From the sequence record PV435126.1: DNA of 64,000 nucleotides; one strand, written 5' to 3'. The notes under the pieces were generated by a model. It saw only the letters and a program-made list of their open reading frames with translations, made no database searches and was not told the DNA's origin. This document shows positions 1-64,000 of this stretch, piece by piece. The first letter of the stretch is position 1. The number at the start of each line of letters is the position of its first letter. The position numbers were made by a program, and so were the translations under genes. This DNA is from Escherichia phage EPFV3-03/2025.

Positions 1-137
1 ATCCTATCGCTTACCGCTGCGGATTTAGCGACTACATCGACAGCTTGGATATTGAGGACGATGAAGAATATCAAGAATTGCAGGCAGAGCTGGAAGAAGT
101 GAAAGAGGAGCTTTCAGAGCTGGAAGAAAACGAGTAA
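1..137 (+). CDS. 3' end of an acidic coiled-coil-like protein (partial, start outside window)
   Basis: Open frame from window start to TAA at 135-137; translation ...EDDEEYQELQAELEEVKEELSELEENE. Confidence 0.4.
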   Translation, partial: PIAYRCGFSDYIDSLDIEDDEEYQELQAELEEVKEELSELEENE

Positions 138-200
138 AATTTATTTTTAGATGGCCTTGACTCTAGGGCCATCAATAAAGTAAACTTTACACTGTTAACA
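138..200. repeat. conserved intergenic element copy 1 (T-run + ATGGCC/GGCCAT hairpin + CAATAAAGTAAA)
   Basis: Near-identical to 3848-3910; diverged copy at 472-530; each directly follows a stop codon. Confidence 0.7.
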
Positions 201-225
201 CTGAACTGATGAGGAGTTAAAACCC

Positions 226-471
226 ATGGCAGCACTAATCACAAAATATTATGCGCCCACCAACACCAAAAGCGCCCGTATCATGGTAAAAGGCTTCGGA
301 CGTAAAAAGGTTTACGCCTGGGACTATTCCCTAGATATGGAAGACAATTATACCAACGTAATGACCGATTTTATTAATGATCTGAATAAACAGATCTTAA
401 CCGACTACAAAGTGACCGATATTGCTTACATAGGTGAAGGCGGGATCTGTTTTGTAGGCATTGTGAAATAG
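226..471 (+). CDS. hypothetical early protein (81 aa)
   Basis: ORF with GGAG RBS upstream of ATG. Confidence 0.5.
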   Translation: MAALITKYYAPTNTKSARIMVKGFGRKKVYAWDYSLDMEDNYTNVMTDFINDLNKQILTDYKVTDIAYIGEGGICFVGIVK

Positions 472-530
472 TTATTTTTTCGGTGGTCCTGGTTGCAGGG
501 CCATCTATAAAGATAATTTATTAACACCAT
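472..530. repeat. conserved intergenic element, diverged copy
   Basis: TTATTTTTT then hairpin TGGTCCTG/CAGGGCCA then TATAAAG, same layout as copies at 138 and 3848. Confidence 0.5.
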
Positions 531-547
531 GAAAGGAGAAAGTACAC

Positions 548-901
548 ATGATTAGCGGGGCTAGTTTTATTATTGGCGCTATTGCTACGGCTTTAATTGT
601 AAACAAGATCCAGGATAAAAAGGAAAGAGGAAGTACCGCCCTTGCAGAATATCCATTTTGGACATTTAACGATAACGAAGATTATATTATAAAGTATAAA
701 AATAAAGAAGGCGACCAAGTAACACCGCGACCGATCCCGGCTTACAAAATGCAGGAAACACTATACCGCTTGGAGGCGGGGGGCGCAAAAATTGTTGACT
801 TTTGGGGATACGACCACACAGATCAGGAAGTTATAAAGCGCCGTATCCGGGCTATTCAGGCCAATATTGAGGTTAACAAGGGGGGAATATATGAAAATTA
901 A
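548..901 (+). CDS. hypothetical membrane-anchored protein (117 aa)
   Basis: N-terminal hydrophobic helix SFIIGAIATALIV; RBS AAAGGAGA. Confidence 0.5.
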   Translation: MISGASFIIGAIATALIVNKIQDKKERGSTALAEYPFWTFNDNEDYIIKYKNKEGDQVTPRPIPAYKMQETLYRLEAGGAKIVDFWGYDHTDQEVIKRRIRAIQANIEVNKGGIYEN

Positions 902-1088
902 TTTCGAGAAAATTGTAAAGCGCCCTCATGATTCCGAAGAGTTGCCAGAACGCCGACAGCGCAACAATAAACTGAATAGGCCAAAAAGGTTTGGGAAGAT
1001 CTGGCGGAATCATTATGATCGTAAATTGCCCGGCCTACTTTTGGAACGTGAACGACAGGCAGAACGATACCGCCATAAAGACAAATAA
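891..1088 (+). CDS. hypothetical basic protein (66 aa)
   Basis: In-frame ATG at 891 with G-rich RBS 8 nt upstream (ORF track frame from 867); terminator follows. Confidence 0.4.
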   Translation: MKINFEKIVKRPHDSEELPERRQRNNKLNRPKRFGKIWRNHYDRKLPGLLLERERQAERYRHKDK

Positions 1089-1096
1089 CAACCAAC

Positions 1097-1124
1097 GCCC
1101 CGCCATTGTGCGGGGCTTTTTATT
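1097..1124 (+). terminator. intrinsic terminator
   Basis: GCCCCGC-cattgt-GCGGGGC stem-loop followed by TTTTT. Confidence 0.7.
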
Positions 1125-1247
1125 TCTATCCTACGAATAGCGCCCCTGGTTGGCCCTGTAAGCGCCAAAAAGGCCCCCACCTATGCAATCGCCCCCCTTT
1201 AACCTGAAAGCATCGCCTAGGGCCGTTTTATAGCGTTAAAAATATCA

Positions 1248-1275
1248 TTGACATCGTCAACAGGTTAGCTATAAT
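1248..1275 (+). promoter_or_regulatory. sigma70-like promoter
   Basis: TTGACA, 16-nt spacer, TATAAT; about 30 nt upstream of ATG 1308. Confidence 0.65.
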
Positions 1276-1307
1276 AACCACATCAAAGAGAGAAAGGAGT
1301 AAACGCC

Positions 1308-1568
1308 ATGCGTAAATTAAAAAATTTTGATAAAGTTGATGTTATCCTGAATAATTTTTACTACTGCAACAACAAGGCTATTTGGTGGCGTGATAGTTCC
1401 ACCGATAAAGTCAGGGCGCGCTTTCTCCAAGGTCACTGGCAAGGCCGCCCAGTGATTAAAATCATGGGGCAATTGGTAGCGTTTAAAAATTGCCGCCGTG
1501 TTGATGACGTTGAAGAGATTTTAAACATTTTGCGCCACAATAATTTAAAAAATAGTGTTGACAAGTAA
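1308..1568 (+). CDS. hypothetical early protein (86 aa)
   Basis: ORF with AAAGGAG RBS downstream of consensus promoter. Confidence 0.55.
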   Translation: MRKLKNFDKVDVILNNFYYCNNKAIWWRDSSTDKVRARFLQGHWQGRPVIKIMGQLVAFKNCRRVDDVEEILNILRHNNLKNSVDK

Positions 1569-1585
1569 ATCTCAATAAGTATAAT
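1558..1585 (+). promoter_or_regulatory. sigma70-like promoter
   Basis: TTGACA, 16-nt spacer, TATAAT; followed by GGCGGGA/TCCCGCC 5' hairpin and RBS. Confidence 0.6.
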
Positions 1586-1642
1586 TAAACACACAGGCGG
1601 GAAAACTTCCCGCCACTAACAAAGAAAACAGGAGAAAATATC

Positions 1643-2266
1643 ATGACCACCGTTAACATTACCACAGGTTACAATTTACCTTTCGACGTGCTGACCGACG
1701 AACAAAAAGAAAAAGCCATTGAAATGGTACGCGAAAGAGAAGAACACAGCGGGGATAATTTTTTTGCAGAAAGCGTAATTGAACACTATAAAGAATATGT
1801 CTTTCCAGAGTACGGCCTTGAAGATACCGAAGTACATTGGTCCGGCTTTTGGTGTCAAGGCGATGGCGCATCGATCAGTGCTGAAAATGTAGACTTAGAA
1901 AAATTCTTGCGTAAAGTCAAGGCCCTGACCAAGTTCAGATCAATTCGTCACTTGTTCGGCACAATGCACGATGGCGAACTATCCGCCAGTATTGAACGCG
2001 ACAAGTACAGCCATTACAGCCATGAAAACACTGTAAGCGGGTACATTGATACCACATGGCTAGATCTGACCGCTAAACAAGAAAACAAAGTGGAAGACCT
2101 GGAAGAACTGATCACCGAGACGGTACGGGAGCTATCCCGCAAGGTTTACGTAGACCTGGAGCAAGCCTATCTTGAACAATTCACTACCGAAAACCTGATC
2201 GGCCTTATCGAGGCCAATGATTGGCGGTTTGATGTGGATGAATATGGCGAGATGACTTTTTCATAA
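1643..2266 (+). CDS. hypothetical protein (207 aa)
   Basis: ORF with AGGAGA RBS; no family recognised by eye. Confidence 0.6.
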   Translation: MTTVNITTGYNLPFDVLTDEQKEKAIEMVREREEHSGDNFFAESVIEHYKEYVFPEYGLEDTEVHWSGFWCQGDGASISAENVDLEKFLRKVKALTKFRSIRHLFGTMHDGELSASIERDKYSHYSHENTVSGYIDTTWLDLTAKQENKVEDLEELITETVRELSRKVYVDLEQAYLEQFTTENLIGLIEANDWRFDVDEYGEMTFS

Positions 2267-2356
2267 ATAAAGTGTTGCAATAACCTAAAAACCTGCTATA
2301 TTAAAACTCAAGGGGGCAAGACGTTTGCCCCCACACAAAACAAAGAGGAAAACATC

Positions 2357-2737
2357 ATGAAAAACACTACTAAAGCTATTGACACCGTCATGTTTAACCT
2401 GGTTACCTTTCGCGAGGATATGAAAGATCTTCCACGTGAAACAGTGTGCGATCACATTGAAAACTATCGCAAACTAATCAAAGAGTTGCCTTTAAAACGT
2501 GATCAGTATGCGGCTAATGCCATGCTTAATGCCATGATCAAAAAGATGATCCAGTGTGATTTAACTCTGGCCTATGACTATGCGGGTGGTCGTTTTGCAG
2601 TATACAATCAGCCCGTGCCAGGTATGGGCACCACCGAAGAATTGCACGCGCTCAATCTAAAACAAGACGTGTGGGATAGTATGCCTCGCGTGGTGGTGTG
2701 GGCAGAAAGCGGAAAGATTTACGGCGATAATTTTTAA
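2357..2737 (+). CDS. hypothetical protein (126 aa)
   Basis: ORF with AAAGAGGAAAACATCATG RBS preceded by GGGGGCAA/TTGCCCCC hairpin. Confidence 0.6.
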   Translation: MKNTTKAIDTVMFNLVTFREDMKDLPRETVCDHIENYRKLIKELPLKRDQYAANAMLNAMIKKMIQCDLTLAYDYAGGRFAVYNQPVPGMGTTEELHALNLKQDVWDSMPRVVVWAESGKIYGDNF

Positions 2738-2801
2738 TCAGGTAACAGGCGGCATATTTGCCGCCTTATTGTTAAACAGAACTGCAAAAGAGGTACATAG
2801 A

Positions 2802-3173
2802 ATGGAATTTATTATTTTGGCTGTATTGGTTGCCTTGTTTAACGCCTGGATCGCTGGCAAGATGGGTAGATCCGCCTTTTTATGGTTTATTATATCTATT
2901 TTCCTGGGGGTGGTTGCAACTATTGTATTGGTTATCCTTGCAATTGTTGACAAGGGGAATAATAGAAAGGGTAAAGTATTTTCAGACCTGTACGACGCTC
3001 AAACGTTTGTCAACGCCTATTATAGTGATCTTCCGGTCTCCTTGCGTTGCAGCCTTGCACAACAAGTTTTCGATGAAGCTAAAACCAGAGATCAAGCCCA
3101 TGAGATATGTTTAACTGAGGCGGATCGCCTATTTGAGAGGAATAGAAAATATGTGGGCCAACCGTTTAAATAA
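2802..3173 (+). CDS. hypothetical membrane protein (two predicted TM helices)
   Basis: Internal ATG 2802 with AAAGAGG RBS; hydrophobic segments ILAVLVALFNAWIAG and FLWFIISIFLGVVATIVLVILAIV. Confidence 0.5.
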   Translation: MEFIILAVLVALFNAWIAGKMGRSAFLWFIISIFLGVVATIVLVILAIVDKGNNRKGKVFSDLYDAQTFVNAYYSDLPVSLRCSLAQQVFDEAKTRDQAHEICLTEADRLFERNRKYVGQPFK

Positions 3174-3396
3174 TGCCATGTTAATTAATCCCTTTAGTGA
3201 AGATTTGAAGCCAGCCGCCTGGCGTGACGGATTCAATAACGAACGCTTTATTTTCAGGCCTGATCTTGAGGAATTTTATAACAATGGATCGAACAACAGC
3301 GGAGATAATTTTTCTTGTGATGTGCGTGGTGATGGTACTCCTGGGGGCCATTGTAAACCACGTCACTACTACCAGAAGGGAAGGGGGAGACGATGA
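3151..3396 (+). CDS. hypothetical protein (81 aa)
   Basis: In-frame ATG 3151 with GAGGAA RBS; overlaps end of upstream ORF. Confidence 0.4.
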   Translation: MWANRLNNAMLINPFSEDLKPAAWRDGFNNERFIFRPDLEEFYNNGSNNSGDNFSCDVRGDGTPGGHCKPRHYYQKGRGRR

Positions 3397-3512
3397 CACC
3401 CAAGGATAAGCCCCGCACCGATAAGGTGCGCCGCGTTATGGTATGGCTTGAGATTATCGCCCTTGAAATATTGCTGGGCGTAGGGATGTACTTTATCGCT
3501 GTAAGTAACTAA
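3393..3512 (+). CDS. small membrane protein (39 aa)
   Basis: ATG overlaps upstream stop (ATGA); RBS GGGGGAG; hydrophobic core VMVWLEIIALEILLGVGMYFIAV; below ORF-track size cutoff. Confidence 0.4.
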   Translation: MTPKDKPRTDKVRRVMVWLEIIALEILLGVGMYFIAVSN

Positions 3513-3648
3513 GAACGGCCCCCGATCATGGGGGCCTATCTTTAAAAAAAATTCTTCCGGGGTGTTGCAATCCGGTCCGGAATGTGGATAATAACAATCA
3601 ACGGGGAGCTAATCCCCACCACCACAAAAACCAGAAAGGAGAAACAAA

Positions 3649-3849
3649 ATGAGCAACAATATCCGCGTTATTAACTTCAAAAAAGAAGAAAAAATTGCCG
3701 TGCTGATTGACGGTCAAGAAATCTTCAAGGGCGACTATGAAGATCATCAAACGGCGATTAGTATCACTCGCGTAATTGGTTATCATAATTTCTACCCCCA
3801 AGGCGCTGAGGCAGCAGTTAAACGAATCAAAGAGATTGTAGGCCTGTAA
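3649..3849 (+). CDS. hypothetical protein (66 aa)
   Basis: ORF with AAAGGAGAAAC RBS. Confidence 0.55.
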   Translation: MSNNIRVINFKKEEKIAVLIDGQEIFKGDYEDHQTAISITRVIGYHNFYPQGAEAAVKRIKEIVGL

Positions 3850-3910
3850 AATTTATTTTTAGATGGCCTTGACTTCAGGGCCATCAATAAAGTAAATTTA
3901 AACCCTGTTA
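3848..3910. repeat. conserved intergenic element copy 2
   Basis: AATTTATTTTTAGATGGCCTTGACTTCAGGGCCATCAATAAAGTAAA, near-identical to 138-200. Confidence 0.7.
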
Positions 3911-3940
3911 AAATAATCAGTGCAAAAAGGAGCAATGATC

Positions 3941-4240
3941 ATGTTTATACCCGCCAATAATCTTTATTTCTTTGATGGTCAGATCGTAGACGGCGTGGAA
4001 GTTGAGATCACTGGGTGCCTCGGCGGTCAGGTTATGACTTTTCGGAATAATGCCTTTGATGATTCTCGTATCGTTATGAGAATGGAAGTTACGAAGCTGG
4101 ACGACAAGAAAGTACTTATTGACTATTCTGTGAAAGATCATCCAGACTACCACATGATCTATGGTGATTTGTGCATTGTTGACCGTGACAAAGTGGGCGG
4201 CATTGTGATCGCTATTGTGAACGATGTTTTCTCTGTATAG
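3941..4240 (+). CDS. hypothetical protein (99 aa)
   Basis: ATG 3941 placed 8 nt after AGGAG; ORF track start 3920 is a GTG upstream. Confidence 0.5.
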   Translation: MFIPANNLYFFDGQIVDGVEVEITGCLGGQVMTFRNNAFDDSRIVMRMEVTKLDDKKVLIDYSVKDHPDYHMIYGDLCIVDRDKVGGIVIAIVNDVFSV

Positions 4241-4464
4241 TTCCGGCAAATGATGCAAAATAAGGCCCCTAGCAGGGCCTGCAGCGATATAATCACATAA
4301 AGGCTATGCGGTTGCATGGCCTTTATTATTTTAGCGTTACAGCGGCCCCCAAGGCGCTTAAAAATTCTTTAAAGAAGTACTTGCATCAAGCCCTACAATA
4401 TGGATAATAGGACGTGTCAGGGGGGCGGCCCCAATCATTAACCGGATAGATAGGAGTTAAAACC

Positions 4465-4749
4465 ATGGCTATTGTTACCGCTGGCGATGTAGTAGAAATG
4501 GAAGCAAAATACTTAAAAGCGGGTATGCATATCTTACGGAATGATCAAGAGTTATTATTAACGATGGTCGACTATAATCCCGGCCAGGATTATCCAAGCA
4601 TCGACTACTTTTTTGAGTATGTTGATGAAGAATTAAAAGAGGATGAGGCCTATTGCGGTGAGTTCTGCAATTTCTTTTGTCCTGATGAGGTTGTAAAGGT
4701 TATCTATCAACCTGGCGTAGCTTTCCCGCTGCACGCTATCAATAAATAA
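4465..4749 (+). CDS. hypothetical acidic protein (94 aa)
   Basis: ORF with TAGGAG RBS; promoter-like TTGCAT...GATAAT upstream. Confidence 0.55.
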   Translation: MAIVTAGDVVEMEAKYLKAGMHILRNDQELLLTMVDYNPGQDYPSIDYFFEYVDEELKEDEAYCGEFCNFFCPDEVVKVIYQPGVAFPLHAINK

Positions 4750-4814
4750 ACCTGGCGGGGCCGAAAAGGCCCCTACAGCATAAAATCATAAAAAATAAAG
4801 AGAGGCAAATCATC

Positions 4815-5048
4815 ATGATGGAACAAATTAAACGCGCTGAGGCTATTAATGGCAATGTGATCTATTTTGTCAGCAAAAACGAAAAAGGCGTACCATATGC
4901 GGCGGTAATAGTACAGCCTGACGGAGATTATTGGTTTACTGTATACGGATCTTATTCTTTTGGGCGTCCAGTGCATGATAAAATTTTGAAAGTAGCGAAC
5001 CCCACCGGGAAGAATATCACGGCAGAAAAATTTTTTGAAAAGTGTTGA
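4815..5048 (+). CDS. hypothetical protein (77 aa)
   Basis: ORF with AGAGAGG RBS. Confidence 0.5.
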   Translation: MMEQIKRAEAINGNVIYFVSKNEKGVPYAAVIVQPDGDYWFTVYGSYSFGRPVHDKILKVANPTGKNITAEKFFEKC

Positions 5049-5123
5049 CATGACCATATAAAACTGTAGTATATAAATCAAAGGGGGCAACAAGCCCCAC
5101 CAACCACAAAGAGGATAAAAATC

Positions 5124-5303
5124 ATGGCTATTATTGCAAAAACTGAGATCGTAGGCTTAGATTCTATTCTCCTCGCATATGAGGAAGCTATAGAAATGTA
5201 TGTGGTTTCCTATGGTGAGTATATCCGTGAATATAAATCTATTGATCTGGCTTTTGAATGTTATATTCGCCAGGTAAATAAAGCATATGATGATTATCGT
5301 TAA
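5124..5303 (+). CDS. hypothetical small protein (59 aa)
   Basis: ORF just under the track cutoff; TTGACA promoter-like site at about 5045, GGGGC hairpin, RBS AAAGAGGATAAAAATCATG. Confidence 0.45.
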   Translation: MAIIAKTEIVGLDSILLAYEEAIEMYVVSYGEYIREYKSIDLAFECYIRQVNKAYDDYR

Positions 5304-5394
5304 AATAGTTTGGCAACAAACAACCATCTAACAAAGCATAATACATAAGGTGGTAGAATGATCCTCCACCCGGAACAAAGAAGAGGTAAACACC

Positions 5395-5640
5395 ATGAAA
5401 AGCAATAAAGGTTATAACGGTTACAAAAACAAAACTCATTGGAATGTAAGCCTTTGGATTAATAACGATGAGTCATTGTACCGGTTGGCCCAAAGCTTTA
5501 TTAACGCTAATGCTAATCGTAATGATGCGGCGCGGGATATGATGCTTTTTCTGGAGCTAACCGGACAAGATAAGACCCCGGACGGCTTCAAGTACAGCAC
5601 TACGGCGATCCGCGCCGCTATGGTTGGAATGAAACACTAA
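5395..5640 (+). CDS. hypothetical protein (81 aa)
   Basis: ORF with AGAAGAGGTAAACACCATG RBS. Confidence 0.55.
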   Translation: MKSNKGYNGYKNKTHWNVSLWINNDESLYRLAQSFINANANRNDAARDMMLFLELTGQDKTPDGFKYSTTAIRAAMVGMKH

Positions 5641-5710
5641 TAGCCGCCTTACCCTGGGGCCGTGGCAGCGGCCCTATGAATAAGGTTACTAACAGAAGAG
5701 AATAAACACC

Positions 5711-5815
5711 ATGAAACAAAAATTAATTGATGCTGTGATCCTGGTTATTGCCCTGGGTATTGGCCTGATTGCAACCATGGCTAATGTGATCTTGTCTTCC
5801 AACGGTATCGGGTGA
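5711..5815 (+). CDS. tiny membrane protein (34 aa)
   Basis: RBS AGAAGAGAATAAACACCATG; single hydrophobic helix AVILVIALGIGLIATMANVIL. Confidence 0.35.
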   Translation: MKQKLIDAVILVIALGIGLIATMANVILSSNGIG

Positions 5816-5824
5816 GGTTGACAA

Positions 5825-6040
5825 ATGATCACTAACAAAACAGGCAAAACAGAATTTTTACGCAACTTACAGATCGGCAAGCCTGAGATCTGGTACTGCA
5901 CTAAAACACCGCGTGACGAAATGAAAGACTTCACCGCCACGCTGAAGCGGGTAAAGATATCCATTACGCAGAAAAAAGCCTTGATAGTGGTGGAAGGTGA
6001 GATCCCTCAAGCCGTTGTTATAGTTGAGCGTACAGCATAG
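5825..6040 (+). CDS. hypothetical protein (71 aa)
   Basis: ORF with GAGG RBS. Confidence 0.5.
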   Translation: MITNKTGKTEFLRNLQIGKPEIWYCTKTPRDEMKDFTATLKRVKISITQKKALIVVEGEIPQAVVIVERTA

Positions 6041-6129
6041 TTTAATCTATACCGTACGCCCCATTAACTAACAAAGCATAAACAGGCGGCGGTAACCGCC
6101 TTAAACGCAGCAGAAAGAGGATAGACAAC

Positions 6130-6414
6130 ATGAAAAAGATGATCGCAGTGGTTGCCCTGGTTATTGGACTTAATGCGCCTGTAATGGCTAAAGAGCTGGC
6201 AAAAGAGGTAGATCTAACTGATATCCATGCCGTCAATCAAATCGGTGTTACTTATCGGTTATGCCTTGCCGCAAAAACTTTCCAGGACGGCACAACAGAG
6301 TACTACGGATTCGAAGGCATCCGGTGCGGTGAGCTTGCTCGCGACCTTAAGGAAGATCCAGACCTGGAGGATCTGCCGATAACCGTAAACGGGAAAACTT
6401 ACGTGAACCGTTAA
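6130..6414 (+). CDS. hypothetical secreted/periplasmic protein (94 aa)
   Basis: Signal-peptide-like N-terminus MKKMIAVVALVIGLNAPVMA; RBS AAAGAGGATAGACAACATG. Confidence 0.55.
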   Translation: MKKMIAVVALVIGLNAPVMAKELAKEVDLTDIHAVNQIGVTYRLCLAAKTFQDGTTEYYGFEGIRCGELARDLKEDPDLEDLPITVNGKTYVNR

Positions 6415-6416
6415 CC

Positions 6417-6551
6417 ATGAGAAAGATAATTATTACCATGGGGATCGTGGCGGCAATGTTGGCGATCTTTCCCTTTATGGTTAGGTATGTGCTGATCGGT
6501 GTTGTCCTGGTAGTCAGCGATCTGGTGTTATATATTAACTCATTGTTTTAG
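6417..6551 (+). CDS. tiny membrane protein (44 aa)
   Basis: ATG 2 nt after upstream stop; hydrophobic throughout; below track cutoff. Confidence 0.35.
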   Translation: MRKIIITMGIVAAMLAIFPFMVRYVLIGVVLVVSDLVLYINSLF

Positions 6552-6559
6552 GTGCGATA

Positions 6560-6751
6560 ATGACAGCAGAAGAAGTTAAAAAAGTACTGGCGGTACTGCG
6601 TTATCATAATCATTGCAAGGTGAAGAATGATCCTGATTATCTTGATTCATCCCTTGAAGAGGATACACTACAAGCCATAAGCAACATGCAAGAATTGCTT
6701 AAGCGTATGACAGAGAAAAACCGACCGGACTATATAGGCGAAAAAGTATAA
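6560..6751 (+). CDS. hypothetical protein (63 aa)
   Basis: ORF with GGTG RBS, followed by terminator. Confidence 0.5.
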   Translation: MTAEEVKKVLAVLRYHNHCKVKNDPDYLDSSLEEDTLQAISNMQELLKRMTEKNRPDYIGEKV

Positions 6752-6761
6752 TCTTTATAAA

Positions 6762-6796
6762 CCATAAAACAGGGCTTGTAATGGTCCTGTTTTTTG
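6762..6796 (+). terminator. intrinsic terminator
   Basis: ACAGGGC...TCCTGT stem-loop followed by TTTTTTGTT. Confidence 0.6.
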
Positions 6797-6880
6797 TTAT
6801 ACTTGTTTCACGGGTGGCACCTGGCGACGGGGGGAGACAATCACCGGTGGTGCCTGTTATATAAAAAACTATAAAAACCG

Positions 6881-6909
6881 TTGACATCTGCCAGGTGGTG
6901 GGGTAACAT
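6881..6909 (+). promoter_or_regulatory. sigma70-like promoter
   Basis: TTGACA, 17-nt spacer, TAACAT. Confidence 0.5.
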
Positions 6910-6963
6910 TTATCTTGAAGGGGCAAAAGTGCCCACACAACAACCAGAAGAGAGGAAAACGCC

Positions 6964-7236
6964 GTGTCAAGCTGGATTAACCAAGAAGTCGAATCACGTT
7001 TTAATGCTATTTGGGATCTCATCGAAAAAGAGGACGGAACATCAAGCCCCTACCTTAATAATCTTGAATTCCATTTTGTGGAAGCGATGAACGCAGAACA
7101 TGATCACGAAGGCGGCGCGGATGAGTTCGCTAAAGGGTATGGCTTCACCAATGCCAACGAAATGATCGAGGCGGTTGTACTCCAGGCTGAGGAAGATTAT
7201 CAATTAAAAACACTTGAATTTTGCCGCCGTAAGTAA
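6964..7236 (+). CDS. hypothetical acidic protein (90 aa)
   Basis: GTG start with GAGAGGAAAAC RBS. Confidence 0.5.
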   Translation: MSSWINQEVESRFNAIWDLIEKEDGTSSPYLNNLEFHFVEAMNAEHDHEGGADEFAKGYGFTNANEMIEAVVLQAEEDYQLKTLEFCRRK

Positions 7237-7297
7237 TAAGATAATGACACGGGCCAAAAGGCCCACCAAACCAGAACCCCATAAAGAGGTAAACATC

Positions 7298-7561
7298 ATG
7301 AAACGTCTTGATCAGCTCAAACTAGTTCAGTACATGGCCTACAAAGTTCTTGAAGTCCAAAAAGGTAGCAAAAAAGAGGTTTGCGAGAAAGCATATAAGA
7401 TCTTTACCCGTAAAAAAGATGATTGGATGTTACGCCAGACCAAAAAGGCTGACATCTTGGGGTACCTGGAAGAAGAGATCCGGCTTGAAGAGCAAGAAGA
7501 GATCCGCCGCAGTGAGGCAGATTATCAGGCAGCTTGGGAAAGCTGGATGAGCAACAAATAA
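7298..7561 (+). CDS. hypothetical protein (87 aa)
   Basis: Internal ATG 7298 with AAAGAGGTAAACATCATG RBS. Confidence 0.5.
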   Translation: MKRLDQLKLVQYMAYKVLEVQKGSKKEVCEKAYKIFTRKKDDWMLRQTKKADILGYLEEEIRLEEQEEIRRSEADYQAAWESWMSNK

Positions 7562-7628
7562 TACAACAAGTTACGGTCAGGGGGGGCAATAAAGCCCCTT
7601 GATCACATAAAAATTATGCTATCCCTGG

Positions 7629-7657
7629 TTGACAGGGATCGGCAGTTTTGCTATATT
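7629..7657 (+). promoter_or_regulatory. sigma70-like promoter
   Basis: TTGACA, 17-nt spacer, TATATT. Confidence 0.6.
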
Positions 7658-7706
7658 CTTTTTTGAAGGGAAGTTGTAAGAAAATTAACTAAGAGGTAAA
7701 AACACC

Positions 7707-8126
7707 ATGAACATTAAATCTAATAATCCGGCATATAGCTTTGATAACGCTTTTTGTCACGGTCCGGCGGCGAAAGGATTCGAAATCGATGGTAAACTAA
7801 TTATTGTCAATGTTGACGGGGAAGAGGTTGCAGTATATCCGGTGGCAGACGTTAAAAGCCGTCTACAATGCCGCATGGATGTTACCGCCTATCAGCTTGA
7901 TCCGGTCCGCATAGTTGCCCTGGTCCTGGAAGAAGAAATTAAAGCAATGCACCACAGCAACAAGTTTATTGGTGACGCTCAAGATAATATGAAGGTATGC
8001 CGCCATAAAGTTAATGAAGTGCTTAAAGAATATGGCTTTAAAGATCTGATGATCAAACGTGAGGAAAAATTCCGCTACCGTAACGACCTGGCAAATCGGA
8101 TTTTTGAAATATACGAATCATTATAA
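7707..8126 (+). CDS. hypothetical protein (139 aa)
   Basis: ORF with TAAGAGGTAAAAACACCATG RBS; last gene of + strand block. Confidence 0.6.
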   Translation: MNIKSNNPAYSFDNAFCHGPAAKGFEIDGKLIIVNVDGEEVAVYPVADVKSRLQCRMDVTAYQLDPVRIVALVLEEEIKAMHHSNKFIGDAQDNMKVCRHKVNEVLKEYGFKDLMIKREEKFRYRNDLANRIFEIYESL

Positions 8127-8145
8127 TTTTTTAACTGAATTATCA

Positions 8146-8170
8146 AGGGGCTTAGGCCCCTTTCTTTTTG
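8146..8170 (+). terminator. intrinsic terminator
   Basis: AGGGGC-ttag-GCCCCT stem-loop followed by TTCTTTTTG. Confidence 0.7.
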
Positions 8171-8779
8171 TCTGCTCTTCCCCATACCATAAACGGCCCT
8201 ACCTGACAAGTGGAATAATTGACGAGCCATCAATCCCGCACACTGTACAAATATACATGTAAAATAGCTATTGCATAACCTTTCATTGTGTGGTAGCGGT
8301 GCTATTTTTACCCGTTTTCTCTCCCAAAATTGCACGTAATGCAGCTATTGCACAAAATTTAACCTGATGCACATCTTCAGTATACTGTCAACAATTAAAA
8401 ATCTTTATAAGTCATACACTTACACAAACCAAAAAGCGTGTCCTACGTGAAAAATCGGGTGTAACTATAGCCGACAGATCTCAGAATCCACGTACAATCA
8501 CCATTCTATAGCCTGCAAAGTATTTATTCCAACCACAGAATAACGGAATAGTCAATACTTGTATAAAATAATTATTCGTGTAAACTGCATAACATAAATC
8601 TTCTCATGTGTCAACATTTTTCGTAAACAGTCCGAAATTGTCACGATAGGTTACTATAATCAGAGAAATCTTTAGTCGTCTAATGTTTACTGTACATAAC
8701 TATACTGACTGGAATCATTAGATGACTAAGAGAAAGATAAGAAATAATTAACAATGTAATTGTTTTATCTGCAACAATA

Positions 8780-9040
8780 AGGCAACTATGCAAACGAATG
8801 GCATGGCGCGACGGAGTCGCGACATAATATAAAAGCAGTAACCATCACCCCCGTGATAGTTTGTCTGCAATCTATTAATCAGATCATAGTTGCCTTGTAT
8901 TTAGTTAATCATGACATAACAAGCAGGGCAACTATAGATCTTCTAATAGTTGCCCTGCTTTTATATTATGTCATATATTATTAACTTGTCAATTGTCACC
9001 TTGCTAATTGTTTTCATGCAAACGAATGTCATGGCTTATC
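8780..9040. repeat. cluster of inverted and direct repeats (GCAACTAT/ATAGTTGC units; GCAAACGAATGNCATGGC x2)
   Basis: 16-bp inverted repeat AAGCAGGGCAACTATA...AATAGTTGCCCTGCTT at 8921-8960; further copies at about 8782 and 8886. Confidence 0.7.
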
Positions 9041-9869
9041 ATCTCTGTGTAAACTGTCAATGTGTAAACAGTCTACGCAGGAACAATCTATACGTGAACA
9101 GTGAAACATGAAATAATAACAGTCGTTATTGTGTCGAAAGTGTCGTATTGTGTGACATTGTGTCAGACAAGTTTTTCTCCTCTTTGTCAAGTGCTGCATG
9201 GAAAATTTACAATCTGGTATGGTAGCATTTTTGCGGCCCCGTTTACATGCATGAGTGTATGTATAATCCTTGTTGTGTGGGCGTTTAGACGTCTGGACGG
9301 TCAGAAGTCCGCAGGTTAATATCTAATCTATTGGTCGCTAACTATATCCACCACAAATAATAAGAAATACAATTGTTATATTCGTAAACAGTAACCCATG
9401 TTATCAATCCCTGTATGTATCGCCAGTGGTGCGCATAATGGGTATTATGTTAAATTGCCCGTAATGATAACGATTCTCACAATGATAAGTATTCTCATTC
9501 ATCCACACAAAATAGCTTGCAAATGTTGTGCCACTGTGTGAACGGCCTCGCCTATTAATTTGCCTCACTGCCCCGATATTTGAGAATTGTTATAAGAATG
9601 AGAAGTATTCCCATTCCGTCCGCCTGGCAGCACTCCAGTCGCTACCGGCTCCTGACAGGGTAGCACTCCTGTAGGACAAGCACAAAATCTGGGCATAACT
9701 GGACCTGTTCAGATATTTCTGGCTGACTCTTCAGGTCTGTGTGGGAAAAGCCAACCTCTCCGGCGGGGCAGGGGGGGTCTGCATGGCAGATTTCACCTGG
9801 AGCGAAACCCTTAAGGGTAAGATGGGGTGGTATTACAGGAAAAATTGCAGGTCAATTAAAAAATTTACG

Positions 9870-10230
9870 TGGTGTATGAAGCCCTCTTCAGGCAGGGCGT
9901 GTATTATGGGATGAAACCCTCTTCAGGTGATGATATTTGTGGGTGTGATATTTGCTGGAAAGCCAGATATGACGGGGCTCCCGGCGGGGATGGGGTAGTA
10001 CAGGCAGGGAAAATGTGGGGATGTGGTGTGGTAAATTGATCAGGCAGGTAGGATATGGAATATGTTACAAGTATGTTAAATATGGAGGTAGGATATTTGT
10101 AAGATTTGTGTGTAAAATCAAATACTTATGTGGTGTTGTGGTATTTTCTATAAATAATTCAAGTTTAATAGGTGATATTTGTCTCCATCTACTTTGTGTG
10201 GTAAACAGATTCTAATTGAATTGGTTTACA
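9870..10230. repeat. GT-rich short direct repeat region
   Basis: Repeated GAWRCCCTCTTCAGG (x2), TGATATTTG (x3-4), GGTAGGATAT (x2); strand-asymmetric G+T composition. Confidence 0.6.
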
Positions 10231-10691
10231 AGTGTATATAAAGTATACAAATTAAAGATATAAGAAACCCCCCTCCCCCCTTCGGCTACCATTCACCTTT
10301 TCCTCTGACTGGTACTTAAACACTTATTCAGACTCTTCAGGTTATCACCCATATATCATATGGCAGTGACTGGTGTCCTCCGGCCCCTCTTTCGTCACCC
10401 GTCCGCTTCGCCATGCTAATGCCATAGCTAACTGTTCGGTTGTTCACCCTGTTCACTCAGGTGTATCTCCATACCCCTTCAAACCGAAGAGAACAGAAAA
10501 CCCGAATTACTCGGTAAAAGAAAAGAGAAGAACTTAATTTTATCAGGATAGGCAAGAATGTCAAGGCATGACTGCTCACTAAACAAGCAAACAGTCATGT
10601 GTGGGAGGTAAGTGATTGTGGTGGTAGGAAATTTAGTTGAAAGATGTGTTATAGGTGCTTCCAGCACTTTAGCCTGGCAGCTAATTGTGTG

Positions 10692-10907
10692 TCAGTCCAG
10701 CGGTTCATCCTCTACTTCACTGAAATCAATGTTCATGGTCTCTTCCCAACCATCGATCTCAGCACAAGAGTGGAGTTCTTTAGGGTTTACTCCCAAAGCC
10801 TCAGCAACAGAGTCTATATTTAACACCTCTGGCAGGTATGATTCATCGAATTCAAGGTAAATCAGGCCACGAGTGTTGTCAGCTCCACCAAATATTTCTA
10901 TCTTCAT
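10692..10907 (-). CDS. hypothetical acidic protein (71 aa)
   Basis: ORF, MKIEIF start; last gene of - strand block. Confidence 0.5.
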   Translation of the reverse strand: MKIEIFGGADNTRGLIYLEFDESYLPEVLNIDSVAEALGVNPKELHSCAEIDGWEETMNIDFSEVEDEPLD

Positions 10908-11027
10908 AAAATCTCCTCTGGGAATGAGAGTGTGAACAGGATTATACGTTCCAATGCACTGGAATTTATATACGTTTGCCTCTTCAGGCCATGCTTTAGC
11001 ATGATAAACTTGTGTGGGCTCGGTGCT

Positions 11028-11363
11028 TCATAGTCTGCCACCTCTGAACTCTTCGTTCTCAGGCATGATAGAGAACCAGATGGCTATGATGTCCTCCCAC
11101 GTCAGGTCATCAGCCTCAGGGTCCACCTGGGACGGAGATAGAGAATCCTCAGAATTGAAGTTTTTCTCTGCGGTCGCTTCTTCAGATGTCTCTTTAGGTG
11201 CATGTGTGTTGGTCATGTTCCACCCGTGAGTATTCCGGCAACAGCCGCTATGGACGTAATGATCATCAGGATCACCACCAAAACCTCGGACAATGTTTTC
11301 ATTGCGTATTCCATATTCTTCAAACGATGTGAGGATACTATCACAGGAGCTGTAATGTGTCAA
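11028..11363 (-). CDS. hypothetical acidic protein
   Basis: ORF; true start may be internal. Confidence 0.4.
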   Translation of the reverse strand: MTHYSSCDSILTSFEEYGIRNENIVRGFGGDPDDHYVHSGCCRNTHGWNMTNTHAPKETSEEATAEKNFNSEDSLSPSQVDPEADDLTWEDIIAIWFSIMPENEEFRGGRL

Positions 11364-11575
11364 CAGAAACGCCGCGAGGGTTGGTTAAAATCCGAGCGTA
11401 TGGTGATTTGGGTCAAAACGGACGTGCGTTCTCGCTACGCTCGAAATAGAGAGTTGTTTGTAAGCAGCTCTTAAACGCTCTGTAATGATATTAACTACCT
11501 AAGGTATGGAATCGTGCACCAGATAAAGAAAAGGACGCCACAGAGCGTCCTAGGTGCCTTAAATTTGATATTTTG

Positions 11576-11875
11576 CTATACCCATGAGGGCTTGTCTAGG
11601 TTGGAGTAGCTGAAGGGGGTCAAAAGGTGACTGTCAAAATCTTTCAAACTGTCCAAGTCTTTTTCCTCGTCCTGACACCATCTGTGCCTGCATTTATTGT
11701 TGTAGTGCATGGAATGCATAGCGTTCTGCAACTTAACAGGTACAAGTGATTCAGGAGTAGATAGAATTGTTGGGTATGCCAGGACTATCTCAAACAATGG
11801 AAACACATCGAAACTGAAGTCTATTTCTGCTGAGGTTGCTGGCATATAGGAGTATTTAGCTGTCGTTGTAGACAT
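11576..11875 (-). CDS. hypothetical protein (99 aa)
   Basis: ATG at 11875 with GAGGTGG RBS, 8 nt after upstream stop. Confidence 0.5.
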   Translation of the reverse strand: MSTTTAKYSYMPATSAEIDFSFDVFPLFEIVLAYPTILSTPESLVPVKLQNAMHSMHYNNKCRHRWCQDEEKDLDSLKDFDSHLLTPFSYSNLDKPSWV

Positions 11876-11883
11876 AATCCACC

Positions 11884-12210
11884 TCACACAGGCTTGATAA
11901 TACCTTCACCGAATAACTCTTCATATTTAATCTTATCAGGATCCCACTCCTGGATAATTTCGAAGACAATATCCAGCCCAGGGATAATCACTTCTCCGGT
12001 ATCAAGTCTGGCAAGAACAAAACCGGAAGGTTGAATGGTTTCCCAGTTGCGACGATTAGAATAGATAACTTCGAAAATATCGCCAACCGCAATCTGTTGA
12101 TCAAGGTGTTCAAGATTCTCTTTCATATAAACGCAGCGTATTTTCCGTGCAGGCCACAGGCCCCCTGCATCACGTTTATTTAGCTCTTTTACAGTAATCG
12201 GCATTAGCAT
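11884..12210 (-). CDS. hypothetical protein (108 aa)
   Basis: ORF in coupled array. Confidence 0.5.
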   Translation of the reverse strand: MLMPITVKELNKRDAGGLWPARKIRCVYMKENLEHLDQQIAVGDIFEVIYSNRRNWETIQPSGFVLARLDTGEVIIPGLDIVFEIIQEWDPDKIKYEELFGEGIIKPV

Positions 12211-12263
12211 TTCTGATCTTCTCCATAGATAGTAAAAAGAGGGGCCAAGACCCCTCTTCGTTG

Positions 12264-12569
12264 TTATTCTGCAGAGCGTTTGAACAGAATGTCTGCTTCA
12301 GACATGTGCTCAACCTCTTCTTCGATTTTAGCTCGACGTTTTTCAGCTTCGTAGCGGATATCGAATTCGGTAGCCACCAATGACTTGATAAACTTAGGAG
12401 AATACAGGTGATCCTGTTTCTCGACAAGAATAATATCCTTGATAGCGTCTTTCAGATCTTTAATCTGAAGCTGAAGTTCCACCAGCTCTTCAATTGTTTT
12501 ACGGAGGCGATCACGCTCTGCAGTGTCAGAAGGCAGAGAGGTGAACAGTTCAACTTTAGATTTAGCCAT
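12264..12569 (-). CDS. hypothetical coiled-coil protein (101 aa)
   Basis: ORF; heptad-like charged sequence. Confidence 0.5.
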   Translation of the reverse strand: MAKSKVELFTSLPSDTAERDRLRKTIEELVELQLQIKDLKDAIKDIILVEKQDHLYSPKFIKSLVATEFDIRYEAEKRRAKIEEEVEHMSEADILFKRSAE

Positions 12570-12597
12570 AGTAAGAGTCTCCTTATATTGTTTTAAA

Positions 12598-12915
12598 TTA
12601 ACGTTCTACAAAAATACCATTCAGTTCGATAACCAGGAATTTCTGATCTTCACTATCGTCACGTGCTAGCACCTCACAGACGTAACGGTCATCTCCGTCA
12701 TCATCACAGTCAAATACAAGGCTGAGGACTTTATCATGATAAATCTTCGACACTACTGCCTCGTAAGTATTGCCGATTGTGAATCCAAGATAATCCCCGA
12801 TGCATTTGACAACAACATGGTCGCCAGCATTTAAGTCAATCTTCGTCATTACTGTGCTCCTTGGGTGATAATATGGTATGTAAAACTTTAACCAGAGATG
12901 TGAATAACGCCCCAA
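12598..12915 (-). CDS. hypothetical protein
   Basis: ORF; probable start at internal Met (MTKIDLNAGD). Confidence 0.45.
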   Translation of the reverse strand: MGRYSHLWLKFYIPYYHPRSTVMTKIDLNAGDHVVVKCIGDYLGFTIGNTYEAVVSKIYHDKVLSLVFDCDDDGDDRYVCEVLARDDSEDQKFLVIELNGIFVER

Positions 12916-13004
12916 AACACACAGATAGCGCTAAAACGGATAAGGCCATCATTAAAGCTTCAGTAAAATCAGTCATTCCTCACCTCTTGTTAGTAACTAT
13001 ACTA

Positions 13005-13268
13005 TCATTTATCTTCGCCGTCAAGAACTTTTTTAAATATCTCAGGAATATCTCCTGTTCTTAGATAGCTCATGACCTCCCAAGGTTTCCACTTGAACTT
13101 CTTGCACAGTAAGGCAGCCGAGATCGTCTCGTTGCGAAAAGAAAGGATATTAATATCCCACTCTGAGAACCCCAATTTCCGAAGAGTGGCTATAGAAATC
13201 CTCACAGCAACCCAACAAGAGAGGCACGCAACAAACGCCACTGCCACAACCCACATCAGGATGTTCAT
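13005..13268 (-). CDS. hypothetical membrane protein (87 aa)
   Basis: N-terminal hydrophobic helix ILMWVVAVAFVACLSCWVAV. Confidence 0.5.
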   Translation of the reverse strand: MNILMWVVAVAFVACLSCWVAVRISIATLRKLGFSEWDINILSFRNETISAALLCKKFKWKPWEVMSYLRTGDIPEIFKKVLDGEDK

Positions 13269-13357
13269 ACAGCCCCCTTAATGAAATACAAGGCATAGTG
13301 TTAAGGTTGCTACCCAGCAAATAATTAACAGTGCCGTTGCAACCTTGGCAAGATTTA

Positions 13358-13645
13358 TCATAGTGTCTCTAAAATTTCATACCCTTCGGGTCGGAAAACA
13401 AGCCACTCAGGTGCTCCATTTGGTCGATACGCTTTATACAGAACAACCTGATCTCGGCACATGCACATGGCTACATAGTTTTCATCAACACCTGCCTCCT
13501 GCATTGCATCTTCTTCTCCGGCAACAGCCTTGCTTACAACTTCCTTGGTAGGCAGGTGGGCGATCAGCTCGTCACCATCGTTAATTCCAAAATGACTGAG
13601 TTCTCCATTGGTATCTTTAATCTTGATCTTAACCAAATCTTTCAT
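13358..13645 (-). CDS. small acidic protein, paralog family B (possible member)
   Basis: Stop/start coupled with next gene; C-terminal EGYEILETL tail. Confidence 0.5.
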   Translation of the reverse strand: MKDLVKIKIKDTNGELSHFGINDGDELIAHLPTKEVVSKAVAGEEDAMQEAGVDENYVAMCMCRDQVVLYKAYRPNGAPEWLVFRPEGYEILETL

Positions 13646-13974
13646 TAGTCTTCCTCCAGGTTCAAAGGTCCTAAGATTTCATATGCTAGATTAGAAGTTA
13701 CCAGAGGGTCTTCTGCATCTTTAGTATTATACCATCCGTGAATAACCAGAGTCCCACTTTGCTTCATGTCTAACTGGAACTGTTCTGCCGTTTCCTCATC
13801 CATCTCCAAGATCTCCATGAGGTATTTGATGTTAGGAAGGTATGCAGCTGTTACAGTCCCCTCTACCAGGCCTTCAGGCCAACCTACATCCGGATGACAA
13901 GTAGGGACCAGAGAGGTCAGCTTGATAGTGTATGCTTTTTCTGCACGAGCCTTCAGTAACGGATCAATTTTCAT
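13645..13974 (-). CDS. small acidic protein, paralog family B
   Basis: Coupled start/stop; C-terminal LAYEILGPL...EED. Confidence 0.55.
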   Translation of the reverse strand: MKIDPLLKARAEKAYTIKLTSLVPTCHPDVGWPEGLVEGTVTAAYLPNIKYLMEILEMDEETAEQFQLDMKQSGTLVIHGWYNTKDAEDPLVTSNLAYEILGPLNLEED

Positions 13975-14324
13975 TATTCTTCCTCCTCTTCGGTGCCTGC
14001 TTCCAGTAGTAAGTTAAGAACATCTTCAGCAGAAGGTTCGTAGAACTCTTGGCCTTCGTTGTCGATGATGCGATAGTCATCACCCCGAATAATCAGAGGA
14101 TCGTCATCAAAACCTTCAAGACCTTTAACAACGACAACACGGTCGATTGCCATCATTGTAAGAACTTTATCGACATCTTCCTCTGCTACACCATACTGCA
14201 GCAGAATGTCTTTGGTAGGAGGGACAGCATCCACCACAACACCGTTACCAAAACCTTCCGGAAGTTTAGCTAAAATATCTTCCGGAACCACATTCATATC
14301 AAAACCTGTGATCTCTACTTTCAT
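13974..14324 (-). CDS. small acidic protein, paralog family B
   Basis: LPEGFGNG motif shared with 14325-14585 and 15746-16015; poly-E C-terminus. Confidence 0.55.
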   Translation of the reverse strand: MKVEITGFDMNVVPEDILAKLPEGFGNGVVVDAVPPTKDILLQYGVAEEDVDKVLTMMAIDRVVVVKGLEGFDDDPLIIRGDDYRIIDNEGQEFYEPSAEDVLNLLLEAGTEEEEE

Positions 14325-14585
14325 TTACAGAACCTCTTCGTCAACTACTTCATAAAAATGGCTTGGGATTGCAATGGCGTTCTCGCCTTCACCTAAGAAC
14401 ACTGTCCCACTAACGATTAACATTAGAAGAACGTCTGCGATACCTTCCTCGGGGACGTTGCCAAAACCTTTAATCAGCTCGTAGGTTGGAAGATTTACCT
14501 CTAAGATGTCACCATCTTTGGAGCGGAAATCAACACCATCCTGAATCTCTGCCGTTTCAAGGTTTTTCAATTTAATCTTCATCAA
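14325..14585 (-). CDS. small acidic protein, paralog family B
   Basis: MKIKL start; KGFGNVPEEG and FYEVVDEE motifs shared with 15746-16015. Confidence 0.55.
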   Translation of the reverse strand: MMKIKLKNLETAEIQDGVDFRSKDGDILEVNLPTYELIKGFGNVPEEGIADVLLMLIVSGTVFLGEGENAIAIPSHFYEVVDEEVL

Positions 14586-14661
14586 TCAGTCTCCTGTCTT
14601 GTTAAGATGAAGGTATTATTGCACACAGGGTTGGTGTTGTCAACACCTGTGTGGAATAAAA

Positions 14662-15057
14662 TTACTGAAACAGTGCAGATAAATTACCTTCTGGTGGGAA
14701 CTTATCTGCCAAGAACGGAGTCAGAACAGTGGCCTTCTGAAGATCTGGAGTCCACTCGTTGTTCAGAACATCCCAGTAGTACGCAATGTTGCTGTGTGGG
14801 TGCCGCATTACGAACTTTTTCCCTTCGTAGTCAGTTGAAACCTCTACAGAAGAAATAACAACAGAATCTTCAAGAGTTTCTTCATAGAAAGATCCACCCT
14901 CGAATTTCCAACGAGATGCAAGAGCTCCTGCCTTAAACGCTGCAGATAACGGACTGTCGGCAAGAACATACATTTCTTGCACTCTGTCGCTACGATCTTT
15001 GCTTCTTACGTTGTATACAGTATCTGAGCTATACTCAACACGGTATAGACTTACCAT
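14662..15057 (-). CDS. hypothetical protein, paralog family C (131 aa)
   Basis: HPHSNIAYYWDVLNNEWTP resembles HPDSRVKHYWNARTKTWTP in 16860-17258. Confidence 0.55.
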   Translation of the reverse strand: MVSLYRVEYSSDTVYNVRSKDRSDRVQEMYVLADSPLSAAFKAGALASRWKFEGGSFYEETLEDSVVISSVEVSTDYEGKKFVMRHPHSNIAYYWDVLNNEWTPDLQKATVLTPFLADKFPPEGNLSALFQ

Positions 15058-15416
15058 TACCGCACCTCCTCAATAACTTCCACATCTGAACCTACCACAA
15101 ATGCAAAAGGGCAGGTTTCATGAAAGACATCCGGATCGCCGCCAAGCTTGCTAACTATTTCTCCACCACTAATAAACACAAGCTCACCGATATTCATCAG
15201 ATTGCTGAAATAGTATCCATAATGATTAAAGAATGCAGCAGGGTCAGGCAGACTAGTAGCCTCAAGCTCTACATCGGTTGAGATTACTTTCTTATCATAC
15301 CCTCTGGCCTTTTGAGATGCAAGATCTGCAGAATCCTCAGGCGACCGGAGATGCACAGGAATTGTTTCACCAATAAAGCGTACTTTCATATTCTCACCCA
15401 ACAACCATAGCTTCAA
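15057..15416 (-). CDS. small acidic protein, paralog family A
   Basis: LVFISGGEIVSKLGG and C-terminal VEVIEE resemble 17271-17742 and 21168-21401; start probably at internal MKVRF. Confidence 0.5.
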   Translation of the reverse strand: MKLWLLGENMKVRFIGETIPVHLRSPEDSADLASQKARGYDKKVISTDVELEATSLPDPAAFFNHYGYYFSNLMNIGELVFISGGEIVSKLGGDPDVFHETCPFAFVVGSDVEVIEEVR

Positions 15417-15657
15417 AAGGGGTCATAAACGAATAAACAGCATTATCATCTGCTTCAGGAAATGCCCCCAAAGACTTCATGTCTGAGCCCTTGACAAATA
15501 CAAGGTTCTGATCAAAAGCTTCTTGTGGATCAATCCGATACATATTTCGTAGGGTATCACTTACCTCATCATCAAGAGGCGAGTATGCTGTGCACGTTTT
15601 TCCAATCAAGCTTTGAGAATCAGGGTATCCACCTGAAGTTTTAAAATAAACAATCAT
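15394..15657 (-). CDS. small acidic protein, paralog family A
   Basis: LVFVKGSDMKSLGA motif. Confidence 0.5.
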   Translation of the reverse strand: MIVYFKTSGGYPDSQSLIGKTCTAYSPLDDEVSDTLRNMYRIDPQEAFDQNLVFVKGSDMKSLGAFPEADDNAVYSFMTPFEAMVVG

Positions 15658-15745
15658 ACAGTATCACCTCTGGTAAGAGATGGGGATTCCTTTCCCACAA
15701 ATAATTACAAACCTTTCTTGTCGAGGAAGTATGGCTAACCCAAGA

Positions 15746-16015
15746 TTACTCCTCTACAACCTCATACACATCCGGAGTTACAATCAACTCTTCTCCGTTG
15801 CCTGGAGCAACAAACACTACCAAACCTTCCGGTGTGTGCTTTTTAGCCATCTCGATGACATCTTCTCGCAGAGCTGGCTCCATCAAATCAAAACCTTCAC
15901 CCAGAGCATCACGAACCACCTTCATGTAGTCCACTGGTTGTGCTTCAACGATCATGCCTTCAACCAGTCCGCAGTTTTTGTCTGCCAGCTCAGTTTTGAA
16001 TAATTTAATTTTCAT
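15746..16015 (-). CDS. small acidic protein, paralog family B
   Basis: MKIKL start; GEGF motif; C-terminal DVYEVVEE. Confidence 0.55.
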   Translation of the reverse strand: MKIKLFKTELADKNCGLVEGMIVEAQPVDYMKVVRDALGEGFDLMEPALREDVIEMAKKHTPEGLVVFVAPGNGEELIVTPDVYEVVEE

Positions 16016-16152
16016 TTAGAGGTCTCCTCAATTATTTGATATTAATAGCCGTAACCTAACACATTAACTACAACTGCGATTGCAAACATAATTTCAAAGC
16101 ATGCAATCTCTACATTTGGGACTAATTTCTTAATCATACCCATTGTAGCACC

Positions 16153-16470
16153 TCAATCCCAAAAGTCAATCTTTACTTTACCTTTTCCCTTACCTTTCTT
16201 TCCACCGCATTTAGCCAACTGGCGTGCTGCAACATCCACCATACGGTCAGTTGCCTCGTAAGCATCGCTACCTTTAGCTTTGGCGATAACTTCTTTCCCA
16301 GAATTGTCAAAAATAAAAGCCATAACTTCCTGGTGATCATTTTCAACTTTTACACTCACACGTGCATAGTTGGCAGATGGGTGCAAACGCTCCAGTTTGG
16401 ACATTTTGTGGGAAATGAAAGACACCATACCTTCAGTGATCTCTACGTTGCCAGTGATTTCAATCTGCAT
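16153..16470 (-). CDS. hpf: ribosome hibernation promoting factor / RaiA-like protein
   Basis: MQIEITGNVEITEG...KLE...VKVE and ...AKGSDAYEA...ARQLAK follow my recollection of bacterial HPF/YfiA (MQLNITGNNVEITEAL...; AEGQDMYAAIDGLIDKLARQL); Lys/Gly-rich tail. Confidence 0.75.
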   Translation of the reverse strand: MQIEITGNVEITEGMVSFISHKMSKLERLHPSANYARVSVKVENDHQEVMAFIFDNSGKEVIAKAKGSDAYEATDRMVDVAARQLAKCGGKKGKGKGKVKIDFWD

Positions 16471-16551
16471 AACGTGCTCCTTTTAAAGAAGAGGGAACCA
16501 AACCCTCTTTGAAAATAATGATACTAAAGATCAAATGTTGTGTCAACAGTT

Positions 16552-16842
16552 TTACAGCTTGTCGTCGATAGTTTTTAAAATATCTACTGCAAGATCTGCC
16601 ATTTTACGAACATACTCTGCAAACTCAACAGGATCCTTGATCAATGAGTTCACAGGGTCGTACCCTAGAGCGTTCAAAATGGCTGCAGCATCTACAACCT
16701 TCTCATCATTTGCGAAGATCTCTCCGTCAAACTTGTAGGTCCATTTTGAGTCAATCTTGGCAGGGAAGGATTGGTCAACGCTTGTTACACCATCCTTTTT
16801 AAACGCTCCGGGGTTATCAGTGTCCAGAACTAAATCCATCAT
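16552..16842 (-). CDS. hypothetical protein (96 aa)
   Basis: ORF in array. Confidence 0.5.
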   Translation of the reverse strand: MMDLVLDTDNPGAFKKDGVTSVDQSFPAKIDSKWTYKFDGEIFANDEKVVDAAAILNALGYDPVNSLIKDPVEFAEYVRKMADLAVDILKTIDDKL

Positions 16843-16859
16843 GTTAGTACCTCACTGTT

Positions 16860-17258
16860 TCAGTTTAGCTTTTCTTCAACAACCCCATAACTTGGGGCAG
16901 AGTCAAGAGCTTTCTGGTTTAAAAGTGGCGTAGCAGAATCTGCAAACGGTGTCCAAGTTTTTGTTCTGGCATTCCAGTAATGCTTCACTCTAGAATCTGG
17001 ATGCACTATAACAAAAACTTTTTCACTTGTCAACACATTAATTTCTTCCACACCCTTGCTGATAATTTCTCCGTCATATCCTCCGGTCTGGTATCCTTCG
17101 TACCAGGTTCTTGCATAGGCATAGCCAGCCTGCCAGCATGCAGCCTCCTCCGAGGTGGAGACTACGTAGAAGTCTTTCTCAAATTCTGGGATACGCCCTT
17201 GCTTTACGCTCCAAGCTCCGCGAATTTTCATTGTAACTTTGAACAGTTTGTTTTTCAC
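16860..17258 (-). CDS. hypothetical protein, paralog family C (132 aa)
   Basis: Shares YW-x6-WTP region with 14662-15057. Confidence 0.55.
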   Translation of the reverse strand: MKNKLFKVTMKIRGAWSVKQGRIPEFEKDFYVVSTSEEAACWQAGYAYARTWYEGYQTGGYDGEIISKGVEEINVLTSEKVFVIVHPDSRVKHYWNARTKTWTPFADSATPLLNQKALDSAPSYGVVEEKLN

Positions 17259-17270
17259 AACGGTTACCTA

Positions 17271-17525
17271 TTACAGCTCTACAATATCTGCATCTGACCC
17301 TGCCCCAAAGGCATAATAGGACTCTTTCCCGAAATAATATTCAGGTGCACCAGCGGCGATCAGGTCTGATCCTAAGATAAACACCACGTTGTGGCCTACA
17401 TAACTATGATGTTGCCGCACAGGATCATCCCACGGTAACCCTTCAAAGTATACCGCAGGAACGACCTTTCCCTTCAGGAAGGATTGTCCCAAGTAGACGT
17501 TAGAATCAAGAATTTTAACCTTCAT
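17271..17525 (-). CDS. small acidic protein, paralog family A
   Basis: MKVKILDSNVYLGQ...GKVV...ILGSDLIAAGA closely matches 17515-17742. Confidence 0.6.
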   Translation of the reverse strand: MKVKILDSNVYLGQSFLKGKVVPAVYFEGLPWDDPVRQHHSYVGHNVVFILGSDLIAAGAPEYYFGKESYYAFGAGSDADIVEL

Positions 17526-17742
17526 GATCGTCCTCCACTATCTCTACATCCTCACCTAGGGCAAAGTTGTAGGTCCACTGACTGTCAAAGCAGTCCTGAG
17601 ATGCACCAGCGGCAATAAGATCTGCTCCTTTTATTTTTAAAAGGTCAGGGTAATCTTCGTTAGGGACAGCAGTAAACACTTTTCCTACTAAAGGCTCCTG
17701 ACCAATATAGAAGCTTGAATCTAAAACTTTAACTTTCATCAA
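17515..17742 (-). CDS. small acidic protein, paralog family A
   Basis: MKVKVLDSSFYIGQ...GKVF...IKGADLIAAGA; adjacent tandem duplicate of 17271-17525. Confidence 0.6.
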   Translation of the reverse strand: MMKVKVLDSSFYIGQEPLVGKVFTAVPNEDYPDLLKIKGADLIAAGASQDCFDSQWTYNFALGEDVEIVEDDHEG

Positions 17743-18026
17743 CGGTCTCCATCAGGTGGTTGTGGGACGTAAACACTGTTACGAATATCGTCCGCAGTAT
17801 AGTAATAAGTGTCTCCAACCCTATCTCTGGCTGCAATGTACTCTGCTATACCAATAAGTGCCATTGATTTGGTGGCGTATCTTCCCAACTCGTTAGCTCC
17901 CCAGTAGAATTTAGACCAATAGGGAATAAGACCGAACAAATATACCTTTTGACGAACTTCCCAGTAAGTGCCTTTCCCGACAAGTTTAAACTCGACTTCA
18001 CCACTGTTAATCTTTTTCATTATCAA
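17739..18026 (-). CDS. hypothetical protein (95 aa)
   Basis: Coupled ORF. Confidence 0.5.
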   Translation of the reverse strand: MIMKKINSGEVEFKLVGKGTYWEVRQKVYLFGLIPYWSKFYWGANELGRYATKSMALIGIAEYIAARDRVGDTYYYTADDIRNSVYVPQPPDGDR

Positions 18027-18319
18027 TCTCCCTCCACCGTGGTCGGATTGTCAGTAAGAAATTGAGCATTAGCTGGAGGCACACCTGACATTTTCCACAC
18101 AACCATAAGTTTGTAACCCGGAACCCTATTAAGTGCAGATCGAGTAGAGTTTGTGCACGTATACTTTCGCTTTCCAAACCCGTTCTCCATCATAATCCAG
18201 TACCCAGTATCTTTGTCACCAGGTATCGGTAGACCACCTTCATCAACCCACTGAATGGACCACGGCACGATGGCTACAGCTTTATATTTAAACTTTTTAA
18301 ACCACTCAAAAAGTTTCAT
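18023..18319 (-). CDS. hypothetical protein (98 aa)
   Basis: Coupled ORF. Confidence 0.5.
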   Translation of the reverse strand: MKLFEWFKKFKYKAVAIVPWSIQWVDEGGLPIPGDKDTGYWIMMENGFGKRKYTCTNSTRSALNRVPGYKLMVVWKMSGVPPANAQFLTDNPTTVEGD

Positions 18320-18414
18320 AATTCAGCCCCGCATAGACATAATCACTATAAACAGGCAAATAATAAATCCGAATGCCACGCCACCCATAAACGTTAATAT
18401 TGATGCAATCATAG

Positions 18415-18600
18415 TCAATCAGCCTCGCTTGGCAACTCTTCTACCTTAACATGCCGAAAAGTGTTACCGTAATGGTTGATCCATGACATCAGCTCGCTTT
18501 CTTGCTCTTCCTCTGGGATGAACTCTCGAATGCTGACAAGTTTTAAGAAAACCCAATCACAATCTGCACCCATTCTACCAGACAGGCAATAGTGCTTCAT
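18415..18600 (-). CDS. hypothetical protein (61 aa)
   Basis: ORF in array. Confidence 0.4.
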   Translation of the reverse strand: MKHYCLSGRMGADCDWVFLKLVSIREFIPEEEQESELMSWINHYGNTFRHVKVEELPSEAD

Positions 18601-18618
18601 AAAACCCTCCCGCCTGGT

Positions 18619-18813
18619 TTAGAATATTGCTTCTTCCATTGCACCTGAGAGCAACAAAGAGGTGATCTGGCTAACATTCATCTCAGACTCTACTTCCTCC
18701 CCTTTGAAAGGTTCGCGGCAGAATAGGACTGTTTCAGGACTTTTACTTCGAACAATATAATACAAATCATTCAATGTGTTGTAGTAATAAGTGTTAAAAC
18801 GTAAGTTTTTCAT
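18619..18813 (-). CDS. hypothetical protein (64 aa)
   Basis: Coupled ORF. Confidence 0.45.
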   Translation of the reverse strand: MKNLRFNTYYYNTLNDLYYIVRSKSPETVLFCREPFKGEEVESEMNVSQITSLLLSGAMEEAIF

Positions 18814-19097
18814 TTTCTAGTCCCCTTCTTAGATTTTTGTGTAGAAACGCTTTCTGCAATACGAGACAAACGTTCTTCTGAAGCCTTGCCTATTCCAGGT
18901 TTTTTGAGTGGATTATCTTTATGACCACAATCCAATTGGATATTGGATACCTCTCCAACCTTGTAAGTCAATTCTAGCAAAAGGTTGTCGTCCTTGTCAA
19001 ATGTTCTTACGATAAATTTTTTATCGTTCTCCTGAACTTCATATCTGGTACCTGCAGTATACAGCATGGTGCCATCAGCATAGGATATCCAGATCAT
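18810..19097 (-). CDS. hypothetical protein (95 aa)
   Basis: Coupled ORF. Confidence 0.5.
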   Translation of the reverse strand: MIWISYADGTMLYTAGTRYEVQENDKKFIVRTFDKDDNLLLELTYKVGEVSNIQLDCGHKDNPLKKPGIGKASEERLSRIAESVSTQKSKKGTRK

Positions 19098-19459
19098 TGA
19101 GCCTCCTTCTGCTGCAACAGCATTAACTCTTTGTTAGAGATCTTTACTGCTGTTTTTATTGTTCCGTCTTTACGGAACCACGACCAGAACTCTACAGTGT
19201 CCCCACTATCAAGCAAAGCATACCCGTGGTAGAAGTCTTTGTCCTTAGACAGTTTCTCATCTATGTCTGCATCGACACATTCGTGATCCATAGCATTTTG
19301 CCTGAATGCATCGGTTATGCCAATGCACGCCTTGCTCTCAAGACTGGTATATCCGGTATCTTTTAATTCGGTTTCCCAAACCCAGTATCCTGCAAAAGCT
19401 ACGACAGTTACCAGCCCCATAGCAGCTACCAACTTTAATACCGATTTAATCTTTGCCAT
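19094..19459 (-). CDS. hypothetical exported/membrane-anchored protein (121 aa)
   Basis: N-terminal hydrophobic segment LKLVAAMGLVTVVAFAGYWVW. Confidence 0.5.
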   Translation of the reverse strand: MAKIKSVLKLVAAMGLVTVVAFAGYWVWETELKDTGYTSLESKACIGITDAFRQNAMDHECVDADIDEKLSKDKDFYHGYALLDSGDTVEFWSWFRKDGTIKTAVKISNKELMLLQQKEAQ

Positions 19460-19519
19460 TCTCTCTACCTCTTTCTTAACTTATTTAACTATGGCACATC
19501 CTTTGTGCCTCATTGCACA

Positions 19520-19981
19520 CTACTTAAACAACAATTCAAAATAGTGAAAAATTAACAGAAGTTGAATTACGCCCAGCACAACGGCAAGTATGTTAATCTT
19601 AGAATCAAAAAACTTCTTAACTTTTACTCTAAAAGGTTCCTTAATGTCCTTTACGATCCTATCTATAGATGACCTCATATCTCTGATTACCATCCTGAAC
19701 ATTAAAGACGGATGATCCTTCTCTGTAACGGAATCGAAAACATACTCTCTTTGATCATAAGGGCCGCCAGCTCTGCGTATTAACCTCTCCACAGAGACCT
19801 CGAACGTCACACCTGTAACGTAATCATCTATGACAAGTAGTGACGGGTCTTTACCATCAAGAGGCATCAAAGTTATCTTTCCAGATTTTGTTAAAATTTC
19901 TCCTTTTTCAAGTAAGGTGTACCAATGCTCTCTGCCAAGGCTGTTGAGGCACGTTTTTACATATTTAACAAACATCGTCAC
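19520..19981 (-). CDS. hypothetical protein with C-terminal TM helix (153 aa)
   Basis: C-terminal ILAVVLGVIQLLLIF. Confidence 0.5.
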   Translation of the reverse strand: MTMFVKYVKTCLNSLGREHWYTLLEKGEILTKSGKITLMPLDGKDPSLLVIDDYVTGVTFEVSVERLIRRAGGPYDQREYVFDSVTEKDHPSLMFRMVIRDMRSSIDRIVKDIKEPFRVKVKKFFDSKINILAVVLGVIQLLLIFHYFELLFK

Positions 19982-20181
19982 CCCTCATCGCACGTCTGAT
20001 ATAACCACTCTATGAAATCTTGATACCATTCGCCCTCTGAGCGCTCCGTAGGCCAATAATCTTCACCCTCTCGTGCATTAAAATCTGAGTATTCAACTTT
20101 CCACTCCTTTACCAGCTCGTGGAGAAGGTTTTCAGCCTGCTCTAAAGATTTATTTTTTACCATTGCTGTCTCCTTTTTCAA
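19978..20181 (-). CDS. hypothetical acidic protein (67 aa)
   Basis: Coupled ORF. Confidence 0.45.
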   Translation of the reverse strand: MKKETAMVKNKSLEQAENLLHELVKEWKVEYSDFNAREGEDYWPTERSEGEWYQDFIEWLYQTCDEG

Positions 20182-20382
20182 GATAGTTATACATCAGAAC
20201 TGCACCACCTAAGATGGCTACCAGTAACAATATCCCAGATAGCATCTCAATAAACATGGCTTGAAACACTGAAAGGTCTCCCTAAATTAACGCACCATTT
20301 TAAATACATGCTCTTTTCCCATAAAGGTGCCTGGCTAAGATCTGCGTAGAACGCAATCTCTTTAAGAACAGTATAGATAGTT

Positions 20383-20610
20383 TTAGGTGCGGTCTCCATC
20401 CCTACTCTCCTTCCGGATATTCTTGTAGTAATCGACTAGGCACATTATTACGATGAAGATAACAACAGGCCAAAAAGGTGCAGCAGTGATGATGGTGATA
20501 AAATCATCAAACTTCACCCTTCGTCTGGACACGATGCATATACCTGTCAAGAATACCGCTGTTATAACGGATATTACCAAGTAACCTATTAGCACAACAT
20601 TTATACTCAT
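20383..20610 (-). CDS. hypothetical membrane protein (75 aa)
   Basis: Two hydrophobic helices. Confidence 0.5.
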   Translation of the reverse strand: MSINVVLIGYLVISVITAVFLTGICIVSRRRVKFDDFITIITAAPFWPVVIFIVIMCLVDYYKNIRKESRDGDRT

Positions 20611-20640
20611 TAGCCCTCCCTTTGTAGGTTAAATTTTATA

Positions 20641-21171
20641 CTACAGATGGTTGCTTATGGTGTCAAGAAAATTATCCCGTTCTTTCTTGGAGTTTTCACG
20701 GGTGTAGCTGAAAAACATATCTAGAATAACCTTATTGATATATTCCAGCTCCTCTGTGTTCAGGTACTTAGCAGGATCTACAATGACATCCCAAGTCTCA
20801 TACAGACCGCACTCATGATAACCCCAACGCTGCTCAATTGTCAAGCTGAGCGGCAAATCTTTACCGTCACAAACAACCTTCCATCTACAAATGCTGGTAT
20901 CTGGGCACACCTGTGTACGGTATACCTGTACAAAATCCAATCTGAATTTGAGGTACTCGTCATACAATTTAAGCACAAAGCTCTCGATTTGTGGAGACAC
21001 TTTTGCAGCAAACTGTGCGTATTTATACTTGCACTGGATGATCTTTCTGCGTTTTGCAGTTAAATTTTTTGCAGCCAGTTGTTCTTCAGTGTATCTCCAC
21101 CGATCAACAAACGCAACAGGGTCTTTGTCCCCATAAAGGTCTTCCCAGTTAATCAGAAGCATACCTGTCAC
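20641..21171 (-). CDS. hypothetical protein (176 aa)
   Basis: ORF. Confidence 0.5.
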   Translation of the reverse strand: MTGMLLINWEDLYGDKDPVAFVDRWRYTEEQLAAKNLTAKRRKIIQCKYKYAQFAAKVSPQIESFVLKLYDEYLKFRLDFVQVYRTQVCPDTSICRWKVVCDGKDLPLSLTIEQRWGYHECGLYETWDVIVDPAKYLNTEELEYINKVILDMFFSYTRENSKKERDNFLDTISNHL

Positions 21172-21401
21172 TCCTCCACAACTTCAAGACCTTTACCGCC
21201 TCGCTCTGGCAGATTACTTAAAGACAGGTAATACGTATAGTCAGGAGAGATCCTGCCAGACTCTGCACCTGCAGATAGTAAATCTTTTCCCTTAACCATG
21301 ACAACATTATCGTTTGCAGATAGTCGTTTTGCTTCCACAATTTTACCAACGCAGTCAACCAAGGAAGGGTACCCTAAATCTGTAAGAAATTTAACTTTCA
21401 T
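21168..21401 (-). CDS. small acidic protein, paralog family A
   Basis: MKVKFL...GKIV...MVKGKDLLSAGA...LEVVEE. Confidence 0.55.
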   Translation of the reverse strand: MKVKFLTDLGYPSLVDCVGKIVEAKRLSANDNVVMVKGKDLLSAGAESGRISPDYTYYLSLSNLPERGGKGLEVVEE

Positions 21402-21440
21402 GCTACCTCCTACTTCTACCGTCCCTGGTAAGATAAATTA

Positions 21441-21839
21441 TTACTGAACAAAGCGCGGAGCTGGGAAGGATAACTCTTCTAAAGAGAAGATTTCATTCCC
21501 CACAATCCATGTTGCAGGATCATCTGGGTTGACTGGATAGATAATCATCACCTCGTCAGTGTTACATACCCGCTTTTTACCTGTGGAGTCATCAGCAACC
21601 AGCATGCGCGGTTCTTCAGAAATGCACAAGTATCCTCCTCGGCCCACTGTTCCTTCCACAGGATCTTGTCCTTTGATCACGATGATTATCTTCTCTCCTG
21701 AGGCGATATTACCTTGCACACTCACCGTTTGACCAACCTTGGATGTGCCAATCTTAGTGACTTCGAACATTACATCCCGAATTACTGTTGCATAATCGCC
21801 AGACACTTTCTTACCTTCTTTAGTGATCTCAATCTTCAT
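21441..21839 (-). CDS. hypothetical protein (132 aa)
   Basis: ORF; MKIEIT start. Confidence 0.5.
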   Translation of the reverse strand: MKIEITKEGKKVSGDYATVIRDVMFEVTKIGTSKVGQTVSVQGNIASGEKIIIVIKGQDPVEGTVGRGGYLCISEEPRMLVADDSTGKKRVCNTDEVMIIYPVNPDDPATWIVGNEIFSLEELSFPAPRFVQ

Positions 21840-22075
21840 ACACTGGGCTCCTTAAATGAATCTATGTAATCAATTAAATCCCAAGCATCCCTATGACCTG
21901 TCAGAGGGTATACTTCTCCAAGAGGGATCATAGCAATAAGTCTATCAAAAACCCAGTCTGGACGCAACATTTTATGATGATATTCCCACTCACCTTCTAC
22001 AGACTTTTTCTGAGTGATCAGAATCTCTGTGTAGTGTTTTGCCTGTCTTGAGTAGATTGAAAATGACTTGTACAT
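21836..22075 (-). CDS. hypothetical protein (79 aa)
   Basis: Coupled ORF. Confidence 0.5.
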   Translation of the reverse strand: MYKSFSIYSRQAKHYTEILITQKKSVEGEWEYHHKMLRPDWVFDRLIAMIPLGEVYPLTGHRDAWDLIDYIDSFKEPSV

Positions 22076-22112
22076 AGATGACCCCCCCTCTTGTTGAAAA
22101 CAAAATACACTA

Positions 22113-22394
22113 CTACCAGGTTACTGTCAAGTAGGCAACCGTGTTATTTTTCTCCGGAGAGATGCCAACAACATCCACCTGCAGACCTCCTGCCCTCAAA
22201 TCCCCAACGATGTGTGGGAAGTAGTCTGAGAGGTGCGATGGGAGATTTATCGAAAATCCGCATCCCAGAAAGCCTGCTAACGCTTTATTTTGTATCTCCC
22301 CTACAATCGCATCATAAATGGAGTTAAGCTCGTCAGGGAGCGTTACAGGGCGTTTTAGCGCTAACTGGTGCAACTTGTCCTTAGCACTCATTTT
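22113..22394 (-). CDS. hypothetical protein
   Basis: ORF; start set at internal Met adjoining upstream stop. Confidence 0.4.
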   Translation of the reverse strand, partial: KMSAKDKLHQLALKRPVTLPDELNSIYDAIVGEIQNKALAGFLGCGFSINLPSHLSDYFPHIVGDLRAGGLQVDVVGISPEKNNTVAYLTVTW

Positions 22395-22927
22395 CATTTC
22401 AGGTCTACCTCTGGAGGTGCCAACCACATAAATGGCGGCAGGTCTAAACGGTTCTTCTTGTCCCACACAAAATATGCATATGCTTGCCCGTCAGTTCTGC
22501 CATTTGATTGGAATGATGGACGCTTAGATATTGTGATCACAGTGGTAGGTGCATTATCAAGCCACCATTCAAATCTGGCTTTGCTTTCCAGAAAATTAAG
22601 ACGCAAAAGCATAATAACTACGTCAGCATCTTTCAACGCCTTGTCTACAAACTCACGAGCCAGGCTGTACGGTGGGTTGGTGATAATACAGTCAACATGG
22701 TTGTATTCTGTATTCAGATAGTCAACACCTTCTTGGATTTCTCCCCATGCAGATCCTAACGGCATACGGGAGTAGAACACACCTGAGGCGCTATTTCTGC
22801 AAGGCTCTAGGTAGGTCCAGTCTTCTGGGAACGGAATAAGGTCATACAGCCCTTCTGCACACCACTCCGGTGTCACATACTCGTCGTAAGCGTTACGTTG
22901 TTCATCAGGTTTTCTAGCACAAGTCAT
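22394..22927 (-). CDS. putative DNA N6-adenine/N4-cytosine methyltransferase (small, NPPY type)
   Basis: Catalytic-type motif ITNPPYS. Confidence 0.5.
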   Translation of the reverse strand: MTCARKPDEQRNAYDEYVTPEWCAEGLYDLIPFPEDWTYLEPCRNSASGVFYSRMPLGSAWGEIQEGVDYLNTEYNHVDCIITNPPYSLAREFVDKALKDADVVIMLLRLNFLESKARFEWWLDNAPTTVITISKRPSFQSNGRTDGQAYAYFVWDKKNRLDLPPFMWLAPPEVDLK

Positions 22928-22978
22928 GCAAATCTCCAGATCATAAAAGCCCTCCGAAGAGGGCTTTAGAATTAATGT

Positions 22979-24028
22979 TTAAGCTTCTTCGACAATTCCT
23001 GCACCCAGGATTTTTTCATTGAGCTCTTTTGCTGTTTTAATAATATTGTCCACCAGACGCTTGCGGGTCTTATCTTTAACCTGAACTTCTTCACCTCCGT
23101 TCAGGGTGGTTTTCAATTGGGACAAAATGTCCTGAAGCTCTACCACAGAGAATCGCTGCAGATCTTCCGAGGTAATCTCACCAAGTGCAATCTTAACGGT
23201 CTCACCGCTCTCCATCTGTAGATTCAGGAACACAGTGTGAACATCACCTTTCACACCATTTGCTTTTGCAGACTCAACAGCATGAACCAGCTCGTCCAGA
23301 GATGTGCATTGGTGAATCTCTGGCAGGCCTGCTTCACCTAGCACACCTTCTTCATCACTTTTTGCCAAAAGCTTTTTCGGTTTCTGTCCATTCTGAATGC
23401 GCTGAATGTTTTCATCGTCCAGAATGATAGCACCAGTTCGAGATGCCAGCTCTTCTCCATCTAACCACACTTCGCCACCAGCTGTGATGGATGCGATTTC
23501 ATCTTCTGTTAACACCCCACCGTAGTATTTTTCAATCAGGCGTTCAAAACGTTTCTTCCAGTAGTTGATCTGGGTATTCATGTTCACACCGTTACCATAG
23601 GTGCCACCTTGATAGTAGTGGAACATAAATTCTGTGTCCGGAGCTACAGTTCGTTCTTTGCAACCCAGCCATAAGATTGTTCCTGCCGAGCAGCACATCC
23701 CTTCAGCGTGTACAACAACGCTTGCCTGAGACTCGCGGAATGCCTGCAAATACGCCATAGCAATGTGAACGCAACCACCGGGGCTGTTAATGATTACACG
23801 GATACTTTCTTCTGGCTGTGCCATACGAATTGTTTGCAAACGGGACATATGATCCTGCAAATCTTCAAGATCGTCAATATAAAGAACGTGGTCAACAACA
23901 GGTGTTGGGTAGCTGTATGTTTCCATAATACCACCCGGCATACCAAACATTTTGTTACTCATAGGTTCGAAACCGTTCTGTTTTTCTTTCATGCCGTGTA
24001 CCATGGTGCTGCGAGGTGTTAAATTCAT
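22979..24028 (-). CDS. ClpP-like serine peptidase (S14/S49 family) with C-terminal extension
   Basis: INSPGG, MCCSAG and FHYYQGG motifs parallel ClpP INSPGG / GQAASMG / HQPLGG; about 130 extra C-terminal residues. Confidence 0.65.
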   Translation of the reverse strand: MNLTPRSTMVHGMKEKQNGFEPMSNKMFGMPGGIMETYSYPTPVVDHVLYIDDLEDLQDHMSRLQTIRMAQPEESIRVIINSPGGCVHIAMAYLQAFRESQASVVVHAEGMCCSAGTILWLGCKERTVAPDTEFMFHYYQGGTYGNGVNMNTQINYWKKRFERLIEKYYGGVLTEDEIASITAGGEVWLDGEELASRTGAIILDDENIQRIQNGQKPKKLLAKSDEEGVLGEAGLPEIHQCTSLDELVHAVESAKANGVKGDVHTVFLNLQMESGETVKIALGEITSEDLQRFSVVELQDILSQLKTTLNGGEEVQVKDKTRKRLVDNIIKTAKELNEKILGAGIVEEA

Positions 24029-24088
24029 GAGAAATCCTTAATATTGGAAGTTGAAAGCTATTTATTTAAACCTGATTCACATTTACCT

Positions 24089-24448
24089 TTATTTAGCAAT
24101 CACTATAGAATACTTACGATTGTCAGAAGCATCACAGCTCAATGATTGCCAGTCTACCACATACCACGTATCATTGTCAACAATTACTTTATCGCCTGTT
24201 CTGTAGCAGGTGCTGCTTTCAATAATCCTAGACTCGATAAAGAATCTGTGTCGGCGCTCACGTAGCAACGCTAAGTTGATTATATTACCACCACTGTCCT
24301 TGGTCCACACATTCTTGGATCCTTTATTTGCCAAAATTGTCTCGCCGTTATATACAAACAGGCAGTATATTTTATTCAGTCTCTCTTGTATTGTAGCCAT
24401 ACTGTGTCCTTCTCCTTGTTTTGTCCAATAATAATATCTAAAGCTCAC
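24089..24448 (-). CDS. hypothetical protein
   Basis: ORF; start probably internal (MATIQERL). Confidence 0.45.
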   Translation of the reverse strand: MSFRYYYWTKQGEGHSMATIQERLNKIYCLFVYNGETILANKGSKNVWTKDSGGNIINLALLRERRHRFFIESRIIESSTCYRTGDKVIVDNDTWYVVDWQSLSCDASDNRKYSIVIAK

Positions 24449-24503
24449 CTGTTTGTCAACAACTGTTTTAGATATTTAAGGGTGGAATAACCACCCTTCT
24501 GTA

Positions 24504-25292
24504 TTACTCGGAAACAGGAGTCCAAATATGATTTGCACGATCCTCAATAAGATTGAGTGCAATCTGACGGCCTAACCCGGAACGAACGACATCGTCTGGA
24601 CTATCAAAGCTAATCATTCCAACCTCAGGATCTGGATGACGCGTAAAGAAATCTGTCACCCATGCAAGGCCAGATTTACCAGGGATGTCACGTTGGCTGT
24701 TATCGCCCATAATTACAAGGGTGGCCTGATCAGAGATCCTTGTGATAATTGACAACATTTCTTCAGGATTGGTTTGCTGTGCTTCATCAATAAGGACAAA
24801 GCATCGTTCATCAAAACTACGACCACGAATGCTTTCAACCTCACAAATCTCGATACGGCTGTTCTGACCGTCCCCAAGCATTGCTGCAAAAGCACCTTTG
24901 CCAACACGACGACAAATCGTGTCCATCATGCTTCTAAGATAGGGCCACAGTTTCTGCATTGCATTTCCAGGTTTAAATCCTGAAGTCTTTCCTGTCTGAA
25001 CGTAAGGGCGTGCAACAATGATCTTATCAATCTCGTTCTTGCGCAGAAGATCCCCCGCATATGCAGATGCCATGAATGTCTTACCGGATCCAAACACACC
25101 GTTTACAATGATAATCTTACGCGACCCTAGATAATCAAGATACTTTTGCTGCTTTTTATTCATTGGTCGGAGAGCTGGAGCGGTGTGCTCTCGTTCGTCA
25201 GCAAATTTTTCAGCAGCCTTACGCAGGCGATCAGATTTGCGAGCCTCTCTAGCTTCATCACGCATGCGTTTTGTTTCTTTAGCTCGACCCAT
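24504..25292 (-). CDS. phoH: PhoH-like ATPase
   Basis: Walker A GVFGSGKTF, IDEAQQ and GDNSQRD motifs. Confidence 0.85.
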   Translation of the reverse strand: MGRAKETKRMRDEAREARKSDRLRKAAEKFADEREHTAPALRPMNKKQQKYLDYLGSRKIIIVNGVFGSGKTFMASAYAGDLLRKNEIDKIIVARPYVQTGKTSGFKPGNAMQKLWPYLRSMMDTICRRVGKGAFAAMLGDGQNSRIEICEVESIRGRSFDERCFVLIDEAQQTNPEEMLSIITRISDQATLVIMGDNSQRDIPGKSGLAWVTDFFTRHPDPEVGMISFDSPDDVVRSGLGRQIALNLIEDRANHIWTPVSE

Positions 25293-25330
25293 GTTGGGAC
25301 TCCTTTCAGATTGAGATGTGCCAAGTACTT

Positions 25331-25681
25331 TTACTGCAATAGTTTTTCAATAGCCGCTTCCATGCTGCTTGCAACAGCCTGAACTCGGATATTCATCTCT
25401 TCTTGGTGGATCAGCTCCTTAAGCTCTTTAATGGTAAATTCTTTAGAGAAACCTTCCACCATAATCTTGTGTAAGGCTTCTTGCGTATCTACCTGCAAGA
25501 ACTTTTCCAGTTTGTTGGCAGAGGCTTCTAAATCAGCCCGAATACGAGGGTCATCTGTGCGATTCAGCATCAGGCGTAAGCCATCAAGATTAGTAGAAAT
25601 AGCGTCTGCATGTTGAGTAACTAACCGTGGCAAAATGAGATCTACAAACTTATTAGCCAAATCGATACGTTCTTGTGTCAC
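25331..25681 (-). CDS. hypothetical protein (116 aa)
   Basis: ORF. Confidence 0.5.
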   Translation of the reverse strand: MTQERIDLANKFVDLILPRLVTQHADAISTNLDGLRLMLNRTDDPRIRADLEASANKLEKFLQVDTQEALHKIMVEGFSKEFTIKELKELIHQEEMNIRVQAVASSMEAAIEKLLQ

Positions 25682-25853
25682 TGTTGCACCCCCTCTTCAT
25701 CCTCATGATGTTTCTTTTCACGCTTGTGTTTTTTCTTAAGCTCAAGCGCAATCTCTTTTTTGTACGCCTTCTTCAAGGCCTTTTTAGCCATTTGGCACCT
25801 CCTCTGCTTTCATTACGCTAATTATAACCAACTTAACAAGACTTTGTCAACAA

Positions 25854-26327
25854 TTAGTCAACCTGAACCCAACCGCCTGCTACCTTTTTAAACATTCTTT
25901 GGTTATCGCTGCCTCGGAATGGTTTCTTGGTTGGTAAATCTTTTACATACTTTCCATCAATGACGATATCAGCCAGTTTAAGAACATCACTAGAGATATG
26001 CTCAAATGTGAACCCAGTATACACAAGAATAGTTTTCTTGTCACCAAACTTTTCCTTAATTCTCCTCATAAGGTCAATAATACCTGGCTCATTATAAGTA
26101 GCCAAAGGCTCTCCACCAAGTAAAGAAATACCGCATACAGATTCATTGTCTAAATCCAACAAAATTTTCTGCAAATCTTCTTCGGTGAACTCTCTTCCTT
26201 TATCTTTTGACCAAAATGCTTGATTAAAGCAACCAGGACAAGCGTGTGGGCACCCAGATACCCACAAAGCTGTCCTAATACCTGGTCCCTCGGTGTAAGA
26301 TATCTCTGTATACCCGACAATATTCAT
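25854..26327 (-). CDS. nrdG: anaerobic ribonucleotide reductase activating protein (radical SAM)
   Basis: GPGIRTALWVSGCPHACPGCFN and SLLGGEPL follow the NrdG pattern; start at MNIVGY. Confidence 0.85.
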   Translation of the reverse strand: MNIVGYTEISYTEGPGIRTALWVSGCPHACPGCFNQAFWSKDKGREFTEEDLQKILLDLDNESVCGISLLGGEPLATYNEPGIIDLMRRIKEKFGDKKTILVYTGFTFEHISSDVLKLADIVIDGKYVKDLPTKKPFRGSDNQRMFKKVAGGWVQVD

Positions 26328-26440
26328 ACATACTCCGCATCGCATTTAGGACAATGCCAAATAAAATCGTCCAGTGCCTTACACCAACGAAGATTGCAAT
26401 GACAACCACACTTGCAAATTTTATAAATACCTGTAGACAT
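26324..26440 (-). CDS. small Cys-rich zinc-ribbon-like protein (38 aa)
   Basis: AGGAGG RBS; MSTGIYKICKCGCHCNLRWCKALDDFIWHCPKCDAEYV; stop overlaps nrdG ATG (ATGA); below track cutoff. Confidence 0.45.
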   Translation of the reverse strand: MSTGIYKICKCGCHCNLRWCKALDDFIWHCPKCDAEYV

Positions 26441-26503
26441 ACTGCACCTCCTAGTTTACTGTGTAACAACAATATGCCACATCCTTGTGACTTTTGTCAA
26501 GTA

Positions 26504-27496
26504 TCAGCAACCACAACTTCCGTAGTGCTTAACCCGTTCTATAACCTCCGCTTGCTTACCTTTATTGTAAGGACGAGAGTTTGGACTGGACAGATACCCG
26601 GATACGCGTCTGATCACACTGATCGTTCCTTCTTCATGGTTTCCACATTCTGGGCATACAAAGCCTTTAGCTGTTGCACTGAACTCACCAGAGAATCCAC
26701 ACTTAAGACATTTATCCACAGGCTGGTTAATACCAAAATACATAATGTGTTTATATCCGAAATCAACAAGAGCTTCCAAAGCATCTAAGTTGTTTTTCAG
26801 ATTTGGTGTCTCTATGTACCCAATGTTGCCACCAGAGGAGATCATAGCAAAACCTTCCTCATACTTCCACTTATCAAAAGGCGAGCTATTGATCCATACT
26901 GGCTGATGGAAACTGTTGGTGAGGTATTCATGCTCGTGCTTCAACACTTCTGGGTATTCACGATCCAGACAGGTTGCAGCTTTATAGCATAAACTCTCAG
27001 AAGGTGTGCCGTACAAGCTAAATGCTAGTCCACTTTCCTTCTTGTATCGCTCACAAGCATCTTTCATGTGCTGAAGGATTCCAAGAGCTAAAGCCTTGTC
27101 ACCCTCTCTGCCCAAAATCTGACAGGTTTCATACACACCAATATACCCAATACTGATGGAAGCGTACCCGTCATAGAAGAGTTTATCGATACTCTCTTCA
27201 GGATCCAGGCGAGCAAGAGCTCCTTCACACCACATGATAGGGTTCTGCCCTGCCTTTGTTCCTTTTAGACGGTTAACCCTTACAAGGTGAGCCTCATATG
27301 CCAAATCCAAATATTCGTCAAGAACTGCAAAGAAATCAACACCTTCCGTTTTAGCTTTTGCCGCAATCATTGGTAGGTTAAGGCTAACAACACCCAAGTT
27401 GAATCTGCCAAGGTATTTCTCCTCGCCTGTTACAGGGTCGCTATATTTCGATAAGAAACTTCTACACATTATGTTCAAGGTGGTTCGCAAGGCCAC
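26504..27496 (-). CDS. nrdD: anaerobic ribonucleoside-triphosphate reductase, C-terminal part
   Basis: Glycyl radical motif RVSGYL near C-terminus, Zn-ribbon CLKCG...CPECG; first codon in track is GTG, so start or splice junction is uncertain. Confidence 0.85.
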   Translation of the reverse strand: MALRTTLNIMCRSFLSKYSDPVTGEEKYLGRFNLGVVSLNLPMIAAKAKTEGVDFFAVLDEYLDLAYEAHLVRVNRLKGTKAGQNPIMWCEGALARLDPEESIDKLFYDGYASISIGYIGVYETCQILGREGDKALALGILQHMKDACERYKKESGLAFSLYGTPSESLCYKAATCLDREYPEVLKHEHEYLTNSFHQPVWINSSPFDKWKYEEGFAMISSGGNIGYIETPNLKNNLDALEALVDFGYKHIMYFGINQPVDKCLKCGFSGEFSATAKGFVCPECGNHEEGTISVIRRVSGYLSSPNSRPYNKGKQAEVIERVKHYGSCGC

Positions 27497-27616
27497 CCCC
27501 GCACCTTTACGTGCTGCTGCATGTCCCCATGCAGATCAGACTATATCTTCACACTTAGTGTGTCTACCATTTCGAGTGTCATCAGCTTACACCCTACACC
27601 GCTACATTCATCACGG

Positions 27617-28168
27617 TTAGTCGTTAGGCATTTCGTAACAGAACTCGTAATCATAGTTATTAGGTGCACCACGTTTCAGGATAGCAGATATTCTTTTTCT
27701 ATCTATTCCTAAAACATCAGCACAACATCTCAGACTCTTAAAGTGAATAACCACACCAGTTAATTTGTGGGTGGCTTTCACCCCGTGACATCTTGTGTAA
27801 AAAGCATAACAGTTGTTGTCGTATCCTTCTTGAGTATTGTCTGGGCAAGCTCCCCACTCAAGGTTGTATACGCTGTTATCTTTCCTGTTGTCACCTTTGT
27901 GCTTAACATATGGTAAATTGTCTGGATTTGGTAAAAACGCTTCAGCAACAAGTCTGTGAACCCTTAGGCAAACAGTCTTTTTGTTCTTGCGTATCCTGAC
28001 AAGACGGTAACCTGTGTTTATCTCTTCCCACGAATGAATAATTCTTTCATTTTCGTATCGGGTGCAATAAACATTGCCCATCTCGTCAATTTCATAACCT
28101 TCAAAATCACGAATTTGTTTTCTCATTTCAGGACTCCTCTTAGTCAGGAGTTCTGTTACGTTTAGCAC
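27617..28168 (-). mobile_element. HNH homing endonuclease gene inserted within nrdD
   Basis: HNH/AP2-like signature GYRLVRI...VHRLVAEAF...HKGDNRKDNSVYNLEWG; lies between the two nrdD halves. Confidence 0.8.
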
Positions 28169-28219
28169 GGGATTGTCCGTTCTGGAGTTTCCCCGTTTAG
28201 ATAGATTTTACATGAGCAG

Positions 28220-29389
28220 TTATAGTTTACCCATGCTTGTTACTTTGCCGTCTGTTGAACCTGTCACTTTACGATTCAGCGGAACAGAAACAAAGTCAGG
28301 ATAAATCCGCTCTGCAGAACATTCTAGAGCCAATCGTTTCAAATCGTAGTTAGGATCCCCAGGGTTCATGTTGACACCCTCCTCTAAGAAGAACAGCACT
28401 TTAGGGAACACAGGTGTGATCCGTTCTTCACCAAGACCCATTTTGTGAACTTTCAAGTAGTTTTTGGTAATCATTCTACCAAAGACCGAGGTATCTAGCC
28501 CTAAACTTAATGTGATGAATGGAGTTTGCCCGTTGACAGAAGTTAACGTATTGATTTGGTAGAGCAAAGTTTGCATACTATCAAACACGTCTTTATCTGT
28601 CATTTGCATTGCAACAGTCTCAGCATCTGGCAACCAATGTTCCTGACAAAATTTAAGGTTCTTCTCGTAGGTTGCTTCAGCATACTGTGCCAGATAATGA
28701 TCAATATGGCTCATGGTCTGACCACCATATTGAGCACTAGCTACTGCACTAGAGATTTGGCTAAGGATTGTTGTTGCAACCCCTATTGACTTCGGCTTAC
28801 TGACATGGGCGTTGCCAATGTTGAATCCGTTTTCCAGCATATCCGGATAATTTACCAAACAACAGTTTGTTAACGGACTGATCAGGTAGTCAAGATCATG
28901 CACATGGATGAAGCCTTTGTTGTGCTCTTCGGAGACACGGTCTGGCAGGATCTGTGTTGATGCAAGATGTTTGCTAAGGATTCCTGCAAGCAGGTCACGA
29001 TGAGTGTGTACATGATTAGTAGGCTTATTTGCGTTTTCTTTTGTAAATTCATCACAAGTACGATCCAAGAAGCCGCTAATATCTGCAAGCAGTTTTCCAC
29101 CTGCCTCTCTGTTATTATCCCTTGTCTGTCTATACTGGATGTATTCTCTGGCTGCACATTTTAAACCCATATCCATAAGAGCATCTTCAACAAGGATATG
29201 GATATTTTTTACAGAGATCGTGCACTGGTCAGTTGGCAGATTGTTGGCAACAACTTCATTAACCGCACAGGCAATCCGGTAAGCTTCTTCTTCAGTATGT
29301 CCAGACTCAAGTAAGGCGGACTCTGCCGCCTTGATCACCTTAATTCCGTTATAAAACTCTTCTCTACCGTCCCGTTTTACAACTTTCAC
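28220..29389 (-). CDS. nrdD: anaerobic ribonucleoside-triphosphate reductase, N-terminal part (ATP-cone)
   Basis: ATP-cone-like N-terminus MKVVKRDGREEFYNGIKV; halves total 719 aa, near full-length NrdD. Confidence 0.85.
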   Translation of the reverse strand: MKVVKRDGREEFYNGIKVIKAAESALLESGHTEEEAYRIACAVNEVVANNLPTDQCTISVKNIHILVEDALMDMGLKCAAREYIQYRQTRDNNREAGGKLLADISGFLDRTCDEFTKENANKPTNHVHTHRDLLAGILSKHLASTQILPDRVSEEHNKGFIHVHDLDYLISPLTNCCLVNYPDMLENGFNIGNAHVSKPKSIGVATTILSQISSAVASAQYGGQTMSHIDHYLAQYAEATYEKNLKFCQEHWLPDAETVAMQMTDKDVFDSMQTLLYQINTLTSVNGQTPFITLSLGLDTSVFGRMITKNYLKVHKMGLGEERITPVFPKVLFFLEEGVNMNPGDPNYDLKRLALECSAERIYPDFVSVPLNRKVTGSTDGKVTSMGKL

Positions 29390-29664
29390 TTTTTCTCTCC
29401 AAAACCATTCTTAACAAAAGAGATGAAATCGTCAGCACCACCTATGTGGATACTGTCAAGGTTGCTTTCCAAGAAGATCTGAGGCAACGTTCTGGGAACA
29501 AATGGGCTACACTTCTCGATAAGCTCTTCTTTTGTGTATCCTTCACCTAGCGTCTTGTATACGAAAGGTATGCCTTTACTGACTGCAAATTCTTTTGCTC
29601 TTACACAATGTGGGCAGTTATCCTTACCGTAAATGATGATGAAAAAAGATTTTTCGCAGCTCAT
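29386..29664 (-). CDS. glutaredoxin-like protein
   Basis: IIIYGKDNCPHCVRAK active-site context; coupled to nrdB. Confidence 0.7.
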   Translation of the reverse strand: MSCEKSFFIIIYGKDNCPHCVRAKEFAVSKGIPFVYKTLGEGYTKEELIEKCSPFVPRTLPQIFLESNLDSIHIGGADDFISFVKNGFGEKK

Positions 29665-29667
29665 ATA

Positions 29668-30756
29668 TTAAAACTCCCAAATTTCTTCTTCAGCGTCGTT
29701 AACAGTTGTGTTGACGCGGTAGTCAGTGTTCGACATTTCTTGGTTCGCCGTCTGTTGCAATGAAGGTTTCATCCACACCTGCATAAACGGTAGCGGGTCC
29801 TTTGTTGGCGGCACAAAGTCTTTGTCGATGTCGTAATAATCATAAATCGGTGAGCAGTTATAGTCAACCCATTCTTTAAGCAACGGTGAATTAAGACCTA
29901 TAATCGCTCTTCCTTCGCTGAAAATATAGTCACTCCAACCGTACTCCTTGGTCCGCACTTCGTCAAGAATTTCTTTTAACTCACCCTTAATCTCAAGAAA
30001 GCTTTGCTCCCATGCAGGATCATCAAGCAGGATATCGATGATAGCAAAATCACCTTTCGAATGCAGCATTTCATCAAGCATAATTTTTTGAACAAGTTGT
30101 GCCACTTGAACAAAAATACCTTGCTCAGCTACTGCGAACGTACATGCAAAACTTGCAATAAACTCAATACTTTCTAGAGCTAAAAGTGCAAAAAGTGCTC
30201 TAAGGATACATTTCCGTACAACATCTTCTTCAACACTGGAAGGATCCAGTCGGTATTTTGCACCAATAACCTCAAGCTCTTGCATATATTTGACAATAAC
30301 TCCAGATCTGCTCAGCACGTTCTGGTTTTCCTGAATCTCTTCTATAATCTCGCGAGCATTAGGAAGGCATTGTCTAACAATCTCTGAGTAAGTTAGTGCA
30401 TGAAGAACCTCAATCTCAGACTGCTTCATCAACAAGGTGAAAAGCTCACTGTTGGTGATAAATGGTGAAAACAGACAAATGATAGATCTTGCTGCAACAC
30501 TGTCTGCCTCCCATTGCCACATCAGTGTCTGCACCATCACATCGTAAGTTGACTTTGAGCATGTTACGAAATCAGAAATAGACTGTGACAAATCTACTTC
30601 GTCCTCTGCCCAATCTTGTTCTTTTTGTTTTTTGTATAGTTCAAACAGCTGTGGATACTTTTTGTTAATAGAGTCGTACATCCCCATCTGCTGTCCTAGA
30701 AACAGCGGATAATCACCAGTTTTATGAGCAGTGTTCTCAGTATTAAATACGGACAT
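29668..30756 (-). CDS. nrdB: ribonucleotide reductase class Ia beta subunit
   Basis: LESIEFIASFACTFAVAE...DEMLH resembles the NrdB di-iron/tyrosyl region. Confidence 0.9.
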   Translation of the reverse strand: MSVFNTENTAHKTGDYPLFLGQQMGMYDSINKKYPQLFELYKKQKEQDWAEDEVDLSQSISDFVTCSKSTYDVMVQTLMWQWEADSVAARSIICLFSPFITNSELFTLLMKQSEIEVLHALTYSEIVRQCLPNAREIIEEIQENQNVLSRSGVIVKYMQELEVIGAKYRLDPSSVEEDVVRKCILRALFALLALESIEFIASFACTFAVAEQGIFVQVAQLVQKIMLDEMLHSKGDFAIIDILLDDPAWEQSFLEIKGELKEILDEVRTKEYGWSDYIFSEGRAIIGLNSPLLKEWVDYNCSPIYDYYDIDKDFVPPTKDPLPFMQVWMKPSLQQTANQEMSNTDYRVNTTVNDAEEEIWEF

Positions 30757-30794
30757 TATTCTACCTCTAAAATGGGGCCGAAGCCCCTTTTAAA

Positions 30795-33110
30795 TTACAG
30801 TGCACAACTTTCGCAATACGGATCTTCAACTGAACTATCTGCAATCAAAGGATAGTTCTTTCTTGTTTCATCTTCAGCCTGTTTCTTCGCGTGAAGCTCC
30901 TCTGTCAAAGAGTCACCAGCACCAACCCTAGAGTTTAAGTAATACCATGTCTTCATCCCGAATTTAGTAGCACGGATAAGATACCCAAGCTGCTCCTTCA
31001 TTGAAATTTTACCATCTTTCAACTTGGTGTAATCAATATATAGGTCAGCACTGATTGCCTGTCCTGTGAATTTTTGAATCACAGCATACATATCAATCAT
31101 GTCGTTAGTATCAACGTCCCAAGCCGAGGTATAATACTCTTTCAGTTCATCATATTCAGGAACGATAAACAGCACCTGTCCTTGTGGCGACTTTTTAAAG
31201 ATAATGTGCTCACGGACAGGATAAACCCCGTTAGTTGTGTTTGTTGCCAACGAGGAGCTTTCATTAGGCATATATGCTTCAAGAACGCTATTACGTAGTC
31301 CACCGTTTTCAATAATTTCTTTACGTAACCCTTCCCAATCCTGCTTAAGAGAAGGATCTTTCACCACACTATCGACCTCTTTGTTATAAGTGTCGATTGG
31401 TAACCAACCCTCTGGGTATTTTGTTTTATGCATCCACTCGCAGACACCACGCTCTTTTGCCAATCGTAAACTTGCCTTATGCAAGCTGTAGCTGTGAAGC
31501 TCTGCAAGATCGTGAACAAGCTGTTTACTTTCAGGAGACCCGTAAGCAACCTTGTGGCTGGCAATAAAATGTGCAATATTGGTAAGGCCAACCCCGATGG
31601 ATCTGCGTTTTTTAACAGTGCTCTCCATATTTTCATACGGATATGTCATGATTTCCATAACATTGTCAATCATAAGCACAGTGTAGTATGCAACATCCTC
31701 ATACTCCTCTGGGGTAACCCTTCCAGCTACAAGGGATGATAGGAAGCACAATGCAACCTCACCATCATCAGCATCGTACTTGAAGATATTACGCATATCT
31801 GAATAGCCTTTTGTCGGAAGGGCTATCTCTGCACACAGATTACTTGAATAGATTACATCTTTAAAAGGTGTATGCCTATTCATCTCATCTGTCCAGTACA
31901 CATACAGCCTGCCTACCTCGGTACGCTGCGTGATCAGTTCAACAGCAAGGTCTCTAGCACGGATCCATGTTTTAGGAATGCTGTCATCTTTAGCGATACG
32001 ATCAACCTCTGCATCAAACTCCTCCATAGACATGGTGAAGATACCCTCGTGCAGTTGAGGTGCGTGCTTATAAGAAACAAGCATCCAATCTAAATTCTTA
32101 GCCACACGGTTGATAAATGATCTATTAATACCTATAGAGTAGTCCATAGTGTTGATTCTTTTTGAAGCAACAGTCATAGGGTTTCTCAAACGGATCAGTT
32201 CATCAATCTGTGGATCTAGCGCAAGGAATGATACCGTTGCCGAACCTCCACGTGATTGTTGTCTATTCTCCTTAACCCCAGCATCAATACCTCGATAATA
32301 TGGAAGCTTGCCCATATGTTTAATAGTGTTACCACGAACACCATCACCTGCAGATCTTGATGATAGATAGTAGCCAATACCTGCTTGGTTAACCGTCATT
32401 GTGTACGCAACTTCACGTGCCACACCAATAGATTTTGCTGTATCGTCAGCTTTTATTACGCAACAAGATGCATACCCTGTCTTACCTGTGCGTAGACCGT
32501 TTAAGTACGGTGTCGGGGCATTAATCTTCAAGTCCGACAGATAAGTGTATAATTTTACAACATCGTTGATACGACGTTCTTTCGGCATATTCTTCATGAC
32601 AGCCATTGCTATCCCCATAAACATCATCTGGGGAGATTCAAACAGGGTGTCTTTAAGAGTATCCTTGATCCCGTATTTGTCGCGAAACTGTTTAAGGACT
32701 GCATAGCCATAACCGAGATCTTTACTGTGATCAACAACAGCGTCTAAAGTGTTTAACTCGGTAAAGCTATAACCCATATCCTCCCAATACCCTTTATCAA
32801 CCATGGTATTGTAAAATGAGGGTAAGGAAGGGATCTTTGTAAATCCTCCAAAAGCCTCTTTATAAATCTGACCGATAAGAACACGACCAGCCATACGAGA
32901 ATGAGCTTCGTCTTTACGGCTAACACAGGAGTCTATGATAGCTTGGTTAACTTCTTTGGTTGTACACCCATCATACAGCCGTTTGTATGCATCAAGTGCA
33001 ATATGTGACCAATTGCCGTTACCGTCGTCACCGAAAATAGCTGCCTTATTTAAACGTTCTGGGTCGAATGCCACTTCACATCCGTTGCTTTTAATTACCT
33101 TGGTGATCAA
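30795..33110 (-). CDS. nrdA: ribonucleotide reductase class Ia alpha subunit
   Basis: 771 aa; NLCAEI active-site motif; C-terminal CESCAL. Confidence 0.95.
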   Translation of the reverse strand: MITKVIKSNGCEVAFDPERLNKAAIFGDDGNGNWSHIALDAYKRLYDGCTTKEVNQAIIDSCVSRKDEAHSRMAGRVLIGQIYKEAFGGFTKIPSLPSFYNTMVDKGYWEDMGYSFTELNTLDAVVDHSKDLGYGYAVLKQFRDKYGIKDTLKDTLFESPQMMFMGIAMAVMKNMPKERRINDVVKLYTYLSDLKINAPTPYLNGLRTGKTGYASCCVIKADDTAKSIGVAREVAYTMTVNQAGIGYYLSSRSAGDGVRGNTIKHMGKLPYYRGIDAGVKENRQQSRGGSATVSFLALDPQIDELIRLRNPMTVASKRINTMDYSIGINRSFINRVAKNLDWMLVSYKHAPQLHEGIFTMSMEEFDAEVDRIAKDDSIPKTWIRARDLAVELITQRTEVGRLYVYWTDEMNRHTPFKDVIYSSNLCAEIALPTKGYSDMRNIFKYDADDGEVALCFLSSLVAGRVTPEEYEDVAYYTVLMIDNVMEIMTYPYENMESTVKKRRSIGVGLTNIAHFIASHKVAYGSPESKQLVHDLAELHSYSLHKASLRLAKERGVCEWMHKTKYPEGWLPIDTYNKEVDSVVKDPSLKQDWEGLRKEIIENGGLRNSVLEAYMPNESSSLATNTTNGVYPVREHIIFKKSPQGQVLFIVPEYDELKEYYTSAWDVDTNDMIDMYAVIQKFTGQAISADLYIDYTKLKDGKISMKEQLGYLIRATKFGMKTWYYLNSRVGAGDSLTEELHAKKQAEDETRKNYPLIADSSVEDPYCESCAL

Positions 33111-33337
33111 TTTGCTTCCTCCACTTCATCAACGTATTTATCAAGGCAGGTATCAGTATCTTGTTGGATAAAGGTATCCTCTTCTACAGAGATATTTATA
33201 ATTTTACCTGTATATTCATCATAATAAACATCATCATACATTTTAATATCGTTTGTCAGACCGTTGAACCAAAGCCAACCAACATACTCTGCCCGACTTG
33301 CAAAACCAAGATCCTTCCACTTGGAGTTATGACTCAT
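33107..33337 (-). CDS. hypothetical protein
   Basis: ORF ending 4 nt into nrdA start; start at internal MSHNSKW. Confidence 0.45.
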   Translation of the reverse strand: MSHNSKWKDLGFASRAEYVGWLWFNGLTNDIKMYDDVYYDEYTGKIINISVEEDTFIQQDTDTCLDKYVDEVEEAN

Positions 33338-33347
33338 CTTCACCACC

Positions 33348-33848
33348 TTAGCTTTCAATACCGAATAATTTTTCCAGGCGATGCAGATCTTCAAAATTGA
33401 AAGGTTCATCAACAATATGAATATCTTCAGCCTTTTCAGATTGTTTTGTATACTTTCTCACATTAACACGATCTTCTACTGGGATATCATACGGAAGATC
33501 TTGAACAAGCATTGCCTCACCGGGTGCTTTATCTACATCTAAAATATCTACACCGTTATACATCTGCGGGTATCTAAAGTCTGCACGCATGACACCAGCA
33601 AATACATCTGCCTTTCGATAATGGGTTGGCTTATTTTTGCATCTAACGTTTTTTCCACGAAGAACATCAATATTTTTTAAATCAAACCCTACGGCGAAGA
33701 GTGCAGCTCGGAGACCGTTTCGTGTGCGAACGTTAAATCCGGGAACAGTAGATAGGAAATCTAAAGTAACTGAAATAAATGTCTTTTTAGGAATCATAAC
33801 ATTACTCATATCTGTCTCCATTTCTGGCTCACCAACAAAGTGAGCCAT
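33348..33848 (-). CDS. hypothetical protein (166 aa)
   Basis: ORF within nucleotide-metabolism block. Confidence 0.5.
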   Translation of the reverse strand: MAHFVGEPEMETDMSNVMIPKKTFISVTLDFLSTVPGFNVRTRNGLRAALFAVGFDLKNIDVLRGKNVRCKNKPTHYRKADVFAGVMRADFRYPQMYNGVDILDVDKAPGEAMLVQDLPYDIPVEDRVNVRKYTKQSEKAEDIHIVDEPFNFEDLHRLEKLFGIES

Positions 33849-33907
33849 TATTATAGATTATCTGATGCTATTAGTCAACACAAAAGTTACCTATCGCTGT
33901 GATAGGA

Positions 33908-34891
33908 TTAACCTTTCATGAAGTGGTTATTAAGCAGCTGTCTGTGCTGAACCCACCCACAAAAGTTGGCAGACCAGAATTTACCATCACGGTCTTGATG
34001 GGTTACACCTTCCTGCCAAACACAGCTGTCCTGTGTGATTTCACATGAAGACAGGTAGTAGTTTAAACGTTCCATTGCGTTATCGTGATCCATAGGTGTT
34101 GCCTGATGCTCGTAAGGGCTTGCATGAATACGATCCCCACCGATCAATTTTTTAGCCACACTGTCTGCCTTTTCAAACGTGCTGTCAATATTGCGATAAG
34201 ATACTTGTGCACAGCAACTAGCACTAATAGACAGAGCTTCTCCAGTGTCGAGAATACATAGCTTCCCTTCTGTGTCACGTACAGCATAGTTAAACTCACC
34301 GTCCAAATAAACGTGCTCCACATATGGGGTGTGCCATTGACCCGGTTTAAGGATTTCAGGAGTGCTATTTACAAGAGCCTCCCACATACAATTAGCCAAC
34401 ATCTGAATCGTAGGATCCGCATCGTGCCAGCAACGGAGGTGGAAAAAATTATTCCACTCGGTGCTTGTTACAACTGTTTTCATGCGTTGAAACGGCTCTA
34501 CTAGGCGGTTACATACTTGCTTATGGTAACCAGCAAGGGCGAACTTCTCTGCATGCCAAGCGGCGTTTTTTGCAGCTTCTTTCCAAAACTCTTCAGGGGT
34601 TAGCTCCATGTCAGTGTATTCTACACGGATCTTTTGATCGTGTTCCCCTCCATCTTCCATTCCTCGCTTATTTACACCGAAGCGAACTGGCATTGCCGGA
34701 TTCTCCACAATCTGCTGCAGCATCTTGCTGACAGGCACTGCACGAGAAGACATAGCGTTTCGGCTGAACATTCGATGTGTCATAAGCTCTGAGTGAATAA
34801 TTCGAGGATATTCTAGCTCAAAAGTGGTGATACGCTTACCTTTCTCTGAAATGCTGTCGGCAATAATCTTTGCAGTGCACAGTTTTAGCAT
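33908..34891 (-). CDS. thyX: flavin-dependent thymidylate synthase (ThyX-like)
   Basis: THRMFSRNAMSSRA resembles ThyX RHR-x7-S signature; 327 aa, longer than typical. Confidence 0.55.
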   Translation of the reverse strand: MLKLCTAKIIADSISEKGKRITTFELEYPRIIHSELMTHRMFSRNAMSSRAVPVSKMLQQIVENPAMPVRFGVNKRGMEDGGEHDQKIRVEYTDMELTPEEFWKEAAKNAAWHAEKFALAGYHKQVCNRLVEPFQRMKTVVTSTEWNNFFHLRCWHDADPTIQMLANCMWEALVNSTPEILKPGQWHTPYVEHVYLDGEFNYAVRDTEGKLCILDTGEALSISASCCAQVSYRNIDSTFEKADSVAKKLIGGDRIHASPYEHQATPMDHDNAMERLNYYLSSCEITQDSCVWQEGVTHQDRDGKFWSANFCGWVQHRQLLNNHFMKG

Positions 34892-35091
34892 TATTTAGCT
34901 CTCCTTGTTTTAATTTTGGAAATTTCGTCTGGGTTTATGTTGGCCTTAAATGCGAGGTATCTGTTAAACATATCGGAGCACATATCTTGGGTGATCCTAG
35001 AGGCATACACCAGCTTACCGCCCAGATCATACACCTCTAGCCAGTCACCGTATCTGACTACAGGATCGCCACCTTTAGAACATCTGCCCAT
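34891..35091 (-). CDS. hypothetical protein (66 aa)
   Basis: Coupled ORF. Confidence 0.45.
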   Translation of the reverse strand: MGRCSKGGDPVVRYGDWLEVYDLGGKLVYASRITQDMCSDMFNRYLAFKANINPDEISKIKTRRAK

Positions 35092-35092
35092 T

Positions 35093-35686
35093 TCAAATAC
35101 CTTCTAAAAACTTCCCTATTTTATACCAGCTGTTAGCGGTATAGTCAACACTAACCTTCAACTCCTCGAATTGCTCATAAGGAGTGTCTTTTAAGATTTT
35201 AATAACTTCAGGACGTGAAGCGAATTGGTTCAGGTATTCATGCCTGTCGTCAATTATAACATCTACAGCCACATTACCTTTGAAATGTGTGGCGTAGAAG
35301 CCGTGACCCTGGGTGTGATCGTCCAGATCCATAAAATCGCTGGTCCAACGCTTTAAGAACCTTGATTTAGATGCAAGGTGACCTTTCTTACATACAGAGA
35401 TAAATGCAAGCTTGTGACCACGAGCCACCAAATCTTTCATAACCTCAATAGCCCCCTCTTCAGGCTTAAGAAAGTCGTAGAGGAACGGGTCACTCCAGAA
35501 ATCAAAAGGCCCTATGATGTTTTCTTTGGGGCGATCAGGCCAATACTTTGACAGATCGTAATACATCAGTCCGTTAGAAGGTTTAGCGACTGTCTTGCTG
35601 GCTGGACCATATAAACGCTCTAGCCACTCCCACCATGCTGTTCCTGAGTCTACCAGTGTTAAATCTACATCAATTCCGATCAGCAT
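35093..35686 (-). CDS. HAD-superfamily hydrolase, putative nucleotidase
   Basis: N-terminal GIDVDLTLVD (DxDxT motif I). Confidence 0.45.
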   Translation of the reverse strand: MLIGIDVDLTLVDSGTAWWEWLERLYGPASKTVAKPSNGLMYYDLSKYWPDRPKENIIGPFDFWSDPFLYDFLKPEEGAIEVMKDLVARGHKLAFISVCKKGHLASKSRFLKRWTSDFMDLDDHTQGHGFYATHFKGNVAVDVIIDDRHEYLNQFASRPEVIKILKDTPYEQFEELKVSVDYTANSWYKIGKFLEGI

Positions 35687-35691
35687 TGTTC

Positions 35692-36294
35692 TCAGCCCTC
35701 TTTAGCATCAATATACTTGCACACAATCTCAGATGCGCACTCCCAAGGAGCTCCCTCAGGGTTAATAACATCAAACTCGATACCTTTTATCCCGTTCTTC
35801 TCTAGGCTAAGGTAAGTTCTGGAATCATTTCCCCAATCATATCCTGCACGGTGGATACGGAACAGTAGAAGATCGCCACCTGTGCTGTATGCGTACTCGC
35901 CAAGGCATGCCAGCTCCTCTTTGAAGCCACCATCGGAGTAAACAACAACCCCTTTACCTTCAGGGAAATCTTTCTTCAAGGATGCGACTGCGGCCTTACC
36001 GAAAGCATCTTCACCAAAGATAGGTTTAATCAGATTTTCACTACAATGGATCATCCATTCTCGCGGAGAAACATGCTTGCCGTCTATAATTAAGAACGGG
36101 CACGGTTCTTCTTTGTAGCGGCGATCATAAAGTGCATTCCACAACTGTGGTGAAATACCAGCTGCCTTAATTGCCACACTGAATAGCATTTCCTTTACCT
36201 CGCGGTGATGCGAGTTTGGAATGGCTTCCAACAAAAGATCTGCGATATGGTCTTTTCCAGAACTTGGTGGAGCATTAAGAACAATAATATCCAT
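35692..36294 (-). CDS. P-loop NTPase, putative (deoxy)nucleotide kinase
   Basis: N-terminal Walker A LNAPPSSGKD. Confidence 0.45.
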   Translation of the reverse strand: MDIIVLNAPPSSGKDHIADLLLEAIPNSHHREVKEMLFSVAIKAAGISPQLWNALYDRRYKEEPCPFLIIDGKHVSPREWMIHCSENLIKPIFGEDAFGKAAVASLKKDFPEGKGVVVYSDGGFKEELACLGEYAYSTGGDLLLFRIHRAGYDWGNDSRTYLSLEKNGIKGIEFDVINPEGAPWECASEIVCKYIDAKEG

Positions 36295-36497
36295 TAAAAA
36301 CCTCCGTGGTATTCTTCAACTGCATCAATAATACTTTTACACTTATCTACCAGCTCGTTAGCTACTACAGCATCGTCTTCCCAAACAGCCTCCTCAATCT
36401 GATCAAGCAATGATCGCATCTTATTCATCATTTCTGGGATAAAGCTTTCTGAAAAGCTGTCTGGAATTGTTAACTCTGGTGTCATTGCGGTCTCCAA
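36294..36497 (-). CDS. hypothetical acidic protein (67 aa)
   Basis: Coupled ORF. Confidence 0.45.
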   Translation of the reverse strand: METAMTPELTIPDSFSESFIPEMMNKMRSLLDQIEEAVWEDDAVVANELVDKCKSIIDAVEEYHGGF

Positions 36498-36512
36498 TCA
36501 TACTGTGCGTTA

Positions 36513-36971
36513 TTAGAAGTTTGTTTTTACACGTCCCTTTTCATCTACTTCGTTGTTAGCTAAAAGCGTTACAAAGTCTGTAAAACGAACATGAAGAACT
36601 CTTTTCTTATCCAGGTATCCTAAAGCCACACCTGAGAAATTTACCATCAAAGGTGCTAAAGAAGCTCTAGCACTGAAATGCTGCTGTTCCACTCTTCCAA
36701 CACCCTTAGTATAAGAAGGGTTGAGATTGTAAGTTCTGAATCCAAGTTTTGTTGGGGCTTTAGAATTAAAAACAACTTTATAACGTTTCTTACTCAACTT
36801 ATGTTCCAGAATAAGCATACCCTTTTCACCACGGATAAGCTGAAAATCTGTAAAATGCTCTTTTAAGACAAAAGGTAGTGCCAGCCCCATAGCCTGTCCC
36901 CTTTGCACGGCTGTTTCACCAAAAGCCTTTGCATCAGTAAGCTCTTTAGTCAAGTCTATACTTTTGATCAT
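36513..36971 (-). CDS. hypothetical protein (152 aa)
   Basis: ORF. Confidence 0.5.
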   Translation of the reverse strand: MIKSIDLTKELTDAKAFGETAVQRGQAMGLALPFVLKEHFTDFQLIRGEKGMLILEHKLSKKRYKVVFNSKAPTKLGFRTYNLNPSYTKGVGRVEQQHFSARASLAPLMVNFSGVALGYLDKKRVLHVRFTDFVTLLANNEVDEKGRVKTNF

Positions 36972-37752
36972 ACCTGGTCTCCAAAATGTATTGTAGTTCT
37001 TTCTTGCCTATACTCTTCATTCCAGCAGTCTTACCTGCTTCTTCTTGAAAAGAAGAATAGCATTCAGCAAACACTCTGTCAACACCCTCAACTAAAGATT
37101 TTATGAAATATGTTGATTCTTCAGATTTTGGGTCATCATCTCCCAATACTTTTCCAGCATTATACCCAACACGTCTTATGCAGAAGTCGTAGTCATCCGG
37201 TGTGCTAAAAGAAAATAGCTTATTCTCTCCAATCTCTACAGGATCCCTATTGCACACCTTTTTCTCCCAAATTTGGAAAACACATGGCACGTCATAAGGT
37301 TTGTCGTTAAGTAAAAACGAGTTCTTGGGGCACCTTTCGCTGTAGATAAGGTGCATTGACATGTCCAACTTGTTTGCAAAAAATATTTTTTCAAATGTCC
37401 GTGGCAAGATGAAGGCTATAGCCCCGCCAGGCTCTAGCAATGATGCACAGTGGTTAAAGAACTTGCAAGCTAAAGACGAATTTTTGCCGAATGGAGGATT
37501 ACCTATGAAGACATCAGCCTTAGGGTACACCTCTAAGAAGTTTGCCTTAATACACGGTGTTGGGCCTTCAAATTCAGGATCTGGTACCAAATCGTACGAC
37601 AGTATCTCTGAAAATAGTTTTGAAAAAGAACCCTTTCCAGCAGAAGGCTCAACGTATGCACAATTCCCATACCTAGCTTTTACTTTACCAACAAGATATT
37701 CTGCATACTCAGGGTCTGTGTAATATTTGTCGTTGGACTCTTTCTTGCTCAA
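36946..37752 (-). CDS. DNA methyltransferase (amino-MTase, NPPF type)
   Basis: SAM-binding-like EPSAGKGSF followed by catalytic GNPPFG. Confidence 0.65.
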   Translation of the reverse strand: MSKKESNDKYYTDPEYAEYLVGKVKARYGNCAYVEPSAGKGSFSKLFSEILSYDLVPDPEFEGPTPCIKANFLEVYPKADVFIGNPPFGKNSSLACKFFNHCASLLEPGGAIAFILPRTFEKIFFANKLDMSMHLIYSERCPKNSFLLNDKPYDVPCVFQIWEKKVCNRDPVEIGENKLFSFSTPDDYDFCIRRVGYNAGKVLGDDDPKSEESTYFIKSLVEGVDRVFAECYSSFQEEAGKTAGMKSIGKKELQYILETRYDQKYRLD

Positions 37753-37798
37753 GGTGCCTCCAAAATGAAAAGGGGAGGCGCAAGCCTCCCTCTACTTG

Positions 37799-38782
37799 TC
37801 AGATTATCTGAATCAGGGTGTTTTTCATCTCTTCTCGGGTACGGATGTTGTTACGATCACGAACAACAGATCCACAACCTTCGCAGCGGTAGGTTTTAAA
37901 TGCACTCAGTTGAGTATACGCCAAAGCCTCTTCCTCGTGAAGGTGTTCTCCACCACAACGTGGGCAACGAACTTTTGACTCCTCATCTTGGTAGTACAAC
38001 GACATGTTGGGGTGCTGCTTAGCAAACGGACGCGCCAGCAAATACAGACCTTCCAGAGACAAGATGTCCCCAACATTATACTCCCGCATCTGTTTAAACG
38101 CCTCAAGATCACCATGAACACACTTGATCCACATTTCAAATGTGTGGTCAATTAGTTTCTGTCGGGCCAGCTGGAAGTATTTACATGCATACTCTAACGT
38201 GTTTGCATTCAAACGGAATGCCTTTTTAATCATCTTGAGGGTGTCAACCTCTTTGTATGGGCTTGTTGGCGGCAAACCGTGAAATGCAAATCGTTGGTTG
38301 GCCCACCCACAGTCAAAACCAGAGTTGTGTGCTACTGCGACATCACATTTATCCAGATAATACCACAAATCTTGAATCAGCTCAAGATCGTTGTGGATAT
38401 CCTCGCCCCACATTTTGTAATCAGGAAGAGCACAGTCAACCACACTGGGGCTGTCTAACCATTTACCTGCGAAAGTTAGCATATAGGGCATAATTTCAAT
38501 ACCGCAGGTTTGAATGTTGGTCTTATAATGCCCAAAGAACCAGCCGTTTGTTGGGGATGTCTCTGTATCATACACCCAAACTTTAGCACCTTTGTGTTCT
38601 TCAAGGAAGCGCTCCGTTGCCTCTCCTACAATCTCTGACATATTCTCTTGTGCACGTTTAAGCTGTAGCCGGATCCAGCTCTCACGTGACTCACGACCTA
38701 GAAATTCACGAGCAATTTGTCTATTGGTGTATCCTTGTTGCTTTAGTGTTAAAATTTGCTCAAGAGTTAACTTTGTCATCAT
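37799..38782 (-). CDS. DEDD-type 3'-5' exonuclease with N-terminal HTH and C-terminal Zn-ribbon
   Basis: Exo I-like VYDTETS, Exo II-like AHNSGFD; C-terminal CPRCGG...CEGCG. Confidence 0.6.
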   Translation of the reverse strand: MMTKLTLEQILTLKQQGYTNRQIAREFLGRESRESWIRLQLKRAQENMSEIVGEATERFLEEHKGAKVWVYDTETSPTNGWFFGHYKTNIQTCGIEIMPYMLTFAGKWLDSPSVVDCALPDYKMWGEDIHNDLELIQDLWYYLDKCDVAVAHNSGFDCGWANQRFAFHGLPPTSPYKEVDTLKMIKKAFRLNANTLEYACKYFQLARQKLIDHTFEMWIKCVHGDLEAFKQMREYNVGDILSLEGLYLLARPFAKQHPNMSLYYQDEESKVRCPRCGGEHLHEEEALAYTQLSAFKTYRCEGCGSVVRDRNNIRTREEMKNTLIQII

Positions 38783-38794
38783 CGTTAAGATTCC

Positions 38795-39016
38795 TTAGTA
38801 AAACTGAAGAATGTCTTTTAAAGCGAAGTCACGATATTCGCCCTTGTCTACATCAAATGCATGCATCAACCACTGCTCTTCTTTATGATACTCTGTAGAT
38901 CCAAACCATAAACTAGGCTCAGTAACGCAGCGATCTGCAACAACACCTTTCCAGTTACGGTATTTCATTCTGATCAGAACTGAATCGCAAGGATTGAATA
39001 CCTTTTTCATCCCCAT
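38795..39016 (-). CDS. hypothetical protein (73 aa)
   Basis: ORF. Confidence 0.45.
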   Translation of the reverse strand: MGMKKVFNPCDSVLIRMKYRNWKGVVADRCVTEPSLWFGSTEYHKEEQWLMHAFDVDKGEYRDFALKDILQFY

Positions 39017-39560
39017 AGAAATCTCTCTCCTCAGTTTTCTTTATAAACTCCTGCATGTATGCCTCAATAGCCTCATGCTTGGTGTACTCTGAATTAATGA
39101 CAAGATCGAGATCCGATTCTGCCCGTGCAATAATCGTAGCCTTAGAGCATCTCCTCAAGAACTTTGTCATATCATCTCTGTAGTTTTTGTGGAGCGGGAA
39201 GTCGCTGTAGTCTTTCTCCAGATAGTCAGCCATCCGGCGCAACGCCTCTGATAAACTGCAATCTGTATACTCGTTACAGTATTTCATCCAGTATTTAAGC
39301 ACATACCCCTCAAAGGTATTAGTGCATTGGGACAAAACACCTCTACAACGACCAGTCAGATGATCATGATCTAAACAAGGCTTACGAAGTGGTTCGCACA
39401 AGATCGGATCAAGACCATCCTGCTCTTCTGACAATTCTTTCCGAAAGTTGGCTATGTCCTTAGAATCTTTTAGCCACCCTCTATTAACGGGGGCTTTGAC
39501 AGCTTTCTTTCTTATTTTACGCTTTGCGATAATCCCTCCAGATGCGCCCTGCCTATCCAA
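38955..39560 (-). CDS. recombination endonuclease VII-like Holliday junction resolvase
   Basis: CLDHDHLTGRCRGVLSQCTN matches Endo VII His-Cys box. Confidence 0.7.
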   Translation of the reverse strand: MDRQGASGGIIAKRKIRKKAVKAPVNRGWLKDSKDIANFRKELSEEQDGLDPILCEPLRKPCLDHDHLTGRCRGVLSQCTNTFEGYVLKYWMKYCNEYTDCSLSEALRRMADYLEKDYSDFPLHKNYRDDMTKFLRRCSKATIIARAESDLDLVINSEYTKHEAIEAYMQEFIKKTEERDFYGDEKGIQSLRFSSDQNEIP

Positions 39561-40141
39561 TAAGCATCTGCGAGATCGGCCTTACCTTGTACCAAATTGA
39601 TCCCATCTAGGAACCCAGGTTCAGATACTTCACAGGCCTTAACCATCAACTTTTTATCCATCGTAACAGGCTTCTTCACAGTATGCTCTTTACCCGTCCT
39701 TTTGTCAAGCTTTTTCTTCTCCTCAAAAGCAAGTTCTTCAGGAAGATGACTACGAGCAAACTTTTTGGCAGTTGTTGGTGTCACTGTGTGGACCTTAAAC
39801 AGGCCGTCATTTTCACAATCAGCTAAGGCATCCCAAAGCATAACTTCAAGACCGTAAAACAACCCAGCCAGTTCACGTGTGGCATCCCCGCGTGATCCAA
39901 AGGAAAGCCCTTCCATAACTACGGTGTCAACGCCGTGCGTGTGGATATAATATCTGACCTGTTTGCAGATCCAGTCAATACGCTCAGCAGCTGTTGCAAA
40001 AGAAACCGTCCCTGGTTTCTTCTCTTTTGCAGATGAGCTTTGAGTTCGTAACACAACCTTATGAACAGGCTTTCCATCGTCCCATACAACGCAAGCTGTG
40101 TGTGTCAACGACTGGTCTATGGATAATAGACGCTCTCTCAT
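39512..40141 (-). CDS. RuvC/YqgF-fold nuclease, putative junction resolvase
   Basis: LSIDQSLTHTACVV and VVMEGLSFGSRGD resemble RuvC-family acidic motifs. Confidence 0.4.
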   Translation of the reverse strand: MRERLLSIDQSLTHTACVVWDDGKPVHKVVLRTQSSSAKEKKPGTVSFATAAERIDWICKQVRYYIHTHGVDTVVMEGLSFGSRGDATRELAGLFYGLEVMLWDALADCENDGLFKVHTVTPTTAKKFARSHLPEELAFEEKKKLDKRTGKEHTVKKPVTMDKKLMVKACEVSEPGFLDGINLVQGKADLADAYWIGRAHLEGLSQSVK

Positions 40142-40473
40142 GCTTCCTCATCCTCCTCTCCTTCATCAGGAGCATAAGCCTTATCTTTGAACAAGACGAG
40201 AGAGCAAAGCTTAACATCTGTTTCCACACTGGTGAACATGCATAACCGCTCGCCCTCAATCAGCTCACAATCCTCTTTTAAAACAGCAGACCATACACGG
40301 TCATCTGCGTAATCATCAGTGTACAGGATGTATGAAATGGTGTCATCTTCATACAACCGCCACATACCTGTGGCAACAACGAATGTGTTTTTTGTTTTAA
40401 GTGTCCCTGTTGTATGATCATCCTCAAAAACAGCTTCCATAATTGCGTTATCTACAGCATTTTTAGTCATCAA
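40138..40473 (-). CDS. hypothetical acidic protein (111 aa)
   Basis: Coupled ORF. Confidence 0.5.
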   Translation of the reverse strand: MMTKNAVDNAIMEAVFEDDHTTGTLKTKNTFVVATGMWRLYEDDTISYILYTDDYADDRVWSAVLKEDCELIEGERLCMFTSVETDVKLCSLVLFKDKAYAPDEGEEDEEA

Positions 40474-41609
40474 ATTGCTCCAACATTTCTAAGAACGTTA
40501 ACAAGTTTTGTTTGATCATTGAATGTTCGCTTCATATACAAACAGTCAAAAATTATACTCATCCATTGACCTACGGAAATTCTGCGATCAATACCATTGA
40601 AGTCAGTATACTTAACAACACCTTTCGGGAACCACTTCTTGTACTGATCAATAATAGCCACCCACATCTCCTTTGGAGTGCTGCACTGAGACAGTAGGTA
40701 GAATGCTGAGGCATCCCCGAACTTACCCTTACCGATAAGTCCTTGATACGGCTTGATATTGTCAGCAGAGTCACCACACAGCATTTGGTATCCGAAGAAC
40801 AGCATCCCGTAACCACCAACCTCTCCATTAGGCTTCATGAAGATGTTCCCCATACCGTTATCGATCAGCATAGGGGTTTCCCTTACAAAATCTCCCTTAT
40901 CGTTTCGCATGGGATCGAACACAAGCCCCGGTAGTGTTCTTTGGTCCTTATCAATAGAGATAATAAACTTGTTGAACTTACCCGTTTTTTGGTAGTGGTT
41001 CCAACCTTCAAATTGCTGGATAGCTAACCAGTCGTCAGCCTCGATACCGTTGATCACTTGAGCATTATACTGCTTTTGGAGATACTGTCTTGCATCTCCA
41101 AGCAGCAGTGGTCGAAGAGTATTGTTACGGTTGGCTTTATATCTTTCCGGCATGGGAAGATCTAGTCTGAAATTACCTGTGCCTCCAAGTACCCCCACGC
41201 ACCGATCTTCCGGAATACCGAGATAATTAAGGACTGCATTAGCTTTACACTTAATTGTGTGCAAGCAGTTCTCTACAGGATCAGGGGTTTGGATATCCAA
41301 GACATCGAAATCTTCTCGTGTCCACGGAATAAACTCCTTGCCAGCCTTTTTACATGCAGCTTCACGGTTGGTATTCTCAGCTTTTAACCAACCACCAACG
41401 GTGTTCTTCTGCCGCCCCCAGAACTCTGTTCGTGTTTTAAACATCTTCTTACGTCCGGAGGCTTTGTGTGTTACCTCAATTGTCCTTTTTTCACAACTTG
41501 CTGCAGCTTGATATGCAACCTGATCGAAGTCATAATAAACTATAGCGTCAGGTTCAAGAAGATCAGCCAGACAATCTATGGACTCAATAAGTGGATATTC
41601 TCTACTCAA
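40470..41609 (-). CDS. 5'-3' exonuclease / flap endonuclease (FEN/RNase H family)
   Basis: NGIEADDWLA (EADD) and SIDKDQ motifs typical of phage 5' nucleases. Confidence 0.55.
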   Translation of the reverse strand: MSREYPLIESIDCLADLLEPDAIVYYDFDQVAYQAAASCEKRTIEVTHKASGRKKMFKTRTEFWGRQKNTVGGWLKAENTNREAACKKAGKEFIPWTREDFDVLDIQTPDPVENCLHTIKCKANAVLNYLGIPEDRCVGVLGGTGNFRLDLPMPERYKANRNNTLRPLLLGDARQYLQKQYNAQVINGIEADDWLAIQQFEGWNHYQKTGKFNKFIISIDKDQRTLPGLVFDPMRNDKGDFVRETPMLIDNGMGNIFMKPNGEVGGYGMLFFGYQMLCGDSADNIKPYQGLIGKGKFGDASAFYLLSQCSTPKEMWVAIIDQYKKWFPKGVVKYTDFNGIDRRISVGQWMSIIFDCLYMKRTFNDQTKLVNVLRNVGAI

Positions 41610-41910
41610 AGACCCTCCTGTTAGTTATTCTGCAAGATGGTTGGATGCTGTAATGGAATGCATCATCACTCTCTGCAATAAGTGACTCAACATCCCAATA
41701 CTTTTCAAAAAGGAACGGATTAGACCCCCAGTGGTGGGTTATTTTCATCAAGGAGTCTGGTATCATATAACCACAGATCTTAATTACATCGCCAGGTTGA
41801 ATTGTGTTTTCATGAAGGTTGCTTGCCTTCTTCAGAATCATACCTTTATGATTCTCGTTTGCATACAACTGGACAATATCTTTATCTTCAACAATAAAAA
41901 TTTTAAGCAT
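41602..41910 (-). CDS. hypothetical protein (102 aa)
   Basis: Coupled ORF. Confidence 0.5.
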   Translation of the reverse strand: MLKIFIVEDKDIVQLYANENHKGMILKKASNLHENTIQPGDVIKICGYMIPDSLMKITHHWGSNPFLFEKYWDVESLIAESDDAFHYSIQPSCRITNRRVFE

Positions 41911-41969
41911 ATCTAGTTCTCCTAGTTTATAGATATCTGACCGATAATATCAGATTAATAACACTTTTG

Positions 41970-42263
41970 TCAAGACTTTTTAGTCTTTCTTGGAGAGCTT
42001 TTTGTTGATCTTTTCCTTTTGTGGTAGATTCCAAGTGCAGCGTTTTCTTGGGCGCACGTTTTAACAGTTCTCAGACAAGAACTTTCAGCTTTAGGCAGGT
42101 TTAACTCCCACCAACCAAGCCAGTAAAGTTCTGATTCAGACAACTGCTCAGATTCAGCCTTACGATACAAGGCTTGCATACCTCTGATGATATCGTCCAG
42201 AGGTGTATCGAATACAAAAGCTGTCTTATCGAATTTCTCTTTTACAGGTTTCTTAGCCATCAA
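41970..42263 (-). CDS. hypothetical protein with basic C-terminus (97 aa)
   Basis: ORF. Confidence 0.45.
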   Translation of the reverse strand: MMAKKPVKEKFDKTAFVFDTPLDDIIRGMQALYRKAESEQLSESELYWLGWWELNLPKAESSCLRTVKTCAQENAALGIYHKRKRSTKSSPRKTKKS

Positions 42264-42717
42264 GGTAACCCTCTATCCACGAAAAGTCAGTCTTCCATTC
42301 TGGAACTTTACTAAGCTCGCGCCACTCTGCAAAGCAGTCTCGGTAATACGCCTCTGCCATACCTCTGGTGATCTTATTCACCTTAGCCAACTGATTAACT
42401 GCCTGAGCATACTTTCCACGGATATTTGCTAACCCAGGATGCACCGATGTGTGACAATCTGGGCACAACGCTATCAGTCCGACAAGCCGGATCACTCCCT
42501 CTTCGAAAGTGTAAAGTTCATGACACTCCACTGGGTGTTTGCTGCCTTTACCGCCGCACACCTCACAAGTGTAGTTGGCTTCTCTATAGCACTTCTTGCG
42601 GATCTTATCCCACTCACTCTTCTTCACAGCGTTTCGGAGGTTATTATACCAAGCTGTTTCTGGGATCAGTTGTACGATAAGCCTGCGTTCAGACTTCATT
42701 AAACGTCCGTCTTCCAC
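42253..42717 (-). CDS. HNH-like zinc-finger nuclease
   Basis: CEVCGG...HPVECHELY...CPDCH pattern. Confidence 0.45.
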   Translation of the reverse strand: MEDGRLMKSERRLIVQLIPETAWYNNLRNAVKKSEWDKIRKKCYREANYTCEVCGGKGSKHPVECHELYTFEEGVIRLVGLIALCPDCHTSVHPGLANIRGKYAQAVNQLAKVNKITRGMAEAYYRDCFAEWRELSKVPEWKTDFSWIEGYLDG

Positions 42718-42726
42718 GTATCCTCC

Positions 42727-42933
42727 TCATTCAAAGAAATGGGTGCGAGGGCAGGAACCTGCCTCACCTTGTTTCACAAGCTCATATAGCTCACCTTGGC
42801 TTGTCTCATAAAGGCAAATACGTTTACCATTGTCCCGATATACATCCACAAGATACGCTGTTTCACCTGCAAACACGACACCACAGACAAGGCATGCTGC
42901 CATGAACAAAATTGCCAACAGAAAATCTTTCAT
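42727..42933 (-). CDS. small membrane/lipoprotein-like protein downstream of endolysin
   Basis: N-terminal hydrophobic segment LLAILFMAACLVCGVVFA with Cys residues. Confidence 0.45.
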   Translation of the reverse strand: MKDFLLAILFMAACLVCGVVFAGETAYLVDVYRDNGKRICLYETSQGELYELVKQGEAGSCPRTHFFE

Positions 42934-42996
42934 GGTTAAACCCTCCTGAACATTCTATGAGGCAACAATACCACGTCCGTGTGGTTATGTCAATGA

Positions 42997-43467
42997 TTAA
43001 TCCAGGACAACGCCGCCTGACTTTTTGAACACCTCGATCAACTTTTCAATCTTCTGTTCGTGCTGACCGTACCCTGCACCTGGAAGGCTTGCCCATCGGG
43101 ATCGGCAAAGATGGATGGCCTGGTGAATACGACCTTCATCAATATCATCGAGCGCCTTACACTCACGGATCAGTTGCAACGCAATCTTGTCCTGACTGGT
43201 AGGGCCAAAATCTGGTAATCCTAACTGCTCCATATAGTGTTTAGCAAACTTCTCCAAAATCTGGTAACGCCCAGCAGCAGAGGAGGTAAGTTTAGCATTT
43301 AACTTAACGTAAACACCTGGATGCTTACTGTAATCGCTAAACAGCTTGCCACCGACTATGACATCATAGCCCCGATCCTTGGTAGGTTGTCTACCGTTAT
43401 CTGTACCTTCTGAATATGCGATCATATCCAAGAAAGCTTTTCGTTGAACATTTTTATCAAGTTTCAT
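42997..43467 (-). CDS. endolysin, lambda R-like lytic transglycosylase
   Basis: QRKAFLDMIAYSEGTDNGRQPTKDRGYDVIVGG...ASLPGAGYGQHE closely parallels lambda R as recalled. Confidence 0.9.
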   Translation of the reverse strand: MKLDKNVQRKAFLDMIAYSEGTDNGRQPTKDRGYDVIVGGKLFSDYSKHPGVYVKLNAKLTSSAAGRYQILEKFAKHYMEQLGLPDFGPTSQDKIALQLIRECKALDDIDEGRIHQAIHLCRSRWASLPGAGYGQHEQKIEKLIEVFKKSGGVVLD

Positions 43468-43618
43468 TTTTCATACTCTCCAGTTCACTCATAACGAGCC
43501 CGATCAGCACCACTACATAGTGTGGCTATGTTGCACAGTGCATACATCAGAGCATATGTAGGTGCCAATTGAAAACACTCATTCAATTGGCTACCGTTAT
43601 CTACTAAACATACCTACA

Positions 43619-44902
43619 CTATTCCAGAACCTCCCAAGTGTCTGGATTAACATTTCGGACGCAGATACCGACAGGGAATTGGTAGTTGTTGTCTTCTGTC
43701 CTTGCTTGATATTTAAAGGTGACAAACTTGCCGATCATTTCCTGCATCCTGCCATAGCTACGCTCCTCGTGCGTGCCTTTCATCTTCATTTTAACAACGA
43801 TGCCTTCCTTGTCAACGCAGATAAGAACACCCTCATCATTCTTATCTTTCTCAACGTCAATAACTTTCACCTCTGCGTCGTTGAACTTTTTCCATTTCAA
43901 TGCTTCAGATGTTCGCTGACCGTATTCGTATTTACCACAGAAGTTACGCATGATAGTACCTTCATACCCTTCGGACATGAATACACCAACAGATTCTTCG
44001 CAATGATCAACTGTGTACGCAATCTCTGCGTCAACAACCCTGATATGGTCAAGCATCAGAGTGGTAATGGTATCTTCTGCATCCATAAGATCCTTGCAGC
44101 GTCCAGACTCTGTTTCTGGATCCCACCACACCTTGTCACTAGGGATATCAAAAATGTGATACTCTAAGTCATAGCTACAGTACCCTCCGTAACGCAAATC
44201 ATCACGAACAGGCTCAACATCAACAGGAATATCTACCTTATTGAAGTTTTTGTATGTTGATAAGCCTGCCTTAATTGCGGCATGACGGCGTTTTTTATCT
44301 GCCTCGTAGTCTTTATCGATCTCGGCCTGAATCTCTTCCTGTGTGCGCCACCGTTTAGCAAGAGACACTATTTTCTGCAGAGGCAGACCATGAATATAGA
44401 TCTCTCCGTCGAGCTGTTTAATCCCGGTGGTGAAGTGGAAAGAACGAAGTTGCTCCAGAAGCTTTCCTTGAATAGGGTAGGACTTATTACCACGGGAAAT
44501 AAATTTAGGCTCCCCATTTTGGAAAACAACAAGTAGACGAAGGCCATCTAACTTACGCAAGATCCAGCAAGGTAATTTAAGTGCCTTTCCACGCTTCAGG
44601 TAGTCATGCACCAGCATGGGTAAAAGGTCAACGCCCTGCTCGCAATCTTCCATATTTTCAACATACCCCAGACGGACTTGTTTTTCCCACTTACTGATCG
44701 CTTCCAGCTCAGCCTGTTGCTCAGCTGTAGTTTCATTGGCACGACCCACGTTCTTAGGTGTGCAGATCGTCTCTTTGTATTGCAGTTTACCATCAAGCTT
44801 GCCAAACTCTACGATAACCTTATCACCATCCGTGAATACTTTCCACTGTTGGTAGCTGTCATCTTTGTTCAGTGCGTACAGTGTTGTTTTGATCTGATGC
44901 AT
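43619..44902 (-). CDS. ATP-dependent DNA ligase
   Basis: Motif I RKLDGLR (KxDGxR), motif IV-like EGYEGTIMR, motif V-like LKWKKF, about 90 aa OB-like tail. Confidence 0.6.
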   Translation of the reverse strand: MHQIKTTLYALNKDDSYQQWKVFTDGDKVIVEFGKLDGKLQYKETICTPKNVGRANETTAEQQAELEAISKWEKQVRLGYVENMEDCEQGVDLLPMLVHDYLKRGKALKLPCWILRKLDGLRLLVVFQNGEPKFISRGNKSYPIQGKLLEQLRSFHFTTGIKQLDGEIYIHGLPLQKIVSLAKRWRTQEEIQAEIDKDYEADKKRRHAAIKAGLSTYKNFNKVDIPVDVEPVRDDLRYGGYCSYDLEYHIFDIPSDKVWWDPETESGRCKDLMDAEDTITTLMLDHIRVVDAEIAYTVDHCEESVGVFMSEGYEGTIMRNFCGKYEYGQRTSEALKWKKFNDAEVKVIDVEKDKNDEGVLICVDKEGIVVKMKMKGTHEERSYGRMQEMIGKFVTFKYQARTEDNNYQFPVGICVRNVNPDTWEVLE

Positions 44903-45171
44903 TACTCAGCCTCTTCCTTAAAAATTTTAAACATCTCTTCTTTGCTCATTACCAACCAGTCTCCCATAAAGTCAACTAACCAATCCCCTTGGTACAAGAC
45001 CAGGTTACCAAACGGCTCGACAAGCTCACACATGCGAAGAATATCTCTGGTTCGAACAGGTGACGATGTAAACACACCTGTATCAATCCACCGTTGCAGA
45101 TCAGATACTGATGAAGAGCTTCCGTCAAACTGGTGTGCTTCTACAGGTTTAGCAAGATTAAATAACGGCAT
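44902..45171 (-). CDS. hypothetical protein (89 aa)
   Basis: Coupled ORF. Confidence 0.5.
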   Translation of the reverse strand: MPLFNLAKPVEAHQFDGSSSSVSDLQRWIDTGVFTSSPVRTRDILRMCELVEPFGNLVLYQGDWLVDFMGDWLVMSKEEMFKIFKEEAE

Positions 45172-45466
45172 TGCAGTCCTCCTTCTCTAATAGGTCTTTT
45201 ATCGGGTAAACAAGCAGGTGCGGATCGTAATAACTTATAGTCTTATTCTGCCACACTATGAACTTAATTACAACTAAATTTACCACATCTTTATCCCCAT
45301 GTAGTCCAACACACAAATTTGTCCATATTTTGTGGTTGAATACTTTGCTGTCGATGTAGATCTTAGTGTCAAACTTATCCTCTATCCTACCTATAAGTTT
45401 AACCAATTCTTTCATCTGATCACCAAACACAGCATCGTTTTCAAGATCTCTAGAGTGCTTGTACAT
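45158..45466 (-). CDS. hypothetical protein (102 aa)
   Basis: Coupled ORF. Confidence 0.5.
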   Translation of the reverse strand: MYKHSRDLENDAVFGDQMKELVKLIGRIEDKFDTKIYIDSKVFNHKIWTNLCVGLHGDKDVVNLVVIKFIVWQNKTISYYDPHLLVYPIKDLLEKEDCNAVI

Positions 45467-45530
45467 AACTTTCTACCTCACTTGCATACTTTCCGAAACA
45501 AGTAAAGCCGGGATCGCCCCGGCTATGTTA

Positions 45531-46244
45531 TTAAATATATTCTGTTACATCCTTGAAGCTCGAAGGCTTCATAATCTTACCTTTACTGTCGAGGAATATG
45601 ATAACTTTATTTCCGTTGTAGAATTCTTCTTTAGCAACAAAACCTTCATAGCGACCATCAAAGCGTCGCTCAAGATCTTTAATCTCCAACTCGATGAGTT
45701 GTTCAGCAGGCATATCTGCACTGGCACCGTGTGAATACCGCAGATGGTTGACGCGTGCAAACTTGCTGTCATTAGATTTTAGAACCTTCCGCATCATCCC
45801 GCACACATCACCGCGAAGCTGGAACAGCAAAGCTGTTGACAACTCTGCTAAGCGGTAAGCAGACGCTCTTTGCTTAGAGGTATTTTTCGCAGCGATCAGT
45901 GTATCATAAAATTCACCGATCTTAAACTTAAGACCTCGCGGATTATCAAACAGGTTTGACCACTTTTCATGGTTATCGTTAACAAGATAAGCGGCATAAC
46001 TTGTGACAACGTGAAGATCGCAGGCCTCTTTTAGGAGATGATCCCCACCATCACCTTTCTCCAACTCTTCCAAAACTTCATTGAACTCTTCCTCAATGAA
46101 ACTCAGCTGAAGTTCGAATGGTGTGTATGATTTTTTCACTTTAGCTGCTACACGGTTCCAATTTTCCACCCAGTTGGCAGACCAAAGGTAGTTTTCAGGC
46201 TGAGACAGTTTTTCCAGGTTGTCGATCAGTTTAGTATTCAGCAT
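45531..46244 (-). CDS. MazG-like nucleotide pyrophosphohydrolase (putative)
   Basis: Acidic helical motif EEEFNEVLEELEKGD...EACDL. Confidence 0.4.
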   Translation of the reverse strand: MLNTKLIDNLEKLSQPENYLWSANWVENWNRVAAKVKKSYTPFELQLSFIEEEFNEVLEELEKGDGGDHLLKEACDLHVVTSYAAYLVNDNHEKWSNLFDNPRGLKFKIGEFYDTLIAAKNTSKQRASAYRLAELSTALLFQLRGDVCGMMRKVLKSNDSKFARVNHLRYSHGASADMPAEQLIELEIKDLERRFDGRYEGFVAKEEFYNGNKVIIFLDSKGKIMKPSSFKDVTEYI

Positions 46245-46258
46245 TAAAAGGCCTCCGC

Positions 46259-47020
46259 TTACAGTTCCATAAAGTTTTCTACGATGTCAATAAATGTTTT
46301 ATCAGAGAAAGCGTCAACCGCCCCGTTAAACCAAACTGGGATGCCGCGATCCTCATACTGGTAAATGTCACTACGTGAAATGCCATTCTCCCCTAAATGC
46401 TGTGAGTCGTATTTGTTAACGATCAGTAGTTTAGTCCCCTTATTACAGGCAGGGAATAGCTCCCAGTTAAAATTGATAACTGTGTTGGAGCACCCTACAA
46501 GGATAACCATATCATTGCTCGTCAGAGAAGTCAACAGGTCATACATGTCTACATACTTTGGAGCTACTTCTCCGAAGAACACTACATTAGGCTTGACCCA
46601 AGTATACTCGCTTGCATCTACCTCAGAGTATCCAATGTCTTTAATTACGTCATTCCCTTCATCATCCTCATAAACTATTTCTGGCAAATACCCGTGGACA
46701 TGCAAAATATCTTCATGTTTTACACCAGCACGCTCCAGCAAATCATCTACATTGGTGGTCAGGTTGATCACACGACCAGACCAGCGGGAATACCACTCAG
46801 CGATCCGGAGATGTGCAAGGTTAGGCTCAACACTCCCCAAAGCTACACGCCGTGCATTGTAAAAGTCATGTACCTTATAGTAGTTCTTGGCAAAGGTGTG
46901 GATGTTACACACCTCATCGATGCTGAAATTCTCCCACATTGCAGTGCCACCAGATCGGAAAGTTGGGATACCAGATTCAGCGCTCAAACCAGCACCGGAG
47001 ATAATGATCAGTCGTCGCAT
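46259..47020 (-). CDS. Sir2-family (sirtuin-like) NAD-binding protein, apparently lacking Zn-ribbon
   Basis: GAGLSAESGIPTFR, TNVDDL, HVHG and VVFFGE motifs; no CxxC pairs. Confidence 0.7.
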   Translation of the reverse strand: MRRLIIISGAGLSAESGIPTFRSGGTAMWENFSIDEVCNIHTFAKNYYKVHDFYNARRVALGSVEPNLAHLRIAEWYSRWSGRVINLTTNVDDLLERAGVKHEDILHVHGYLPEIVYEDDEGNDVIKDIGYSEVDASEYTWVKPNVVFFGEVAPKYVDMYDLLTSLTSNDMVILVGCSNTVINFNWELFPACNKGTKLLIVNKYDSQHLGENGISRSDIYQYEDRGIPVWFNGAVDAFSDKTFIDIVENFMEL

Positions 47021-47028
47021 AAGTGTCC

Positions 47029-47379
47029 TCAGTAGATGTTTTGTTTAATCTCTATTCCAAACTTTTTAAACGAGTCAGCAGCAAGCATGAATTTACGAGC
47101 CGCTGATGGGTTAGAAGTATGCACGAAAATCTTCACGTTGTCAACTACAGGAGGCTTACCAAATACAAATTTTTCTTCCAGCATAGATAGGCAATCGTAC
47201 CCTTCAAATACCTCTCCAAGGTCGTTGTCCATGTGCCACTCAGAAACGCGCCTGTAGAGCTTTCCCTTATCGTTAATAAAATCAATAAACTCAGAGGAAT
47301 TCTTTAGCCAAAGAGCATCTGGGAGCCCATAATTTGACGGATCTCTCAAGTCATCCAGCCACACAATCAACTTCTTCAT
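47029..47379 (-). CDS. hypothetical protein (116 aa)
   Basis: Coupled between RNA ligase and Sir2-like genes. Confidence 0.5.
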   Translation of the reverse strand: MKKLIVWLDDLRDPSNYGLPDALWLKNSSEFIDFINDKGKLYRRVSEWHMDNDLGEVFEGYDCLSMLEEKFVFGKPPVVDNVKIFVHTSNPSAARKFMLAADSFKKFGIEIKQNIY

Positions 47380-48311
47380 TGCATATAGTCCTCGTTGTGG
47401 AAATAGCAGTCAAGTATCTCACGGCGTTCCTGCTCCAGGAGGCAATTCCACACATCTTCTGTGTAGTTTCTACGAATGAAGTTTACCATGCCGTAAAACT
47501 CTTCGTCAACACGTTTAAAGATATCATCATCCCAAATCTTCCAAGCTCTACCCCTCATTACGACCTTCCGTGCCAGATAGTAGGGAGACTTGATCTTTAG
47601 TTGCAGGTCATAAGGGTAGTAAGACTTACGGATCATATACCCTTCGCCCCTTGTTTCTGCAGCCAACTCTTTTGCATAGCTGAACGGAATTTCACGCACA
47701 GTGTGAGGACGTTTTGCACCAAGGTATTTGGCAATACCGTCTAAAGCTGCTTCTGGTAGCATTATTCCAGAATCATTGTATCGGCAACCGATCAAATAGG
47801 CACCATGATCTTCCTGAACAATATGCGGGTCTGAAGGGTGACAAATTTCAAACATGAATGTCATGTTTTCATGGCCCATAACCTTCTTGATAAGATCTAA
47901 ATTACCACATTGCTCCTGGATTGTTTCCTTTGCGAGGTTACAATATGGAGAATCAAGAGACCCTGTTGTTGAGAACAACAGTTCACCTTTGTGAGATGAT
48001 ACCACACCAAGGAATCCGTTCTTTTTCTCTACCGCCGTCACAAGTTTATTGTCAGGCAGGTTGGTGGAATTTTCTCCCAAGTTAAATACTTTTGTGAAGG
48101 GCCATGCCACAACATTTCCTTCATTACCGACAACAATTCCTCGGCACTCTAGTAAACGCGGAGACAAATGCCATAGATTGTTGTAAAATACTTTTCTGGC
48201 ATATTTATAGATCTTTAACCCAAGATCTGGATAATACCGACTGGTTACAAGACCTTTATCCACTAAATCATCTGCATTAAAATACTTCATCATACATTCC
48301 TCGTTTGTCAT
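47376..48311 (-). CDS. ATP-dependent RNA ligase (nucleotidyltransferase ligase without OB domain)
   Basis: Motif I EKKNG, motif IV EGYMIRK, motif V LKIKS; divergent from PNK kinase/phosphatase genes. Confidence 0.55.
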   Translation of the reverse strand: MTNEECMMKYFNADDLVDKGLVTSRYYPDLGLKIYKYARKVFYNNLWHLSPRLLECRGIVVGNEGNVVAWPFTKVFNLGENSTNLPDNKLVTAVEKKNGFLGVVSSHKGELLFSTTGSLDSPYCNLAKETIQEQCGNLDLIKKVMGHENMTFMFEICHPSDPHIVQEDHGAYLIGCRYNDSGIMLPEAALDGIAKYLGAKRPHTVREIPFSYAKELAAETRGEGYMIRKSYYPYDLQLKIKSPYYLARKVVMRGRAWKIWDDDIFKRVDEEFYGMVNFIRRNYTEDVWNCLLEQERREILDCYFHNEDYMQ

Positions 48312-48411
48312 TTTGTCACTCTATCTTGCCACACAAATAAACTAGTGTCAACACTTGAAATGAACAAAAGAGTTATGTATACTACCATTAAAATTAAAAC
48401 GGAGGATTACT

Positions 48412-48822
48412 ATGTCTAAAATGCTGTATATCGTGCGTGGTCTACCAGGTTCTGGCAAATCAACACTGGCAAATGCACTATCTTTAGAGGGGCTGTACCC
48501 ACATTTTGAGAACGACATGTTCTGGTACGACGACGATGGAAATTACAACTGGGATGCAAGTAAAGTAACACTTGCAGCAAAATGGTGCAAAGATAACGTA
48601 GAAGATATGATGCGTATGGGATACGACCGTGTCGTGGTAAGTAATACGTTTACAAAAGAAAAACATGTGCAAGAATATGTTGACATGGCAATCAGTCATG
48701 GGTATAGTTATACTGTGATCGTGGTTGAAAACCGCCACGGTAATAAGAGCATTCATGATGTTCCAGATAGGGTTGTGGACCGTATGGAGCGTGAGCTTAA
48801 AAACTGCATTAAACTAAAATGA
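48412..48822 (+). CDS. polynucleotide 5'-kinase-like P-loop kinase
   Basis: Walker A VRGLPGSGKSTLA resembles T4 Pnk kinase domain; no fused phosphatase. Confidence 0.6.
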   Translation: MSKMLYIVRGLPGSGKSTLANALSLEGLYPHFENDMFWYDDDGNYNWDASKVTLAAKWCKDNVEDMMRMGYDRVVVSNTFTKEKHVQEYVDMAISHGYSYTVIVVENRHGNKSIHDVPDRVVDRMERELKNCIKLK

Positions 48823-48829
48823 GGGATGT

Positions 48830-49384
48830 ATGAAATATTTTGTAACAAGCGATACACACTTTCTCCACCAGCGAGTCATGGAGTTTGATTCATGTCAAAA
48901 ACACAGATCTCAGTATGATCACAATCTTGACAGTATGAACGAAGGAATCATTGCAGAGTGGAACTCTGTTGTATCACCAGAAGACACTGTGTTTCACTTG
49001 GGCGATATTGCATGCACTAAGGATAAGAATATCAACAACTTATTTCCAGATATTCTAAATATGTTGAACGGACATATTATTCTTGTTCGTGGTAACCATG
49101 ACACAAGGACGACTGTCAGAATTATGAAAGAGTTCGGTCATGAGGTTGTAGATTATTACGAGCTTCGCCACAACAAGAATTTGATCTGTATGAGCCATTA
49201 CCAGTTTGCAAAGTGGAACAGAAAGCCTCACGGATCAGTCCAACTGTTCGGTCATGCTCACGGAACCACACAGCAGTTGTTTGGCAGGCAGTTTGATGTC
49301 GGTTGGGATGTGTGGGGGAGACTCTTACCATTAGAAGAGGCATACCGTATTGCAATGAGTCTTGCTATTGACAGCGGGGAGTAA
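48830..49384 (+). CDS. calcineurin-like metallophosphoesterase
   Basis: SDTHF (DxH), GDIACTKD, GNHD, GHAHG motifs. Confidence 0.7.
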   Translation: MKYFVTSDTHFLHQRVMEFDSCQKHRSQYDHNLDSMNEGIIAEWNSVVSPEDTVFHLGDIACTKDKNINNLFPDILNMLNGHIILVRGNHDTRTTVRIMKEFGHEVVDYYELRHNKNLICMSHYQFAKWNRKPHGSVQLFGHAHGTTQQLFGRQFDVGWDVWGRLLPLEEAYRIAMSLAIDSGE

Positions 49385-49431
49385 TCCCTGCTATTTTAAA
49401 GAAAATTGCCACACAAGGAGAATCAGGAGAT

Positions 49432-49782
49432 ATGAAAGAGGAGGATAAGCTGCCATACCTTAAAGTCCCATTTGGAATACTGTCTATGTCAAAAGTTTTG
49501 AATGATACAACTGGAGAGGTTGTTGTTCTTGACTTGTATGACAAGATCGTATACTGCTACCTGCACAACTGGTATAAGCTTGGAGGAAATTCACGCTTCA
49601 CACCCAGCACAAGGAAAATTGCAGCAGATGTTGGGATAAAGAAAACAAAAGCAGCAGCGTGCGTTAAAACTTTAGAATGTGCAGGCGTGGTTGAAATATC
49701 CACACAAGGGAGAGGTAAAAGATGCACATTTTCCAAAGTTTTGCCACCAGAAGAGGTTATTCGAATGTCAACAACTGGTTAG
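49432..49782 (+). CDS. putative winged-helix DNA-binding protein
   Basis: 116-aa ORF; wHTH-like segment STRKIAADVGIKKTKAAACVKTLECAGVVE; directly upstream of iterons. Confidence 0.45.
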   Translation: MKEEDKLPYLKVPFGILSMSKVLNDTTGEVVVLDLYDKIVYCYLHNWYKLGGNSRFTPSTRKIAADVGIKKTKAAACVKTLECAGVVEISTQGRGKRCTFSKVLPPEEVIRMSTTG

Positions 49783-49857
49783 ACCAGTAAAAACTTAAAT
49801 ATCTGTACTATAAGGATTCGTATGTTTTATGTCCATCCAAGAGCAGAGGGTAGTAAC

Positions 49858-49945
49858 TGTCCGTAATACGGACACTACTGCCCGTCACGCGGACACATCT
49901 GCCCGTAATACGGACACTAACTGTCCGCAATACGGACACATAAAG
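49858..49945. repeat. four tandem iterons of about 21-22 bp, each with palindrome CCGTAATACGG + ACAC
   Basis: TCCGTAATACGGACACTACTG / CCCGTCACGCGGACACATCTG / CCCGTAATACGGACACTAACTG / TCCGCAATACGGACACATAAAG. Confidence 0.8.
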
Positions 49946-50443
49946 AATATAACTAAAATAACTAAATAATAAAAAATAAAAGATCTAGTACTTATGGTAC
50001 TAAAGTACATATACTTAACTTATGTAGAATATACTAGATCCTAAGTACCATGTTTTAAATTTATTACTTACTATTGGTAGTGTCGGCCCTTCATTGGCAC
50101 TCGCCTACGAGGGGCGAGATGCCGGGCCTCCATAGTGCACACAATAACAGGAGTGCATACATGCAGGACTGTTAACATGTGTGGGAGCGAAGCGATAGCG
50201 CAGGCCAAAGGCCGAGCACTAATGTGGACCACCGACGAAAGCTTGCCAGCGCCGTAAGGAGTCGGTTGAGAGCCTCCCGCGAGAGTTTAGTTAAAGTTTA
50301 TGTGTGGAAACGGACAGGAAGGCCCCTAAATCGCCACACAGCTGCGTAAACTATACCAAGTAAGGCAATCGCACCAGTTTGATAGAAAAGCTCGTTACAA
50401 AGCGATACAGTGAGTTTTTCTATAACTTGAAGAGGAGGCAGTT

Positions 50444-51022
50444 ATGAGTTCACGCAAAGATGACCGCGAAAAGATTGCAAAACGTTATCAGAATGAAGAA
50501 CAGATGGAGAAAACTTTCAAGTGGAAGCCAGGTTTCCAGCGTAATCATTCTAACGCTCGTGATCGTAAGCATCCGGATAAGTGGCTAACACCGCCAAATG
50601 ATGGCATGCAGGTTGGTGATGAGAAGGAGCTATCGCCTGGAAAAGATGGCAACTACATTCGCACTAAGGACGCTGGTCCAAAGGATGACAGCTATCTTGT
50701 AGATAAGGTTCTTGATGGTATTGATGTAGATGTTGACACCACACGGAACTTTTTTCTTGGGTGGTATCGCACAGGTTTTTTCGACATCAAGGCCATTCGT
50801 CGTGTTTGTGATATTAAAAAGTCTGCATATGATGACGACTCGTTACATCGCACCCTGAGGCAATATTCAGAAAGATATGGTCATCCGGTTATCACTCTTG
50901 ACGATGTTGACGAAGTGATGTATCATGCAGAGGTTGTTGCAGGCAGATTTGGTGATGCATATCTTGATATCCTTTCTGCAAACGATGAGGTAATGTTGAA
51001 TAAGATTTACTACGAACGTTGA
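50444..51022 (+). CDS. hypothetical protein (192 aa)
   Basis: ORF with GAGGAGG RBS. Confidence 0.55.
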   Translation: MSSRKDDREKIAKRYQNEEQMEKTFKWKPGFQRNHSNARDRKHPDKWLTPPNDGMQVGDEKELSPGKDGNYIRTKDAGPKDDSYLVDKVLDGIDVDVDTTRNFFLGWYRTGFFDIKAIRRVCDIKKSAYDDDSLHRTLRQYSERYGHPVITLDDVDEVMYHAEVVAGRFGDAYLDILSANDEVMLNKIYYER

Positions 51023-51032
51023 GGAGAGCTTA

Positions 51033-51221
51033 ATGAACAATCCGGTAGCAAAGAACTGTAATAAGTTCAACAAGTCTGCAATTCACACTGACAGGAAAAA
51101 GAGCTGGTCACCGGACATTGACGAGGAGCTTGAGAATTACTTTGAAGATCTGGTTACCAATGCAGGTGAGGTTGCGATTAAAGAATACGCAGACAGGAGG
51201 GATAAGGCCGGAATCTGTTGA
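51033..51221 (+). CDS. hypothetical protein (62 aa)
   Basis: ORF with GAGGAG RBS. Confidence 0.45.
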   Translation: MNNPVAKNCNKFNKSAIHTDRKKSWSPDIDEELENYFEDLVTNAGEVAIKEYADRRDKAGIC

Positions 51222-51297
51222 CAAAAATAATGTTACCTGATAAGATCTGCAATATGATGTGATACAATTTTAACTTACGAGGTCTACAGGTAATGCT

Positions 51298-51540
51298 ATG
51301 TTTAAGGTTAAGCTCGTTTTCCGTTCCATGAATGAGGATTATTTAGAAGATGAAGGTGAATTTCGTGCACTAGATGATGCAATAGATTTTGCCAACGACT
51401 TAGCTTGTATGAACACGGGTTATGGGTTGTGTTGTTGGGACGGTGGTATTCAGATCGGTGATAGCAAAATCTTCTACTTCTACCCTGAGCCGGATAACAA
51501 ACAAATTAAGTATGTTTTATTTATTTGTGCTTTACAATGA
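51298..51540 (+). CDS. hypothetical protein (80 aa)
   Basis: ORF. Confidence 0.45.
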   Translation: MFKVKLVFRSMNEDYLEDEGEFRALDDAIDFANDLACMNTGYGLCCWDGGIQIGDSKIFYFYPEPDNKQIKYVLFICALQ

Positions 51541-51884
51541 GGTTGTTTTCGTGTATCATGATGAATATCCAATTTAAAGATGAATTTGATGGCTTTATCT
51601 CCGGATGCTTTGAAACAGGGTTCGGAGAATGCTGAGTTCCCCTTAGAGGGCTTGATAGTGCACCACACTTAAAATGGTAGGGGCAGCCAGCACATGACGA
51701 TGTGACCCCAGCCAACCTGTAATAAGGTCGAGCCAAAGCGCGGTAATGGGTCTCTGGTAACCCACTTGTTGGGTCTTGTGGTCCAGGACGCTGGGCAAGT
51801 CGCAGGGAATACCACCCTGCGGCGAACTTGACAATCAGTATTTGCCGTGATAAAATCCACCTATCACGTGATAATGGAGGAAAC

Positions 51885-52223
51885 ATGGCGGATACAACTA
51901 AAAAGCGTCGCCGTAGAGGCAGACCTCTGAAAGAGGAGTCCAACGCCATTCAGCTAGAGAAGAACATTCTTGATATGAAGGAATCTTTTATAGCGATGGT
52001 TCCAGAAGCTCACAAAGTTTTAAGAGAGCTGATGTTGGATCCGAAAACCAAGCAAAATATTCGTCAAAGCATTGCAGAGTATGTCCTTGATAAGGCAGAC
52101 CGAATGCAGGAAGAATATGATGAGATGTTTGGTGAAGAGGAAGAGGTAGTAGTAGAAGAGGCTGAAAAACCAGCACCTTTTATGCCATTTACCACAGAGA
52201 TACAGCCTGTTGGCAATAGTTAA
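51885..52223 (+). CDS. hypothetical DNA-binding protein with basic AT-hook-like N-terminus
   Basis: ATG 51885 with GGAGGAAAC RBS and TTGACA promoter-like site upstream; KKRRRRGRP then acidic tail; small terminase is one possibility. Confidence 0.4.
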   Translation: MADTTKKRRRRGRPLKEESNAIQLEKNILDMKESFIAMVPEAHKVLRELMLDPKTKQNIRQSIAEYVLDKADRMQEEYDEMFGEEEEVVVEEAEKPAPFMPFTTEIQPVGNS

Positions 52224-52319
52224 AATATTTTCTTGACAAACTTTGCTTAACAGTGTAATATTGTAAACATGGTCTCCCACCTTTTCTGGCGGCTCAGGTG
52301 TAAAAGAAAGCCACCCAGT

Positions 52320-52394
52320 GCCCTGTTAGCTTAGTGGATAAAGCAGCGGCCTTCTAAGCCGTTGACACTGGTTCGAGTCCAGTACGGGGTGCCA
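52320..52394 (+). tRNA. tRNA-Arg (anticodon TCT)
   Basis: Manual cloverleaf: 7-bp acceptor GCCCTGT/ACGGGGT, 4-bp D-stem, anticodon loop CTTCTAA, T-loop TTCGAGT, CCA encoded. Confidence 0.75.
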
Positions 52395-52398
52395 AATT

Positions 52399-52485
52399 GG
52401 GGAGTTATCCCGTAGAGGTAGCGGTGTAGACTGTAAATCTATTGTCATTGCGACTCGGGTGGTTCGACTCCACCACTCCCCACCA
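52399..52485 (+). tRNA. tRNA-Tyr (anticodon GTA), long variable arm
   Basis: Acceptor GGGGAGT/ACTCCCC, anticodon loop CTGTAAA, T-arm GGTGG-TTCGACT-CCACC, CCA encoded. Confidence 0.7.
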
Positions 52486-52599
52486 AATTTATATTTTTAA
52501 ATGCATAAATCATACAGATAATGACATTGATATTTATCGTCGTTTATACTAGTCACTAACTGCTCGAAAATCAGTGTCATTATCAGTGTAATTTATAAA

Positions 52600-52690
52600 G
52601 GAGGGTAGGGAGCAATGGTGCTCAAGCGGTCTTGAAAACCGTCCCGTTGAGGATGACTCGATGATGGTTCGATTCCATTACTCTCCGCCA
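52600..52690 (+). tRNA. tRNA-Ser (anticodon TGA), long variable arm
   Basis: Acceptor GGAGGGT/ACTCTCC, anticodon stem GCGGT/ACCGT with loop CTTGAAA, T-loop TTCGATT, CCA encoded. Confidence 0.7.
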
Positions 52691-52788
52691 CATTGTTGAC
52701 CTTGTAATTAAGCGAAAGCCGGAAGCAGAACCGGATTATCAAATGTTACAGTCGTCATCGCCGACTAGCCACATGGTCAACATATTGC

Positions 52789-52887
52789 GCTAGGTAAGCC
52801 CTTTGGCAAGGGCGAGGATTTTTAATCCTGAAAATAGACGAGGTAGTCGTTGAATACATAGGTGGTTCGATTCCATCACCTAGCACC
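52789..52887 (+). tRNA. atypical tRNA-like gene (possible anticodon TTT) with about 30-nt insertion before T-arm
   Basis: Perfect 7-bp acceptor GCTAGGT/ACCTAGC, D-arm GCCC-TTTGGCAA-GGGC, T-arm GGTGG-TTCGATT-CCATC, but 4-bp anticodon stem and over-long variable region; CCA not fully encoded. Confidence 0.45.
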
Positions 52888-52892
52888 TTTTT

Positions 52893-52968
52893 GCTGATGT
52901 AGCACAATTGGCAGTGCAATTGATTTGTAATCAATAGGTTGCAGGTTCGAGTCCTGCCATCAGCACCA
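52893..52968 (+). tRNA. tRNA-Thr (anticodon TGT)
   Basis: Acceptor GCTGATG/CATCAGC, D-stem GCAC/GTGC, anticodon stem ATTGA/TCAAT loop TTTGTAA, T-loop TTCGAGT, CCA. Confidence 0.8.
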
Positions 52969-52969
52969 T

Positions 52970-53044
52970 GGCCCTGTAGCTGGAAGGTTCAAGCAAGCGA
53001 CTCATAATCGCCAGACGGTGGTTCAATTCCACCCAGGGCCACCA
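52970..53044 (+). tRNA. tRNA-Met (anticodon CAT; Ile-lysidine type not excluded)
   Basis: Acceptor GGCCCTG/CAGGGCC, anticodon loop CTCATAA, T-arm GGTGG-TTCAATT-CCACC, CCA. Confidence 0.7.
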
Positions 53045-53055
53045 AATAATAAATA

Positions 53056-53132
53056 CTCCGCGTAGCTCAGCTTGGTAGAGCGCCTGATTTGGGATCAGGA
53101 GGTCGAGTGTTCGAATCACTCCGTGGAGACCA
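53056..53132 (+). tRNA. tRNA-Pro (anticodon TGG)
   Basis: C1-G72 acceptor CTCCGCG/CGTGGAG, D-arm GCTC-AGCTTGGTA-GAGC, anticodon stem CCTGA/TCAGG loop TTTGGGA, T-loop TTCGAAT, CCA. Confidence 0.8.
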
Positions 53133-53178
53133 CCTTTAGTTATACTTTAAATATATACACACAAAAGGAACCTTTAAA

Positions 53179-53448
53179 ATGTATACACTTAAAATTGTAG
53201 AGCGTGTAAATCCAACCCATACTGTAGATTTTCGTGACGATTTCAACCCTCTTGCTGTAAATCTTCGAGAGTCGTATCATGAACTAAGCTGCGATGCAGT
53301 TGTGGTCTTCTTTGAAGACAACTCTGAAGGGGCAGTGGCTTGTGTTGTTGATAGCGAGCAGAAGTTTTATATTTACAGAGATGTGGATGCTTACTTGATG
53401 AATGAGAATGCGGTTACTGTCAGAATCATCCACCGAGTGCCTCGATAA
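53179..53448 (+). CDS. hypothetical protein (89 aa)
   Basis: ORF with AAAGGAAC RBS after tRNA cluster. Confidence 0.5.
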   Translation: MYTLKIVERVNPTHTVDFRDDFNPLAVNLRESYHELSCDAVVVFFEDNSEGAVACVVDSEQKFYIYRDVDAYLMNENAVTVRIIHRVPR

Positions 53449-53501
53449 GTATTAGTCTCCTTTTAGTTAGTTTCGATCTATTTAGGTTACTCAATTTTAA
53501 C

Positions 53502-53537
53502 CCGCCCCGTTAGCTGTATAGCTGCGGGGTTTTTTCG
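53502..53537 (+). terminator. putative intrinsic terminator
   Basis: GCCCCG...CGGGG stem with long loop followed by TTTTTT. Confidence 0.45.
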
Positions 53538-53553
53538 TTTCTGGAGCCTTAAA

Positions 53554-53952
53554 ATGATTTCAGTTTTAACATTGATGAGTAAATACAGAGGGATCATAAA
53601 AGGTTTAGTTTTTGCAGCTGCTCTAGGCACAGCATACTTGGGGGCCGTGTATTGGTTTAACTCTAAGCTCAACGCTGCTTATCAGGAAGGCGTAACAGCA
53701 ACAGAGTTAAAGTGGGAACGGATCCTTGACCAGCAACAAAAGCAGGCCGACAAAATTAAAATGGGCCACGCAGAGGAGGTTAAAAACCTTGAAAAATCTC
53801 TTTCTGACCTACAGGATAAATTAAATATGGCTGAGAAGGCAGGTAAAGAAAAGCAGATTATCTACCTCCAATCACCTGAAGGTAAGAAGTCAACACTCCC
53901 TGACCAGCTTATAGATATCTATAATGAGAGCATTAATCAGGAGGGCAGATGA
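53554..53952 (+). CDS. i-spanin (Rz-like inner-membrane spanin)
   Basis: N-terminal TM LVFAAALGTAYLGAVYWF then charged coiled-coil periplasmic domain; 3' end overlaps next gene. Confidence 0.65.
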   Translation: MISVLTLMSKYRGIIKGLVFAAALGTAYLGAVYWFNSKLNAAYQEGVTATELKWERILDQQQKQADKIKMGHAEEVKNLEKSLSDLQDKLNMAEKAGKEKQIIYLQSPEGKKSTLPDQLIDIYNESINQEGR

Positions 53953-54236
53953 GAGCCACCGTATTATTAGTTGCTTGCTTGCTGCTGTGCGGGTGTGCGA
54001 CAAGTGTCGAAAAAGAATACAAGATTGACCCTCCGGATGTAGGAAGGTTGATTGTTAAACCTCCCGAGGGTGCTATGAAACCACCTGCTAAAGCTATCCC
54101 TTTGAAGAAAGGTGCGCCAGATGCGGTGAATTCTGGCATTATGAGGGATAATAACCTGTCTTGTAGTAATGATAGAGCTAAATTGATCATTTTGCAAGAC
54201 TATATAAGAACACTGTTTCCAAAGGAGAGAGGTTAA
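53949..54236 (+). CDS. o-spanin (Rz1-like outer-membrane lipoprotein)
   Basis: Signal peptide with lipobox-like LLLCGCA; Pro-rich mature part; ATG overlaps i-spanin stop. Confidence 0.65.
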   Translation: MRATVLLVACLLLCGCATSVEKEYKIDPPDVGRLIVKPPEGAMKPPAKAIPLKKGAPDAVNSGIMRDNNLSCSNDRAKLIILQDYIRTLFPKERG

Positions 54237-55783
54237 TGTCTAAGATTTACGGACCGTGTTCTGAAAAGCAGAAGATGATCCTTGAGAACGATGCAGATAT
54301 TTTGGTGATCGGAGGTGCAGCAGGTTCTGGCAAGTCGTTCCTCTTGCAGCTAATGCCACTTAAAATTATTGATGACCCACACAGCTCTGTGGTTATGTTC
54401 CGAAGAACAACTCCACAGTTGGAAGGTGAGGGTGGGCTATGGCCTAAAGCAGTAGCTATTTACAGTGATCTGCCTGAAAACATTAAACCAAAGTTCAGAG
54501 AGAAGGATCATAAGTTTATTTTTCCACGGTTTGATCCGAGCACTGGCAAGTGGGACAGGAGCAAAAAAGGGGCCGTTGTAAAATACTGCCACATGGAGTA
54601 TGTCCAAGATAAGCTTAACCATCAAGGCCTTGAGTACACCATGGTTTGCTTCGATGAAGGCACGCAATTCGAATGGGAGCAGATAGACTATTTGATGTCT
54701 CGTCTGCGATCTCAGTCAAAGTATCCATCAAGAATGGTTATCAGTTGTAACCCCGACTCAGAACACATGCTTGCCAAACTGGTTAGGTGGTGGTTGGACG
54801 ATGAAGGGTATCCAGATCCGGAGAAATGTGGTAAGAAAAGATATTTTATCCGACGCGACGGTGAGTTTATCTGGGGAGACTCTAAAGAGGAGTTAATAGA
54901 GAAATACACCACGGTTAACGGACTGGGTGTGGAGATCAAGCCAAGACCGTTGTCATTCTCGTTTATAGGTGCAACAATTTTCGATAATCCTGTCTGCTTG
55001 AGAGACAACCCAGAATACCTTGCTTTCCTTGAAGGTCTACCAGAGCTTGAAAAAGCCCAGCTTCTTCATGGCAACTGGTTTGCCAAACCTGAGGGTGCAA
55101 ACTATTTCCAAAGATCTTTCCTTCGTGATGCCGATAGAGTACCTCTTGGATCAGTATCTTGCAGGGCATGGGATAAGGCAGGAACCGAGAGAACTTCCGG
55201 TAATAAATTTCCTGACTTTACTGCCAGTGTTAAGGTAAGTAAAGATAGCGACGGTTTTTATTACCTGTCCGGGGATTATTGTCCTGAGAACGTGGATGAC
55301 GGTAGGTATTCCACAGGTCTGGAAGGTAAGTTCTGTAAAAAGGCTGGGGAACGAGATGTGATCATCAGGAAACAGGCGCAGTTTGATGGAGATGATTGCA
55401 TAATCGTATTTTCTGTGGACCCCGGTCAGGCAGGTAAGAGTGAGTTCTTAACCTCGTCCAGATCCTTGCTCGCCGAAGGGTTCAGGGTTGAAGAAGATCC
55501 GATGCCTTCCAACAAATCTAAACTGACAAGGTTCTCACCTTTTGCCAATCTTGCCCAACAAGGAATGGTGAGGATTGTAAAATCCAGTTTCCATCCTGAC
55601 ACTCTGGAAGCATTTCTGACTGAACTTGAAAAGTTCAACGGGGAAAGATCAACATTTAACAGAAAAGACGACTGGGCCGACTGTGTAGCTTCTGCGATTA
55701 ATTTCTTGGAGAAAGAGGAGGTAGCACTGCCTTGTGTGATTCCATCAATCTCATCACCTTCTATGTTCAAGCGTTTTATCTAA
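54236..55783 (+). CDS. terL: terminase large subunit
   Basis: 515 aa; Walker A ILVIGGAAGSGKSF, Walker B-like MVCFDEGTQ; directly upstream of portal-sized gene. Confidence 0.85.
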   Translation: MSKIYGPCSEKQKMILENDADILVIGGAAGSGKSFLLQLMPLKIIDDPHSSVVMFRRTTPQLEGEGGLWPKAVAIYSDLPENIKPKFREKDHKFIFPRFDPSTGKWDRSKKGAVVKYCHMEYVQDKLNHQGLEYTMVCFDEGTQFEWEQIDYLMSRLRSQSKYPSRMVISCNPDSEHMLAKLVRWWLDDEGYPDPEKCGKKRYFIRRDGEFIWGDSKEELIEKYTTVNGLGVEIKPRPLSFSFIGATIFDNPVCLRDNPEYLAFLEGLPELEKAQLLHGNWFAKPEGANYFQRSFLRDADRVPLGSVSCRAWDKAGTERTSGNKFPDFTASVKVSKDSDGFYYLSGDYCPENVDDGRYSTGLEGKFCKKAGERDVIIRKQAQFDGDDCIIVFSVDPGQAGKSEFLTSSRSLLAEGFRVEEDPMPSNKSKLTRFSPFANLAQQGMVRIVKSSFHPDTLEAFLTELEKFNGERSTFNRKDDWADCVASAINFLEKEEVALPCVIPSISSPSMFKRFI

Positions 55784-55885
55784 GTGTTGCCAATCTTAAT
55801 TAGATGTGGTAGAATAGAGTAATCGGAGATACTAGCCCTCTGACACGAGGGCTATTTTGTTATACTGTTTTGAGGGGTAAAGCTT

Positions 55886-57442
55886 GTGTCCAAAAAGAAC
55901 CGCAGGAAACACAACGCCACAGCCAAAACTGTGAATAAATCTGGGAACGCAGGCGCACCAACTCATAATGTTCGTATGAGTGAGATCGGTTCTGGCGCAC
56001 TTTCCCAAATTATGGCAGAATCACAATCTATGATGGTTGAGGAATTGCGTTGGCCTCAGCTGATTGCCACAGTGGAGACTATGAAATGTGATTCCACAGT
56101 TGCTACTGCCTTAGATACAAAATATGTTTTCATCACGAAAGCATTTAATGATTTTAAGATCCTTTATAATGTTAAAAGTGAAGACTCTAAGAAAGCTGCC
56201 GAGCTTATAGAGTATTCTTTGCGTAATTTGGCAAACCAGCAAACTCTTCGAGATATTGCAAGAAGCGCAGCTACCTTTAACGAGTATGGTTTTTCACTGT
56301 TTGAGAAAGTATACCGCAGAGAGAAAGAAGGTAAATATGCCGGGATGCTTCTTATTGATAAAATTGCATTCCGACCTCAGGCCAGTTTGTCCAGATCAGA
56401 GCCGTTTGTCTTTGACAAGAATAGTAGAACACTGACAGGTATTTATCAATCACCTAATGCATTTCTAAACACGCAGAATGCACGCTGGGCTGGCCCTCTT
56501 GCTGCAATGCCTTCAAAAGGCTTTAATGAGCCTGAAATTTTCATCCCTGCCAAGAAGCTTATGCTCATGACCTTGTCAGGAACAGAGTCTAATCCTGCAG
56601 GTGTGTCACCGATGATAGGTTGCTACAGATCTTTCCGTGAGAAAGTTCTGATTGAAAACCTTGAGGTTGTTGGCTGCTCCAAAGACCTTGGTGGTGTGCT
56701 TGAGCTGAAAATTCCTTCCAATATTCTGAACAAGGCCAGCATTGACCCGAATTCAATGGAAGGGAGAATGGTTGCAGATCTTATGCTTGACGCAGCAAAT
56801 GCCCACAGTGGGGAGCAAAGTTTCTTTATACTTCCGTCTGATAGAGATAAGTCTGGTAAAGAGCTTTACTCCATGACCCTGAAGGGGGTTGACGGCATGG
56901 GTAAGCAGTATTCCACTAAAGATTTGATTGATGCCCGTAAGAAGGCGATTCTTGACCGTTTCGGTGCTGGCTTTATTAACCTCGGTAACGATAACGTTGG
57001 ATCCTTCTCTCTGTCTGAGTCAAAACAATCTATCCATGGTCATTTTGTTCAGCGTGATATAGATATTATCACTGAGGCCTTCAATAAAGATCTTATTCCA
57101 CAGCTTCTGGCATTGAATGGTATCATCCTTGAAGATGATGATATGCCTAAACTGAAACCTGGTCTGATTGAAGAAGTGGACATGGAGAGCTTCTCCAAGT
57201 TTGTCCAGAGGATCGGTGCTGTAGGTTACTTGCCAAAAACTCCTGCAGTAATTAATAAGATTCTTGAAGTAGGCGGGTTTGATGAAAGATTTGACGAAGA
57301 CATGGATCAGGAAGAGCTGATGAAGCTCTTGGGCCAGGATATCAGCAGGGCTGGTGATGGTATGGCTGCAGGATCCACTGGCAACGGCACTTCTAAGATG
57401 TCATCAACCAGAGATAATTCCATATCTAACATGGAAAATTAA
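55886..57442 (+). CDS. portal protein (putative)
   Basis: 518-aa ORF after terL; GTG start with GAGGGG RBS; call from size and synteny. Confidence 0.6.
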   Translation: MSKKNRRKHNATAKTVNKSGNAGAPTHNVRMSEIGSGALSQIMAESQSMMVEELRWPQLIATVETMKCDSTVATALDTKYVFITKAFNDFKILYNVKSEDSKKAAELIEYSLRNLANQQTLRDIARSAATFNEYGFSLFEKVYRREKEGKYAGMLLIDKIAFRPQASLSRSEPFVFDKNSRTLTGIYQSPNAFLNTQNARWAGPLAAMPSKGFNEPEIFIPAKKLMLMTLSGTESNPAGVSPMIGCYRSFREKVLIENLEVVGCSKDLGGVLELKIPSNILNKASIDPNSMEGRMVADLMLDAANAHSGEQSFFILPSDRDKSGKELYSMTLKGVDGMGKQYSTKDLIDARKKAILDRFGAGFINLGNDNVGSFSLSESKQSIHGHFVQRDIDIITEAFNKDLIPQLLALNGIILEDDDMPKLKPGLIEEVDMESFSKFVQRIGAVGYLPKTPAVINKILEVGGFDERFDEDMDQEELMKLLGQDISRAGDGMAAGSTGNGTSKMSSTRDNSISNMEN

Positions 57443-57509
57443 AAATTATCAACACAGGGGGTTGCAAAACCTCCTTTGGCGTGATAAAATAATCCACATG
57501 GGGAATAAG

Positions 57510-57929
57510 ATGCCACAGGAAGAAATGATTTCCTACGAAATCATCTACGAACCTGACACTAAAGATGCTCACGGTGAGTGGATGAGTAAAGACACCATCA
57601 AAAAGGCTAAAGATAACTGGGACGCAGCATACGCCGCAGGCCTAGTTTCTGAAAACCTTTTTCACTTGACCTCTACAGATGCTTTCACCATTGAAAAGAC
57701 GTGGATTCAAGAAGAGTTTGATGTTGTAGTGATTGGCACTGAGCAGGTCATCAAGGCTGGCTCTTGGGTTGCTAAAGTTAAATACAATAATCCTGAATTA
57801 TGGGAAGCTAAGAAGGCTGGCATTGTTGGTGGCCTAAGCATTCAGGCAACAGGTAATGTTGATGAAGAGACTGGTGAAATTACCAACGTAAACTTCGGAA
57901 TCAGTGTTGTAGAAGAGGGCAATGAATAA
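57510..57929 (+). CDS. head morphogenesis protein (possible XkdF-like prohead protease)
   Basis: ATG 57510 with GGGGAATAAG RBS; between portal and scaffold; DAHGEW motif; assignment tentative. Confidence 0.35.
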   Translation: MPQEEMISYEIIYEPDTKDAHGEWMSKDTIKKAKDNWDAAYAAGLVSENLFHLTSTDAFTIEKTWIQEEFDVVVIGTEQVIKAGSWVAKVKYNNPELWEAKKAGIVGGLSIQATGNVDEETGEITNVNFGISVVEEGNE

Positions 57930-58906
57930 TGTCTGAAAAAACGATTACTATTAAAGAGAAGGGGATTGCCCTGTGCCATAAGGCGCAAGGCTATAGCGCT
58001 AACAACAGACCTGTATCTCTTTTGATGAAGAGTGATCTTCAGCCTGAGCAGTTAACAGAAGATATTGTTAAGGCACTTCGCCAAGTTACTGTGGAGCTTA
58101 GTTTTGAAGAATACCTGCGTCGTTTCTTCGATATGTGGTATGACGATGCCAAGGCACTTGCACACATGCTTGGTTTTGAGGTTGAAGAGGAAGCTTGGGC
58201 TAAAGAGCATCCTGATTGGGAATGGGCGCAAGCTGACGCAGAGTCTTGTATTGCATGGCTGGAAGAGCGTTGTGATAACGTGACCATTCATAAAGCTGCA
58301 AAAGAAGGCAAGCAGCTTAGTGTGGTAGATCAGTACAGCCTGTTAAAAACACAACAGATTTTTGAACAAGTAACCGCTGATCTCTTCGATAAAGAAGGGA
58401 ACCTGATCAAGGCGGTACAGGAACCTACTGAGGTAGATAAAACTACCGAGGTGGATGATGTTGCAAAATCCGCAAATACCGAGGAGAATCCGGTGGACGT
58501 AACCAAAACTAAAGAGTATCTGGATCTGCTGAAGCAAGTAGAAGAGCTGAAAGCAACCCAGAGTAAAGCTGAAGAAATCATCAAGGCCCAGGTTGAAGTT
58601 GAAAAAGCTAAAATGCTGACTAAAGCTCAAGCTTTAAGCTTTGTTGGTGAAGAAGATCATGCAACCCTGGTTGACTTCATGCTGGAAAAAGCTAACGAAC
58701 CTATTGTAGCTATGCTGGAGAAAGCTCAAGCCAAAATTGAAGAGCTGGAAGCAGAGGTGCATAAAACCAAAGAAGAGTTTGCCACCACTGAACATGGTAA
58801 TGATGGCGAACCTGTTGTGGATGATATTGCAAAATCCGCAGAAGAAATTCTTGCTGAAAACGTTGCAAAAGCACTTGCTCGTGCACGTGCAGAATCTACC
58901 AAATAA
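57929..58906 (+). CDS. scaffolding protein (putative)
   Basis: 325 aa, acidic and helical; between portal and capsid genes. Confidence 0.5.
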   Translation: MSEKTITIKEKGIALCHKAQGYSANNRPVSLLMKSDLQPEQLTEDIVKALRQVTVELSFEEYLRRFFDMWYDDAKALAHMLGFEVEEEAWAKEHPDWEWAQADAESCIAWLEERCDNVTIHKAAKEGKQLSVVDQYSLLKTQQIFEQVTADLFDKEGNLIKAVQEPTEVDKTTEVDDVAKSANTEENPVDVTKTKEYLDLLKQVEELKATQSKAEEIIKAQVEVEKAKMLTKAQALSFVGEEDHATLVDFMLEKANEPIVAMLEKAQAKIEELEAEVHKTKEEFATTEHGNDGEPVVDDIAKSAEEILAENVAKALARARAESTK

Positions 58907-58926
58907 GACATTAACGGGGGAAATAA

Positions 58927-59316
58927 ATGATTACCGCTCAATATTCTGATATCGTGCTCGGCAAAGTTGATTCTAGCGATGCTGGCTACAATTTTAAAGA
59001 GATGGAAATTACACTGACAGAGCATCACCACGCTGGCACGGTTGTGACCAAAGATGGTAGCATTGCCAATCAGGACGGTTCAGACGCTTACGGCGTTCTG
59101 GTGGATCGTGCTTTAATTCCAGACTCTGCTGGTAAAGTGCATATCGCTGAACCTCTTGGCACAAAGAAATATAAACTGGTTGTTGCCGTGCGTGGTGTTA
59201 CTTTTGCCAAGGATAAATTGCTGGCAACTGGTGGCGCTAAAGCAGCACAGGCTGTGTTAGACAAGCTTGAGGCTCTGGGTAACAAGGTTCAAGTCCAGAC
59301 CCTTGGTGATGAGTAA
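58927..59316 (+). CDS. head protein (decoration/accessory, putative)
   Basis: 129-aa ORF directly upstream of major capsid gene. Confidence 0.4.
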   Translation: MITAQYSDIVLGKVDSSDAGYNFKEMEITLTEHHHAGTVVTKDGSIANQDGSDAYGVLVDRALIPDSAGKVHIAEPLGTKKYKLVVAVRGVTFAKDKLLATGGAKAAQAVLDKLEALGNKVQVQTLGDE

Positions 59317-59364
59317 GCCCTAAATTGTTCGGGAAAATATTTAAGTTTTACTTTGGAGAAATAA

Positions 59365-60375
59365 ATGATTACTCGTAAAGATGAATTTGGCATTGTTGAT
59401 TTAGGTGCTACTCTGGACCTTGTTCCGCGTCAATTTCGCCTGATCACTGGTATGGATCTGTTCGAAACCCGTCTCGGCACCTCAACAATTGCTCAGATCG
59501 AGCGTGTTGATGAAGTTGTAACCGACATTCCGGCACGCCGTCGTGGTGGTGAGCGTAACTACGTTGGTAGTGAACGTGCTCAGGTTAAAAACCTGAACAT
59601 CCCGTTCTTCCCTCTGGACAAAGGCATCACTGCCGCAGATGTTCAGAACTTCCGTCGTTACTTCACCCCTGATGCTCCGAAAACTGTTCAGGACGTAGTA
59701 ACCCGCGTTGTTCGCCGTATCCGTGTTTCTCATGAAGCACTGCGTGAGAAAGCGCTGTTCCAGGCTATTCTGGGTAAATCCTATGCACCGGGTGACACAA
59801 CCTGTCAGTATGACTATTACACTCTGTGGGGTGTGACTCAGAAGTCTGTTGAGATTGACCCTGCAAAAGCAGATCAGGATCCTATGGAGGTTCTGGAAGA
59901 AGCTCGTCTGCACATCGCACTGCAAGCTGGTGATAACGCAGCTGGCTATCGTATTGTAGCTCTGTGCTCACCAGAGTTCTTCAGCGCTATTACCCATCAC
60001 CCGCTGGTAGAACTGGCATACACCTACTACGGCTCTGCTCAGGAACCTCTGCGTCGCCGTCTGGGTGCTGGCGGTCAAGACAGCGTATACCGTGTGTTTG
60101 AACATAAAGGTATCACCTTTATCGAAGATATCTCTGGCAATATTCCTAAGAAAGAAGCTCGCATTCTGCCGATGGGTATTGATCAGATGTTCCAGCTGCA
60201 CTTTGCTCCGGCAGATGATGTTAACGAAGCAAACACCCCAGCACAGGAACTGTACATGTGGTATAAACACTCTGCATACCTGCGTGAAGAGAAGATTGAA
60301 TCTGAAACTTCCATGCTGGCAGTTAACACCCGTCCAGAGCTGGTTGTTAAAGTAACTCTGAAAAACGGTGGCTAA
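59365..60375 (+). CDS. major capsid protein (putative)
   Basis: 336 aa; synteny; strong bias to high-expression codons (CTG, CGT, GGT, GAA); strong terminator follows. Confidence 0.6.
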   Translation: MITRKDEFGIVDLGATLDLVPRQFRLITGMDLFETRLGTSTIAQIERVDEVVTDIPARRRGGERNYVGSERAQVKNLNIPFFPLDKGITAADVQNFRRYFTPDAPKTVQDVVTRVVRRIRVSHEALREKALFQAILGKSYAPGDTTCQYDYYTLWGVTQKSVEIDPAKADQDPMEVLEEARLHIALQAGDNAAGYRIVALCSPEFFSAITHHPLVELAYTYYGSAQEPLRRRLGAGGQDSVYRVFEHKGITFIEDISGNIPKKEARILPMGIDQMFQLHFAPADDVNEANTPAQELYMWYKHSAYLREEKIESETSMLAVNTRPELVVKVTLKNGG

Positions 60376-60399
60376 TCACTAAGGTGATTCATCCCATAT

Positions 60400-60430
60400 G
60401 GGGAGGGGGTTCTCCCCCTCCCCTTTTTAT
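60400..60430 (+). terminator. intrinsic terminator
   Basis: GGGGAGGGGG-ttct-CCCCCTCCCC perfect 10-bp stem followed by TTTTT. Confidence 0.85.
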
Positions 60431-60456
60431 TTATTAGGGTTTAACAGGAGTGTCCC

Positions 60457-61272
60457 GTGAAGAGAGCCGTATATCCAGTTGAGTATGATCCTCTATTAAG
60501 AGTTTTCAACAATCAGTTAAGTTTCTATCAATTTTTAGCACAATATAACCCAGAAATCAATGTTGGTTTATCAGCCCTGCTGCCACCAACAGAATTCGTT
60601 ATTGGCAGTGTTCACTATCCGTGCAGAACTATTGTAGACTTCTTCGAGAAGATTGCAAAACATACAGGCCTGCCAATTGATACTGGTATTTCAACTATCC
60701 GTATGGGTGTTATTCTTCTGTTCTTCACAGAGAACCTTGATGAAAGCACTTTAACACTGCAAAGCGGGGATGTCAATATCACACTCACTCCGTCAGTGTT
60801 TAAAGAGGTAGATGCTGCTTTCAAAGTTTCCGTGGCAGAGGGACATCTGTGGGACCCTGTAGGGATGCCTAAAAAAGTGACCATAAACGATGAGCAATGC
60901 AGCATTGTTTATGAAGAAGATACTCAAACTTTCACTATTGAGTGGCCTAAGAAACGTTCTCAGGTTGTAAATCTTGGACTGACCTCTACAGTGGCTCCAG
61001 AGCCTGAACCTGAAGTGCCGGAACCACCTCTTGAGGGTGACAGTGAAGGTCCTGTAGCAGATCCACAAGATGTGGCTGTAGCCTCTTTCGCATCTGCAGC
61101 TGTTGAGAATAAGGATGAAATCCTTAAACAGGCCGCAGCTCTTAACAACGAAGATGACAAAAGTGGTTCAAAAGATGCACTCCAAACCTTTGCTAAAGAG
61201 TACGGTGTTACCTTAAGTAAGGCAAAAACTTTCCAAAATATGATGAAAGATTTTGAGGCTGCACTGGCATAA
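60457..61272 (+). CDS. structural protein (putative head/neck) with Pro/Glu-rich linker
   Basis: 271-aa ORF; VAPEPEPEVPEPPLEGD linker. Confidence 0.45.
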   Translation: MKRAVYPVEYDPLLRVFNNQLSFYQFLAQYNPEINVGLSALLPPTEFVIGSVHYPCRTIVDFFEKIAKHTGLPIDTGISTIRMGVILLFFTENLDESTLTLQSGDVNITLTPSVFKEVDAAFKVSVAEGHLWDPVGMPKKVTINDEQCSIVYEEDTQTFTIEWPKKRSQVVNLGLTSTVAPEPEPEVPEPPLEGDSEGPVADPQDVAVASFASAAVENKDEILKQAAALNNEDDKSGSKDALQTFAKEYGVTLSKAKTFQNMMKDFEAALA

Positions 61273-61331
61273 TTTTGTTAAGGCCCCTTCCAAATCAGGA
61301 ATGGGGCTTTATTTTTACGAGGTATTTTCAA

Positions 61332-61952
61332 ATGGCATGGTATGAAGATGAAGAGATTATCCCGTCCCCGCCTAACCAGGATGGTGTAGTCGATACCCCA
61401 GAAGAACCACCAAAAGAAGATCCTGCACCTTCTGAACCTGATCCAGACCAACCTCTTATTGATATTATGAGGTTATTGCTTGGCAATGTTGATGAGGAAA
61501 CACTTCCTGATGAGGTAATTAAAACATTCCTTGACATGGAGAAGCTGAAACTAAATTATCCGGCAGATCCTGATAAGCTACCTCTTCTTAAATACAATGT
61601 GCTTGTGCAGCTTGTGCGGTGGCTGATGATGCAGGAAGTGTCCAGCGGTAATGCAAGTATAACTTCTCGTCTGGAAAAAATAGGTGATGAGACCATAGAG
61701 ATTCGTGGCGGGTCTTCTTACGCCCAGTGGAAAGATTTCCTTGATTGGCTGCTGGCACATCCGGATTATGTAGACTCTGAGCTAGACGCTTACAGCAGAA
61801 TGATTATCATCGGTGGTGTTCGTGTAGACGAAGGTATTCGGGTTAAATTTAATGAAAACAGTAACGGCCCGTTCGATGTTCAGGGAATTACACCTATCAG
61901 TGGTCTAAATAATCAACCTCCTCGCCACCCAAGACGCAAACGCAGTTTTTAA
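61332..61952 (+). CDS. structural protein (putative head-tail joining)
   Basis: ORF starting MAWYEDEEI; acidic Pro-rich N-terminus. Confidence 0.4.
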   Translation: MAWYEDEEIIPSPPNQDGVVDTPEEPPKEDPAPSEPDPDQPLIDIMRLLLGNVDEETLPDEVIKTFLDMEKLKLNYPADPDKLPLLKYNVLVQLVRWLMMQEVSSGNASITSRLEKIGDETIEIRGGSSYAQWKDFLDWLLAHPDYVDSELDAYSRMIIIGGVRVDEGIRVKFNENSNGPFDVQGITPISGLNNQPPRHPRRKRSF

Positions 61953-62005
61953 AAATTGTTGCTTTTGATGTATCTTTGTGGTAAAATACATTAGTGAGGA
62001 ATATA

Positions 62006-62470
62006 ATGCTAAAGGTTAAATGTCAAACCAGGTTCAACCTAAAGCGTTTAGATCGCTTTTACAAAGACCTTGTGAAACTCGAAAGCAAAACAATAACCTA
62101 CGGCTTTTATGATGAACCTCACCCGTCAGGCTTAAATATGGCAACATTGGCAGCTATTCACAACTTCGGTTGGAACGGACTGCCTGTTCGCAATTTCATG
62201 GAGACGGCCTTTGCATTTCACAGCACGCAACTGCAGACCTTGACAGAAAAATTGTTGAGAGCTATGGCTAGAGGATCAAGTGCAGAGGCTGTTCTTAAGC
62301 AGATGGGAGACACAGGGGCCAAAGCTATCCAGTTTGTTATTGAGGCTGGGCAGTTTAGTAACCCTACTGTTAGTGAGCAGTGGGCACAAGAGAAGGGCTT
62401 CAACGAGGCTATGCGGCATTACGATGTGCTGCTGGAATCTGCAACCTTTAAAATTGGACAGCAAAAATAA
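62006..62470 (+). CDS. structural protein (putative head-tail adaptor/completion)
   Basis: ORF with GAGGAATATA RBS; late-module synteny. Confidence 0.4.
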   Translation: MLKVKCQTRFNLKRLDRFYKDLVKLESKTITYGFYDEPHPSGLNMATLAAIHNFGWNGLPVRNFMETAFAFHSTQLQTLTEKLLRAMARGSSAEAVLKQMGDTGAKAIQFVIEAGQFSNPTVSEQWAQEKGFNEAMRHYDVLLESATFKIGQQK

Positions 62471-62479
62471 GGGGGTTGA

Positions 62480-62905
62480 GTGGCAGCAGGTTATAAGCTG
62501 ATAGGAAAGAACAGGCTAATACCCCGTAAAACATTCAAAGGTCGCCACAGAGTGTATAACAAAACAGTTGGTGGTCCTTTTGCTAACGAGGGGTTAGAAC
62601 TTGAGTATGAAGAGTTTGATGTCTTAGAGTGTGTTGTGCAGCCGTTGACAGGAAGGGCAGCTAAAGACTACTCCTCTCAAATAAATCCTGAAGGTGACAG
62701 ACAGTACGAGGCTTTTACGGTTTACTCCTCAACCAAGTTGTATAGTCCAGATGAAGGAACATATGCAATGGCTGATCAAATTCAACTACCTGACATCCGT
62801 GGTGACTTGAAATGGTTTACCGTTTTAAAATGCGATGCATATGTCACGTCTGGTGGTGGAAGATATAGATTTTTTGTGGTAGAAGAGCCTGAAGGAGAAA
62901 ACTGA
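62480..62905 (+). CDS. structural protein (putative)
   Basis: 141-aa ORF coupled to next gene. Confidence 0.4.
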   Translation: MAAGYKLIGKNRLIPRKTFKGRHRVYNKTVGGPFANEGLELEYEEFDVLECVVQPLTGRAAKDYSSQINPEGDRQYEAFTVYSSTKLYSPDEGTYAMADQIQLPDIRGDLKWFTVLKCDAYVTSGGGRYRFFVVEEPEGEN

Positions 62906-63456
62906 TGGAAGCTTTCGAAAAAGTTTTTTCTGATCTTGAAACAACCATTGCTAAGCTTGTCAAGGTTGCCACAGGAAGAACTGTAGTTCTGGCAGAAAGC
63001 TCTACCATACCGAAGCCGGAAGGTGAGTTTGTACTTTTACAAACCTTGGCGATCAATCCCACCACTTGGGAAGATAATGAGTTTCAAGATGCGGAGGGTA
63101 ATGCTTACGTAACACACAGTTACACTGTTACCTATCTGTTAACAGCTTATCGTGGCAGGGCACATGCTGCACTTAGCAGAGTATTGCAAGCAATAAATCT
63201 TCCAATGTTTTATGACAAGTATTTCCCTCTGGGATCGTGCTTTGCTTACTCTAACAATTCAACAATCTCCCCTCAAAGGGTGCCGTTGAATAAGCAGACG
63301 TATGAAAATAGAGCCACGGTAATGCTGACATTTAACGTAAGGTTTGTTGAGACAGACATTGGGGCTTTTGAGGATCTTCAGGGAATTAAGGCTGAAATAA
63401 CCACGCACTTCCCTTCACCCAATTCTGATAAATCGGTTACAGACAGTGGTCAGTAA
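62905..63456 (+). CDS. structural protein (putative tail completion/neck)
   Basis: 183-aa ORF. Confidence 0.4.
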   Translation: MEAFEKVFSDLETTIAKLVKVATGRTVVLAESSTIPKPEGEFVLLQTLAINPTTWEDNEFQDAEGNAYVTHSYTVTYLLTAYRGRAHAALSRVLQAINLPMFYDKYFPLGSCFAYSNNSTISPQRVPLNKQTYENRATVMLTFNVRFVETDIGAFEDLQGIKAEITTHFPSPNSDKSVTDSGQ

Positions 63457-63528
63457 TCGTTATAATTGTGTAGTGTAATGATTACACTGCGTGTTTGATA
63501 TCCGTGCACAGATATTAAGAGGAAACAA

Positions 63529-64000
63529 ATGCCATATTTAGATAAAGTGGTAGATGTTACAGTTAACCTCGGAACCCAGCCTATTGACACTGTAGGTTTC
63601 GAAACCCCGCTGTTCATCGCTATCCACAACAACTTTACTGAGCGAGCTCGCGTATATGCTGAGCTGGATCAGATGGTGGAAGACGGTTTCGCACAAGGCT
63701 CTGCAGCGTATGAGTTTGCAGCAAAAGCTTTTGGTGGTGTATTCCCTCCACAATACGTTATAATCGGCAGACAGGCTAAAGAAAAAACCACTGTAGATTT
63801 TAAAGGTATTGCTGCCGCAGCTGATACCGATGTCGTAATGACTATTGCAAAAGGTAGCTACAATACTTCTCTGATAGTGCCTATCTCTGGTGGAACAGGT
63901 GCAACTCAGATTGCAGAGTCAATGAAGACTAAAATTGAAGCAGATGATAGCTTGAACGATATCACTGTAGCGGCTGAAGACGGTGTTCTCACCATCACGG
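63529..64000 (+). CDS. putative tail sheath/major tail protein, N-terminal fragment (continues past window)
   Basis: Frame open from ATG 63529 to window end (157 codons); RBS AAGAGGAAAC; high-expression codon bias. Confidence 0.4.
   Translation, partial: MPYLDKVVDVTVNLGTQPIDTVGFETPLFIAIHNNFTERARVYAELDQMVEDGFAQGSAAYEFAAKAFGGVFPPQYVIIGRQAKEKTTVDFKGIAAAADTDVVMTIAKGSYNTSLIVPISGGTGATQIAESMKTKIEADDSLNDITVAAEDGVLTIT

What the first reader, a model, noticed from the sequence alone, without database searches (positions are those of the whole stretch)
13358..21401. Three interleaved families of diverged small acidic paralogs in one coupled operon array
At least 12 of about 30 small - strand genes fall by eye into three families. 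Family A (15057-15416, 15394-15657, 17271-17525, 17515-17742, 21168-21401) shares MKVK-x-[LF], G-K-[IVT] and [VI]-x-[FVM]-[IV]-x-G-x-D-[LMI]-x-x-[AL]-G-A. Family B (13645-13974, 13974-14324, 14325-14585, 15746-16015, perhaps 13358-13645) shares MKIK starts, a GFG/GEGF core and F/V-YE-[VI]-[VL] acidic tails. Family C (14662-15057, 16860-17258) shares HP-x-S-x-[IV]-x-[HY]-YW-x6-WTP. Tandem, fast-diverging arrays like this are typical of host-takeover or anti-defence loci, and this one also contains the HPF homolog.
Basis: seen in the sequence. Interest (0 to 1): 0.8.

Follow-up and report, generated by a model that had tools for sequence, protein, structure and literature searches.

The report
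Three small-protein families in rV5-like phage
Twelve of about 28 small genes in an accessory region of an rV5-like E. coli phage form three real but very old families, two of them predicted to be SH3-like beta-barrels, and their function is still unknown.

Summary
The window is a Vequintavirus (rV5-like E. coli myophage), about 94% identical in DNA to EmilHeitz and rV5. All three proposed families are real.

- **Family A (5 genes):** three members are obvious (BLASTP E=2e-14 and 9e-7). The other two are recovered by an independent profile at 25-27 bits, against 11 bits for the best of 4,500 shuffled decoys. A belongs to phrog_5009, of unknown function. About 90 clusters exist in metagenomes and one copy sits in a lambdoid prophage.
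- **Family B (5 genes):** invisible pairwise, and split over five PHROGs. Leave-one-out profiles (up to 29.8 bits) and profile-profile comparison (92% and 87% probability) confirm it.
- **Family C (2 genes):** E=1.4e-9, and both match phrog_7379.

The "fast-diverging" reading is not supported. Each paralog has a 1:1 syntenic ortholog across the genus and in a distant relative, with dN/dS of 0.02-0.17. The array is tightly coupled but carries internal sigma-70-like promoters. A natural BASEL isolate, Bas59, lacks 3.8 kb including two A genes and one C gene. It plates like its relatives on 11 defence systems.

Most likely these are dispensable acidic binding proteins. Function is untested.

The parts
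21168..21401 (-). Family A member (77 aa, pI 5.4), rV5 ORF127 ortholog. It is the lineage closest to the lambdoid-prophage homolog P0029 (44% id).
   Evidence: phrog_5009 E=8.5e-36; BLASTP to 17515 E=9e-7; closest relatives
17515..17739 (-). Family A core member (74 aa, pI 4.05), rV5 ORF140. This is the protein modelled, as an SH3-like five-stranded barrel.
17271..17525 (-). Family A core member (84 aa), rV5 ORF141. It has a short insertion between strands 2 and 3.
   Evidence: BLASTP to 17515 E=2e-14, 42% id; phrog_5009 E=1e-31
15394..15657 (-). Distant family A member (87 aa), rV5 ORF147, with a probably helical insertion between strands 2 and 3.
   Evidence: independent HMM 26.6 bits, E=1.3e-6, vs decoys <=11.2; phrog_5009 E=1.4e-4; the BFVD model of an 87-aa Shigella phage CM1 protein, probably this gene's ortholog, matches the A model at TM 0.79
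15057..15389 (-). Distant family A member (110 aa), rV5 ORF148, with a long insertion. Similarity is mainly in the C-terminal half.
   Evidence: independent HMM 24.9 bits, E=4.4e-6; hhalign to 17271 95%; own PHROG 13661
15746..16015 (-). Family B member (89 aa, pI 4.4), rV5 ORF146. It is the most peripheral member.
   Evidence: leave-one-out HMM 20.1 bits, E=1.6e-4, top hit of 4,590
14325..14582 (-). Family B member (85 aa), rV5 ORF150. First gene after the internal promoter.
   Evidence: hhalign to 13974 92% over 84 columns; subfamily HMM hits 13974 at 15.6 bits
13974..14324 (-). Family B hub member (116 aa, net charge -22, acidic tail), rV5 ORF151. This is the protein modelled.
13645..13974 (-). 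Family B member (109 aa), rV5 ORF152.
   Evidence: hhalign to 13974 87% over 67 columns; leave-one-out 14.2 bits
13358..13645 (-). Family B member (95 aa).
   Evidence: leave-one-out HMM 21.6 bits, E=6.3e-5
16860..17258 (-). Family C member (132 aa, pI 7.8), rV5 ORF142. It is absent from the divergent relative L010 and mostly deleted in Bas59.
   Evidence: phrog_7379 E=4e-74; BLASTP to 14662 E=1.4e-9
14662..15057 (-). Family C member (131 aa, pI 4.85), rV5 ORF149.
   Evidence: phrog_7379 E=4e-66; hhalign 97%
16153..16470 (-). Short ribosome hibernation factor (HPF/RaiA-type) homolog lying between the family blocks. It is not a family member.
   Evidence: PF02482 E=1.8e-12
16518..16546 (-). Sigma-70-like promoter (TTGACA-17-TATCAT) upstream of HPF. 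Equivalent to rV5 P144.
14615..14643 (-). Sigma-70-like promoter (TTGACA-17-AATAAT with extended -10 TG) upstream of the four-gene B tandem. Equivalent to rV5 P150.
12237..12258 (-). Intrinsic terminator (AAGAGGGG...CCCCTCTT followed by a T run) that ends the unit containing the B tandem.
   Evidence: annotated in rV5 and HdK5
16946..20768 (.). Segment naturally deleted in phage EduardKellenberger (Bas59). It holds two A genes, most of one C gene and about 14 other small genes.
   Evidence: blastn breakpoints with a 15-bp overlap; annotation

Best explanation
This is the genus-specific accessory end of the long leftward early/middle gene block of an rV5-like phage. It lies downstream of the nucleotide-metabolism, PhoH and ClpP genes.

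Shown:
- Twelve of its roughly 28 small genes are ancient, strongly diverged homologs in three families.
- A and B are predicted to be single-domain SH3-like beta-barrels. B, and three of the A members, carry an insertion in the same loop between strands 2 and 3.
- The genes are tightly packed and follow near-consensus sigma-70-like promoters.
- Each paralog is individually conserved under purifying selection.
- Part of the array can be lost without loss of viability.

Inferred: these are non-enzymatic, mostly acidic binding modules made by host RNA polymerase early in infection. Each paralog has specialised on a different partner, most likely a basic or nucleic-acid-binding host protein. Together they tune host physiology in ways that matter in nature but not on laboratory K-12.
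For: Families.

No enzyme signature: no Pfam or NCBIfam hit for the A and C genes or for the three B genes scanned in both libraries; none of the ten A and B genes has a significant Pfam hit.

Modular binding-domain behaviour of A:
- About 90 clusters at 50% identity, mostly stand-alone proteins of 65-80 aa.
- Tandem fusions of 2-3 domains, and one fusion to DUF3310.
- Two adjacent copies in an unrelated small phage (L015), and two separate copies in a 42-kb phage (L019), one of them in the replication module.
- A single copy between the Q antiterminator and the holin of a lambdoid prophage.

Acidity: A pI 4.05-5.4; B pI 4.05-4.6 with net charge -8 to -22.

Promoters and terminator.

Purifying selection: dN/dS 0.02-0.17. 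1:1 orthologs in L010.

Accessory status: absent from Seunavirus. The Bas59 deletion is viable. No A, B or C product is named among the rV5 virion proteins in that paper's main text; I did not open its MS table (PMC3606486).
Against: - No experiment or characterised homolog links any member to a partner or phenotype.
- Early timing is inferred from promoter consensus only.
- Family C was not modelled, and one C member is not acidic.
- Strict conservation of all ten A and B genes across the genus shows they matter, but gives no clue to what they do.
Confidence: 0.45

Rival explanations
1. Anti-defence array. Each paralog inhibits a different bacterial immune system, for example acting as an acidic DNA mimic or as a direct inhibitor.
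For: The proteins are small, acidic, accessory and genus-specific. One A homolog sits in the classic moron slot between Q and the holin of a prophage. Part of the array is dispensable.
Against: - Vequintavirinae are described as exceptionally susceptible to RM systems (PMC8594841).
- Orthologs are stable and under purifying selection, with almost no presence/absence variation. Typical anti-defence islands vary much more.
- There are no Pfam hits to known anti-restriction families.
Confidence: 0.2
2. Translation or transcription modulators. The SH3/KOW-like barrels act together with the co-transcribed HPF homolog on ribosomes or RNA polymerase.
Against: Acidic proteins are poor RNA binders. There is no KOW Pfam match. 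The fold similarity is generic. In other phages A occurs without HPF.
Confidence: 0.1
3. Replication or morphogenesis accessory factors, such as chaperone-like or scaffolding helpers, rather than host-directed proteins.
For: One remote A homolog lies between a primase-polymerase gene and AAA_24/helicase genes. The array follows the DNA-metabolism genes.
Against: Part of the array can be deleted in a viable phage. It is absent from the sister genus, which has the same core machinery. No family member is named among the virion proteins in the rV5 paper's main text.
Confidence: 0.1
4. The similarities are chance or compositional, so there are no real families.
For: B pairs are not significant by BLASTP. 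Many genes share MK starts and acidic tails.
Against: Composition-matched shuffled decoys score far below true members. In the profile-profile comparison, 16 of the top 17 of 903 pairs are within-family.
Confidence: 0.02

Closest known systems
PHROGs phrog_5009 (with phrog_13367 and phrog_8603), phage proteins of unknown function
   Same: Three A genes match at E=1e-31 to 1e-38. All 57 remote homologs tested, plus the window's 17515-17739, match it. Size and the N-terminal MKVK...GK...G-x-[DE]-L-I-x-x-G-A...EVVE pattern are the same.
   Different: 15394-15657 matches only weakly (E=1.4e-4). 15057-15389 is filed in its own PHROG (13661). Linking these two to the family is new here. The family has no described function, structure or Pfam entry.
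SH3-like small beta-barrel fold (SH3, KOW/Spt5-NusG, PsaE, PhnA C-terminal domain)
PHROGs phrog_7379
   Same: Both C genes match end to end.
   Different: It has unknown function. In my searches it was found only in Vequintavirus-like phages.
Acidic DNA-mimic anti-restriction proteins (Ocr, ArdA) and the SH3-topology DNA mimic CarS of Myxococcus (both recalled from my own knowledge, not tested)
   Same: They are small, strongly acidic, early-expressed proteins. CarS shows that an acidic SH3-like barrel can mimic DNA.
Accessory ('moron') genes between Q and the lysis cassette of lambdoid prophages
   Same: One A-family gene (P0029, 75 aa, 44% identical to 21168-21401) occupies this slot in 13 of 5,426 complete E. 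coli genomes.
   Different: It is a single copy there, with unrelated neighbours. It sits in a late-transcribed position rather than an early block.

Membership tests
phrog_5009 (family A) | Significant full-length match to the family HMM | tested here: met
   17515 E=1.1e-38, 21168 E=8.5e-36, 17271 E=1e-31, 15394 E=1.4e-4. 15057 gave no PHROG hit to 5009, but scored 24.9 bits (E=4.4e-6) with an independent family HMM.
Family B (proposed here; five separate PHROGs) | Each member is retrievable by a profile built only from the other four subfamilies, and scores above composition-matched decoys | tested here: met
   29.8, 21.6, 20.1 and 14.2 bits for four members, against decoys of at most 12.2 bits. 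14325 is marginal in this test (11.4 bits) but reaches 92% hhalign probability with 13974.
phrog_7379 (family C) | Full-length HMM match and mutual similarity | tested here: met
   E=4e-66 and 4e-74; BLASTP E=1.4e-9
SH3-like beta-barrel fold | Five-stranded barrel that superposes on SH3/KOW domains | tested here: met
Eukaryotic-type SH3 or KOW sequence families | Pfam SH3_1/KOW profile match | tested here: not met
   No significant Pfam match for any A or B member (one sub-threshold LRAT hit, E=0.061, below the cut-off), scanned at E<=0.1
Single A+B superfamily | Significant profile-profile similarity between A and B | tested here: inconclusive
   hhalign gives only 19% probability, over the N-terminal 26-29 columns. 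A-B pairs rank higher than background (median rank 182 vs 515), but A-C and B-C pairs are also somewhat elevated. The two families share a predicted fold and insertion site.
Ocr/ArdA-type anti-restriction DNA mimics | Protection of the phage from type I RM | tested here: not met
   Literature only. Vequintavirinae are described as 'exceptionally susceptible' to RM (PMC8594841), and BASEL EOP data show strong restriction by EcoRI, EcoRV and EcoCFT_II. There is no Pfam match.
Rapidly evolving arms-race gene array | Elevated dN/dS, or frequent gain and loss among close relatives | tested here: not met
   dN/dS is 0.02-0.17 for all 12 genes. Orthologs are 1:1 in four genomes and in L010. Exceptions: one C gene is missing in L010, there is one natural 3.8-kb deletion, and there is one chimeric A gene (P0014).
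Single operon | One promoter and no internal promoters or terminators | tested here: not met
   Consensus-like internal promoters at 16546 and 14643, and a terminator at 12237-12258. rV5 annotation agrees. These are consensus matches, not mapped transcription start sites.
HPF/RaiA (PF02482), for the neighbouring gene 16153-16470 | Pfam match above the gathering threshold | tested here: met
   48.3 bits against a cut-off of 23.7, E=1.8e-12

The most novel reading that the evidence does not exclude
Families A and B, ten genes in all, are one superfamily of SH3-like barrels that diversified inside the phage into a panel of specific protein binders. Variable insertions sit in one loop, and each copy neutralises or redirects a different host factor. 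This would be a phage-encoded 'binder library', comparable in logic to the multigene host-range families of large eukaryotic viruses. The twice-repeated A-A-C gene order would be a trace of segmental duplication.
Probability: 0.2. Interest if true: 0.65.

Novelty: new member of a known kind. Interest (0 to 1): 0.4.

Why it matters
rV5-like phages are among the most commonly isolated E. coli phages and are candidates for therapy, yet about a third of their genes are unnamed. This work collapses 12 orphan genes into three families. It assigns a predicted fold to ten of them. It also points to a ready-made natural deletion mutant, Bas59, which turns an anonymous gene block into a tractable problem.

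Family B's unity, and the two distant A members, are not captured by PHROGs, Pfam or NCBIfam. The practical value is moderate, because no function is established and the pattern of old paralog families in a phage accessory region is itself common.

Tried and rejected
- **Single-sequence tblastn:** an A member against 50,697 phage records found only Vequintavirus. A remote A homolog as query found Vequintavirus plus two Vibrio phages.
- **Word-indexed protein searches:** B and C returned only orthologs.
- **IMG/VR scans:** The scan with C found only close Vequintavirus loci.
- **PDB sequence searches:** profiles of A, B and C gave nothing below E=0.1.
- **NCBIfam:** no hits.
- **A-B homology:** not established by profile-profile comparison, even with a deep A profile.
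- **A possible fourth family** (16552-16842 vs the C-terminus of 20641-21171; BLASTP E=0.025): it did not hold up once a divergent ortholog was added (score fell from 21.6 to 18.1).
- **10692-10907 as a sixth B member:** 12.8 bits in one leave-one-out run, which is not above the decoys.
- **Hairpin in the HPF 5' leader:** unremarkable, z=-0.8.
- **Sister genus Seunavirus** (PVP-SE1, EC152): the position downstream of ClpP holds different genes, with no A, B or C.
- **Literature:** no transcriptome or functional data for these genes.


Full report
**Source and setting.** The 9-kb region matches 121 phage records at about 94% nucleotide identity (EmilHeitz/Bas49, rV5, LL12 and others), so the window is a Vequintavirus, an rV5-like E. 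coli myophage. The finding lies on the - strand. It is downstream of ribonucleotide reductase, PhoH, a ClpP-like protease (22979-24028) and a methyltransferase. This is the distal part of what the rV5 paper calls the transcription unit of genes 82-163 (PMC3606486). Every gene there is annotated 'hypothetical' except a ribosome hibernation factor. I confirmed that gene, 16153-16470, as PF02482 at E=1.8e-12.

**Family A.** I extracted 90 non-overlapping - strand ORFs and compared them all-vs-all.
- BLASTP alone supports an A core: 17515/17271 at E=2e-14 and 17515/21168 at E=9e-7.
- Three A genes match phrog_5009 strongly and 15394-15657 matches it weakly.
- A search of 1.84 billion representative proteins with an A profile found 91 clusters at E<=1e-3. 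Most are stand-alone proteins of 65-80 aa. Two very long repeat proteins among them are probably spurious.
- I built an HMM from these remote domains, excluding the orthologs of the two doubtful members and anything BLAST-similar to them. It scored 15394-15657 at 26.6 bits and 15057-15389 at 24.9 bits. The best of 4,500 composition-matched shuffles scored 11.2 bits. Family A therefore has five members.

**Family B.** Pairwise BLASTP shows nothing (E 0.18-0.23), and each member sits in its own PHROG.
- Each subfamily HMM's best non-self hit was another B member in four of five cases.
- Leave-one-out profiles retrieved the omitted gene as the top hit in four of five cases, at 29.8, 21.6, 20.1 and 14.2 bits. 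Decoys reached at most 12.2 bits.
- After adding orthologs from a divergent relative (L010), hhalign gave 13974/14325 92% over 84 columns and 13645/13974 87%. Sixteen of the top 17 of 903 gene pairs were within-family.

**Family C and the rest of the window.** The C pair has BLASTP E=1.4e-9 and 97% by hhalign, and both genes match phrog_7379. No further A, B or C copies exist anywhere in the window.

**What the proteins look like.**
- AlphaFold with the family alignment gave a confident model for A (17515-17739): pLDDT 92.6, five strands and one short helix.
- It gave a moderate model for B (13974-14324): pLDDT 74, five strands with helices inserted between strands 2 and 3, and a disordered acidic tail.
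- Foldseek against viral models matched the A model to an 87-aa Shigella phage CM1 protein, probably the ortholog of 15394-15657 (TM 0.79). It also matched uncharacterised small proteins of T4-like and other phages.
- The insertions of A members 17271, 15394 and 15057 fall in the same loop as B's helical insertion.
- Sequence-level A-B homology is not established: hhalign gives 19%, over the N-terminal hairpin only.
- A and B are acidic (pI 4.05-5.4; B net charge -8 to -22). One C member is not acidic, at pI 7.8.
- No Pfam, NCBIfam or PDB sequence match exists for any of the three families.

**Expression signals.**
- Gene junctions are mostly -4 to +5 nt. The B tandem has gaps of -1, -1 and 0.
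- Near-consensus sigma-70-like promoters lie at 16546-16518 and 14643-14615. They correspond to rV5's annotated P144 and P150.
- A strong intrinsic terminator lies at 12237-12258.
- The array is therefore several coupled units rather than one operon. Early timing is an inference from promoter type.

**Evolution.**
- Within the genus every array gene has an ortholog at 83-100% amino-acid identity.
- A metagenomic relative, L010, has a ClpP only 68% identical. It keeps all five A and all five B genes in the same order, at 29-74% identity. It has only one C gene, and an extra gene between C and B.
- dN/dS is 0.02-0.17 for all twelve genes, similar to ClpP at 0.03 and HPF at 0.03.
- The duplications are therefore old and every copy is maintained. 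I found no sign of an arms-race signature.
- The sister genus Seunavirus has different genes at this position and lacks A, B and C.
- The A paralogs are not obviously monophyletic. 21168-21401 is closer to a metagenomic protein (51%) and to a lambdoid-prophage protein (44%) than to its genomic siblings (31-33%).
- That prophage gene sits between the Q antiterminator and the holin. It occurs in 13 of 5,426 complete E. coli genomes.
- Elsewhere A occurs as two adjacent genes in a small SU10-like phage and twice in a 42-kb phage, one copy in its replication module. It also occurs as two or three fused domains in single proteins, and once fused to DUF3310.

**A natural experiment.**
- Phage EduardKellenberger (Bas59) lacks window 16946-20768. 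The junction has a 15-bp overlap. The deletion fuses the 5' part of 20641-21171 to the last 86 nt of the C gene 16860-17258.
- It removes two A genes, one C gene and about 14 other small genes.
- In the BASEL raw data, its efficiency of plating on six RM and five Abi systems, and its host range, match those of Bas57, whose array is intact, and Bas58, whose array I did not check.
- The BASEL authors describe the whole group as exceptionally RM-susceptible.
- These genes are therefore dispensable on K-12. They have no visible role against those eleven systems. This weakens, but does not exclude, an anti-defence role.

**Interpretation.** The best reading is a set of old, individually conserved, mostly acidic SH3-like binding modules. 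They are probably made early and are dispensable in the laboratory, and I infer that each has its own partner. Anti-defence, translation-linked and replication-accessory roles remain possible at lower probability. Function is unknown for all homologs found.

Noticed in passing
window 16946-20768; L014 (MZ501061) 6622-6636: BASEL phage EduardKellenberger (Bas59) carries a natural 3.8-kb deletion of about 17 array genes. The junction has a 15-bp overlap and creates a fusion ORF that is annotated 'putative glycosidase'. Its defence-sensitivity profile in the BASEL raw data resembles that of Bas57 (intact array) and Bas58.
   Followed up: yes
window 14662-15657 and 16860-17739: The gene order A-A-C occurs twice: 17515, 17271, 16860 and 15394, 15057, 14662. 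This suggests an old segmental duplication of a three-gene block. 15057's best cross-block partner is 17271, the gene in the same position (hhalign score 45.3).
   Followed up: partly
protein P0014 (metagenome contigs of about 133 kb), corresponding to window 17271-17739: This is a 70-aa chimera of the N-terminal half of the 17515 gene and the C-terminal half of the 17271 gene, joined at the shared DLIAAGA motif. It looks like unequal recombination between the tandem A paralogs that collapsed two genes into one.
   Followed up: partly
L007/L008 8001-8228 (E. coli chromosomes): A single family A gene (75 aa) lies among about ten small unnamed genes between the Q antiterminator and the holin of a lambdoid prophage. 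It is present in 13 of 5,426 complete E. coli genomes.
   Followed up: partly
phage collection hits to window 13000-22000: Eighteen GenBank records named 'Campylobacter phage' (MG0656xx, host C. jejuni) are about 94% identical to this E. coli Vequintavirus region. They are probably mislabelled or come from contaminating coliphages.
   Followed up: no
window 20641-21171: This gene is annotated 'putative glycosidase' in the BASEL genomes. It has no Pfam match, and its PHROG has unknown function (phrog_13467). The name appears unsupported.
   Followed up: partly
L010 11092-11388: The divergent relative carries an extra 98-aa gene (PF27050, Phage_P22_Y8K6) between the C gene and the B tandem. In place of the second C gene it has an unrelated 96-aa gene.
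   Followed up: no
window 19520-19981: This is the ortholog of rV5 gp133. It was reported as one of the predominant proteins in rV5 virion mass spectrometry, although it lies in this non-structural array (phrog_7821, 'virion structural protein').
   Followed up: no
window 10692-10907, 21441-21839, 16153-16470: Several non-family genes also begin MKIEI, MQIEI or MKVEI, like family B. The shared start is therefore a weak family marker. It may reflect a common first beta-strand or a translation-initiation preference.
   Followed up: no

Follow-up and report, generated by a model that had tools for sequence, protein, structure and literature searches.

A conserved homolog of ribosome hibernation promoting factor in rV5-like coliphages: family assignment, contact residues and possible role

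Introduction

Homologs of the bacterial ribosome hibernation promoting factor (HPF) are known from the Vequintavirus (rV5-like) coliphages, where the gene has been annotated since rV5 (accession DQ832317, ORF 144). Mizuno et al. (2019, Nat Commun 10:752, PMC6375957) named rV5, FV3, FFH2, JES-2013 and typing phage 14 as HPF-encoding phages, and Mathieu et al. (2020, Nature Communications, PMC6969025) noted hpf in five new rV5-like phages. Mizuno et al. also tested the cloned rV5 gene by expression in E. coli. Peptides of the phage protein were found in the crude extract and none in 70S or 100S ribosomes prepared in high-stringency salt, and expression had no discernible effect on 100S formation. 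As possible causes the authors gave an inadequate growth phase, a loss of binding, or stripping by the salt. They proposed an anti-dimerisation idea, and an increase in 100S was not seen. In the literature after 2019 we found no functional study of an rV5-type HPF.

The bacterial relatives of these proteins are better described. Contacts of enterobacterial and Pseudomonas HPF have been reported in a cryo-EM preprint (bioRxiv 10.1101/2025.10.07.680626), which lists K26, Q29, E60, K80, R83, K87, K89 and K91 for HPF. In the related factor RaiA, a longer tail heads toward the site of RMF and blocks dimerisation. RMF rises in the dormancy which is induced by the DRT2 defence.

Here we describe the HPF gene in a window of 64,000 nucleotides from Escherichia phage EPFV3-03/2025 (PV435126.1). 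An earlier note on this stretch had implied that the gene was a novelty. This is not the case, as it has been annotated since rV5 and treated in two Nature Communications papers: it is the conserved HPF gene of rV5-like coliphages, already known and published. Our interest is therefore in what its sequence, relatives, predicted structure and surroundings suggest about its role.

Results

The gene and its product

The HPF gene in the window is a true phage-borne copy of the bacterial hibernation factor, and we call its product phage HPF. The features are the following:

16153..16470, minus strand: coding sequence of the HPF/YfiA family, stop codon included, an ATG-to-TGA open reading frame of 105 amino acids
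Residues 1-88 of the product: S30AE domain
Residues 89-105 of the product: Lys/Gly-rich tail, disordered according to the AlphaFold2 prediction

The product of this minus-strand reading frame is MQIEITGNVEITEGMVSFISHKMSKLERLHPSANYARVSVKVENDHQEVMAFIFDNSGKEVIAKAKGSDAYEATDRMVDVAARQLAKCGGKKGKGKGKVKIDFWD. The earlier note gave no strand for the gene; read on the plus strand, 16153-16470 has no start codon and is absent from the list of open reading frames. The sequence motifs described in that note can all be found in the product, namely MQ-xx-ITG-xx-EIT at residues 1-12, G-x-D-x-Y-x-A at residues 67-73, ARQL at residues 82-85 and the Lys/Gly tail at residues 88-100.

Family membership and predicted fold

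The claimed homology to the HPF/RaiA family is well founded, as PF02482, TIGR00741, the sequence matches in the PDB and the predicted fold all agree. The Pfam family PF02482 (Ribosomal_S30AE) matches with 48.3 bits and an E-value of 1.8e-12 (gathering score 23.7), covering residues 3-88 of the phage protein and positions 1-83 of the 88 in the model. The NCBIfam model TIGR00741 for the HPF/YfiA family is also passed, with 45.9 bits and a cut-off of 40.9. PF02482 is the sole Pfam match in the 105 residues, which is the single-domain layout of short HPFs of the ~95-residue type. Because a second domain is absent, phage HPF is not a long HPF.

The best PDB sequence matches are the E. coli HPF entries 2rql, 4v8h and 6h4n with E-values of about 1e-11; the top match among the solved structures, 2rql/4v8h, covers residues 1-89 with an E-value of 6e-12. 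Using E. coli reference sequences verified against the PDB, we find 43% identity to HPF over 88 residues as opposed to 25% to RaiA. Neither of the more specific equivalog models is passed: phage HPF scores 55.8 bits with the HPF equivalog NF007780 (cut-off 125) and 17.6 bits with the RaiA equivalog NF007654 (cut-off 158). Judged by sequence, phage HPF is closer to short HPF than to RaiA.

Public annotations of the gene read 'sigma 54 modulation factor', 'ribosome hibernation promoting factor' or 'RaiA'. The RefSeq label 'RaiA' is a generic family name and no evidence of RaiA function. In several records (OR0625xx, MT8840xx) the HPF gene is mislabelled as 'ATP-dependent protease La Type I', and in the MN8506xx records the name 'sigma 54 modulation factor' has been put on an unrelated downstream gene of 89 amino acids (15746-16015 in the window).

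An AlphaFold2 model was built from a four-sequence alignment. The pLDDT is about 90 over residues 1-88 and below 50 over residues 90-105, and the tail is therefore predicted to be disordered. The predicted elements are strand 2-7, helix 13-29, strands 33-43, 46-55 and 60-67, and helix 70-89. Superposed on solved HPFs, the model gives an rmsd of 1.1-1.2 Å. All of the top 33 matches in a Foldseek search of the PDB are HPF, RaiA or pY chains, the best being V. cholerae HPF 4hei (TM 0.80/0.90, rmsd 1.1 Å); ribosome-bound E. coli HPF (6h4n_x) superposes with an rmsd of 1.2 Å.

Distribution and alleles

The 5 kb around the gene are 95-96% identical to more than 100 Vequintavirus genomes, and 18 records named 'UNVERIFIED Campylobacter phage' are Vequintavirus genomes ~95% identical to the window. 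A tblastn search found the gene in 118 records, 117 of which are phage records. The remaining match, labelled Salmonella, is a bacterial contig of 691 kb (AGRM01000002) misfiled among the phage records. About 117 of the 120 matching Vequintavirus records carry the HPF gene, including orthologs of rV5 gp139 in FFH2, Murica and the BASEL Vequintavirus phages. At the protein level the identity is 100% to phage FV3, 98% to rV5 gp139/ORF144 and 95-100% over the ~117 phage records. Searches for a wider spread among viruses yielded little more: a word-indexed protein search returned close relatives only, and both scans of IMG/VR matched just two Vequintavirus contigs.

When 16153-16470 of the window is compared with the loci L011, L014 and L010, the following allelic variation is seen. 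At the C-terminus the window, FV3, HMD-6 and VB-EcoM-WM have FWD, rV5 has FGE and other phages have FRE, and phage Murica is a natural truncation in which the last 7 tail residues are missing. There is also a one-codon indel, GNVEIT versus GNNVEIT, of which the longer form matches E. coli HPF.

A search for a phage-encoded RMF partner was negative, with no tblastn match in 50,697 phage records to an approximate E. coli RMF query.

Selection and origin

Nei-Gojobori comparison with 10 rV5-type alleles gave 7-27.5 synonymous and 2-10.5 non-synonymous differences. The resulting omega (dN/dS) is about 0.02-0.07 when the whole gene is taken and 0-0.04 in the core domain. The variation is concentrated at the very end of the protein, where the alleles have WD, GE or RE and Murica is truncated. 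This is strong purifying selection, and the gene clearly serves a function in the phage.

When 1.84 billion cluster representatives were scanned exhaustively with HMMER, only 22 matches at E<1e-3 were returned. Of the clear cellular relatives, short HPFs of gammaproteobacteria are nearest, with about 36-47 bits. One further match, P0006 (1160 aa), was judged spurious as it aligns only through repeated short stretches (query residues 35-81). The matches also include P0004, a phage variant of 103 amino acids which is 64% identical to the window's HPF and has the tail ...KYSKSKGIDKRTAKWDY. It lies in the syntenic position in uncultured rV5-like contigs of 124-137 kb. The loci L004-L007, Logan/ENA metagenome contigs of 16-126 kb, likewise show an uncultured rV5-like lineage that carries P0004, and this lineage is absent from the GenBank phage collection that we searched.

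To place the divergence on a scale we compared scores with E. coli HPF. V. cholerae HPF (4hei) reaches 113 bits and 9sda 84 bits, these being the two different HPFs that follow E. coli HPF itself in the PDB list, while phage HPF reaches ~49 bits (48.9). On these sequence scores phage HPF is further from the host HPF than other gammaproteobacterial HPFs are, which means that either the capture is old or divergence was fast afterwards. The source of the capture is a gammaproteobacterial short-HPF lineage. Mizuno et al. (PMC6375957) suggested a 'relatively recent' host-to-phage transfer, but this fits poorly with how isolated the phage clade is in the HMMER scan and with an identity of 43% to E. 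coli HPF.

Ribosome-contact residues and the C-terminal tail

We compared the contact residues in an alignment of phage HPF with 20 bacterial homologs. K22 and K25 (E. coli K23 and K26), R28, E60, R83, K87 and K91 are kept; of the contacts listed in the preprint, the equivalents of K26, R/Q29, E60, R83, K87 and K91 are thus present. The changed positions are R17V, D/E51M, T53F, H55F, M70A, K80V and K89G. If only the seven basic 16S rRNA contacts of alpha-1 and alpha-2 are scored (K23, K26, K80, R83, K87, K89 and K91 in E. coli numbering), five are kept (K22, K25, R83, K87 and K91 in the phage protein), with K80 replaced by Val and K89 by Gly. These two are also missing from the five strictly conserved basic residues of alpha-2. 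Position 51, which is Met in phage HPF, is acidic in 18 of the 20 bacterial homologs.

Taken singly, most of the phage substitutions also occur in bacterial HPFs: three short HPFs have F55, and three homologs have V or T at position 80. Their combination is unique to the phage clade and mostly common to the P0004 lineage: V16, A70 and non-basic residues at 80 and 89 occur in both phage lineages, across which R83, K87, K22 and K25 are invariant. We conclude that the contact surface of phage HPF is partly remodelled.

The tail of phage HPF exceeds that of E. coli HPF by 10 residues and falls 8 residues short of that of RaiA. Its net charge is +4 compared with +2 in E. coli HPF, the charge of the core being -2 and -3, respectively. 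The tail is basic and Gly-rich, and its sequence is unrelated to the RaiA tail, whose end is acidic (-3).

Expression signals

Upstream of the gene the following signals can be recognised:

16518..16546, minus strand: predicted sigma-70-type promoter, TTGACA-17 nt-TATCAT, with 11 of 12 consensus matches
16489..16509, minus strand: stem-loop of 7 bp, AAGAGGG-N7-CCCTCTT, close to the transcript's predicted 5' end
16477..16482, minus strand: Shine-Dalgarno sequence AAGGAG, read from the sequence, 6 nt before the ATG

The predicted promoter ends 47 nt upstream of the ATG and coincides with 'P144' as annotated in rV5 (NC_011041). Its -35 block AAACTGTTGACACA shows no change (alignment A1), not even in the 64%-identity lineage, which has the same -35 box and a shorter leader. 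A ribosome binding site is annotated at the matching place in phage Murica (NC_041871). The stem of the stem-loop is kept in rV5 and one IMG/VR contig. We do not consider it a regulatory hairpin of the 5'-UTR, because its minimum free energy of -11.3 kcal/mol corresponds to a z-score of only -0.38 relative to shuffled sequences and it is missing in the divergent lineage.

Kropinski et al. (2013, PMC3606486) placed the gene in transcription unit 82-163, together with genes of replication and nucleotide metabolism, and found only sigma-70-type promoters in that unit. Taken together with the conserved, consensus-matching promoter, this makes it likely that phage HPF is expressed by E. coli RNA polymerase, early or throughout infection.

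Genomic neighbourhood

The earlier note had placed the gene inside an array of paralogs. Two small paralog families do flank it, as a duplicated A-B cassette:

14662-15057, minus strand: paralog family B (phrog_7379)
15057-15416, minus strand: paralog family A (phrog_5009/13661)
15394-15657, minus strand: weak phrog_5009 link to family A
16860-17258, minus strand: paralog family B (phrog_7379)
17271-17525, minus strand: paralog family A (phrog_5009/13661)
17515-17742, minus strand: paralog family A (phrog_5009/13661)
21168-21401, minus strand: paralog family A (phrog_5009/13661)

The HPF gene itself belongs to neither family, as an all-against-all BLASTP of the 77 minus-strand open reading frames gave no link to them. 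The further proposal of a translation-takeover module is not supported: the gene has its own promoter, and its ten neighbours show no Pfam domain and no PHROG with a known function. Specifically, we looked for translation-related genes among these neighbours, and the search yielded no Pfam matches and only PHROGs without an assigned function.

Directly downstream, at 16042-16143 on the minus strand, lies a hydrophobic reading frame of 33 amino acids, MGMIKKLVPNVEIACFEIMFAIAVVVNVLGYGY, whose start is 9 nt past the HPF stop codon. GAGG is found upstream of its ATG, it is an annotated CDS in rV5 and others, and it is conserved in rV5-type phages (phrog_15151, E-value 5e-26). In the 64%-identity lineage an 84-nt gap leaves no room for it.

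About 36 kb from the HPF gene, the plus strand carries a cluster of seven tRNA genes at 52320-53132 (Arg-TCT, Tyr, Ser-TGA, Thr, Met, Pro). One call there, at 52789-52887, is an odd tRNA of 99 nt with the four-base anticodon 'atcc'; possible readings are a pseudo-tRNA, a tRNA with an intron and a tRNA resembling a frameshift suppressor.

Discussion

In this study we aimed to narrow down what the HPF homolog of rV5-like phages may do. As a discovery our analysis adds little, since more than 100 public phage genomes already have the gene annotated, papers of 2019 and 2020 drew attention to it, and it has been tested once. New here are the dN/dS estimates, the gene's own conserved predicted promoter, the extent of its divergence from host HPF, the remodelled contacts and the lack of an RMF match in phages. 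Together these narrow the question to a protein that is HPF-like and not RaiA-like, goes back to an ancient capture or has diverged fast, and has a longer basic tail.

From the family assignment it is a reasonable inference that phage HPF would bind the 30S decoding region and silence ribosomes, as the earlier note proposed. With a probability of roughly 55%, we think that it is an early protein which acts on the HPF/RaiA site of idle ribosomes and modulates their hibernation. The protein would dock in the pocket of host HPF and RaiA, that is, in the 30S channel through which mRNA and tRNA pass, at the A and P sites of vacant ribosomes, by means of the retained basic residues K22, K25, R28, R83, K87 and K91. 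It would thereby compete with host HPF and RaiA for this pocket, and the longer basic tail might, judging by its length and charge alone, compete with RMF too. As a weak or reversible occupant similar to RaiA, it could keep idle ribosomes protected and monomeric. Such protected 70S ribosomes would be ready for phage mRNAs in hosts that are slow-growing, stressed or arrested by a defence. A modulator of hibernation seems to us a better reading than a shut-off toxin, because the contacts are changed, the tail is longer and basic, no phage RMF was found and 100S did not rise.

There are several points against this reading. The only direct test was negative, in that rV5 HPF was not seen in high-salt 70S or 100S ribosomes and 100S was unchanged (PMC6375957); its authors did not regard this result as decisive. 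The substitutions K80V, K89G, M70A and Met at position 51 affect the contact surface, and the cut-offs of both equivalog models were failed. Furthermore, the promoter is a consensus match only.

A stronger version of a hibernation modulator is conceivable but less likely than not. Here phage HPF would be a remodelled mimic that opposes host hibernation: a weak, reversible occupant of the pocket whose Lys/Gly tail excludes RMF, so that in stationary, stressed or defence-arrested cells the ribosomes stay as 70S monomers that phage translation can re-use. If this were true, it would be the first viral counter-measure against ribosome hibernation.

It is more doubtful that the HPF fold was kept while its target changed, so that phage HPF now acts, away from the ribosome, on a different RNA, on a protein of the host or on a small molecule. 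The negative co-purification with ribosomes (PMC6375957) would agree with such an exaptation, but the high-salt wash is a plausible trivial cause of that result according to the authors themselves. The changes on the contact face that both phage lineages have in common (V16, A70, non-basic 80 and 89) point in the same direction; however, most of the substitutions occur singly in bona fide bacterial HPFs, the core charge resembles that of E. coli HPF, and R83, K87, K22 and K25 are invariant in both lineages. The protein is also isolated, with its 22 matches at E<1e-3 in 1.84 billion and a nearest cellular relative at ~47 bits, and its gene is surrounded by small uncharacterised genes, in the kind of cluster where anti-defence genes are often found. 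Phages have repurposed this class of fold before, as the precedent of Acb4 shows (PMC11722364), but phage HPF is not a member of the Acb4 family. The search for an Acb4-type nucleotide sponge gave no PF13876 match at E<=10 and no Acb4 chain in the Foldseek output. We found no rV5-like phage in the text supplementary files of PMC11722364, and the screen of 57 phages in that study is therefore uninformative here.

The earlier note had preferred a weapon for host shut-off and takeover, in which phage HPF silences host ribosomes at the 30S decoding centre and forms a module with the neighbouring paralogs. Members of the HPF family do block both the A site and the P site, and they inhibit translation, and the gene lies among small early-type genes with a promoter that matches E. 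coli RNA polymerase. We nevertheless regard this as unlikely. HPF-type factors bind vacant ribosomes whatever the source of the mRNA, so silencing would strike phage mRNAs as well. Moderate expression in E. coli left the ribosome profiles unaltered and the protein did not co-purify with ribosomes (PMC6375957). In addition, the neighbours have no recognisable domain or link to translation, and the gene with its own promoter is not embedded in a paralog operon.

Least probable of all is a canonical short HPF that aids host RMF in maturing 90S into 100S dimers, which would store ribosomes or protect them from nucleases late in infection or in starved hosts: phage HPF is indeed closest to short HPFs and the host supplies RMF, which is induced in dormancy including that caused by defence, but its 55.8 bits are far under the HPF equivalog cut-off of 125 and the longer basic tail points to the region where the long tail of RaiA antagonises RMF.

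A hibernation-factor homolog that essentially all members of a coliphage genus of therapeutic relevance carry is a good target for experimental studies. If it were established whether ribosomes are silenced, protected or re-mobilised by the protein, it would be clear whether phages manipulate hibernation. The answer matters for how slow-growing or dormant bacteria are infected and for defences that are based on dormancy.

Comparison with known systems

The closest described systems are rV5 gp139/ORF144 and its Vequintavirus orthologs, which have the same gene in the same position with the same promoter and neighbours, so that the differences are at the level of alleles only. Vequintavirus phages of the BASEL collection amplify significantly slower than other coliphages, and 7 of 12 lay under the assay's detection limit (PMC12013923).

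Phage HPF has in common with the short HPF of E. coli (YhbH; 2RQL, 4V8H, 6H4N) the equivalents of K23, K26, R83, K87 and K91. It differs from it in carrying K80V, K89G, D51M, T53F, H55F and M70A, and in that its expression had no effect on 100S (PMC6375957). E. coli hpf sits in the rpoN operon, whereas the phage gene has a predicted phage promoter. With E. coli RaiA/YfiA (protein Y; 1N3G, 4V8I) it shares the fold and, presumably, the pocket. Like RaiA it has a C-terminal extension beyond the length of a short HPF, but the identity is only 25%, the equivalog score is 17.6 bits versus 158, and the tail is 8 residues shorter and basic.

The anti-CBASS sponge Acb4 (PF13876; gp1.3 of Bacillus phage SPO1) is likewise a small protein whose phage gene stands among small early genes, and its fold is reported to resemble dsRBDs and V. 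cholerae HPF 4HEI (PMC11722364). Acb4 is a tetramer, whereas phage HPF shows no sign of oligomerisation. Finally, the jumbo phages Cronobacter GAP32 and Xanthomonas XaC1 also carry a gene with an S30AE domain in a large myovirus genome. GAP32 clusters elsewhere in the HPF tree (PMC6375957), the HPF of XaC1 is 34% identical to E. coli HPF, and neither protein was retrieved by the rV5-type protein at E<=1. The HPF genes of GAP32 and XaC1 were acquired independently of the rV5-type gene.

What the first reader, a model, noticed from the sequence alone, without database searches (positions are those of the whole stretch)
22979..24028. ClpP-like peptidase with C-terminal extension located in the DNA-metabolism block
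The N-terminal 210 aa carry ClpP/S14-type Ser and His motifs; a further 130-aa acidic helical tail follows. The gene sits between a methyltransferase and phoH, about 30 kb from the head module, where a separate protease-like candidate lies next to the portal. It may be a displaced prohead protease-scaffold fusion or a peptidase aimed at host or phage regulatory proteins.
Basis: partly seen in the sequence, partly recalled or inferred. Interest (0 to 1): 0.5.

Follow-up and report, generated by a model that had tools for sequence, protein, structure and literature searches.

The report
Phage ClpP-like peptidase paired with PhoH
This is the already-annotated ClpP-like serine peptidase of rV5-type E. 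coli phages; it is not the capsid-maturation protease and probably not a ClpX/ClpA-dependent one, its function is untested, and it belongs to a widely conserved but undescribed gene pair with the phage PhoH ATPase.

Summary
The ORF is real: 22979-24028, minus strand, 349 aa, with a good ribosome-binding site. The window is a Vequintavirus (98% identical to phages SYGMH1 and FV3). The protein is rV5 gp122, annotated "ClpP ATP-dependent protease subunit" in more than 100 genomes.

Residues 45-215 adopt a ClpP fold. Ser114 and His137 are invariant in 149 of 149 relatives. The third triad residue is Glu186, not Asp.

It does not look like a working ClpP subunit. The hydrophobic AAA+ docking pocket of E. 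coli ClpP is replaced by invariant Arg77, Glu99, His107 and Glu109. No N-terminal axial loop is predicted. It falls far below the curated ClpP and Clp-related head-protease cut-offs.

It is not a displaced prohead protease. The head module 31 kb away has its own S78_2 protease and scaffold. This gene has a sigma-70-type promoter and its own terminator, in a two-gene operon with a conserved 103-aa protein.

The tail is a disordered linker plus a small, family-specific alpha/beta domain that weakly resembles an HeH/Rho-N motif.

New here: PhoH lies just upstream on the same strand in about half of all lineages of this clade, and PhoH and the peptidase are the only genes shared across those neighbourhoods.

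Function remains untested. The most likely role is a cytoplasmic, non-structural peptidase.

The parts
22979..24028 (-). ClpP-like peptidase CDS, 349 aa including the stop codon 22979-22981. It is the ortholog of rV5 gp122.
   Evidence: ORF list; Pfam CLP_protease 5.7e-13; PHROG 5410 9e-155 over the full length; 97-99% identical proteins annotated as ClpP-like in GenBank.
23897..24028 (-). N-terminal 44 residues, predicted disordered. They carry a family-conserved N25/G29/Y40-P41 motif. No counterpart of ClpP helix A or the axial loop is predicted.
   Evidence: pLDDT below 50 for residues 1-40; invariant columns; alignment to E. coli ClpP.
23384..23896 (-). ClpP-fold peptidase core, residues 45-215. 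Ser114 is encoded at 23687-23689, His137 at 23618-23620 and Glu186 at 23471-23473.
   Evidence: Model pLDDT about 90; Foldseek match to ClpP; Ser and His invariant in 149 of 149 relatives, third residue Asp 105, Glu 31, Gln 8, Thr 3 and 2 gaps; codons checked.
23243..23383 (-). Linker, residues 216-262. It is variable in length and sequence and has low model confidence.
   Evidence: pLDDT 38-65; gap-rich, unconserved alignment columns.
22982..23242 (-). C-terminal alpha/beta domain, residues 263-349: a beta-hairpin followed by a helix, an extended loop and a long helix. Phe293, Glu297 and Arg322 are invariant. It weakly resembles an HeH/Rho-N motif.
24431..24459 (-). Sigma-70-type promoter, TTGACA-17-TATTAT (11 of 12 matches), upstream of the small ORF. 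It corresponds to rV5 promoter P121.
   Evidence: Promoter scan; sequence; rV5 Table S4 lists P121 at the same place.
24089..24400 (-). Conserved 103-aa protein of unknown function (rV5 gp121, PHROG 5456), the first gene of the two-gene operon.
   Evidence: PHROG 5456 6e-39. jackhmmer finds it on the same strand 55-494 nt upstream of the ClpP-like gene in 24 loci, including a lineage whose peptidase is only about 36% identical.
22943..22964 (-). Intrinsic terminator GCCCTC-TTCG-GAGGGC-TTTTAT, 15 nt after the stop codon. It is identical to rV5 terminator t122.
   Evidence: Read directly from the sequence; rV5 Table S4. The automatic scan did not list it.
24504..25292 (-). PhoH-like P-loop ATPase, 262 aa, the conserved upstream neighbour. 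It is followed by a hairpin at about 24475-24497.
   Evidence: Pfam PhoH 3.6e-47; PHROG 170; linkage statistics.
57354..57929 (+). For contrast, not part of the unit: the head-module protease (Peptidase_S78_2, XkdF type), lying between the portal gene (55886-57442) and a scaffold-like gene (57929-58906).
   Evidence: Pfam PF14550 1.2e-17, 64.6 bits against a cut-off of 24; PHROG 3017 'head maturation protease'.

Best explanation
The gene encodes a non-structural serine peptidase of the ClpP clan. It belongs to a large phage-specific clade (PHROG 5410 and 1827) that is distinct both from cellular ClpP and from head-module prohead proteases.

Shown here:
- The core has the ClpP fold with an intact Ser114-His137 pair and Glu186 in the Asp position.
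- The surface that cellular ClpP uses to dock ClpX or ClpA is not conserved.
- The gene is the second cistron of a short operon: sigma-70-type promoter, then a 103-aa protein, then the peptidase, then a terminator. This operon lies inside the nucleotide-metabolism and replication block.
- A PhoH-like ATPase gene lies immediately upstream, and this arrangement is conserved across many phage lineages.

Inferred:
- The protein is made before the late genes.
- It assembles into a ClpP-like ring and cleaves host or phage cytoplasmic proteins or peptides without host ClpX or ClpA.
- The C-terminal alpha/beta domain, on its flexible linker, recruits a substrate, a partner or a nucleic acid.
- The 103-aa protein and/or PhoH act in the same pathway.
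For: Fold and active site.

Not a canonical ClpP. The docking-pocket residues of E. coli ClpP are Y60, Y62, F82, I90, M92 and L114 (list from bioRxiv 10.1101/820209). They map, through a gap-free stretch from N64 to S97, to R77, I79, E99, H107, E109 and A129. R77, E99, H107 and E109 are invariant in the family, and these positions are mostly polar across 149 relatives. My E. coli ClpP reference sequence was verified against PDB 3mt6. TIGR00493 scores 33.5 bits against a cut-off of 308.6.

Not the head protease. The head module is complete, with an S78_2 protease and a scaffold. NF045542 scores 63 bits against 120. The promoter is sigma-70-type and the terminator is as predicted for rV5, where late promoters lie elsewhere. 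gp122 was absent from the rV5 virion mass spectrometry.

The same two-protease layout occurs in other phages, such as Barba and P26059A.

PhoH linkage. PhoH lies upstream on the same strand within 3.5 kb in 68 of 177 loci with enough flank. Of 90 loci that hold a PhoH, 77 have it upstream on the same strand and 3 downstream. This holds for 18-19 of 31 clusters at 50% identity, once phiPsa267 (missed's gap limit) is counted as. PhoH and the peptidase are the only families shared by all 19 cluster representatives within +/-6 kb; the next most shared family is in 5 of 19.

The small ORF is conserved with the peptidase.
Against: There are no biochemical, genetic or expression data for any member of the clade in the literature I could search.

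Glu at the third triad position, and Gln in most close relatives, could lower activity.

Ring assembly was not tested.

The protein scores better against phage ClpP-type head-maturation families (PHROG 1684 at 2.8e-23, NF045542 at 3e-17) than against cellular ClpP (about 1e-8 to 1e-10). An ancestry in prohead proteases is therefore likely, and a residual capsid role cannot be excluded.

Early timing rests only on promoter prediction.

About half of the clusters lack a nearby PhoH, and in this phage PhoH has its own hairpin and lies outside the operon, so any coupling with PhoH is not obligatory.
Confidence: 0.55

Rival explanations
1. It is a second, displaced prohead protease fused to a scaffold or capsid-targeting domain, and it takes part in head maturation.
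For: Its closest annotated relatives outside its own clade are ClpP-type head maturation proteases: PHROG 1684, 94, 2976 and 133 at 1e-15 to 3e-23, NF045542 at 3e-17 and Gordonia phage gp4. Prohead proteases often carry C-terminal targeting or scaffold segments. A prohead protease would also be missing from mature virions, so the negative mass spectrometry does not exclude this.
Against: The head module already encodes an S78_2 protease and a scaffold in the canonical order. The gene is 31 kb away, on the opposite strand, behind a sigma-70-type promoter with its own terminator and no late-promoter motif. It falls below the curated NF045542 cut-off. The C-terminal domain is a small alpha/beta fold, not a coiled-coil scaffold, and matches no viral scaffold. 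The conserved neighbour is PhoH, not portal or capsid genes.
Confidence: 0.1
2. It is a genuine ClpP proteolytic subunit, as annotated ('ATP-dependent protease subunit'). It would form rings, alone or mixed with host ClpP, that are fed by host ClpX or ClpA.
For: It has the ClpP fold, and Ser, His and an acidic third residue are in place. The host supplies ClpX and ClpA, and no AAA+ unfoldase was seen in the annotated 44 kb around the gene in a relative.
Against: The core hydrophobic docking residues are replaced by invariant charged residues. No helix A or axial loop is predicted. The Arg170 position is Gly185. The curated ClpP equivalog scores are about 10% of their cut-offs. Identity to cellular ClpPs is only about 20%.
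Confidence: 0.1
3. PhoH and the ClpP-like peptidase work as a two-component machine, possibly with the 103-aa protein. The PhoH ATPase, an RNA-helicase-like P-loop protein, would select or remodel RNA-bound or nucleic-acid-bound proteins, and the peptidase would degrade them.
For: The PhoH-then-peptidase order is fixed and conserved down to below 40% identity. In 15 of 70 pairs the genes are at most 50 nt apart or overlap. These are the only two genes shared across 19 otherwise unrelated neighbourhoods. The C-terminal domain weakly resembles nucleic-acid-associated HeH/Rho-N motifs. The role of PhoH in phages is called enigmatic (PMC7824862).
Against: About half of the clusters lack an adjacent PhoH, and many phages have PhoH without this peptidase. 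No fusion protein was found in 221 loci. In this phage PhoH is followed by a hairpin, and the peptidase operon has its own promoter. PhoH is an SF1-like ATPase, not an AAA+ unfoldase. After collapsing to clusters, the long tail is not significantly associated with PhoH (p = 0.28).
Confidence: 0.2
4. It is a catalytically weak or inactive ClpP-fold protein used as a scaffold, decoy or inhibitor, for example by poisoning host ClpP rings.
For: The third triad residue is Glu here and Gln in most close relatives. The Arg sensor position is Gly.
Against: Ser and His, together with the oxyanion-region motifs (INSPGG, FMFH), are invariant in 149 of 149 relatives over large distances, which is typical of purifying selection on catalysis.
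Confidence: 0.05

Closest known systems
Cellular ClpP (E. coli ClpP, PDB 1tyf/3mt6; MEROPS S14; TIGR00493)
   Same: It has the same alpha/beta fold (TM about 0.68 over about 160 residues). The INSPGG loop is shared. The nucleophile Ser and general-base His are at homologous positions. A long 'handle' helix is predicted at residues 150-169.
   Different: Identity is only about 20%. Asp171 is replaced by Glu. The docking-pocket residues Y60, F82, I90 and M92 are replaced by Arg77, Glu99, His107 and Glu109. There is no helix A or axial loop. Arg170 is replaced by Gly. A 134-aa C-terminal linker and domain are added. The score is 33.5 bits against 308.6 for the equivalog model. The gene is phage-encoded and lies next to PhoH rather than ClpX.
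ClpP-related phage head maturation proteases (NCBIfam NF045542; PHROG 1684, 94 and 133; for example Gordonia phage gene 4)
   Same: They are phage-borne ClpP-fold Ser/His peptidases that lack the ClpX-docking features. They are the best-scoring annotated families outside the protein's own clade, and many carry C-terminal extensions.
   Different: Those genes sit between the portal and capsid genes and are late genes. This one is 31 kb away in the early/middle block with a sigma-70-type promoter. The head module has a different (S78_2) protease. The score is below the curated cut-off (63 against 120 bits). The C-terminal domain is unrelated to scaffolds.
Stand-alone phage 'ATP-dependent protease' clade (PHROG 1827 and 5410), for example ICP1 gp211, Pakpunavirus PAK_P4 gp168, Otagovirus phiPsa267 gp047, Rheinheimera phage Barba gp074
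   Same: This is the same clade (E 2e-39 to 9e-155). The genes have the same non-head location among nucleotide-metabolism and ligase genes, often directly downstream of PhoH. Some members, such as ICP1 gp211 (326 aa), also have long tails ending in an HeH-like motif.
   Different: Many members are short (180-230 aa) and lack the C-terminal domain. The third triad residue is Asp in most of them. None has been characterised experimentally as far as I could find.
HeH/SAP/Rho-N helix-extended loop-helix motifs (Pfam PF07498, PF02037, PF12949)

Membership tests
Canonical ClpP (MEROPS S14 / TIGR00493) | ClpP alpha/beta fold and a Pfam PF00574 match above the gathering score | tested here: met
   Pfam 49.6 bits against 20.2. 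The top 50 Foldseek PDB hits are all ClpP, E 2e-10, TM normalised by target 0.64-0.71.
Canonical ClpP (MEROPS S14 / TIGR00493) | Equivalog-level sequence score (NCBIfam or TIGRFAM curated cut-off) | tested here: not met
   TIGR00493 scores 33.5 bits against 308.6, and the PRK models score 21-41 bits against 228-361.
Canonical ClpP (MEROPS S14 / TIGR00493) | Catalytic Ser and His at the homologous positions | tested here: met
   Ser114 and His137 align to Ser97 and His122. Both are invariant in 15 of 15 close homologues and 149 of 149 relatives.
Canonical ClpP (MEROPS S14 / TIGR00493) | Catalytic Asp (Asp171) | tested here: not met
   The position holds Glu186 here and Gln in most close homologues. 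In 149 relatives it is Asp 105, Glu 31, Gln 8, Thr 3. Glu may substitute functionally, but the geometry was not checked.
Canonical ClpP (MEROPS S14 / TIGR00493) | Hydrophobic pocket that docks the IGF/IGL loops of ClpX or ClpA | tested here: not met
   Y60, Y62, F82, I90, M92 and L114 map to R77, I79, E99, H107, E109 and A129. Four of these are invariant charged or polar residues. The pocket residue list comes from 10.1101/820209.
Canonical ClpP (MEROPS S14 / TIGR00493) | N-terminal axial loop and helix A that gate the pore and contact the unfoldase | tested here: inconclusive
   Residues 1-44 do not align to ClpP and are modelled with pLDDT below 50. A different N-terminal structure cannot be excluded.
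Canonical ClpP (MEROPS S14 / TIGR00493) | Heptameric rings stacked into a tetradecamer, with ATP-dependent degradation through an AAA+ partner | not testable with these tools
   No multimer prediction or biochemistry was available. A handle-like helix at 150-169 is predicted, but the Arg170 sensor position is Gly185.
ClpP-related phage head maturation protease (NF045542; PHROG 1684/94/133) | Score above the curated family cut-off | tested here: not met
   NF045542 scores 63 bits against 120. The PHROG matches cover only the peptidase core.
ClpP-related phage head maturation protease (NF045542; PHROG 1684/94/133) | Gene located in the head module next to the portal, scaffold and capsid genes | tested here: not met
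   The gene is at 23-24 kb on the - strand. The head module is at 54-60 kb on the + strand with its own S78_2 protease. In relatives the conserved neighbour is PhoH.
ClpP-related phage head maturation protease (NF045542; PHROG 1684/94/133) | Late expression and presence in procapsids | tested here: inconclusive
   The sigma-70-type promoter and own terminator argue against late expression, and no late-promoter motif is listed for this gene in rV5, but these are predictions only. gp122 was not detected in rV5 virions, where only 19 proteins were found. Procapsids have not been examined.
Stand-alone phage ClpP-like clade (PHROG 5410) | Full-length match including the C-terminal domain | tested here: met
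   PHROG 5410 at E 9.2e-155, residues 24-345 against profile positions 4-322 of 323. There are 39 homologues, all from rV5-, phi92-, 4MG-, PVP-SE1- and Hena1-type phages.
HeH/SAP/Rho-N motif (C-terminal domain only) | Significant sequence or structural match to a helix-extended loop-helix domain | tested here: inconclusive

The most novel reading that the evidence does not exclude
The PhoH-like ATPase and this ClpP-like peptidase, in this lineage together with the 103-aa gp121-like protein, would form a conserved phage functional module. It would be an ATPase-plus-peptidase system, unrelated to the AAA+/ClpP partnership, that acts on nucleic-acid-associated host or phage proteins during early or middle infection. 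If true, it would give the first concrete functional handle on phage PhoH, one of the most widespread phage 'auxiliary' genes of unknown role.
Probability: 0.2. Interest if true: 0.65.

Novelty: already known. Interest (0 to 1): 0.35.

Why it matters
The gene itself is ordinary. It is present and annotated in every rV5-like phage and catalogued as PHROG 5410. Two points deserve attention.

First, the usual label, 'ATP-dependent Clp protease proteolytic subunit', is probably misleading. The features that make ClpP ATP-dependent through ClpX or ClpA are missing, and the protein is not the capsid protease either.

Second, the fixed PhoH-then-ClpP-like gene pair is conserved across many otherwise unrelated phage neighbourhoods. 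I could not find it described in the literature. It offers a testable entry point into the long-standing question of what phage PhoH does. These phages (the BASEL collection, rV5, ICP1) are genetically tractable.

Tried and rejected
- Literature searches for a characterised phage ClpP-like protein found only annotation-level mentions. These covered rV5 with ClpP, 'phage-encoded ClpP', Vequintavirus with Clp protease, ClpP-like with anti-defense, ICP1 with ClpP, and PVP-SE1, phi92 or 4MG with ClpP.
- The E. coli host-factor screen for the V5-like phage LL12 does not mention clpX, clpP, clpA or lon.
- PADLOC gave no meaningful defence-system hit for the peptidase, PhoH or the small ORF.
- A broad 51-sequence alignment was too divergent for the search for related loci, so I used four narrower alignments instead.
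- The apparent link between a long tail and PhoH adjacency (43% against 3% of loci) disappeared after collapsing to clusters (Fisher p = 0.28), so I dropped it.
- No PhoH-ClpP fusion ORF was found in 221 loci.
- The automatic terminator scan missed the terminator after the gene. It was found by reading the sequence and from rV5 Table S4.
Full report
**Identity of the window and the ORF**

Megablast of 22000-26000 finds 122 phage records. The best are Escherichia phages SYGMH1 (98.0%) and FV3 (97.6%), followed by many rV5-like Vequintavirus genomes. The ORF 22979..24028 on the minus strand is 349 aa. It has an AAGGA ribosome-binding site 6 nt before the ATG. In those records it is annotated 'ClpP ATP-dependent protease subunit' or 'ClpP-like protease'. 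It is rV5 gp122: 349 aa, 38.5 kDa, pI 5.0.

**Fold and active site**

Pfam CLP_protease matches residues 59-168 at 5.7e-13, above the gathering score. PHROG 5410 ('ATP-dependent protease') matches the full length at 9e-155.

An AlphaFold2 model built on 15 homologues has pLDDT of about 90 for residues 45-215, below 50 for residues 1-40 and 222-237, and 60-90 for the C-terminal part. Foldseek against the PDB returns only ClpP structures (E 2e-10, about 160 aligned columns, TM about 0.68 normalised by the target).

Ser114 (GMCCSAG) and His137 (FMFH) align to ClpP Ser97 and His122. They are invariant in the 15 close homologues and in all 149 representatives aligned from a search of 1.84 billion proteins. 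The Asp171 position holds Glu186 here and Gln in most close homologues. Across the 149 representatives it is Asp 105, Glu 31, Gln 8, Thr 3. I could not inspect the model geometry.

**Is it a ClpP in the functional sense?**

I verified my E. coli ClpP reference sequence against PDB 3mt6, which is identical over 207 aa. I took the list of IGL/IGF pocket residues from the ClpAP cryo-EM paper (10.1101/820209).

The stretch from N64 to S97 in ClpP and from N81 to S114 in the phage protein is 33 residues in both, with no gaps, so the mapping is firm:

| E. coli ClpP pocket residue | Phage protein residue |
|---|---|
| Y60 | R77 |
| Y62 | I79 |
| F82 | E99 |
| I90 | H107 |
| M92 | E109 |
| L114 | A129 |

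R77, E99, H107 and E109 are invariant in the family. Across the whole phage clade these positions are mostly polar or charged. There is no counterpart of helix A or the axial loop. The Arg170 position is Gly185. Curated NCBIfam ClpP models score about a tenth of their cut-offs. The label 'ATP-dependent (ClpX/ClpA-dependent) subunit' is therefore not supported. Oligomeric state could not be tested.

**Is it the prohead protease?**

The head module lies on the + strand and contains:

| Gene | Coordinates |
|---|---|
| Large terminase | 54236-55783 |
| Portal | 55886-57442 |
| Peptidase_S78_2 / XkdF-type protease | 57354-57929 (Pfam 1.2e-17) |
| Scaffold-like protein, 325 aa | 57929-58906 |
| Decoration protein | 58927-59316 |
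| Major capsid protein | 59365-60375 |

The head module is thus self-sufficient and follows the canonical gene order.

The ClpP-like gene is 31 kb away, on the other strand, inside a block of nrd, thymidylate synthase, ligase and exonuclease genes. A TTGACA-17-TATTAT promoter at 24459-24431 precedes a 103-aa ORF (24400-24089), which is followed by the peptidase gene. A GCCCTC-TTCG-GAGGGC-TTTTAT terminator follows at 22964-22943.

Kropinski et al. predicted the same promoter (P121) and terminator (t122) in rV5. Their putative late promoters, which have a different motif, lie only in the structural region. This points to expression by host RNA polymerase before the late genes; that is an inference from the sequence.

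rV5 gp122 is not among the 19 proteins found by virion mass spectrometry. This is weak evidence, because few proteins were detected and proteases usually leave the capsid. NF045542 ('head maturation protease, ClpP-related') scores 63 bits against a cut-off of 120.

The protein is nevertheless closer to phage ClpP-type head proteases (PHROG 1684 at 2.8e-23) than to cellular ClpP. Descent from such a protease is plausible.

**The C-terminal extension**

The tail, residues 216-349, has pI 5.0 with 24 acidic and 17 basic residues. That is not more acidic than the core at pI 4.7.

It consists of a variable, low-confidence linker (residues 216-262) and a folded unit. The folded unit has two beta-strands (267-271 and 277-281), a short helix, helix 295-309, an extended loop and helix 322-342. 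Phe293, Glu297 and Arg322 are invariant.

- Pfam gives only sub-threshold Rho_N (3 of 41), SAP (2 of 41) and HeH hits in tails of relatives.
- BFVD contains only an ortholog.
- A PDB profile search finds nothing.
- The domain is older than the Vequintavirinae: a profile of it detects 16 of 66 long tails among distant representatives (alignment).

I regard 'HeH-like tether' as a lead, not a finding.

**Conserved neighbourhood**

Annotated records showed PhoH directly upstream of the ClpP-like gene in three further phages:

- Rheinheimera phage Barba, in the order PhoH, CLP protease, Dam methylase.
- Pseudomonas phage phiPsa267, where the two ORFs overlap.
- ICP1, where PhoH gp208 is followed by two small ORFs and then gp211.

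It was not adjacent in PAK_P4 or in a T5-like Klebsiella phage.

I then fetched 214 IMG/VR loci with four alignments. I called ORFs and searched them with PhoH and ClpP-like HMMs. The results:

- 90 of 221 loci hold a PhoH. It is upstream on the same strand in 77 and downstream in 3.
- 68 of 177 loci with at least 3 kb of upstream DNA have PhoH within 3.5 kb upstream.
- In 15 of 70 pairs the genes are at most 50 nt apart or overlap.
- After clustering the peptidases, 38 of 72 informative clusters at 70% identity hold PhoH-linked members (35 in all members, 3 mixed), 18 of 31 at 50%, and 8 of 15 at 40%. phiPsa267 was wrongly scored negative because my ORF caller over-extended its ORF.
- For one representative of each of 19 linked clusters, all-against-all BLASTP of every ORF within +/-6 kb finds only PhoH and the ClpP-like protein in all 19. 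The next most shared family is in 5.

The pair is therefore conserved as a unit while its surroundings turn over. I found no paper that notes this. Iyer et al. 2021 suggest that patchily distributed phage ClpP targets host proteins, and they call phage PhoH enigmatic.

There are caveats. About half of the lineages lack the pairing. No fusion protein was seen. In this phage PhoH ends with its own hairpin and lies outside the peptidase operon.

The 103-aa ORF (PHROG 5456) is conserved immediately upstream of the peptidase in 24 loci. These include a lineage with only about 36% identical peptidase and one locus without PhoH.

**Verdict**

The most likely reading (confidence 0.55) is a non-structural, Ser/His(/Glu) ClpP-clan peptidase that is independent of ClpX and ClpA, is expressed with the nucleotide-metabolism genes, and acts on cytoplasmic proteins. 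Its C-terminal domain would serve as a targeting module, and it is functionally associated with PhoH and a small conserved protein.

The rival readings are a second prohead protease (0.1), a true ClpXP/ClpAP subunit (0.1), a PhoH-peptidase machine (0.2, which overlaps with the main reading) and a pseudo-enzyme (0.05).

The gene is already known and annotated. The interest lies in the probably wrong functional label and in the undescribed PhoH pairing.

Noticed in passing
window 24504-25292 (PhoH) with 22979-24028; loci L002, L005, L006, L007-L030, L184-L219: PhoH followed by the ClpP-like gene is a conserved two-gene unit with fixed order across many phage lineages. These are the only two gene families shared by all 19 cluster representatives within +/-6 kb. 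I found no description of this in the searched literature.
   Followed up: yes
window 24089-24400 (-): A 103-aa basic protein of unknown function (PHROG 5456, rV5 gp121) is co-transcribed with the peptidase. It is conserved just upstream of the peptidase in 24 loci, down to about 36% peptidase identity. It is a candidate adaptor or regulator.
   Followed up: partly
window 26504-29389 (-): The anaerobic ribonucleotide reductase gene nrdD is split. The N-terminal half (28220-29389) carries the ATP-cone and NRDD profile positions 1-263. The C-terminal half (26504-27496) carries NRDD positions 263-562 and the glycyl-radical domain. Between them lie an HNH_3-like ORF (27617-28168) and a sub-threshold group I intron match (27517-27751, 32.9 bits, E 2e-6). 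In phage DrSchubert the gene is intact. This is probably an intron with a homing endonuclease.
   Followed up: partly
window 57354-57442 (+): The longest ORF of the head-module S78_2 protease overlaps the end of the portal ORF by 89 nt. PHROG and Pfam matches begin at about residue 33-53, so the true start is probably further downstream.
   Followed up: no
search results for window 22000-26000: Nineteen GenBank records named 'Campylobacter phage' (for example C15, A12a, A142) are 94-96% identical to this E. coli rV5-like sequence. The host labels of those records look doubtful.
   Followed up: no
locus L001 14151-14468 (DrSchubert bas50_0153): A 'ribosome hibernation factor' gene is annotated in the same early/middle block of a close relative. 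It may bear on the idea that this block manipulates host RNA-protein machinery.
   Followed up: no
window about 12 kb and about 48 kb: GC skew changes sign at about 12 kb and about 48 kb. This coincides with the switch from + strand to - strand genes and back. The ClpP-like gene lies inside the long - strand block.
   Followed up: no
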